From Archangium sp. (GTDB lineage: Bacteria; Myxococcota; Myxococcia; Myxococcales; Myxococcaceae): 30,202 nt of DNA. Below are positions 1-30,202 of this stretch, in pieces (the first letter of the stretch is position 1; every line of letters starts with the position of its first letter). The DNA lies in NCBI GenBank assembly GCA_031367385.1, contig JANLPS010000134.1, forward strand, positions 1 to 30,202. The letters are read 5' to 3'. The notes under the pieces were generated by a model. The model worked only from the letters and a program-made list of their open reading frames with translations, was not told the origin of the DNA and did not search any database. A program made the position numbers and the translations under genes.

Positions 1-102
1 CCAAGGCATCGGCAAGGCGCATCGGGCGATCTCCTTACTTCGAGATCGCCGCACTATGATCCTCCCTACGGCCCGCACAACCGTTCCGTTATCTGATCGG
101 CA

Positions 103-342
103 TTGGTGCTAGGCGGCGCGAGCCTCTGGTACGAACCCCTGCCGTTCCTTGACGAGCCGAGCCTCCGGTGGGCCGCGCTGGCAGTGACTCCGCTGGTATC
201 GGGCGCAGTGCTCGGGCTGGTGGCGCTTCGGCAACGGCGCGACGACGAGGCCGTGGTACCGGGCGCCTGGTTCGCCAGCGGAGCCGTGTTCACGCTCGCC
301 TACATGGTCGTGCGCGTCGTCGCCTTCTGGCACGTGCGGTGA
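103..342 (+). CDS. small putative membrane protein (start uncertain)
   Basis: 79-aa ORF with 2-3 hydrophobic segments, convergent with the next gene. TTG start just after an in-frame stop at 94-96, so the true start is unclear. Confidence 0.4.
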   Translation: MVLGGASLWYEPLPFLDEPSLRWAALAVTPLVSGAVLGLVALRQRRDDEAVVPGAWFASGAVFTLAYMVVRVVAFWHVR

Positions 343-346
343 TCGA

Positions 347-1060
347 TTAGATCTCGCTGGGCAGCTTCGTGCGCGTGACCTTCTTCTCGTTGAAGTTGGG
401 AGCGCGAACGACCAACCCGTGCCCGCCGTGGCACATGCCCTGGTCCTCGGTCATGTGGCTGAACGAGACGACGACGATGTTGCCGCCGGCTGCGGCTCCA
501 AGCACCCGCAGCTCTTCGATGAACGCCGCTTCGTCTTCTCGAAACGCAGAGACCGCCGTGAAGCGGCCCAACAGCTCGACGGTGTCATCAGTCGAAACGA
601 GCTGACCATCTTTGAGCTCGACGCCTGAGGGCAGTGCCTCGACCAACACTACGACCTTCGAGCGATCGACCTTGGGCACCGTGTCTTCTTTCGCGGCCAC
701 CGGCTCGGGAGCGGCATCGAAGGCCTTGAGCCGCTCGAGCTCTTTGGTGCGAGCACTGGCTCGCAGCTCTTCAGCCCGCGAACTTGGCTTTTGCTTCAGC
801 TGGGTCTCGAGCTCGGCGATTCGGGCCTGGCGTGCCTTGAGGTCGGTCTTCAGGTCGACGGCGGCAGTCGGCGCCGCGGGGTCTGAGGGCTTCGATGGCC
901 CCATGATGTGCTTGAACGTGTCGATGACCTTGCGATCGCCAGCCGGGTTGGCGACCCCGAAGCTCGTGTAGCGCAGCGTCAGGTAGTTGATGTTGTCCTC
1001 CGCGTACACCGCGCCAGACACTCCGAGACAGACCACCAAACCGACGAGCCCGTTTTTCAT
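347..1060 (-). CDS. secreted hypothetical protein with central coiled coil
   Basis: Signal peptide MKNGLVGLVVCLGVSGAVYA; heptad-like segment LKTDLKARQARIAELETQLKQK; starts 13 nt after the QueA-like stop. Confidence 0.75.
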   Translation of the reverse strand: MKNGLVGLVVCLGVSGAVYAEDNINYLTLRYTSFGVANPAGDRKVIDTFKHIMGPSKPSDPAAPTAAVDLKTDLKARQARIAELETQLKQKPSSRAEELRASARTKELERLKAFDAAPEPVAAKEDTVPKVDRSKVVVLVEALPSGVELKDGQLVSTDDTVELLGRFTAVSAFREDEAAFIEELRVLGAAAGGNIVVVSFSHMTEDQGMCHGGHGLVVRAPNFNEKKVTRTKLPSEI

Positions 1061-1073
1061 GGGTGGGCAGCTA

Positions 1074-2135
1074 TCAGCCTATCGAGGGCGCTTCAACCGC
1101 CCCCTGGTACGCTGGAACCCGATGGCCAACGACCGGGACCGTTGGAGCGAGCACCAACATCGCGTCTCCGGCCTCGTGATCTTGCAGACCTGCCTCTCGA
1201 GCGATCAGGCTTGCCTGCGAGAGCAGCGCAGATGGCAGCAGCGCTTCGAGCAACCGGTAGTGCGACTCCTGTGGAGAATGAATGCCGGTGAGCAGCCCGC
1301 TCACGACGCGCCGCCTGTGGCCCCCGTCGATCAGCAACGAGGTCGTGCCGTTGCCCGCGATCACCTCGTGCTCGCTGCTTTCGAGCGCCCGCATCACACT
1401 GGTGCCGACCGCGATGACGCGGTGATTCGAGGCCACCGCCGCGTTCACCGCCGCCGCCGTCACCGGGGGTATTTCGTAGCGCTCGGGCAAGGGCATGACG
1501 GCATCGAGCTTCGACTCGCCCGATGCGCTGAGCCCTGCGCCCTCGGTCAAGGCCACCACGCGCGCTCCGGCCTTTCGAAAACCGAGCAGGAGCTGCCAGG
1601 TCAGCGCGCGGCCCGCCGACACGTGCTCGGCCGCCCAGGGCCGTGAGGCGTAGATGTTCTGAAACGCCCACAGCGGCTCAGGGTCGGGCCGGTGCGCGTA
1701 CTGCACGGGCGACCCTCGTTGGTACACCATTCGCCACACCGCATCGACCGGCGCCTCGAAGCGCAGTCGCAGCAGCCGAGGCGACTGCGGCGCGGTGGCG
1801 ATGATTCGGGCCGACAACCCCCCGACGGTGAGCGCCTGCCCTTCGTGCACCTGCGGGGGCGCTGGCCGAAGCTCGGTGCGGGTTCGCCAATCGCCAGTGC
1901 CGAGCAAGACCGCGCTCCATTCATCGGCCCGCGGGTCGAACAGCCGTACTTCGAGCGCGTCGCCTTGGGCGGTCACGGCGCGCAGGGAGGCTGGAATGGT
2001 CGCGGCGTCGTTGACCACCACCACATCGCCAGCCCGCACGAAGCGTTCAATCGAGCCGAAAGGGCCGACCTCGATGGTCTCGCGCATCGAATCGACGGTG
2101 AGCAGCCGCACCTGGTCGCGGGGCACGCTGGTCAT
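1074..2135 (-). CDS. QueA-family (SAM:tRNA ribosyltransferase-isomerase-like) protein, non-canonical paralog
   Basis: Motifs GDVVVVNDAATIPA, FQNIYA, RVIAVGTSVMRALES, GLLTGIH, GDAML. ATG at 2135 overlaps the SDR stop (ATGA). Lacks canonical PLPPYI, AAPTAGLHF and TNFH. Confidence 0.85.
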   Translation of the reverse strand: MTSVPRDQVRLLTVDSMRETIEVGPFGSIERFVRAGDVVVVNDAATIPASLRAVTAQGDALEVRLFDPRADEWSAVLLGTGDWRTRTELRPAPPQVHEGQALTVGGLSARIIATAPQSPRLLRLRFEAPVDAVWRMVYQRGSPVQYAHRPDPEPLWAFQNIYASRPWAAEHVSAGRALTWQLLLGFRKAGARVVALTEGAGLSASGESKLDAVMPLPERYEIPPVTAAAVNAAVASNHRVIAVGTSVMRALESSEHEVIAGNGTTSLLIDGGHRRRVVSGLLTGIHSPQESHYRLLEALLPSALLSQASLIAREAGLQDHEAGDAMLVLAPTVPVVGHRVPAYQGAVEAPSIG

Positions 2136-2836
2136 GCGCTGGGCTCCCACTTCGAGGCCGAGACCCGTGAGCCGCTGGCGACGCTGGGGTCTTCGAGCAG
2201 CCGGGCGATGCGCTTGGCCACCACCTGGGGCTCGGTCAACGTCGCGGGGTCGGCCTCGGGCATCGCGTCGTGGTGCATCTGCGTGCGCATCTCTCCCGGG
2301 TCGATGCAGAGCAGGCGTACGCCGGTGCCAGCGAGCTCGGCGGCCATCACGCGGGTCAGGTGATCGTGCGCCGCCTTCGACGCGCCGTAAGGGCCCCAGG
2401 TCGGGGAGGCCTCGACCGCCGCATCGGAGCTGATGTGCACGACCGTGCCCCGCTCGCGCATCACCATCGGGCCGACCAGTGCCTTGCTGAGCCGAAACGG
2501 GCCCACCACGTTGGTCTGCAGCACCGCCTCGAGGTCTTCGCAGTCGGTGTCGAGCAAGGGCCGCAGCGGCACCGGCCCCAGGGTGCTCGCGTTGTGCACC
2601 AGCAGGTCAATCGGCCCCACCAGCGCCTGGGCCTCGCCCGCGATGCGCCAGGTGGCGTCTTTGTCAGCGATGTCGGCCACGATGAAGTGGGCCCCGAGCT
2701 CGTCAGCGAGGGCTTTGAGCGGCTCGGGGTGACGAGCCACCAGCACCAACTTCACGTCTCGGGCGGCCAATTCACGGGCGAGGGCGGCGCCGAGCCCACG
2801 GCTTGCTCCGGTGATCAATGCGGTCTGTGTTTTCAT
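2132..2836 (-). CDS. short-chain dehydrogenase/reductase (SDR)
   Basis: TGASRGLG Rossmann motif, HNAS, ISS, catalytic YGASK, DPGEMRT; start taken at MKTQTALITG. Confidence 0.93.
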   Translation of the reverse strand: MKTQTALITGASRGLGAALARELAARDVKLVLVARHPEPLKALADELGAHFIVADIADKDATWRIAGEAQALVGPIDLLVHNASTLGPVPLRPLLDTDCEDLEAVLQTNVVGPFRLSKALVGPMVMRERGTVVHISSDAAVEASPTWGPYGASKAAHDHLTRVMAAELAGTGVRLLCIDPGEMRTQMHHDAMPEADPATLTEPQVVAKRIARLLEDPSVASGSRVSASKWEPSA

Positions 2837-2840
2837 GCCT

Positions 2841-2893
2841 CGTGTTGTAGCGCCGCTAGACAACACGTCAGAGGGCTTGCCAATGTATTGGCA
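2841..2893. promoter_or_regulatory. putative operator palindromes in the SDR/XRE divergent intergenic region
   Basis: TGCCAAT-GT-ATTGGCA (2878-2893) abuts the XRE RBS (AGGAGG). A second inverted repeat, CGTGTTGT-N11-ACAACACG (2841-2867), lies next to the SDR start. Confidence 0.55.
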
Positions 2894-2905
2894 GGAGGCT
2901 GATAG

Positions 2906-3451
2906 ATGAGCACCCACAGCGAGCACCTCGCCGAGAACATCAAGCAACTTCGAACCGTTCGAGGCCTGTCACAGGCGCAGATGGCGAAGCTGGTCGGCAT
3001 CCCCCGCACCACGTGGGGTCACCTCGAGTCATACGGCGCCAACCCGACCCTCGATGTGCTGCTGCGCGTCGCGGGGGCCCTGCACGTGCGGCTCGAAGAG
3101 CTGTTGGCCCCAGTGCGGCGGCCCGTTCGCCTGGTACGCGCAGCCGAGCTGCCCTCGCGCCGGCGCACAGAGGTGACGATTCGCTCGCTCCTGCCCGAGT
3201 CGATCGCGGAGATGGACCTGGAGCGAATGGTCTTCCCTCCCCGGGCGCGCTTGGTCGGCGTGCCGCACACGGAGGGGACGCGGGAGTACCTGACCTGCGA
3301 GCAGGGCCAGGTCGAGCTCGTGGTCGACGGCAACACCTTTCGCCTCGAGGTGGGTGACGTGGCGGTCTTTCGCGGCGACCAGAAGCACCAGTACGTCAAC
3401 CCGGGCAGCGTCGAGGCGGTGGCCTACAGCGTGCTCTCGTTTCTGGGGTGA
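2906..3451 (+). CDS. XRE-family HTH transcriptional regulator with C-terminal cupin domain
   Basis: LAENIKQLRTVRGLSQAQMAKLVGI...NPTLDVLLRVAGAL (HTH_3); cupin PH..G..E...G.V.L and F.GD..H.Y.N; AGGAGG RBS. Confidence 0.93.
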   Translation: MSTHSEHLAENIKQLRTVRGLSQAQMAKLVGIPRTTWGHLESYGANPTLDVLLRVAGALHVRLEELLAPVRRPVRLVRAAELPSRRRTEVTIRSLLPESIAEMDLERMVFPPRARLVGVPHTEGTREYLTCEQGQVELVVDGNTFRLEVGDVAVFRGDQKHQYVNPGSVEAVAYSVLSFLG

Positions 3452-3453
3452 GG

Positions 3454-3531
3454 GAAAAGGGGACAGGCTGGTTTAGTTCGGTGGCGTGCCCCGTGAGCCT
3501 CGGGCGAACTAAACCAGCCTGTCCCCTTTTC
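3454..3531. repeat. long palindromic REP/REPIN-like element, family A copy 1 (may also act as a bidirectional terminator)
   Basis: Perfect 27-bp inverted arms GAAAAGGGGACAGGCTGGTTTAGTTCG (3454-3480 / 3505-3531) with a 24-nt spacer, between convergent genes; core shared with 13953-14030. Confidence 0.85.
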
Positions 3532-3538
3532 GCCTGCG

Positions 3539-4621
3539 TCAGTGCGCGATGAGCGTCACGGTGAGCGATGACGGTGCATGGGTCGCGTCTTGCCGTTGCC
3601 AGAGCACCACGGCGGGCGTGGGCGTGCCGCACGCATGCGCGGTGATTGAGATCGGGGCCGTCTCCCAGGGTCGTGAATCGGTCACGTTCATCGGCAGCGC
3701 GGTGGTCGCTTCAGTCCACTGCGTGACGCCGCCATCACCGGGGGCGTTGCTGAAGCTGAACGCGAGCACGCTGGCGCAGGCTGGCACCTGGTACTGCACG
3801 GTGTACGAGACCGGGGTGTTGCCGTCGTTGCGAAAAGACAGCGTGCCGGTGCGCAAGCCCACGCCGAAGTCGACCGTTAGCGTGCCCCCGTCGCTGCACT
3901 GCTCACCAACGCCGAACCGAACGCAGGCCCGCGGCAGGGCCGCAATCGCGCGCCCCTGCATCGGCACCAGCGACGGCCCCACCGCCAGGGGCCCACTGAC
4001 GACCTCGCCCATCACCGTGGGCGTGAACGTGACCTTCGCCACCGTCTGGTCGCCAGGCGCGAGCGTGGTGAGCGCATTCGTGACGCTGATGTTCACTCCC
4101 CCGTCGACCGACGCGATGACCACTGGCGCGCTGCTCACATTGAGCAGCAGAACCGACAATGTCTTCGACTCGCCGAGGTACACCTCCGCGAAATCGAGCG
4201 TCGACGGAGTCGCCACCAACGGCGCCGCGATGCCGGTGCCACTCAGCCCCAGCTCGAACGGCGCATCATTCGAGGCCAACGTCACCGTGCCGGTCACCCG
4301 CTGTTCAACGACGCTCGGCGTGAAGCGGAGCACCAACTCACCGGTCGCGCCCGCATCGACACCAATGGGGAAGGCGCTCTGAGTGCCGAAGACGCGATCA
4401 CTGAATGTGGCCCCGGTCACGGTCAGCCCCGCCGTGCCCGAATTGCGAATCAATACATGGTGTTGCGCGGCGACGGCGATCGGCACCCGGCCGAAATCAA
4501 GGCTGGTTCTGGCGTTACCCTGGGCGTCGACCACCTCGAGCACCGCAAACCGGTTCGAGGTCGTCGGCTGTTGGCACGCGCAGGCAACCAGCACCAGGAG
4601 CGCGGCCGAGTGCCGGCTCAT
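3539..4621 (-). CDS. lipoprotein with tandem Ig-like ASH/choice-of-anchor-D-type domains
   Basis: Lipobox-like LVACAC; repeated LDFGxV/LDFAEV...N.G/S...L.V..FTP units; ATGA overlap with the gpsA stop. Confidence 0.75.
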   Translation of the reverse strand: MSRHSAALLVLVACACQQPTTSNRFAVLEVVDAQGNARTSLDFGRVPIAVAAQHHVLIRNSGTAGLTVTGATFSDRVFGTQSAFPIGVDAGATGELVLRFTPSVVEQRVTGTVTLASNDAPFELGLSGTGIAAPLVATPSTLDFAEVYLGESKTLSVLLLNVSSAPVVIASVDGGVNISVTNALTTLAPGDQTVAKVTFTPTVMGEVVSGPLAVGPSLVPMQGRAIAALPRACVRFGVGEQCSDGGTLTVDFGVGLRTGTLSFRNDGNTPVSYTVQYQVPACASVLAFSFSNAPGDGGVTQWTEATTALPMNVTDSRPWETAPISITAHACGTPTPAVVLWQRQDATHAPSSLTVTLIAH

Positions 4622-5622
4622 ACGTGCTCAGACTTCGGCGCACGCACCATCAAGTCGAGCGCGGCCGCCTTCGCGCTCTTGCCCTCGAAGGCGATCAAAT
4701 ACACCTGCTCGCAAATCGGCATCTCGACCTTGAGCGAGAGCGACAAGTCGCGCGCGCTCTTGGCGGTCTTGACCCCTTCGGCGACCTGCTTCATCTCTGA
4801 CAGAATCGACTCGAGCGAGCGGCCTTTGCCCAGCTCCATGCCCACCTTGCGGTTGCGTGACAGCTCTCCGGTGCAGGTCAGCACCAGGTCGCCCATGCCC
4901 GCCAGGCCCGACAGCGTGCCCGGCATGCCGCCCATCTTCACCGCGATGCGCGAAATCTCGGCCAAGCCTCGGGTGATGATGCCGGCGCGCGCGTTGTGAC
5001 CCAGCCCCAGGCCGTCACCCATGCCAGCCGCGATGGCGATGACGTTCTTGAGCGCTCCACCGACCTGCACGCCGACCACGTCGGTCGAGGTGTACGAGCG
5101 AAACGAGTCGCTCTGAAACATCGCCTGAGCGCGCTTGGCGGTCTTTTCCCACCGAGAGGCGATGGTGACCACCGTGGGCATCTTGAGCACCATCTCCTTC
5201 GCGAATGACGGCCCCGAGAGCACCCCGATTTGCGGGTGGTACGACTCGGGCAGGCACTGCTCGAGCACCTCGGTCATGGTCGCGAGCGTCTCGTTCTCGA
5301 TGCCCTTGGCGACCGAGATGATCGGCACGTGCTGCGGCAAGAGCTTCGCGCCCTTCGAAAGAAAGTCGCGGGTGGCCTGCGACGGAGTCGCCACTACGAT
5401 GAGCTCGGCGTCACGCGCTGCGTCTTCGAGGTCGGTGGTGCCCCGAATCTTCGTCGGCAGCTTGAGGCCCGGCAGATACCCGACGTTCTCGTGCTCGGCG
5501 TTGAGCTGGGCGATCACCTTCGCGTCACGCCCCCACAGCACGACCTCGTCGAAGTTCGCGGTCAAGACGGTGGCGATGGCCGTGCCGAAGCTGCCCGCTC
5601 CAAATACGGTTGCTTTCTTCAT
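4618..5622 (-). CDS. gpsA: NAD(P)H-dependent glycerol-3-phosphate dehydrogenase
   Basis: GAGSFGTA, KGIE, LSGPSFAKE, GGALKNVIAIAAG, GLAGMGDLVLTC, SRNR, AEGV; start at MKKATVFG. Confidence 0.97.
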   Translation of the reverse strand: MKKATVFGAGSFGTAIATVLTANFDEVVLWGRDAKVIAQLNAEHENVGYLPGLKLPTKIRGTTDLEDAARDAELIVVATPSQATRDFLSKGAKLLPQHVPIISVAKGIENETLATMTEVLEQCLPESYHPQIGVLSGPSFAKEMVLKMPTVVTIASRWEKTAKRAQAMFQSDSFRSYTSTDVVGVQVGGALKNVIAIAAGMGDGLGLGHNARAGIITRGLAEISRIAVKMGGMPGTLSGLAGMGDLVLTCTGELSRNRKVGMELGKGRSLESILSEMKQVAEGVKTAKSARDLSLSLKVEMPICEQVYLIAFEGKSAKAAALDLMVRAPKSEHV

Positions 5623-5648
5623 TGCGTGTGCCCCTTGAAAAGAACTGC

Positions 5649-6488
5649 TTAGAGCCCCGTCACCAGGCCCAGCGAGATTGCCGGCATCGCCCGAGAATCT
5701 TCGGCCCGGCCGTGAACGTCGAAGCCCGCGCCGCAAATGAACGACGTCTTCTCAGACAGCGGTATCTCGGCGCCGCCACGCAGCACCACGTTGTGCCCGA
5801 GCACCAGTGACGACGGTACTCCGTTGAGCGGGTCGCTCGCGAAGGGCTCGGTATCGAAGGCGAGCAGGTAGCGCGCGTCGAAGAAGATGCGCGCCGCACG
5901 GGGGTGGCTGCCTTGAAACGAGAAGACGATGCCGGGAGCCAGGTTCCAATTTCGGTGGCCGGTGATCCACCGGGGGCCTTTGTTCTCGCGGGCCGCGCGC
6001 TGGTTGAAGAACGCGACTCCGGCCTCGAGCGAGGCAGCGAGGGCCCAGGAGTCATTGCCAGCAAGCTGATACTTGGCCTGAATGCGCGGCTCGTTCATCG
6101 CGCCGTAAAACGAGTCGAAGCCCACGCCGACGTCGAGCCGGTCGAGCACACCGATGTTCACTCGCAGGCTCAGCAGCGGGAAGCCCAACACCAGCGACTG
6201 GCCGCGCTTCCACTGGCCGAGGGCCGGGGCGCCAAACATGCTGGTTCGGTTCGGCGCCTCAACGACGCGGGGCCGGTCAGACACCATGGGCTGCGCCTCG
6301 GGGGGCACGTACATCGGCTTGCGCTCGGGCGCGCCTGGCACCGTGCCCGGGTTGGGAGGCGTGGTGTTCGCCGGTGGCGGCGTCGAGAGCGACTCGGGCG
6401 GCCTCGACCACTGCTCGTCAGGGGCCGTGGTCTGCGCCGGGGCGGCCGCCGCGCAGAGCATCGCCATCGCAAAAAAAGACCGGCTCAT
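5649..6488 (-). CDS. secreted/outer-membrane hypothetical protein
   Basis: Signal peptide MSRSFFAMAMLCAAAAPA, Pro-rich linker, then amphipathic beta-strand pattern. Confidence 0.75.
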   Translation of the reverse strand: MSRSFFAMAMLCAAAAPAQTTAPDEQWSRPPESLSTPPPANTTPPNPGTVPGAPERKPMYVPPEAQPMVSDRPRVVEAPNRTSMFGAPALGQWKRGQSLVLGFPLLSLRVNIGVLDRLDVGVGFDSFYGAMNEPRIQAKYQLAGNDSWALAASLEAGVAFFNQRAARENKGPRWITGHRNWNLAPGIVFSFQGSHPRAARIFFDARYLLAFDTEPFASDPLNGVPSSLVLGHNVVLRGGAEIPLSEKTSFICGAGFDVHGRAEDSRAMPAISLGLVTGL

Positions 6489-6548
6489 GAAGACCTGGAG
6501 TCTCGCATGAGCCGGCATTGGGTCGAAGCCTCTTCGCCTAAAGAATGA

Positions 6549-8543
6549 TCAGAGCGACTTGAGGTACGAGACCAGGTCGAGCTTCTCGTCGCTGGTCAAG
6601 CCCGAGGTCGTGCCGTGGCGGTCGCCGTCGTTCTTGAACACGCGCTCTTCGAGCGTGGTCATCGAGCCGTCGTGCAGGTACGGGGCAGAGCGGCCGACGC
6701 CGAGCAGCGAGGGCACGTTGAAGCCAGCGCGGGCCACCGGGCCGTTGTCAGCGTTCTTGTCGTGCAGGTTCAAGGTGCCGACGTCGGCGAAGAGGTTGTT
6801 GGTCATCAACTCGCCGGTGTGGCAGGTCGCGCAGGCGGCCTTGTTCTCGAACAGCGCCTTGCCGCGCACCACGGCAGGGGAGGCGGCGTTCATACCGGTG
6901 GCGGCGACGGGCAGCTGATCGACCCACTTGTCGAGCTGGCCGGCCGCGGCGGTGGTCAAGCCTGAGCCGCCCATGCGCTCGGTGATCGTGTGCTTGTTGA
7001 AGGTGGTGAGGTCACTGAACTCGCCGCTCCAGTGGTACGGCGCGGTCGAGAGCAGGTGGCGGCCCGCGAGCGCCGGCGTCTGGCGCGGCCCATCGGGGAA
7101 CTCCCAGACGTGACCGTCTTCACGGCCTTCGAGGTGGCAGGTGGCGCAGGCGACGTTGGTCGAGGCCGAGCTCATGCGGGTGTCGAGCGCGTCGAAGAAC
7201 AACCGGCGACCCGCGGCCAGCTCGGGGCTCAAGGTGTCTTTGGCGACTTCGATCGACTTGCCATTGTTGACGACCCGGGCCGAAGCGCCCTGGCCCGAGG
7301 CCTCGAGGGTCTCGATGCGGTGATCGAACTGGCTGTAGACGTACGCCTTGGTGCCATCGCGGGTGAGCGCGATGCCGTCAGAGCCCGCGCCGACGTGCAC
7401 GAGGCTGCGAACCGAGGTGCCGGTGCTGGCATACGTGGTGTCGTCGCCGGTGCGTCGGTAGGCCGGCAACACCGCGACGTTCGATGACTCGCGATTGACC
7501 ACGAACAACCAGGTGCCGGTGGGGTCGACCACGCCGACGGTCGGGCCTTGAATCGCATCTCCGCCGCCAGGGGTCGACGAAGCCAGAGTCGAGACCGGGT
7601 AGTCTTTGTCAGCCCCTGAGTTCGTGCCGCTCGAGAAGCAGCTGGTCAAGTCGTCGACCTGGGGGGTCACGGCGGTGCGCGTATCGACGGTCACGATACC
7701 CGCCGTGGCGACCGCGCCCACGTTGCAGGGGCCGCCCGCCGAGTAGTACCCGCCAGCCGATGAAGGTTTGCGGCCAATGGCGTCTTCACGGGCCCACACC
7801 ACCGGGGCGAAGACGCGGTTGCCGTCGGGAGTGACGATCAAATCAGCGACCGCGCGCGGGTGAAAAGTGCTGAACGAGCTGCCATAGGTCGAAGACGGCG
7901 TCGAGCGCGAGGCGTTGGCGAGATCGTAGATGCCGTTGCTGCCGGTGCCTGCCTTGAGTGCGCCCTTGGCCAAATCGACCTCGACCAGCTCACCCTGCTT
8001 GAAGAGCGACACGACCGCCCGGTTGCCAGCGACGACGGTCACCGCGCGCGGCTCAGCCCCCACGGGTATCTCGAACTGCGGCTGCAACGTCGCGGTGTCG
8101 AAGGCGGTCAGGGTACCGAAGTCGGGGTTCTCTTTGGCCGCGCTGCTGGTTACGAGCAGCTGCTTGTTGTCAGGAGTGAGAGCCAGCCCGGTGGGCTCGA
8201 TGCCGACCTGCAGGCGGGTGGCCTCTGACCAGGTGTCGCGGTGAATGACCGAGACCGAGTTGTCGCCGCGATTGGCGACGTAGATGGTGTCATCACTGCC
8301 GACGAGCAGGCGCACGGGGCTGTTGCCCACTTTGATCTCAGCGATCTTCGCGCTGGTCTTGGTGTCGATGACCGCGACGATGCCGTTGTCGGTGTCAGCC
8401 GCGTACAAGTACTGGTCGTCGGTCGAGAGGGCGACCGAGCCCGACGAGCGCGTCGAGGTACCGCTGCCGTGGTCGACGCAGCCCGTGAACAGCAGGCCTG
8501 CCGCCAACGCCCCAACCACCATTGACCGCTTGAAGATGTTCAT
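6549..8543 (-). CDS. lipoprotein: YVTN/YncE beta-propeller fused to a di-haem cytochrome c (bCcP/MauG-like) domain
   Basis: Lipobox LFTGC; YVTN-type repeats (IKVGNSP, LQVGIEP, IPVGAEP, YVANRGDNSVSVI); two CATCH haem motifs; PRQTPAL, PYHWSG, FNVPSL, PYLHDGS. Confidence 0.88.
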   Translation of the reverse strand: MNIFKRSMVVGALAAGLLFTGCVDHGSGTSTRSSGSVALSTDDQYLYAADTDNGIVAVIDTKTSAKIAEIKVGNSPVRLLVGSDDTIYVANRGDNSVSVIHRDTWSEATRLQVGIEPTGLALTPDNKQLLVTSSAAKENPDFGTLTAFDTATLQPQFEIPVGAEPRAVTVVAGNRAVVSLFKQGELVEVDLAKGALKAGTGSNGIYDLANASRSTPSSTYGSSFSTFHPRAVADLIVTPDGNRVFAPVVWAREDAIGRKPSSAGGYYSAGGPCNVGAVATAGIVTVDTRTAVTPQVDDLTSCFSSGTNSGADKDYPVSTLASSTPGGGDAIQGPTVGVVDPTGTWLFVVNRESSNVAVLPAYRRTGDDTTYASTGTSVRSLVHVGAGSDGIALTRDGTKAYVYSQFDHRIETLEASGQGASARVVNNGKSIEVAKDTLSPELAAGRRLFFDALDTRMSSASTNVACATCHLEGREDGHVWEFPDGPRQTPALAGRHLLSTAPYHWSGEFSDLTTFNKHTITERMGGSGLTTAAAGQLDKWVDQLPVAATGMNAASPAVVRGKALFENKAACATCHTGELMTNNLFADVGTLNLHDKNADNGPVARAGFNVPSLLGVGRSAPYLHDGSMTTLEERVFKNDGDRHGTTSGLTSDEKLDLVSYLKSL

Positions 8544-8684
8544 GCGCGCCTCGTGTGTTTCGTGTGCATCGCTGCGGTTTGATTGAAGCAACTGACTCTC
8601 ATGTCGTATTCGTGGCGCTTCACATCGCCATTGGGCCGACAACCTGCCCGAAATTCAAGACCCCTCGACTGCGTCGCGCCACTA

Positions 8685-8700
8685 TGCAGCACCTGTGCCC
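8685..8700 (-). promoter_or_regulatory. possible sigma54 (-24/-12) promoter for the cytochrome c lipoprotein
   Basis: Minus strand GGGCAC-AGGTG-CTGCA has correct GG-N10-GC spacing, about 140 nt upstream of the start. Confidence 0.3.
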
Positions 8701-8802
8701 GCGATGCACGCGGCGGCGGCCCTCGACACAGAAGAACCGCAGGCCGAGCCGAATGTGCAAGAAGGTGCGCGCGCGAGCACCCGACTGCTCATGTGAGACC
8801 GC

Positions 8803-10317
8803 ATGGCGAACCCCGAAAACATTGAGTTTTTGAGCTTTCGGCGCACCTTCACGTTGCTGATCGTGCTCGTGGTCTTGCCTTCGGCCGGGCTCTCTGGCTT
8901 CGGCATCATCGCCATTCTCAACGAGCGCGCGGCCGTCGAAAAGCGCCTCGACCTGGTGTGGACCGACAGACTTCAGACGCTCACTTCAGATTTTCGTGCA
9001 GCCGTCGGCAAGGCGACGGTCACGGTCGACGAAGGGCTGTTGCTCTCGATTGACGACGCGCCCCTCACAGAGACCCGCTTTCTGATCGAGAAGAATCAGG
9101 TGCAGTCGACCGACGCGAAGCTCAAGGCGCTGGTCGGCAGCCTGGGGGCGGAGTTCGGGTCGCTCCCCGAGGCTCCGGTCTTCTTCTCGGTCGTCGCGCC
9201 GCAGGGCACGGTGGTGTTGGCAGCGATGCGGCGGGGCACCTCGGTCTACGGAGCCCAGCTCTCGACCAAGGCCCTCGAGCGGGTGCTCTCTGACATTGGC
9301 GCCAGGGTCGTGCCCGCGTCGGAGCTGGCGCGGGTGGCGTTGGTGCCCGTCAAACAGGAGACCGTCGACGGGGTGCTGGCCCGAATGGTCGCCGGTGCCA
9401 GCGAGGTGCGCGAGGCGGCCTTGGGCAGCCGAGAGTTGGCGGCGGCGACCCTGCCGGCCCCGATGCAAGACTTTCGCGTCGTCGCCTTCGCTCTCGGTGA
9501 AGACCCGGTCGCCTCGGCCTCGACCCGCAACCGCATCTTGTACAGCGTGCTCCTGGTGGTCTTTTACGTGACCCTGGCCGTGGGCGTGGTGTTCACCGGG
9601 CGAACGCTGTACCGCGAGGCCCGGTTATCGCGAATGAAGACCGACTTCGTCTCGCTGGTGAGCCACGAGCTGCGCACGCCGCTGACCTCGATTCGCCTGT
9701 TCATCGAGATGCTGGCGTTGGGCCGGGTCAAAGACCCCACCGAGATGCAGACGGTGCTCGACATGCTCTCGAAAGAGACGGCGCGGCTGTCGTCGATGAT
9801 TGAAAAAGTGCTCGATTGGTCGCGCATTGAATCGGGTGAGCGGGCCTATCACCGCGAGCTCCAGCCGGTGACGGCGGTGGTCGAGGTCGCCGTGGCCGCG
9901 TTTCGGGCCAGCCGGGTGGGCGCGACGATGAACTTCACCGTCGAAGTCGCCGACGGCCTGCCGCAGATCGACGCCGATCGAGATGCCATCTCGGGTGCGC
10001 TGCTCAACCTGCTGCAGAACGCCTTCAAATACACCGGAGACGACAAGCGCATCGCCCTGCGGGTGCTCAAAGAAGGCAGCGAGGTGATCATCGAGGTCGA
10101 AGACAACGGTGTCGGCATCCCCCGGCGGGAGCAGAAGCGGGTCTTCGAGCGCTTCTACCGAATCGACTCCCTGCTGACCCGGGCGACCGAGGGCTCGGGG
10201 TTGGGGCTGTCGATTGCCCTTCGCATCGTGCAAGCTCACGGCGGTAAAATCACGGTCGATTCGGCACCTGGCAACGGCACGACGTTTCGGCTTCATCTCC
10301 CTGGCGTGAACGCATGA
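8803..10317 (+). CDS. membrane sensor histidine kinase (HisKA/HATPase)
   Basis: Two TM helices; FVSLVSHELRTPL H-box, NLLQNAFKY N-box, DNGVGI, FERFYR, GSGLGL. Confidence 0.95.
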   Translation: MANPENIEFLSFRRTFTLLIVLVVLPSAGLSGFGIIAILNERAAVEKRLDLVWTDRLQTLTSDFRAAVGKATVTVDEGLLLSIDDAPLTETRFLIEKNQVQSTDAKLKALVGSLGAEFGSLPEAPVFFSVVAPQGTVVLAAMRRGTSVYGAQLSTKALERVLSDIGARVVPASELARVALVPVKQETVDGVLARMVAGASEVREAALGSRELAAATLPAPMQDFRVVAFALGEDPVASASTRNRILYSVLLVVFYVTLAVGVVFTGRTLYREARLSRMKTDFVSLVSHELRTPLTSIRLFIEMLALGRVKDPTEMQTVLDMLSKETARLSSMIEKVLDWSRIESGERAYHRELQPVTAVVEVAVAAFRASRVGATMNFTVEVADGLPQIDADRDAISGALLNLLQNAFKYTGDDKRIALRVLKEGSEVIIEVEDNGVGIPRREQKRVFERFYRIDSLLTRATEGSGLGLSIALRIVQAHGGKITVDSAPGNGTTFRLHLPGVNA

Positions 10318-11015
10318 GCGACAGCAGCGCAGAGAAAAAACTTCGCATTCTGGTGGTCGAAGACGACCTGTCGATTCTGACCGGCGTCTCGATGAGCCTG
10401 CGCTTCGAGGGCTACGACGTGTTGCAGGCCCAAGACGGCCGCACCGGGCTTCAGAAGACCATCGACGAGAACCCCGATCTCCTCGTGCTCGACCTGATGA
10501 TGCCGCAGATGAACGGCTACGAAGTGCTCGAGGAGCTGCGAAATCGCGGCAACCAGACGCCCATCGTCGTGCTCTCGGCCAAGGGGCTCGAGCGAGACCG
10601 AATCGTGGGCCTGAATTTGGGCGCTGACGATTACGTGGTGAAGCCCTTCAGCCTCGACGAGCTGCTAGCGCGCATTCGAGCGGTGCTGCGGCGCCGGTAC
10701 CCGGTGCAGGCCGAGGCGCTGGTGAAGTTCGCCGACACCGTGGTCGACCTGCGCGCCAAGACGGTGGCCAAGGGCGGGTCACCGGTCGAGCTGACCGCGC
10801 AAGAATTCAAGCTGCTGGCCCACTTCGTCGGGCACGTCGGCCGCACCTTCAGCCGCGATGAGCTGCTCGCGAGCGCCTGGGGCTACGGCTACGAGGGCAC
10901 CGCGCGCACGGTCGACAACTTCATCAGCCAGCTGCGCCAGAAGTTCGAGCTCGACGCCGACGACCCGAAGCACTTCAAGACGGTGCGAGGGCTGGGCTAC
11001 CGCTTCGACCTGTAA
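10314..11015 (+). CDS. OmpR/PhoB-family response regulator
   Basis: ILVVEDD, DLMMP, GADDYVVKPF, RTVDNFISQLRQK, TVRGLGY; ATGA overlap with the kinase. Confidence 0.95.
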   Translation: MSDSSAEKKLRILVVEDDLSILTGVSMSLRFEGYDVLQAQDGRTGLQKTIDENPDLLVLDLMMPQMNGYEVLEELRNRGNQTPIVVLSAKGLERDRIVGLNLGADDYVVKPFSLDELLARIRAVLRRRYPVQAEALVKFADTVVDLRAKTVAKGGSPVELTAQEFKLLAHFVGHVGRTFSRDELLASAWGYGYEGTARTVDNFISQLRQKFELDADDPKHFKTVRGLGYRFDL

Positions 11016-11018
11016 CTC

Positions 11019-11528
11019 TTAGGGCGCGCCCCTGGCTGACTGCTCGCGAATCCACTTGAGCAAACGCTCGGGCATCAAGAAGCTGGTGTGAATGTCGCCC
11101 AGCCGAATCGTGGCTCCATCTTCGAGGCGGGTACGCACGCTCGGGGCCAGCTTCACGTCATTGAGCCAGGTGCCGTTCTTGCTCTCGGCGTCGGTCAAGA
11201 ACCAGGCGGCCAGCCGGTCGTCATGCTGCAGCCAGGCGTGAAAGCGGCTGACGCTGGCGTCATCGATGGAGATGTCGTTGGTCTCGACCCGGCCGATGGT
11301 GACGCCCATCGCGAACGGGTTCTTGCTGTTGGGCACCTTTTCAATCGGCAAGATGACCGGCTCGCCCGCGCGGGGCCTGGAGATGGGGATACCGGCGTCG
11401 GTAGGCGCCCAGTCTTCGTTCGAGTCAGGGGCCCCCGGGGGCGCCTCCCAGACCAAGACTGGTACCTTGAGCATGCTCGACGGGTCTTTGTAGAGGCGCC
11501 GAGCCAATTGAGCGAGACCGAATGGCAC
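11019..11528 (-). CDS. FHA-domain protein
   Basis: TIGR..NDI.I.D.SVSRFHA and DAESKNGTWLN FHA motifs. Confidence 0.9.
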   Translation of the reverse strand: MPFGLAQLARRLYKDPSSMLKVPVLVWEAPPGAPDSNEDWAPTDAGIPISRPRAGEPVILPIEKVPNSKNPFAMGVTIGRVETNDISIDDASVSRFHAWLQHDDRLAAWFLTDAESKNGTWLNDVKLAPSVRTRLEDGATIRLGDIHTSFLMPERLLKWIREQSARGAP

Positions 11529-11550
11529 CGAGGTACTGTAGAATGCCGCG
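11529..11550. promoter_or_regulatory. overlapping divergent -10 boxes (bidirectional leaderless promoter)
   Basis: TAGAAT (+, 11539-11544) is 6 nt before ATG 11551; TACAGT (-, 11540-11535) is 6 nt before GTG 11528. Confidence 0.55.
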
Positions 11551-11811
11551 ATGCATCGGCGCTACACGATCCACCGCGACGGCGATTTACTTGTCGAAGA
11601 GCTCGACGCTACAGGCAAGCCCATGGCCGCCGAGCCGGTGCCCGCCGAAGACCGGCTGCCCATCGAGGTGACCATTCTGGCCCCCGACGACGTCGATTCG
11701 CGTGCCGCCCTGTTGGATTTGCTGGAGATGGCCCTGGGGCTCGAGACCGATGGCCCCGAGGCGGCCGGCCTCAAGAAGAAAGAGGGCCTGAAGCTGAATG
11801 TGTTGAGCTGA
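11551..11811 (+). CDS. small acidic hypothetical protein
   Basis: 86-aa ORF with GC3-biased codons, fills the gap between genes, has a -10 box upstream. Confidence 0.7.
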   Translation: MHRRYTIHRDGDLLVEELDATGKPMAAEPVPAEDRLPIEVTILAPDDVDSRAALLDLLEMALGLETDGPEAAGLKKKEGLKLNVLS

Positions 11812-11825
11812 CCTACCTTGGCGCT

Positions 11826-12230
11826 TTAGCCGAGCTGCGGCAGGTCGTTGAGCGACGCCGAGAAGCCATTGCCCGGCTTCGACGCAGAGGCGATGAAGGC
11901 CGGAGCGGTCGAGGCTACCCTCGCGGGGTACTCACCCGACAAGTTCACCGGAGCCCGCTGCGCCATTTGAAATGAGTCGCAAAACCGGTCAACCGCCGCG
12001 GCAGTGGGCTTGGTGGCCGTCTGGCCCCAGACCAGGGTGCTGGCGACCTGCCCCGTATTCTTCTCGAAGCCGTCGTTGAACCGCGCCCGGCCCAGCACCT
12101 TGGGCACCGGCGTCTGGCGCACGGCACTCAAGCCCTCAGACGCAACCGAGCTGGCCTGACGAACATCGTCGAGGTTTCGGTTGAAGAGCTGTTGGGCCAG
12201 GCGGCTGGCCAACGAGGTGAGCGGGTTCAC
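11826..12230 (-). CDS. hypothetical protein, low complexity, with D-G/S-F-E/Q motifs
   Basis: 134-aa ORF filling the gap, GTG start, contains RFNDGFE and RFCDSFQ. Confidence 0.6.
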   Translation of the reverse strand: MNPLTSLASRLAQQLFNRNLDDVRQASSVASEGLSAVRQTPVPKVLGRARFNDGFEKNTGQVASTLVWGQTATKPTAAAVDRFCDSFQMAQRAPVNLSGEYPARVASTAPAFIASASKPGNGFSASLNDLPQLG

Positions 12231-12236
12231 AATGAC

Positions 12237-12264
12237 ATTCTCGGAATATGAGGGAACAGGTTGC
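12237..12264 (-). promoter_or_regulatory. possible alternative-sigma (sigma28/FliA-like -10) promoter
   Basis: Minus strand GCAAC-N15-CCGAGAAT ends 6 nt before the GTG at 12230, within an AT-rich gap. Confidence 0.35.
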
Positions 12265-12282
12265 TAAAAACGATAACTCCGC

Positions 12283-13839
12283 TCAACGACTGAGGGTTTT
12301 TCGGGCGTCGACGGTCGACTGAAACGGTTCTTGGCCCTCGGGCCAGGGGATTGAGGCCAGCGCCCGGCGCTGGGCGGAGCCGTTGGCGTTCACGTCGCTC
12401 GGCAGCTGGTAGATGGCCGCCCGAATCTTGGTGACCGCCTCGTTATCTCTGGTGTCAGAGTCGGTGAGCTTGGCCTTGATGGCGGCAACGAGGGTGTTGT
12501 CGTTCATCAGCAGCGGGTACTGGTCGGCCTTGCCAACCATCACTTGCTCGATGGTCGCGTTCCAGTCGTTGCAGACGCCGGTGTTGCCGTAGCCCGAGGC
12601 GTACAACCCTTCGGCTTTGGCGCTCGAGTTGACGATGTCGGTCAGCACGCCGCCGATGGCGATGGCCTGCGCCGCCTTGTCGCCCGAGAAGGGGCTGTGC
12701 TTGACGCTGCCCAACCACGCGGGGGTCTCGAACTCGTTGGCCGAGAAGAAGCCGGTGGCGCTCATGCCCTGGTACGCCTTCAAATCGGCGTCGAGCTTGG
12801 GCCCGGTGACGCCGGGGCCCGCTTTCAGGCTGATGTTCATTTCGCTGTGCGAGACCGGCAGGGTGGCGACCTTGCCCTGCGCGTCGCGGTACCCGGTGCG
12901 CACCATCAGCGGCGCGGGCACGTCGACGTATTTGGGCGGGTTGCTGCCCGGCACTACGGTCTTCAGCTCGGCGAAGTTGGCGATGCGAGACTCGAAGTTG
13001 GTCTCGAGCTGGTAGCCGGCCGCGCGCAGGCCGTCGATGAACTGCGGCAGCTTGGTGTAGGCCTTGCCGTTGAAGGTGACCTCGAACTGCTGGTCAGCGG
13101 GCAACGAGCTGTTCGCCGAGAGGCGCTGAAAGGTCTCGGCCATCACGCGGTTCTTTTTGATCTGCGCGTCGCTGGTGGTGCTGGGCACGCCGCCGTGAAA
13201 CAGGCCCGGGGCGATGGGCTTGATGGTCGACTGCCGGGGCTCCGAGACGATCTGGTCGAACTTCGCGAAGTCGAACTTCTGGGGCAGGCGCTGCACCTGG
13301 GGCGCGGGGTCTTTGATCTTGCCCGCCTTGTAGGCCTCGTTGACCTTCGCAACCGCGTCGGCCATCGCCTTGGGGGTGACCTCGAGCGCCTGCATCACGA
13401 TCTTCGGGTTTTTCTGAGCGGCGGCGACCAGCTCGGGAGGCGCCATCACGCCGGTCTTGGCGGCGAAGAGCACGAAGAGCTGACCGATGGCGGCCCGGCC
13501 CTCGGCGGTTTTGCCGAGCTCCTCGAGCACGGTCGGCAAGCCCACGGTGTTCGGGTACCGCCCGGGAATGAGGTCGAAGTCGCTGGGGCCGTCGGCCTTG
13601 GCCATGGCCATCGCCATCATCGGGTTGATCGCGGCAGCGTCGAAGCCGTCTTTCTTGAGCTTGACGACGCCTGGCACGCCGCCGCCCGTCCATTCGGCGG
13701 CGGTATTGGTCGGGCCCGCCGCACCCGTCGGGCCAGTGACCGCGCCCGGGGGGCCAGCCGTGTTCGGCCCGGTCGTGTCAGTGGTCGTCGTCGTGGTCGA
13801 ACCGGTGGCAGGGGGCGCAGGCGGCAGGGTCACAGGCAT
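12283..13839 (-). CDS. large hypothetical protein with Pro/Thr/Gly-rich N-terminus
   Basis: Strong GC3 codon bias; start taken at MPVTLPPAPP; no signal peptide; no family recognised. Confidence 0.85.
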   Translation of the reverse strand: MPVTLPPAPPATGSTTTTTTDTTGPNTAGPPGAVTGPTGAAGPTNTAAEWTGGGVPGVVKLKKDGFDAAAINPMMAMAMAKADGPSDFDLIPGRYPNTVGLPTVLEELGKTAEGRAAIGQLFVLFAAKTGVMAPPELVAAAQKNPKIVMQALEVTPKAMADAVAKVNEAYKAGKIKDPAPQVQRLPQKFDFAKFDQIVSEPRQSTIKPIAPGLFHGGVPSTTSDAQIKKNRVMAETFQRLSANSSLPADQQFEVTFNGKAYTKLPQFIDGLRAAGYQLETNFESRIANFAELKTVVPGSNPPKYVDVPAPLMVRTGYRDAQGKVATLPVSHSEMNISLKAGPGVTGPKLDADLKAYQGMSATGFFSANEFETPAWLGSVKHSPFSGDKAAQAIAIGGVLTDIVNSSAKAEGLYASGYGNTGVCNDWNATIEQVMVGKADQYPLLMNDNTLVAAIKAKLTDSDTRDNEAVTKIRAAIYQLPSDVNANGSAQRRALASIPWPEGQEPFQSTVDARKTLSR

Positions 13840-13952
13840 GGGAATGGAGGTCCTTGAAAAGAGAAGCGGAGGCTTCGTACGAGAAACGGTCAACCCGCGG
13901 CAAGCCGCATGGCGCAATCGGGGTGTTCTTTCTGCCTTCGCAGAAACTGAGA

Positions 13953-14030
13953 AAATAAAGGGGACAGGCTGGTTTAAGTCACAGTTCGGCTCGTCCCAAA
14001 GTGACTTAAACCAGCCTGTCCCCTTTATTT
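13953..14030. repeat. long palindromic REP/REPIN-like element, family A copy 2
   Basis: Perfect 30-bp inverted arms AAATAAAGGGGACAGGCTGGTTTAAGTCAC (13953-13982 / 14001-14030) with an 18-nt spacer; 20-nt core identical to copy 1. Confidence 0.85.
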
Positions 14031-15334
14031 CCCAGCGAGAGATCGAACCCGATCACCGCTCCGCCGCCTTCGCGGTTCGAGGCCCACACCCGGCCACCAT
14101 GGGCCAAGGCGATCTTCTTCACCAGGGCCAGGCCCAAGCCGAGGCCATCTGACCCATCGGCTCCTGAGCGTCGAAACTTCTGAAACAGCTGCTCACTTTC
14201 GCCCGGCAAGAACCCACTGCCCCGGTCGAGCACCTCGAAGCGCGCGACCGAGCCCTCGATCGAGGCGCGCACCTGGTCGACCCCACCTCCGTGCTTGGCG
14301 GCGTTGTCGAAGAGGTTGGCGAGCGCCCGCTGCAACAGGGTGGCATCGGCGCTCATCGCGTCGGCTTCGCCCTCAATCACGATCTTCGCACGGTCGATGC
14401 CGCAGCGTTCGGCGGCGCGGGTGACCACGTCGCGCAGCGAGAGCGCGTGAATCGAGAGCACCCCGAACTCGACCCGCGAGCTGGCCAGGAGCTCACCGAC
14501 CAGCGCGTCCATCTCCACCACTTCGCGGTCGAGGTCGTCGAAGGTCTTGGGGGTGGCGCCGTTTTCTCGAGCAATTTCGCTGATGATGCGCACCCGCGCG
14601 AGCGGCGTTCGCAGCTCGTGAGACACGGTCGCGAGCAGCTCGCGTTGGTCGGCCATCTGCTTCTCGATGCGCACCGCCATGTCGTTGACGGCATCGGCGA
14701 CGACTCCGATTTCATCGGGCTCGGCGAACGAGAGCTTGGTGCGCGCGGTGAGGTCGCCGTTGCCGATGCGCATCACCGTGTCGGCGAGCTCGTCGAGGGG
14801 CCCGGCGAGGCGGCGGGCGATGCGCCCTGAGGCCAGCCACAACACGCCGAAGGCCGCGAGGAGCGCGACCGGCCAGCGCCAGGGCAGGCTCCCCGCGTGG
14901 CGGCTGCAGCCACGCACGATGCCGAGCAGCGTGCCGTTCTGAATGACCGGGGCCTCGATGCCGAAGCGGCCGCAGGGTTCTCCCCAGATGAAGAGCGGGG
15001 CCCCCTGCGCGTCGAAGAGCTGAACGTTCATGTCGAGCTCGTCGGCGGTGTGCTTCGCAAACGCATCGCGCTGCACGGGGTCTTGCCAGTCGCGGGCGAA
15101 CTGCCGGCCCACCCAGCTTTGGCCGCGCTGAAACGAGTGCGACCACTCGGGGTCTTGCACCTTGGCGACGAGCATCAGCACCATCGCCACGAAGAAACCG
15201 GTCATCACCATGCCGGTCGAGAACCAGACGAAGATGCGTCGGCGGAGCCTCGAACGAACGAAGCGGCCAATCGGCCCCATGCGGCGGTGCCACCGTCGGT
15301 GATGCCCGTGGTGGTGGTGGTGAGAGCCTCTCAT
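14006..15334 (-). CDS. HAMP-domain sensor histidine kinase (CpxA/RstB-like) with His-rich N-terminus
   Basis: Two TMs, HAMP (PLDEL...GDL...DEIG...NDM), VSHELRTPLARV, NLFDNAAKH, DRGSG, GLGLGL; ATGA overlap with the response regulator. Confidence 0.95.
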   Translation of the reverse strand: MRGSHHHHHGHHRRWHRRMGPIGRFVRSRLRRRIFVWFSTGMVMTGFFVAMVLMLVAKVQDPEWSHSFQRGQSWVGRQFARDWQDPVQRDAFAKHTADELDMNVQLFDAQGAPLFIWGEPCGRFGIEAPVIQNGTLLGIVRGCSRHAGSLPWRWPVALLAAFGVLWLASGRIARRLAGPLDELADTVMRIGNGDLTARTKLSFAEPDEIGVVADAVNDMAVRIEKQMADQRELLATVSHELRTPLARVRIISEIARENGATPKTFDDLDREVVEMDALVGELLASSRVEFGVLSIHALSLRDVVTRAAERCGIDRAKIVIEGEADAMSADATLLQRALANLFDNAAKHGGGVDQVRASIEGSVARFEVLDRGSGFLPGESEQLFQKFRRSGADGSDGLGLGLALVKKIALAHGGRVWASNREGGGAVIGFDLSLGNKGDRLV

Positions 15335-16005
15335 TCTTTGGTCAGCACGTAGCCGACCCCTCGAACGGTCTTGATCAGCCGGGGCGGGTCATCGCCCAGC
15401 TTCTGGCGCAGGTGGCTGATGTGCACATCGACGGTGCGCTCGCCGACGATGACGTCGCCCCGCCCCGCCTCAGAGAGCAGCGCGTCGCGCGGCACCACCC
15501 TGCCCGCCCGGCGAACGAGCGCGACCAGAATGTCGAATTCGATGCCAGTCAGGTCGATGGGAGCGCCGTTCATCTGCGCAATGCGCGACGGCACGTCGAC
15601 CGAGACTCCGCTGACGGTGATCTGCTCAGACATCACTTCAGGGCGCGAACGCCGAAGCACGGCACGCAGGCGGGCCAGCAGCTCGCGGGGGCTGAAGGGC
15701 TTGGCGACGTAGTCATCGGCGCCGATCTCGAGGCCGACCACGCGATCGGTCTCATCACCGCGCGCGGTCAGCATGATGACGGGGAGGTTCGACTTCGAGC
15801 GAATGCGTTTGCAGACCTCGAGCCCATCCATCCCCGGCATCATCACGTCGAGCAGCACCGCGTCGTAGGCCCCTTGTTCGAGCATCGCGAGGCCCTTGGT
15901 GCCGTCGGGCGCCGACGCGAGACTGACGCCGTTCTGCTCGAGGTACTCAGCGAGCAGTTGCGGCAACCTCGTGTCGTCGTCGATCAGCAATACGCGCGAT
16001 GCCAT
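15331..16005 (-). CDS. OmpR-family response regulator (CpxR-like)
   Basis: LLIDDD, DVMMP, GADDYVAKPFSPRELLARL, RTVDVHISHLRQK, TVRGVGY. Confidence 0.95.
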   Translation of the reverse strand: MASRVLLIDDDTRLPQLLAEYLEQNGVSLASAPDGTKGLAMLEQGAYDAVLLDVMMPGMDGLEVCKRIRSKSNLPVIMLTARGDETDRVVGLEIGADDYVAKPFSPRELLARLRAVLRRSRPEVMSEQITVSGVSVDVPSRIAQMNGAPIDLTGIEFDILVALVRRAGRVVPRDALLSEAGRGDVIVGERTVDVHISHLRQKLGDDPPRLIKTVRGVGYVLTKE

Positions 16006-16032
16006 GGGGGCCTTTATACCGTGAGCTGCGGG

Positions 16033-16344
16033 TTATTCAGTTTTCGCTGCAACCGGTGCAGGCGCGGCTTGCAGCACCACGGCGGGCATCGGCTGCGCGG
16101 CGCCAGGCATGATGATGAACACCTGCGGCGTGACGACTGGTGACACTGCCGCGGGCGCCGCAGCCGGAGCCTGCACGATGACCGGGGCCGCTGCCGCTTG
16201 CGGAGCGCGATCACCGCGTTGCCACTCGGAGCGCTCTTGCCACCCGTGGCACTCGCCGCGGTGGTGCCTGAACGAGGCGGCCGCGCCGCCGTACCCGAAG
16301 ATGACTCCCAAACCCAACAACACCATCAGTGGACGTCGGAACAT
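16033..16344 (-). CDS. small exported/membrane protein with Pro/Ala-rich tail
   Basis: N-terminal hydrophobic segment, AAAGGAAAA RBS-like site, lies in operon. Confidence 0.75.
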   Translation of the reverse strand: MFRRPLMVLLGLGVIFGYGGAAASFRHHRGECHGWQERSEWQRGDRAPQAAAAPVIVQAPAAAPAAVSPVVTPQVFIIMPGAAQPMPAVVLQAAPAPVAAKTE

Positions 16345-16365
16345 GTGTGTTTTTCCTTTCGAGAA

Positions 16366-16884
16366 TTAGAGGTTGACCGATTGAGGACCAGGGCCGCCGT
16401 GGGAGTGCCCGTGGTGATGACCCCAGCCGCCGTCACGGCCGTGGTGCCCGTGCCCGAACCGCCCCGGCCCGAACTCGACCAGGTCGGCCAACTGCCCACG
16501 TTGCGCGGGGGTCATCGCTTCGTGAATCTGCTGCAGGCCCTCGCGCACCGACTTCTTGAGCTCATCGAGGTTGGCCTGTTGCTTCTCGAGCACCTCGTTG
16601 AGGGTGTTGGAGTCGAAGGCTTCTCCGCGCAGCGCCTTGGCCACTTCGCCACGGGCGCCAAAGAGCGACTCGCGGGCCGCCCACCCTTTTCGCTGCACGT
16701 CGTCGAAGGCCGCGCTGACGACCTTTTCTTGCCCGGGCGTGGTGTCGAGGCGCTCGAAGAGCCGCCGCATCATCCACCGGCGGGGGCCACCGCCGCGAAA
16801 GCCACGCCCGCCGCCGTACCGGCCCCGGCGCCAGAGCCGCATCAACCCAATGAGTGAAGCCGTACCGATGAAGAGTCCAAACAT
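16366..16884 (-). CDS. Spy/CpxP/ZraP-like (heavy-metal sensor family) helical protein with His-rich C-terminus
   Basis: LDTTPGQEK and AMTPAQR LTxxQ-like motifs; N-terminal TM; GHGHHG...GHHHGHSHG tail; GGAGG RBS; upstream of a CpxRA-like pair. Confidence 0.8.
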   Translation of the reverse strand: MFGLFIGTASLIGLMRLWRRGRYGGGRGFRGGGPRRWMMRRLFERLDTTPGQEKVVSAAFDDVQRKGWAARESLFGARGEVAKALRGEAFDSNTLNEVLEKQQANLDELKKSVREGLQQIHEAMTPAQRGQLADLVEFGPGRFGHGHHGRDGGWGHHHGHSHGGPGPQSVNL

Positions 16885-17003
16885 GTCCTGCCTCCAATGT
16901 GCGGCGCCGTGATTGGCGCCTCGTTCGCTGAGAGGAAGGTAGGAAGTGATTGTGAAGGCACGACAGGGAGCTGCGTGAAGAAACGCGAAGGGGGCGTGGT
17001 TCG

Positions 17004-17052
17004 TGGTTCGACAGGCTCACCATGAGAGTGCACCTGGGGCTCACCATGAGAG
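17004..17052. repeat. short REP-like element, family B, with partial tandem duplicate
   Basis: TGGTTCGACAGGCTCACCATGAG (17004-17026); GGCTCACCATGAGAG repeated at 17014-17028 and 17038-17052; 20/23 match at 24991-25013. Confidence 0.6.
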
Positions 17053-17114
17053 GTACGGCCGGGCCGCGAAAAAAAAAGATGAGAACGTGCGGCGGCGGGT
17101 GTACCTCTGCCGCC

Positions 17115-17894
17115 ATGCGAAACCTCCTGTTTGTACTGACCCTTTCAGTTGCCCTGCCCGCCGCGGCCGGCGTCGTGTCGAAGCCCGTGGCCTACACTGT
17201 CGGTAAAGACGCCTACGAAGGCGTGCTGATCTTCGACGACTCGGTCAAGACGCCCCGGCCGGGTCTGCTGCTGGTGCCCAACTGGCTCGGCATCACCCCC
17301 GCGAACGTGAAGCAGGCCGAGCTGGTCGCGGGCTCGAAGTACGTGGTCTTCGTCGCCGACACCTACGGCAAAACCACTCGCCCGAAGACCCAAGAAGACG
17401 CCGGTAAGATGTCGGGAGCCTTGAAGGCCGACCGCAAGACCCTGCGCGAGCGCATCACCAAGGCGCTCGAGGTGATGAAGGCCCAGGCGAAGACCGCCAA
17501 CATCGACACCACCAAGCTCGGAGCCCTCGGGTTCTGCTTCGGCGGCACCACCGCCATCGAGCTCGTTCGCGCGGGCGCCAAGGTCAACGGCGTGGTGACC
17601 TTTCACGCCGGGCTCGACTCTCCGACGCCGGCCGATGGCAAGAACATCACCGCGAAGCTGCTGGCGTTGCACGGAGCGGATGACCCGTACAACCCGCCCG
17701 CGAACGTCGAGGCCTTCGAAAAAGAGATGCGCGACAACAAGGTCGACTGGCAGCTCGTGAAGTACGGCGGCGCCGTGCACAGCTTCACCGACGTCGACGC
17801 GCACACGGTCGGGCAGTCTGATTACAACCCGGTCGTGGCCAAGCGCTCGTACGAGGCGATGAACGCGTTCTTCGCTGAAGTCTTCGCAGGTTGA
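17115..17894 (+). CDS. dienelactone hydrolase family protein (secreted)
   Basis: Signal peptide; GFCFGG nucleophile, HGADD, GAVHSFT catalytic motifs. Confidence 0.93.
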   Translation: MRNLLFVLTLSVALPAAAGVVSKPVAYTVGKDAYEGVLIFDDSVKTPRPGLLLVPNWLGITPANVKQAELVAGSKYVVFVADTYGKTTRPKTQEDAGKMSGALKADRKTLRERITKALEVMKAQAKTANIDTTKLGALGFCFGGTTAIELVRAGAKVNGVVTFHAGLDSPTPADGKNITAKLLALHGADDPYNPPANVEAFEKEMRDNKVDWQLVKYGGAVHSFTDVDAHTVGQSDYNPVVAKRSYEAMNAFFAEVFAG

Positions 17895-18562
17895 TGCTTC
17901 GGGCGCTCGTCTTCAGCGTGGTGCTCCTTGGGTCCACGACGTGGGCTCAAGACGAGCTGTCTGAGCCACCGTTGGTGCCTGCGCCCGAAACCCCGGAGGC
18001 GCCGCGCGGGCCTCCTACGATGAACCCGAATGCCGATGCGGCACCACCTGTGACTCCGCAGGTGGGGCACATCGCGAACAGGCCGCTCGAGCCAGTGCCC
18101 GCGACCGCGGCGTCACAAGAAGAGCCTCCGGGCCGGTTCAAGCGAATCGCCTGGTCACTCGGCTTCGGCGCCGTTTCGGGTGCGGCGATCGCGGTGGTCG
18201 GCGGTGTGCTCGGTGCTTCGGTGCGCGGCCCTCAGCTGCAACCCATGGGCAACGGGTGGACGGGTGCGGCCCTCGGGTTCATCGTCGGTGCGCCGATTGG
18301 CGTGCTGATCGCCGGAGCGATCTTCGATGGCAATGGCGCGTGGTGGGCAACCGTGTTGGGCGACCTTGCCGGGGCCCTGGTCGGCCTCGCCGCGGTGGGG
18401 TTCGGAGGAGCCGAAGGCACTCCGGTGCTGTTTTCGCTGCCCCTCGTGGGTTCGGTGCTCGGGTACGAGCTGACGTCGGTGGCGAACCGCACGGTGGTGA
18501 CTCCGACGGTGAGCCTGCTCAAGGGCGGCGGCGGCTCGGTTGGATTTGTGGGTGTTTTCTAA
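17894..18562 (+). CDS. exported glycine-rich membrane protein
   Basis: Signal peptide, Pro-rich linker, GxxxG-rich hydrophobic helices, C-terminal beta-hairpin ending in Phe; TGATG coupling to the upstream gene. Confidence 0.75.
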   Translation: MLRALVFSVVLLGSTTWAQDELSEPPLVPAPETPEAPRGPPTMNPNADAAPPVTPQVGHIANRPLEPVPATAASQEEPPGRFKRIAWSLGFGAVSGAAIAVVGGVLGASVRGPQLQPMGNGWTGAALGFIVGAPIGVLIAGAIFDGNGAWWATVLGDLAGALVGLAAVGFGGAEGTPVLFSLPLVGSVLGYELTSVANRTVVTPTVSLLKGGGGSVGFVGVF

Positions 18563-20044
18563 ATGCGGGCACGAGTGCGGGCCCTGAACGAGAAGACCGC
18601 GCGCAGCTCAGCGAGCTGGGTTCTGTATTGGATGACCTCGTTTCGCCGCGCGGGCTCGAACTTCGCGCTCGACCGGGCCATCGACCATGCGAAGGCCTTG
18701 GGGCAGCCGCTGGTGGTGCTGGAGGCGCTCCGCGTCGGCTACCCGTGGGTCAACGACCGGCTGCACACCTTTATCTTGCAAGGCATGGCCGAGAACGCGC
18801 GACGCTTTCACGGCTCGGCGGTCACCTACTACCCTTACGTCGAAACGGCGAAAGACGACGGCAAAGGTCTGGTCGAGGCCCTCGCGGCCAAGGCGAGCGT
18901 CGTCATCGTCGATGACTGGCCGTGCTTCTTCGTACCCAAGATGCAAGCCGCGTTGGCCTCGCGGGTCGAGGTGCTGGTCGAGGCGGTCGACTCGAACGGC
19001 CTCTACCCGATGCACGAGACCCAGCGCGTGTTCAGCACCGCGCACTCGTTTCGCACGCACCTTCAGAAGACCTTGGCGCCATTTCTGCGCGAGCTGCCCG
19101 CCGAGTCACCGCTCGACGGGCTGACGCTGCCAGCCGCCGTCGTGCCCAGGGCCATCACCACGCGGTGGCCCCGGGCCTCAGCGCCGCTGCTCGAGGCGAC
19201 TCCCGCTGCGATCGCGGCGTTGCCAATCGATCACTCCGTGCCTCCGGTCGCGATGCAGGGAGGCAGCGCCGCCGCCGAAGCCCGCGCGCAGCTCTTCGTC
19301 GCCAAGAAGCTCAACGCGTACGCCGAAGCCCGCAGCGAGCCAGAGGTCGACGGCACCAGCGCGCTCTCGCCCTACCTGCACTTCGGGCACATCTCGGTGC
19401 ACCAGGTCTTTCGGGCCATCACCAAGCTCGAAAAGTGGAGCTCCGACCAGCTCGGCAAGTCGATCGGCGGCGCCAAAGAAGGCTGGTGGCACCTCTCGCC
19501 CTCGGCCGAAGCGTTCATCGACGAGCTGGTGACCTGGCGCGAGCTGGCCTTCAACATGGCCAGCCACCGGCCCGACGAGTACGCGAGCCTCGACTCGCTG
19601 CCGCAGTGGGCGCTGGTGACGCATCGCCAGCACGCCAATGATCGCCGAGAGACGCTGTACTCCCGCGACGAGCTCGAGCACGGCCAGACCCACGACCCCT
19701 TGTGGAACGCGACGCAGATGCAGCTGGTGCGCGACGGGTGGTTTCACAACTACCTGCGCATGCTCTGGGGCAAAAAGATTCTCGAGTGGTCGAAGACGCC
19801 GCAAGACGCGCTCAACACGATGGAGCACTTGATGAACAAGTACTCGCTCGATGGGCGCGACCCGGTGTCGTACTCCGGCTACCTGTGGGTGTTGGGCCGA
19901 TATGATCGCGCCTGGGGCCCGGAGCGCCCGATCTTCGGCAAGGTTCGCTACATGAGCAGCGACAACACCGCGAAGAAAATCTCGGTGAAGGGTTTCATCA
20001 AGAAGTACGGGCCTTCACCGTTGCCTGCAACGACCCGGCGGTAG
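18563..20044 (+). CDS. phr: class II CPD deoxyribodipyrimidine photolyase
   Basis: VLYWM, SALSPYLHFGHIS, FIDELVTWRELA, THDPLWNATQ, HNYLRMLWGKKILEW, LDGRDP, ERPIFGKVRYM. Confidence 0.93.
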   Translation: MRARVRALNEKTARSSASWVLYWMTSFRRAGSNFALDRAIDHAKALGQPLVVLEALRVGYPWVNDRLHTFILQGMAENARRFHGSAVTYYPYVETAKDDGKGLVEALAAKASVVIVDDWPCFFVPKMQAALASRVEVLVEAVDSNGLYPMHETQRVFSTAHSFRTHLQKTLAPFLRELPAESPLDGLTLPAAVVPRAITTRWPRASAPLLEATPAAIAALPIDHSVPPVAMQGGSAAAEARAQLFVAKKLNAYAEARSEPEVDGTSALSPYLHFGHISVHQVFRAITKLEKWSSDQLGKSIGGAKEGWWHLSPSAEAFIDELVTWRELAFNMASHRPDEYASLDSLPQWALVTHRQHANDRRETLYSRDELEHGQTHDPLWNATQMQLVRDGWFHNYLRMLWGKKILEWSKTPQDALNTMEHLMNKYSLDGRDPVSYSGYLWVLGRYDRAWGPERPIFGKVRYMSSDNTAKKISVKGFIKKYGPSPLPATTRR

Positions 20045-20060
20045 GCCATGTCAGCGGGGC

Positions 20061-22262
20061 ATGACCCGCTCCTGGCTCTTCGTGGTGTTGGCGACCCTCT
20101 CGTGTGGCGGTGTCGTCGGTGCAGACATCGCTGAGGAAAAGGGGGGCCACGATGCCGGGCGAACGCCGGTGGCCGACGCCGGCACTGTGGTGGCTCAACC
20201 AGAACCCGATGCGGGTGTGGAATCACCGACGCTCGACGCAGGCGAGACTCCAGCACCCGGGGCCGACGCGGGCCGACCACCCCAGCGCGATACGGGCGCC
20301 CCTCGCGACGCAGGCACCACTCGTGACGCCGGGCCCCCTCGCGATGCCGGAGGCCCCTTCGATGGCGGCCCCGTCTTCAGCGACCCCGACGCCGGGGCGT
20401 CGACCGCCACTTCATTCGAGCTGACCTCGTCAGTGTCAGGCACCGAGCTGCCCTTCACCGTGGGTTTGGGCTTTCGGCGCGGCGATGTGCCGACCAGCTT
20501 CGCGCTCGACCTCGCGCGGGGTCAGGTCGAGGTCAAACGCCGCTGGTCAGACGGCAGCGTCAAGCACGCCATCGTCTCTGGCCGTACCGACCTGGTCGCC
20601 AACCAGGCCAAGGTGATTCGAATCGTCAGCGGCGCGTTTCCTGCTGGCACGGCCCTCACCTGCGCTGACGTCAAGGCCGCCGTGCCGTCGCTCACCGTCT
20701 CCTTGGGCACGCAAGGCTCGGTCTCGCTGGCCAGCGTGCTGACCAACCCGATTCGCACCTGGCTCAGCGGCAGCGAAGCCGTCGAGTGCCACTACCTGGC
20801 CTCGGTCGGCTCGGGCGATCTGCGCGTCTTCTTCCACGTGAGGCTCTACCGCGGTGGCCGAATGCTGGTGCGAACGGTGGTCGAGAACGGGCTGCTGACC
20901 TCAGCCAGCGATGTGACCTACACGCCAACCCTGACCCTCGATGGCACGGTCATCTACTCCCACGGCGGCACCGCGCTCTCGCACCCCGCGCACACCCGCT
21001 GGCTCATCGATGCCTGGGTTGGTGGAGACCCGAAGATCTCCGCGCGTCACGACACCGACGCCCTGATGCGCACCAGGTTGGTGCCGAACTACTGGGCCAT
21101 CGGGGCCACCGACGCCTCGCTCAACGCGCCGACCCGCACCTACGCCCCGATGCAGCAAGGCGACTGGACACAGAACATGGGCGAGACGGGCTTTCAGGCG
21201 CAGATCGGCCTGCTCCCGAGCTGGGAGGCGCGCTACCTCACCTCGCACGGAGACCCCCGGGCGCTGCAGGCGGTCTTCTCCAACGCGAAGTCACTCAACT
21301 CGTACGGTCTGGTGTGGCGCGACCCGCTCGATTCGCTGCCGGTGCAGCCGACCAAGCGGCCGACCTGGTCACCCGATGGCGAAGGCCAAGGCGGTGCGAA
21401 TGGCGTCGGCGCGGGCTCGGTCATCTGGGAGTCGGCGCATCACCCCAGCGGCGGGTACCTCGCCTACCTACTGACCGGTGACTTCTTCTACCTCGAGACG
21501 ATGCAGCTGCAGTCGGCGACCATTTACCTGGTCAATGGCTACGGCCACGGGAGCGGCGTGAACCGCCTGCTGAGCGGGCAGACCCGAGCGGCCGCCTGGG
21601 CGATTCGCACCATCGGGCAGCTCACTGGCATCGCACCGCTCGATGGGCTCGCCCGCGACTACCAAGCGCTGCTCGGAGCCACCATCGCCTCGTGGGACGC
21701 AGACCGCGCGTCGATCGCCTCGAAGGGCATCGGGCTGTTCTACGCCTACGAGTTGGGCAACAGCGGGTACGGGGTGCCGGGGGTGATCGCTCCGTGGCAA
21801 CAGAACTTCTGGGCCCAGAGTATGGGGCACGTCAGCGACCTCGAGCCGCTCGACGACATGACCGTGTTCAACCGCGTGCGCGACGGGCTGTACCGTTTTC
21901 CCGTCGGCATGTTGGGCGACTCGACGGGGTACTGCTTCACCAAGGCCTCGCAGTACACGGTGAAGGTCGGCACCGGCACCGAGCTCTCGTCGCTCTTCGA
22001 CACCTGGGGTCAGGCGTACCAGAGCGCGTTCGGCACGGCCCCTTGCGGCAACACGCTCGAGGGTGACTCGGGGGGCGCTCCCGGCTTGCCTACCGGGTAT
22101 TACGCGAACTTGTTGCCCGCCATCGCCTACGCGGTCGACCACCACGCGCCCGGTGCAGCGGCGGCGTGGGCCCGGCTGACCGGGGCCACCAATTGGTCAT
22201 CGTTCGCCACCTCGGGGTTCGAAGACGAGCCGGTGTGGGCGGTCGTGCCACGCCGGGAGTGA
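20061..22262 (+). CDS. large DAG-repeat lipoprotein; beta-rich N-domains plus aromatic helical C-domain (tentatively PcRGLX/YetA-like)
   Basis: Lipobox TLSC; 9 DAG motifs; LPFTVGLGFRRGDVP...RWSDGSVKHAIV resembles the RIFT-barrel signature of PcRGLX/YetA-like proteins (from memory); C-terminal HHPS, YLLTGD.FYLE, QTRAAAW, PWQ. Confidence 0.7.
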   Translation: MTRSWLFVVLATLSCGGVVGADIAEEKGGHDAGRTPVADAGTVVAQPEPDAGVESPTLDAGETPAPGADAGRPPQRDTGAPRDAGTTRDAGPPRDAGGPFDGGPVFSDPDAGASTATSFELTSSVSGTELPFTVGLGFRRGDVPTSFALDLARGQVEVKRRWSDGSVKHAIVSGRTDLVANQAKVIRIVSGAFPAGTALTCADVKAAVPSLTVSLGTQGSVSLASVLTNPIRTWLSGSEAVECHYLASVGSGDLRVFFHVRLYRGGRMLVRTVVENGLLTSASDVTYTPTLTLDGTVIYSHGGTALSHPAHTRWLIDAWVGGDPKISARHDTDALMRTRLVPNYWAIGATDASLNAPTRTYAPMQQGDWTQNMGETGFQAQIGLLPSWEARYLTSHGDPRALQAVFSNAKSLNSYGLVWRDPLDSLPVQPTKRPTWSPDGEGQGGANGVGAGSVIWESAHHPSGGYLAYLLTGDFFYLETMQLQSATIYLVNGYGHGSGVNRLLSGQTRAAAWAIRTIGQLTGIAPLDGLARDYQALLGATIASWDADRASIASKGIGLFYAYELGNSGYGVPGVIAPWQQNFWAQSMGHVSDLEPLDDMTVFNRVRDGLYRFPVGMLGDSTGYCFTKASQYTVKVGTGTELSSLFDTWGQAYQSAFGTAPCGNTLEGDSGGAPGLPTGYYANLLPAIAYAVDHHAPGAAAAWARLTGATNWSSFATSGFEDEPVWAVVPRRE

Positions 22263-22287
22263 AGAGCGCCCATGCTATGCAGAGGTG

Positions 22288-24951
22288 ATGGGCGAGCTGT
22301 TCGGGAGATACGTCGTCGAACGACGGCTTGCTCTCGGTGGGATGGCGGAAGTCTGTTTGGCGCGGCAGATGGGGCCGAGCGGCTTCGATCGCGTGTGCGT
22401 GCTCAAGCGAATGCACCCGGCGCTGGCCCAGCTGCCAGAGATCGTCGAGCTCTTTCTGCATGAGGCCCAGCTGACCGCGCAATTGAGTCACCCCAACATC
22501 GCTCAGGTGTACGACTTCGGAGAGGTGAACGGCGCCTACTTCATGGCCCTCGAGCGGGTCGAAGGGCCGTCGCTGCGCGAGGTGATCACCTGGTACGCGG
22601 GCCTGCAGCAGCTGGTGCCGCTGCCGCTGGCCTGCAGAGTGGTGAGTGAGGTGGCGAGCGCGCTCGAGGCGGCCCACCGGGCCAAAGATTCGTCTGGCGC
22701 GGCGCTGAACCTGGTGCACCGCGACGTGAGCCCCTCGAATGTCTTGGTGGCGACGACCGGGGTCACCAAGCTGATCGACTTCGGCATCGCCAAGACCAGA
22801 GCCAGCCTGGTGCAGACCGATCAGGGCTTGGTGCGCGGCAAGGTGGCGTACATGTCGCCCGAGCAGATGCGCGGCGAGGTGCTCGATGGGCGCAGTGATG
22901 TGTTCTCACTGGGGCTGGTGTTCTACGAGCTGATCACCGGCCGGCGGGCGATCGCAGGGCGCACCGACGCCGAGCGCTTCGAGGCTGCGGTGGTGGGGGC
23001 GATGGTGCCGGTCGAGACGCTGCGGCCCGGGCTGCCACCCTCGCTGTTGGCGGTGCTTCGGCGGGCACTGGCGGTTGAAAAAGCGTCGCGCTTCGAGCAG
23101 GCGGGCCAGTTCGCCTCGACGCTCAACGCGGTGATTTCAGAGCAGAAATGGGAAGTCGATTCAGCGGAGATCTCCGCGCTGGCGGAGCGGGTGCGAGGCT
23201 CGGCCGAGACGGCGGCTGAGGTCTCGTTGAGCGAGTGCCCCTCGGAGGCCGCCTTGGAGCGACTGGCGCGCGGTGACGCGAGCCCGACCGAAGCGGAACC
23301 ACTGCGCAGGCACCTCGAGAGCTGTGATGCGTGCCGGCGGGTGGTGTCGCTGGTGGCACAAACGGCGAGCAGCGAGGGAGCCCAAACGGTCGAGCGCATC
23401 GGCCGCTACCTGGTCGAGTCGGAGCTGGGCTCGGGCGTGATGGGGCTGGTGCTGAAAGCGTATGACCCGCAACTGAACCGGCCGGTGGCGCTGAAGCTGA
23501 TGCGCGCGCACCACAGCTCGCTCGAGGCACGGGAGCGGCTGCGCCGGGAGAGCCAGGCCGCCGCGAGCGTGCGCCACTCGAACGTGGTGACGGTGTACGA
23601 CTTCGGGATGCACGGCGACGAGCTGTTCGTCGCGATGGAGTATGTCGAGGGCGTCACGTTGCGTGAATGGGCGCAGCGGCCGGGCCGACGGTTCGAAGCG
23701 TCGATGAAGGTGCTGGTCGAGGTGGGCCGGGGCGTCGAGGCGATTCACGCCGCGCAGCTGGTGCACCGCGACTTGAAGCCCGAGAACGTGCTCGTCGACA
23801 CCCAGGGGCATGGCAGGGTGGCCGACTTCGGCATGGTGCGCGAGGCCGACTCCGACATGACGCGGCCGGGGCAGCTGCTGGGCACTCCGGCGTACATGGC
23901 GCCCGAGCAATTGGTGGGGCTGGTGGCGACCGCGGCGAGCGACCAGTTCGCGTATTGCGCGATGGTGTTCGAGGCCCTGAGCGGGCGGCGGCCGTTCATG
24001 GCGCCGAGCTTGATTGGGCTGAAGAGCGCGATCGACCTCGGCGTGTCGAAGGAGTCGTGGGGCCCGATACCGACCGGCGTTCGGGCGGTGCTGCGGCGCG
24101 GGCTGGCGGCGAACCCCGAGGCGCGGTTCGAGTCGATGACGCAGCTGCTGAACGAGCTCGAGGGGGCCTCTCGCGGGGCCGGGCGCGCGCGGTGGGTGGC
24201 GCTGGCGGCGGTGGTGATCGCGCTGGTGGTCGGGGGGGCCGTGTTCGCGGTTCGCGCGAGCGCTCGTGCGGAGGGAGCGGCGGGCGTGGCGGCATCGGGG
24301 GAGATCGGCACACCGACGTCTTTGCCGGTGATGGTCGCGGAGTCTGCTCCGGCGAAGGAGAACAGCGGCGCGGGGTCTTTGCCCGTGCTGGTCGCGGGGG
24401 CCGCGTCGGCGAAGGAGAACGCCACCGTGACGGCCGCCCCGGTGAAGGAGAGCGTTGCAGCGGTGGTGGATGCGCCGAACGCGAAGCCGGGGCCACGAAC
24501 GCGGACGGCCGCGGTAACGGGTTCGCTGCACGTGACGAGCACGCCGGCCGCCGAGGTGCTGATTGACGGCAAACCACAAGGCAAGACGCCGAGGCAGGTG
24601 AAGCTCGCGCCCGGCACCCACTCGGTGCGGCTGACGCTCGCGGAGGGCGGCTCGCACCAGGCTTCAGTGAGGGTCGAGGCGAATCAGACGGCTGAGGTGA
24701 CGTGGGCGGCGCAGCAGACGGCGCTCGAGATTCGCGCGGTGCCTCCCGAGGTTGAGTTTCGAGTGGCGATCGACGGGAAGCCGATCGGTTCGACGCCGTT
24801 GCCGAATGTGACGCTGTACGAGGGCTCGCACCTGGTGGCGGTGAGTACCGAGGCGGGGTGGTCGAGCTCGAAGCGCATCGAGGTGCGGCCGGGTGAGAAG
24901 TACCGGCTCAAGGTGATTGATCAGTCGGGCCTCGAGCTTCAGCGCAAGTAG
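22288..24951 (+). CDS. tandem Ser/Thr protein kinase: kinase-ZAS zinc finger-kinase-TM-2xPEGA
   Basis: Kinase 1: VLKR, HRDVSPSN, DFG, YMSPE. Linker C..HLESCDAC. Kinase 2: VALK, HRDLKPEN, DFG, YMAPE. TM WVALAAVVIALVVGGAVFAV. PEGA-like STPAAEVLIDGK..GKTP and IDGK.IGSTP. Alternative start GTG 22285. Confidence 0.93.
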   Translation: MGELFGRYVVERRLALGGMAEVCLARQMGPSGFDRVCVLKRMHPALAQLPEIVELFLHEAQLTAQLSHPNIAQVYDFGEVNGAYFMALERVEGPSLREVITWYAGLQQLVPLPLACRVVSEVASALEAAHRAKDSSGAALNLVHRDVSPSNVLVATTGVTKLIDFGIAKTRASLVQTDQGLVRGKVAYMSPEQMRGEVLDGRSDVFSLGLVFYELITGRRAIAGRTDAERFEAAVVGAMVPVETLRPGLPPSLLAVLRRALAVEKASRFEQAGQFASTLNAVISEQKWEVDSAEISALAERVRGSAETAAEVSLSECPSEAALERLARGDASPTEAEPLRRHLESCDACRRVVSLVAQTASSEGAQTVERIGRYLVESELGSGVMGLVLKAYDPQLNRPVALKLMRAHHSSLEARERLRRESQAAASVRHSNVVTVYDFGMHGDELFVAMEYVEGVTLREWAQRPGRRFEASMKVLVEVGRGVEAIHAAQLVHRDLKPENVLVDTQGHGRVADFGMVREADSDMTRPGQLLGTPAYMAPEQLVGLVATAASDQFAYCAMVFEALSGRRPFMAPSLIGLKSAIDLGVSKESWGPIPTGVRAVLRRGLAANPEARFESMTQLLNELEGASRGAGRARWVALAAVVIALVVGGAVFAVRASARAEGAAGVAASGEIGTPTSLPVMVAESAPAKENSGAGSLPVLVAGAASAKENATVTAAPVKESVAAVVDAPNAKPGPRTRTAAVTGSLHVTSTPAAEVLIDGKPQGKTPRQVKLAPGTHSVRLTLAEGGSHQASVRVEANQTAEVTWAAQQTALEIRAVPPEVEFRVAIDGKPIGSTPLPNVTLYEGSHLVAVSTEAGWSSSKRIEVRPGEKYRLKVIDQSGLELQRK

Positions 24952-25674
24952 GTCTCTGGGTTTTGGGGAGAATCTCGAATCACCGGGTGATGGTTCGAGT
25001 GCCTCACCATGAGCGGTGTCCGGGGTTTCGATGAGCAGAAATGCGATCAGCGCCCCCACCGCGAACACCCCCGCGGCGATGTAGCTCGCGTTGGCCCAGG
25101 TCGCGCTCGTCTGACCCGTCGCATACAGCGCGCGCTTCTGCGCCGCGAAGCTGGCCTCGACCGCCCGGTCATAGTGACTGCGCGCATCGACGCCGAACCC
25201 GACTCCGACGCCGGCCGCGACCAGGCCCACTCCGAGCGCAATGCCCGCCGTCACCCACCGGGCCACCCCCACCCGCGCAGTGACTCCACTTGCCACTGCC
25301 ACCGGCGAGGCCTGGGCGACCACCGGCCGATCGAGCGATCGCTTGATGCGCTGCACTGACTGCTGCACCCGCTCGAACTCGACCCGCACCTTGCTCGACA
25401 CCGCCACCGGCAACCGCGCGGCCTCATCAATCGCCAGCGCGCGCTCCCACGCCACCGTCGCCTCGGGGCTCGACAGGTTCGCCAACATGATGCCCTGCAG
25501 CAACGCCACCTCAACCCGGCGCGCGTCGGTATCGGCCAGCGGCTGCGCCTCGTTCAACGCCCGCATCGACGCCTCGAACTCGGCCTCGCGATACGCCGCC
25601 GTTGCCTGCTCAATGGCGAGCTCGTACCCAGTGCTCGCCGCGAGCACCGCCATCAACGCAACGAGCGCGCTCAC
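24664..25674 (-). CDS. exported TPR-like protein with C-terminal TM hairpin; 3' end reads through into the kinase antisense strand
   Basis: Signal-like start; TPR-like AYREAEFEAS...WERALAIDEAARLP; two hydrophobic helices; GTGA coupling to the sigma gene. The folded part probably ends near 25030. Confidence 0.75.
   Translation of the reverse strand: MSALVALMAVLAASTGYELAIEQATAAYREAEFEASMRALNEAQPLADTDARRVEVALLQGIMLANLSSPEATVAWERALAIDEAARLPVAVSSKVRVEFERVQQSVQRIKRSLDRPVVAQASPVAVASGVTARVGVARWVTAGIALGVGLVAAGVGVGFGVDARSHYDRAVEASFAAQKRALYATGQTSATWANASYIAAGVFAVGALIAFLLIETPDTAHGEALEPSPGDSRFSPKPRDLLALKLEARLINHLEPVLLTRPHLDALRARPPRLGTHRHQVRALVQRHIRQRRRTDRLPVDRHSKLNLGRHRANLERRLLRRPRHLSRLIRLDPH
24991..25013. 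repeat. short REP-like element, family B copy
   Basis: TGGTTCGAGTGCCTCACCATGAG, 20/23 identical to 17004-17026; bulged hairpin TGGT-TC-GAG-TGC-CTC-ACCA. Confidence 0.55.
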
Positions 25675-26480
25675 GATGCCGCCTCGGTCGTCTGCAACAG
25701 CCGCGAAATCGACAGCTCGAGTTGGCTGCCCGCGGCGCCGACCAGCTCGAAGGCCTCAGACGACGAGAGCTTGAGCTGCTCGCGCATCACCTGCTGGGTC
25801 GCTCGCAAGAGATCGGCCCGAATCGACCCCAACCACCGGCTCACCGTCGCCTTGTGCACGCCGTAAACCACGCCAATCTGCTCCATCGTCAGCCCATCGA
25901 CGCCAGACAGCTTGACCAAGGTGCGCTCGCGAGGTCCCAGCGCACGCACGGCCTGTGACAGCACCCTCTTCAGCATGGCCCGGGCCTGGTCTCGCGCCAC
26001 CCGGTCTTCAGGGCTGGGCAGCTCGAGCACCAGCTTCTCGAGGTGGGCCTCGAGCTGGTCAGTGTCGGCAGTCGCCGAGACGGCGGTGAGCGCCACCCGC
26101 GTCGCCACGGTTCGAAGCCACGCGGTCAGCGCGCCCTCCCCCGTGAACTCGGCGATCTTCGCGCCCCGGGCCGGAGTCTGGGTGAACAGCCGCAACCGCA
26201 CCCGCTGGGCCATTTCATCGACGTCACCGCTGGCGCTCGCACGGGTGATCGCCTCGCGAATCGCCCGGCCGAACGAAGCCTCGAGACAGCCGATCGCATT
26301 GGGCAGATTCACCGAGCACGCCTGGGTCAAGGCCAGCTCCTCGAGACGCTCGGGCGACCGGGCATCGGCCGAGAGGCCCTTCGACGCCAGAAACCTGGCC
26401 AGCGCTTCGGCCTCGAAGGGCACGCCAGGCCACCGGGTTCGGGCTGCGTCGATCGCCTTGGCCAGCATCTCGGTGCTCAT
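25671..26480 (-). CDS. ECF sigma-70 factor, Myxococcales-family-1-like
   Basis: Sigma2: DEMAQRVRLRLF, AEFTGEGALTAWLRTVATRVAL. Sigma4: LGPRERTLVKL...GLTMEQIGVVYGVHKATVSRWL. Start MSTEML overlaps the upstream stop (ATGA). Confidence 0.88.
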   Translation of the reverse strand: MSTEMLAKAIDAARTRWPGVPFEAEALARFLASKGLSADARSPERLEELALTQACSVNLPNAIGCLEASFGRAIREAITRASASGDVDEMAQRVRLRLFTQTPARGAKIAEFTGEGALTAWLRTVATRVALTAVSATADTDQLEAHLEKLVLELPSPEDRVARDQARAMLKRVLSQAVRALGPRERTLVKLSGVDGLTMEQIGVVYGVHKATVSRWLGSIRADLLRATQQVMREQLKLSSSEAFELVGAAGSQLELSISRLLQTTEAAS

Positions 26481-27700
26481 GGGTTTCGCGTCGCCAGAAA
26501 GAACAACCGCCGAGAGGCCACTGGTTGGTACGCATACCCGCCCAGCCTGGGCAGCATTTGAAACAGCGTATGAACGCCGTTGATCGGCACGGGTGGCAGC
26601 ACGCCAGACACCTTCATCACGCTCGAGCTCATCGAGACTGGGTCGAGCAGCGAGATGCCGCCGTCGGCCTGACCGGTGTTCACCACGATCTGCCCGAGGC
26701 ACTCGTCGACGAACCCGATGCCCTGGCTTTCATGCTTGGTGATCTCGATCGCGGCGGGGCCTGTGATCGCCACGGTCGACCACCGGGAGCGGGCCACGTC
26801 GTACGCCGAAAGAGAGCCTGCGGGCTTGTTGCGATCGGAGAAGACCAACAACCGGCCCCGCGCCGCATCGACCACCAACGGTGACTTGTAGAACGGCGGG
26901 TAGTCGATGACGTCACCGAGCGTGGTGAGGGTGCCCGAAGCCTGGTTCCACCGGGTGAGGTGGCCGCTGTTCTGCAATTGGTACACATCGCCGGTGCGAA
27001 AATCTTTGCCGGTCGGCGTCTCGGGCGACACGCTGTCCATTCGCGGGTTGGTGCCCTGGGGGTACCAGGTCTTGGTGAGGCTGCTCCACGAGTCGATGGT
27101 GGCGCTGTCGGCGCGGCCCCAAGTGCTGGTCACGGTGAAGCGAAAGACCGCGTCGCGCTGCTCGATGAACCAGGTCGAATAATACGGGTACCCCGAGGCC
27201 GGCTTGCCGTCTGAGTAATAGTCACCGCTGGTGTACGCCGAGGTCGCCGAAGGCGCGGTGACGATGACCCAGTCGGGGTCGTCGGCCTCGAGGTCGAGCT
27301 CGTACACTTCGTTGCCCCCGTAGTCTTGCCCGCCGGCGGCAGCCAGGTAGAGGCGACTGGTTCGGGTGTCAGCCGCGAACCCGCCCCACCCTTCGATGCG
27401 GCACGAGGTGCAGCCGCCCAACGGCTTCGGTGTCGCCGCAAGCGCCTGAAGGTCGGCGTTGAGCTCTTTCCATTCTCCGACGGCCATCGACGCTCGCCAC
27501 GCCGGGAGCTGGATGAGTGGAGGGCACAGCCCGCCGTCTGAGCTCGCGACCGTGCTGACGCACAGCTCATTGACGCAGACTTCGTTGGCCGCGCAGCCCT
27601 GGCCCGCGGCGAGGTCGCACCGTAGCGGCCCGGTCTGCGAAAAGGGGGGGAGCACGCAACCCGTTGCCAGCAGGGCGCACAGCATGAGGAGGCGCCTCAT
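26477..27700 (-). CDS. lipoprotein: Cys-rich N-terminal module plus Kelch-like beta-propeller
   Basis: Lipobox ATGC; C...C...VC...LC module; GG.DY.GNEVY.LDL motif shared with 27786-29156. Confidence 0.8.
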   Translation of the reverse strand: MRRLLMLCALLATGCVLPPFSQTGPLRCDLAAGQGCAANEVCVNELCVSTVASSDGGLCPPLIQLPAWRASMAVGEWKELNADLQALAATPKPLGGCTSCRIEGWGGFAADTRTSRLYLAAAGGQDYGGNEVYELDLEADDPDWVIVTAPSATSAYTSGDYYSDGKPASGYPYYSTWFIEQRDAVFRFTVTSTWGRADSATIDSWSSLTKTWYPQGTNPRMDSVSPETPTGKDFRTGDVYQLQNSGHLTRWNQASGTLTTLGDVIDYPPFYKSPLVVDAARGRLLVFSDRNKPAGSLSAYDVARSRWSTVAITGPAAIEITKHESQGIGFVDECLGQIVVNTGQADGGISLLDPVSMSSSVMKVSGVLPPVPINGVHTLFQMLPRLGGYAYQPVASRRLFFLATRNP

Positions 27701-27785
27701 CGGCCCACGGTCATATCGCGTCGCGTCAGGTGCGTCACAGCAAACCGCGCAACGACCTCGGGGAGCCGCATGTCACCCCGAGACG

Positions 27786-29156
27786 ATGAGAAACCAACTG
27801 TGCCTGTGTCTGCTGATCTTCACTGGTTGCGGCGTCGGAGAAGTCGAGGGCGACGACGATGCCGGCCGCCCCCGTGATGCGGGCCGCCGCTTCGAGTCGG
27901 CCACCCCCGATGCCGCGACCATTCAAGAAGAAGAAGACGCCGGCCAGAGTACGGGCGCGGTCGACGCCGGCACACCAGAGGTCATCGATGCCGGGCGGGC
28001 CCGCGACGCGGGAATGGTCCCCGCCGATGCGGGGGTTCGCGATGCAGGCGTTCGCGATGCAGGCACGAGCAATCCGCCTGGAGACGCTGGCACGGTGGTC
28101 ACCGGGTCGCGCGATGGAGGTTCGCCCTTTCCCCTTGGGTGGAGCCGCTTGCCTGGCACCACCTTGACCAGCGTCTGCCATGAGAGCGACCGCTTCTTCG
28201 GGTTCAACCAAGACTGCCGAGCGATCATCAACGCGTGGAGTGGCGGCGTCGGCGACACCAAGCGCAACCGGCTCGTCGTCTGGGGCGGCGGGCATTCTGA
28301 CTATTACGGCAACGAGGTGTACGCGCTCGACCTGGGGCAACGAAAGCTGCTCCGCCTCAATGACCCCACTCCGCTTTCGACCTACAGCGAGTGCGTCTCG
28401 ACCTTGAGCGACGGCAAGCCGACCACGCGGCACACCTACGGCGGGCTCACCTACCTGCCCAAGCTCGACAAGATGGCGCTCTTCGGCGGAGTCGCCTCAT
28501 GCCAGGCCGGTGGCTTCATGGACGACGTCTTTCTGCTCGACTTCGCCGCCCTCGACGCGACGCCGCAGAGCGCAGCAAATTGGGAGCACGTCATCGCCCA
28601 CGTGCCGAACCTCAACTACGGCGGCATTCTGGGGGCCTCAGACTACGACCCGGTGAGCGACTTGACCCTCGTGTACACCTCGCGCGGGCAGCTGCTCGCC
28701 TTCAACGCCGCCACCAACACCGCGCCCGTGGTGGGCACGCTCTCGAACGACGATGGCTACCACTACACCGGCGTCGTCGAGCCGGCGTTACGGCAGTTCT
28801 TCATCATCGGCGGAGGTCACGCGTGGTCATGGGCTCTGGGTTCAGGCACCAACGCCCCTGCCGTCGACCTGAAGTCACAACTCAAAGGCTGCGACCCGCT
28901 CATCTCGGCCGACTACCCGGGCCTGGTCTACGACCCCGACGAAAAGCGCATCGTGGCCTGGGCTGGTGGCCCGACGGTCTACGTGGTCGACCTGGCCACC
29001 AAGACCTGCACTCCGCACACCTTCACCGCCAATGCCCCAGGCGCGCAGGTCAACCAGGGTACGCACGGCCGGTTTCGGTACTTCCCCGCGTACAAGACCT
29101 TTTTGTTGGTCAATGAGCCCGAAGAAGACGCTTTCGTGTTGAACTTCTCGCCATGA
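27786..29156 (+). CDS. DAG-repeat lipoprotein with Kelch/galactose-oxidase-like beta-propeller
   Basis: Start MRNQLCLCLL, lipobox FTGC; 10 DAG motifs; Kelch-type GG blades (VVWGGG, ALFGG, FIIGGG, AWAGG). Confidence 0.82.
   Translation: MRNQLCLCLLIFTGCGVGEVEGDDDAGRPRDAGRRFESATPDAATIQEEEDAGQSTGAVDAGTPEVIDAGRARDAGMVPADAGVRDAGVRDAGTSNPPGDAGTVVTGSRDGGSPFPLGWSRLPGTTLTSVCHESDRFFGFNQDCRAIINAWSGGVGDTKRNRLVVWGGGHSDYYGNEVYALDLGQRKLLRLNDPTPLSTYSECVSTLSDGKPTTRHTYGGLTYLPKLDKMALFGGVASCQAGGFMDDVFLLDFAALDATPQSAANWEHVIAHVPNLNYGGILGASDYDPVSDLTLVYTSRGQLLAFNAATNTAPVVGTLSNDDGYHYTGVVEPALRQFFIIGGGHAWSWALGSGTNAPAVDLKSQLKGCDPLISADYPGLVYDPDEKRIVAWAGGPTVYVVDLATKTCTPHTFTANAPGAQVNQGTHGRFRYFPAYKTFLLVNEPEEDAFVLNFSP
28035..28064 (+). 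repeat. 15-bp intragenic tandem repeat (VRDAG x2)
   Basis: GTTCGCGATGCAGGC, two exact copies. Confidence 0.85.
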
Positions 29157-30103
29157 AGAACCCCTTGGTGCACCTGATGCGACGCTTTTCGTTGGCCCTG
29201 CTCTGCGCCTTTGCTGCCTGTGGCGAACCAGGCGCCGTATTAACAGACGCGAGGGCCGTCGATGGCGGCGGGGCGACGGGTGACGCAGGCAACACGCCCG
29301 ACGCGGGGATTGGGGCCTCACGCGACGCGGGCATGTCATTCGACGCGGGCATGTCATTCGACGCGGGAAAACTGTCAGACGCAGGCACTCCGCGCGACGC
29401 GGGCACGCGCGACTCTGGGCAGGTCACCATCACCGACGCTGGCTCACGCACGTCGTATTCACTCAACTTCGCGACCGCCGCGATCGAGAACCCCCTCTCC
29501 GCTGGAGGCGTATGGACGAACAACTCCCAGGGCACCGGCGGCAACGTGGCGCCCGGCAACCTGACGAGCATGCGGGTCGACCTGGCCTCTGACGGCGTCA
29601 CCCGCATCGCCTTCGATACCCACCCAGGCCTCTCGTACGACGACAGCTTCGCCTTCGTGCCCGGCTTCGCAGGCGACCAGTATGTCGAAGCCGTCATCTA
29701 CAAAGAGCCCGGCTACAACCCCAACGCCAGCGGCTCGAACCATGAGCTCGAGCTGATTCTGGGCTGCTCCTCGGTCGCGGGCGGCCGCACGTGGAATGAG
29801 TTTTTGATGAACTCAGGCGGGGGTGTCGACATCGTCTACTTGAGCGGCGGGCCGTCAGATTTCCAGTCGATCGGCAACGTCTCGGGCATCAGCGCCATAC
29901 CTGTCGATGGAGACGTCGTGCGGGCGACCCGAGTCGGCAACGTGCTGAGCCTGTACCTCAACGGCGCCTTGTGGCTGCGGTACGACGGGTCGAACCCGGC
30001 CGTGGTCGCCAAGGGCTCGGGCATTGGCATCGCCGCGTTCATTCGCCCCGGGGCCACGCACAACAAGTATGGGTTCAAGCAGGTGACCATGGGCTCGCTT
30101 TGA
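29153..30103 (+). CDS. DAG-repeat lipoprotein with beta-sandwich (lectin/ConA-like?) domain
   Basis: Lipobox FAAC; 8 DAG motifs; beta-rich C-terminus (GDVVRATRVGNVLSLYLNG, GIGI); ATGA coupling. Confidence 0.8.
   Translation: MKNPLVHLMRRFSLALLCAFAACGEPGAVLTDARAVDGGGATGDAGNTPDAGIGASRDAGMSFDAGMSFDAGKLSDAGTPRDAGTRDSGQVTITDAGSRTSYSLNFATAAIENPLSAGGVWTNNSQGTGGNVAPGNLTSMRVDLASDGVTRIAFDTHPGLSYDDSFAFVPGFAGDQYVEAVIYKEPGYNPNASGSNHELELILGCSSVAGGRTWNEFLMNSGGGVDIVYLSGGPSDFQSIGNVSGISAIPVDGDVVRATRVGNVLSLYLNGALWLRYDGSNPAVVAKGSGIGIAAFIRPGATHNKYGFKQVTMGSL
29323..29367 (+). repeat. 18-bp intragenic tandem repeat (DAGMSF x2.5)
   Basis: CGACGCGGGCATGTCATT x2 plus CGACGCGGG. Confidence 0.85.
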
Positions 30104-30118
30104 TGTACGGGGCGCGCC

Positions 30119-30202
30119 GTGCGCTTCGGGCTCCTCACACTCTTCTTCGTCGGTCTCGCCGGTTGTCAGTGCAACCGCGGCCATGTGCCGACGGTCGAGG
30201 GC
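30119..30202 (+). CDS. N-terminus of a further lipoprotein (truncated by window end)
   Basis: GTG start gives MRFGLLTLFFVGLAGCQCNRGHVPTVEG, with canonical lipobox LAGC; not in the ORF track. Confidence 0.7.
   Translation, partial: MRFGLLTLFFVGLAGCQCNRGHVPTVEG

Follow-up and report, generated by a model that had tools for sequence, protein, structure and literature searches.

The window, by which we mean the whole 30,202-nucleotide stretch of Archangium sp. DNA that was analysed, carries a two-gene unit on the reverse strand and a regulator gene that diverges from it. The second gene of the unit (positions 1074–2135, reverse strand) encodes a QueA-like protein of 353 residues counted from its ATG; an alternative, longer call by the ORF finder opens at a GTG at 2150. 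The first gene (2132–2836, reverse strand) encodes a classical SDR of 234 residues, which scores 163 bits against adh_short. The two share an ATGA stop–start overlap (2132–2135, reverse strand), in which the TGA of the SDR overlaps the ATG of the QueA-like gene as given in the preliminary description of the locus, and which may couple their translation. On the forward strand, a gene at 2906–3451 encodes an XRE-HTH and cupin regulator of 181 residues. Between the divergent genes lies a perfect palindrome, TGCCAA-N4-TTGGCA (2878–2893), which is a candidate operator for this regulator. A scan of positions 900–3600 for sigma-70 promoters and terminators found none.

The QueA-like protein and its clade

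The QueA-like protein belongs to the QueA superfamily, scoring 148 bits against PF02547 (gathering cut-off 25). Its scores against the canonical QueA equivalogs are far lower than required (75 bits against TIGR00113, cut-off 267; 104 bits against NF001140, cut-off 324), and it shares 29% identity with the canonical QueA of the same genome. The AlphaFold model (pLDDT 88) has the QueA α/β domain with its inserted β-barrel, and QueA structures are its top matches (Foldseek E 3.6e-21 to PDB entry 1wdi). The VIA comparison of the whole model with 1wdi gave a Z score of 22.6, the next best being 8.0. The C-terminal part alone superposes on QueA (1wdi) with a Z score of 16.3 and an r.m.s. difference of 2.4 Å over 153 residues; a structure comparison for distant fold relatives of this part gave, QueA aside, a maximum Z score of 2.6.

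Conservation was counted over 97 paralog rows and 31 canonical QueA rows. Among the paralogs 26 positions are conserved in at least 95 of the 97, many of them common to QueA, and the protein is therefore likely still to be an enzyme. The Archangium sp. protein has all 26 clade-conserved residues and is intact, and its clade is a Tgt-independent sister of QueA; a reading as a pseudogene or decayed QueA was rejected for this reason. The invariant residues common to both groups are Asp37, Asn42, Gly141, Ala174, Glu218, the AxGT..R..E motif, His286 and the GD pair, while Thr46, Tyr146, Glu170, Gly284, His292, His320 and Glu321 are the clade's own, being found in 97/97 paralogs. The AVGT[TS]xxRxLE motif (1380–1412, reverse strand), in which Ala242, Gly244, Thr245, Arg249 and Glu252 are invariant in all 97 paralogs and all 31 canonical rows, is likely to form part of the SAM pocket. 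Glu170 lies with Ser173 and Ala174 in a remodelled AAPTAG loop (1602–1631, reverse strand), at a position that is alanine in 31/31 canonical rows. A TGxH..ESH motif (Gly284, His286, Ser291 and His292; 1257–1289, reverse strand) stands in place of TNFHLPxST; Gly284 and His292 replace a canonical asparagine (31/31) and leucine (28/31), respectively, and His286 is shared. Similarly, HExGD (His320, Glu321, Gly323 and Asp324; 1164–1178, reverse strand) stands in place of S[YF]GD, with position 321 a serine in 31/31 canonical rows and the GD common to both. The seven clade-specific invariants adjoin motifs shared with QueA and could indicate a different chemistry. A further clade-specific feature is the β-barrel insertion GxGDWRTRTExRP (1863–1901, reverse strand), where all 31 canonical rows have a gap; Gly81, Thr87 and Arg90 are invariant in 39 rows, grouped by carrying the motif, and in 70 close homologues. 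No contrast in net charge was found between the QueA-like protein and canonical QueA.

The canonical motifs IAQ, PAR, PLPPY, AAPTAGLHF, TNFH and S[YF]GD are all replaced in the QueA-like protein, and the paralogs have lost the canonical invariants Gln17, Arg67, PLP, His198, Thr225-Phe226, His237, Asn311 and Ser348. We considered His198 as a metal ligand and rejected it, as some members, including the query, have glutamate, aspartate or other residues there. Both Arg67 and Arg62, the latter arginine or lysine in all canonical rows, are replaced in the query's clade. The five motif replacements listed in the preliminary description are all present (GSPVQY, 1698–1715; AEHVSAGRAL, 1602–1631; LTEGAG, 1533–1550; TGIH, 1278–1289; HEAGD, 1164–1178), but several of the quoted letters are quirks of a small sub-branch and do not characterize the clade. 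The consensus among close relatives reads AEMPSAGRPL, LTHAAG, TGxH and HE[FL]GD, and the combination His171/Val172/Glu198 occurs in four proteins, the query among them. LHVG, which LTEGAG was said to replace, is not constant in canonical QueA: the canonical protein of the same genome reads LDVG, and the LHVG column is histidine in 19% of the 31 canonical rows. The N-terminal segment described as missing is indeed so, with no FDYxLP or IAQ in frame upstream. The corresponding segment FxLPxxLxA is kept in 28/31 canonical QueAs and 31/50 other paralogs, compared with 1/46 members of the query's clade, to which its loss is specific; IAQ is present in only three of 96 paralog ORFs.

Tgt and the queuosine pathway

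The Archangium sp. genome contains a separate canonical queA–tgt pair together with queC and queG. The preliminary description had called for a search for such a queA, and since the pair exists, away from the window, the QueA-like gene is not the only QueA in the genome. Tgt is linked to the canonical copy and not to the QueA-like gene, and the two Tgt-family matches in this genome lie on contigs other than that of the window, in agreement with the earlier remark that no tgt is nearby. The sub-threshold equivalog scores and this separate pair bear out the description of the protein as a non-canonical QueA paralog. In the sample of the window's phylum, canonical QueA also accompanies the paralog in 31/31 genomes that bear it.

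Co-occurrence was examined in 201 genomes of Actinomycetota. Tgt is present in 104/104 genomes with canonical queA and in 11/57 genomes without any QueA-family match, compared with five of the 38 paralog-only genomes; in the other 33 it was not found. Among 32 Tgt-less paralog genomes, QueC turned up in one and Qng1 likewise in one. The QueA-like paralog is thus Tgt-independent. That Tgt was not found in most of the paralog-only genomes, nor QueC and Qng1 in most of the Tgt-less ones, weakens the RNA half of the earlier proposal of an RNA or small-molecule substrate, at least for a preQ1- or queuosine-type RNA. Queuine salvage or degradation and preQ0 chemistry were rejected on the QueC and Qng1 counts. 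In our view the paralog is likely not to be a queuosine enzyme and to act on a small molecule instead of tRNA.

The partner SDR and the regulators

The SDR has the motifs of the classical family: TGxxxGxG (Thr9–Gly16), the NAG-like Asn82-Ala83-Ser84 and the triad Ser137-Tyr150-Lys154. Arg35, Trp147, Tyr150, Lys154, DPG and Thr185 are present in 100% of 86 partner SDRs. As a sequence rule, a basic residue after the second strand goes with a preference for NADP(H), and Arg35 may point to such use here. The family has its own motifs, ASxLGPxP, SSDAA and DPGxMxTxMH, and the Archangium sp. protein scores 112.5 bits against the YciK equivalog NF006509, below the cut-off of 269. The nearest solved structures are YciK and SDRs that are named only generically and therefore do not name a substrate.

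The coupling of the two genes noted at this locus holds generally. The SDR lies upstream of the paralog in 74 of the 75 loci with room for it and in 20/20 Tgt-less loci, compared with 0/30 canonical queA loci, and an in-frame four-nucleotide overlap is found in 66/90 other loci. Across 151 genomes of the phylum an SDR adjoins 31/31 paralogs, and a paralog adjoins 31 of the 32 top-scoring SDRs. Neighbour scans found no transporter or third enzyme common to the pair across lineages and, among the neighbours scanned, no recurring RNA-modification or biosynthetic-cluster genes. Three longer hits and one representative were not taken as evidence of true SDR–QueA fusions: by eye, the two hits that contain an SDR are read-throughs of a frameshift, as is the representative, and in the third hit the QueA-like part is joined to an unrelated domain. 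Divergence of the two proteins is correlated (Spearman 0.80, 83 loci) and was set aside as evidence because such a correlation is common to kin.

The SDR and the QueA-like protein are predicted to form a heterocomplex. The model scores 0.91, compared with 0.68 for the best control; this margin of 0.23 is only a little above the mark of 0.20, and in calibration the mark was reached by 116/157 solved complexes and 2/215 mismatched pairs. Contacts agree between runs to at least 96% and the partner pLDDT is 94. The model included an unscored SAM, ligands being outside the calibration. On the QueA-like side the predicted patch comprises Trp134, Leu155, Trp156, Pro166, Trp180 and Leu183, which are 87–100% conserved in the query's clade; canonical QueA is mostly acidic at the first four of these positions, and in 50 paralogs outside the clade the patch is weak, with Trp134 and Trp156 not conserved. 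The SDR would contribute residues 50–75, 118–127, 167 and 171. Since the modelled interface leaves out Ser137, Tyr150 and Lys154 as well as the 183–200 loop, it lends no support to channelling.

Divergent control by an XRE-cupin protein, as originally proposed, is supported by a conserved candidate operator in the spacer. The regulator scores over the cut-offs for both HTH_3 and Cupin_2. The exact palindrome occurs nowhere else in the genome. At up to three mismatches it is found in 24/29 XRE loci and 5/42 non-XRE loci, with 1.4 expected from shuffles; the pattern was derived from the same loci in which it was counted. Of 111 loci, 36 have an XRE-cupin orthologue divergent from the SDR. Other loci carry SoxR (17), SufR-like (8, with cysteines) or NarL-type (10) regulators, and 28/111 have none of the four nearby. 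The 17 divergent SoxR loci fall in two distant branches, and 16 have a dyad box before the SDR, with none elsewhere in 1.12 Mb; a SoxR-linked copy of the pair is that of Rhizobium etli IE4803_PD00147–149. As all seven SoxR regulators tested score over the TIGR01950 cut-off, these homologous loci appear to be members of SoxR regulons. The Archangium sp. locus does not appear to be one: its genome (98% complete) has no SoxR match by tblastn (E 1e-12) and no SoxR box, and tblastn found no SufR-like match. The available text of PMC4146615 gives the targets of non-enteric SoxR as transporters and small-molecule-modifying enzymes.

Interpretation and comparison with known systems

The reading that we tentatively prefer, at a little short of an even chance, is that the operon is an inducible two-enzyme unit in which the SDR reduces a redox-active small molecule and the QueA-like protein caps the product with SAM ribose. 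The substrate of the SDR would be a carbonyl compound, redox-active or electrophilic, which it would reduce with NADPH, and the resulting nucleophile would then receive the ribose-derived five-carbon unit of SAM. Stress-type control by SoxR and SufR-like regulators at homologous loci speaks for this reading; against it stand the XRE-cupin regulator of this window in place of SoxR, the 28 loci with none of the four regulators and the lack of a transporter or third enzyme that accompanies the pair across lineages. QueA-type chemistry would run from depurination of SAM through a vinyl sulfonium and addition of the nucleophile to the release of adenine and methionine. The order, reduction before capping, and the substrate class, a small molecule and not tRNA, are those that we infer, and the operon would be de-repressed once a ligand binds the cupin domain of the regulator. 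SAM binding and QueA-type chemistry in the paralog are presumed from its conserved motifs. QueA chemistry on SAM (PMC10491745, available text) serves as the model; that source knows of no liganded QueA structure, and a retained SAM pocket here denotes conservation of the motifs. The wider proposal of a conjugating detoxification system of a new kind, in which a widespread heterocomplex couples NADPH reduction to SAM-derived ribosyl or carbocyclic capping under SoxR, SufR-like, two-component or XRE-cupin sensors, is possible but appreciably less probable.

Glu170, His286, His292, His320 and Glu321 might instead form a metal or acid–base site and catalyse something other than ribosyl transfer, for example metabolite repair, in which a damaged SAM- or nucleotide-derived metabolite that accumulates under redox stress is cleaved or isomerized and the SDR reduces the reactive carbonyl product. 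Four of the five are invariant in the paralogs and absent from canonical QueA, the canonical invariants listed above are lost, many copies are under the Fe–S-type sensors SoxR and SufR-like, and no conserved acceptor-supplying or export gene is nearby. However, the QueA-shared motifs remain invariant and non-enteric SoxR regulons are reported without repair functions in the available text of PMC4146615, and we regard this explanation as unlikely.

Less likely again is a biosynthetic pair, in which the QueA-like protein forms an epoxy- or amino-cyclopentitol, with an endogenous amine or non-Tgt RNA base as acceptor, for later tailoring by the SDR in place of QueG/QueH. QueA is the enzyme known to make a carbocycle from SAM (PMC9092360, available text), the fold is kept including the β-barrel, and the SDR is dedicated. 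The paralog, however, is patchily distributed (10/24 genomes of the same family, 31/151 in the phylum and plasmid copies in Rhizobium) and under local sensor regulators, its scanned neighbours lack recurring RNA-modification or biosynthetic-cluster genes, and Arg62 and Arg67 are replaced.

It is doubtful that the QueA-like protein is a non-catalytic subunit that senses SAM or adenine nucleotides and regulates or anchors the SDR. The predicted interface does avoid the catalytic residues of the SDR and falls on the helix that follows Asp55, which binds adenine, and many canonical invariants are lost, but the new invariant histidine, glutamate and tyrosine residues look catalytic and recur in several phyla of bacteria and at an archaeal locus, while the interface patch is restricted to the clade. 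A redundant or stress-backup QueA making epoxyqueuosine on preQ1-tRNA would account for the Pfam match, for relatives named QueA and for a Tgt-family match in 49/50 genomes of a first, mostly non-actinobacterial set, but is very improbable given the equivalog scores, the canonical QueA alongside and the 33/38 paralog-only Actinomycetota genomes in which Tgt was not found.

Reductive capping with SAM ribose, if true, would represent a second enzyme family that spends the ribose of SAM, acting on a small molecule; QueA is the sole SAM ribosyl-transfer enzyme listed in the available text of reviews such as PMC9092360 and PMC10491745. New SAM chemistry might come to light from a tRNA-free QueA sister family whose partner is defined and whose promoters are inducible, and a liganded structure of the QueA fold might be easier to obtain with it. 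Literature searches, supplements aside, found no published description of the paralog or the pair; the operon may appear in tables that supplement surveys of SoxR or of queuosine. Databases name its relatives QueA, and SCO1804, which with SCO1803 is a putative example of the pair, appears in print as QueA. Where surveys use COG0809 or IPR003699 to score queA, they may count these genes as queuosine genes.

The closest known protein is QueA itself (tRNA preQ1(34) S-adenosylmethionine ribosyltransferase-isomerase; EC 2.4.99.17; PF02547; TIGR00113; PDB entries 1wdi, 1vky and 1yy3), with which the paralog shares the two-domain fold. It differs in forming a separate clade that is SDR-linked instead of tgt-linked and common where Tgt is not found, in being accessory and under local regulators, and in having lost the canonical IAQ, PAR, PLPPY, GLHF, TF, H.MH, TNFH and S[YF]GD. 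The partner SDR finds its best solved matches among YciK-like classical SDRs (NF006509; PDB entries 4z0t, 3i1j and 3iah), sharing TGxxxGxG and the Ser-Tyr-Lys triad, but lies under the equivalog cut-off and has its own family motifs. The 17 homologous loci with divergent soxR resemble non-enteric SoxR regulons such as P. aeruginosa mexGHI-opmD/PA3718/PA2274 and the S. coelicolor eca genes, which encode small-molecule-modifying redox enzymes; the available text of PMC4146615, however, names no QueA-like gene among the targets, and the Archangium sp. window uses an XRE-cupin regulator. DpdA, a Tgt paralog that moved from tRNA to DNA, is an earlier case, in the available text of PMC5699537, of a paralog from the queuosine pathway turning to a new substrate; it keeps a 7-deazaguanine substrate, whereas preQ0 synthesis (QueC) was found in only one of 32 Tgt-less carriers of the QueA-like gene.

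Conservation of the QueA-like protein

The QueA-like gene (1074–2135, minus strand, 353 residues) shares an ATGA overlap with the gene of a short-chain reductase (SDR; 2132–2836, minus strand, 234 residues), from which an XRE-cupin regulator gene (2906–3451) diverges, and these ORF coordinates bear out the three-gene layout given in the preliminary description. The protein scores above Pfam PF02547 (148 bits) and misses both main equivalog cut-offs by far, in agreement with the earlier view that it is a non-canonical QueA paralog. A separate canonical queA, for which a check of the genome had been proposed, was found on contig C378 directly upstream of tgt; its product is 29% identical to the QueA-like protein. 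Judging from the closest homologues, the genome is probably that of a myxobacterium. The genome further carries queG, queC and a second Tgt-family gene (1336–3438 of locus L004, contig C539). The last encodes 700 residues, with a C-terminal extension that resembles an MnmC-type SAM methyltransferase domain. Whether taken entire or reduced to the C-terminal part, the AlphaFold model of the QueA-like protein (pLDDT 88) gave clear structure matches to QueA only.

In a tree of 128 sequences (loci yielding fewer than 280 residues were dropped), the 97 paralogs form one group (branch 0.89) containing none of the 31 canonical sequences, which comprise 30 from Actinomycetota and the copy from this genome. 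With a printed support of 0.58 once re-rooted, and so narrow a canonical set, the tree is no more than indicative. There are 26 positions kept in at least 95 of the 97 paralogs, all of them present in the query, and most are common to QueA (D37, N42, G141, A174, G201, E218, AxGT..R.LE, H286 and GD). Seven invariant residues are new to the paralogs (T46, Y146, E170, G284, H292, H320 and E321), which also lack the canonical invariants Q17, R67, PLP, H198, T225-F226, H237, N311, R345 and S348. Since most of the new residues lie in or beside retained motifs, we infer that the active site has been remodelled. Judged by this conservation, the QueA-like protein represents a true family and not a decayed gene. 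We also note that all four proteins with His171 carry Glu198 instead of the usual His (window positions about 1623 and 1543), possibly a compensatory swap in the sub-branch of the query; Glu198 is found without His171 as well.

The neighbouring sequence contains three further features. On the minus strand, immediately 3' of the QueA-like gene, lies a gene (347–1060) for a 237-residue, probably secreted protein that has no Pfam or NCBIfam match. An intergenic inverted repeat resembling REP or MITE elements lies at 3454–3531, directly after the XRE gene, where its 27-nucleotide arms are perfect and it may double as a terminator, and again at 13957–14026; its 12-nucleotide core is found 47 times in the genome, mostly as inverted pairs, and the repeat does not belong to the conserved module. 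A 697-residue protein with β-propeller and cytochrome c/di-haem peroxidase-like matches (6549–8642) adjoins a two-component system.

Partnership with the SDR and probable separation from queuosine synthesis

Taxa and SDR counts were taken from 80 of 590 confirmed homologous loci. Among the matches listed are Myxococcota, Acidobacteriota, Pseudomonadota, Bacillota, Cyanobacteriota, Chloroflexota, Actinomycetota and one Nitrososphaera record, and the SDR lies upstream in 74 of these 80 loci (in one with an intervening gene). Five of the other six loci have fewer than 300 bases upstream and one has 6 kb with no SDR in it. No SDR was found near canonical queA in 30 loci with flanks of about 1.5 kb. 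The 4-nucleotide overlap is present in 66 of 90 loci. In the window's phylum the paralog is present in 31 of 151 genomes, and each of the 31 has the SDR next to it and a canonical QueA at another place. The top-scoring SDR subfamily occurs in 32 of the 151, the extra genome (G105) having an unlocated second PF02547 match; there are five weaker SDR matches in paralog-less genomes, and one further profile match is a canonical QueA. The SDR is thus dedicated to the QueA-like protein.

The partner is a classical SDR, nearest among solved structures to generically named SDRs and YciK. Its Arg35, a residue that in SDRs tends to favour NADP(H), is present in 86 of 86 sequences and suggests NADP(H) as the cofactor. 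A VOC/glyoxalase-family gene, possibly a third enzyme of the pair, directly follows the QueA-like gene in eight Bacillaceae loci (L034, L052, L055, L057, L069, L070, L072 and L084), and VOC or SnoaL-like genes adjoin the pair in a few others; the remaining neighbours vary between loci.

To compare with Tgt, 201 Actinomycetota genomes at least 97% complete (two fragments excluded) were sorted by best Pfam E-value into canonical (<1e-100) and paralog-only (1e-40 to 1e-80). All 104 canonical genomes have a Tgt match, as do 5 of the 38 paralog-only genomes (5 of 37 without genome G301) and 11 of the 57 in which nothing of the QueA family was matched, counts in which kin are not independent and a genome without a match need not lack the gene. 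All 20 loci inspected of the 33 lacking Tgt score as the paralog with the SDR upstream, and QueC and Qng1 were each matched in 1 of 32 Tgt-less paralog genomes (G301 left out). On the other side, in a first set of 50 of the 80 listed loci, a Tgt-family match is present in 49 of the genomes, but 41 genomes also have a second QueA-family match. The QueA-like protein is, very probably, an SDR-partnered protein acting outside tRNA queuosine synthesis.

Predicted complex and regulation

A model of both proteins, built from their alignments with SAM and NADP included, had a complex score of 0.91, compared with 0.68 for the best control and 0.00 for the other two; the margin of 0.23 is just above the mark. 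Of 157 solved complexes 116 attain the complex mark, as do 2 of 215 mismatched pairs, a calibration that applies only roughly to this run. At least 96% of contacts agree between runs, and the partner pLDDT is 94. The predicted QueA-like interface includes W134, L155, W156, P166, W180 and L183, which are 87–100% conserved in the query's 47-member clade; canonical QueA is mostly acidic at the first four. In the other 50 paralogs L155 and P166 are retained and the four remaining residues are poorly conserved. Channelling is not supported, as the predicted SDR interface (residues 50–75, 118–127, 167 and 171) excludes the catalytic residues. No comparable solved complex turned up in the structure searches.

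The gene beside the SDR was classified at 111 loci as divergent XRE-cupin (36), SoxR (17), NarL-type (10) or SufR-like and Cys-bearing (8); 28 loci have none of the four within 900 bases, five have no room and seven have no SDR match. All seven MerR proteins tested exceed the SoxR cut-off, and the SufR-like proteins fall below theirs. The SoxR loci occupy two distant tree branches, and a Rhizobium etli plasmid is annotated in the order soxR-2, SDR, 'QueA'; no SoxR match was found in the window's genome. In 16 of the 17 SoxR loci the SDR is preceded by a dyad box that overlaps a TTGACT hexamer. The box has no other match in 1.12 Mb, its pattern having been derived from those same loci. Loci L122 and L125 have a MerR-type dyad box upstream of the SDR without an adjacent soxR, which suggests control in trans. 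Histidine kinases encoded upstream of the SDR in L057 (1961–3076), L068 (997–2106) and L083 (3074–4234) contain CWC...C in the sensor region, possibly an Fe–S or redox site.

In the window, the XRE/SDR spacer holds the candidate operator TGCCAA-N4-TTGGCA (2878–2893). With up to three mismatches it occurs in 24 of 29 XRE loci, the window included and one locus with a distant XRE excluded; shuffled sequences give 1.4, and the non-XRE loci 5 of 42. The window's palindrome is the sole exact copy in the genome, and we infer the operator of a ligand-released repressor. A short inverted repeat with 8-nucleotide arms (2841–2867), immediately 5' of the SDR start, might partly mask the ribosome-binding site; none was evident by eye in other XRE loci.

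Possible chemistry and relation to known enzymes

In the mechanism proposed for QueA, SAM is deprotonated and depurinated to give a vinyl sulfonium, to which the preQ1 amine adds before an epoxide closes, with release of adenine and methionine; the mode of SAM binding is described in the same account as unknown (PMC10491745). Non-enteric SoxR regulons are reported to comprise transporters and small-molecule-modifying enzymes and not repair functions (PMC4146615; PMC13223516). Combining these with the locus results, we tentatively favour an inducible unit, at a little under an even chance, in which the SDR would first reduce a redox-active or electrophilic small molecule and the QueA-like protein would then cap it, the unit being switched on by an inducer. 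New His/Glu chemistry acting on a damaged metabolite is a less likely reading. Carbocycle biosynthesis or RNA modification is unlikely, and a non-catalytic subunit is more doubtful still. A redundant QueA is highly improbable.

The QueA-like family is real and widespread, and is without description in the main texts of the literature searched. SCO1803 and SCO1804 are presumably an SDR/QueA-like pair of this kind. SCO1804 is tabulated under the name QueA (PMC4932002), and SCO1803 is listed as a dehydrogenase (PMC11272600). A preprint reports that Antarctic Arthrobacter are enriched in COG0809 (bioRxiv 10.64898/2026.05.01.722257), which may be this paralog. In our view, the QueA-like protein and its SDR constitute a novel form of a known kind of enzyme, with a chemistry amenable to direct test.
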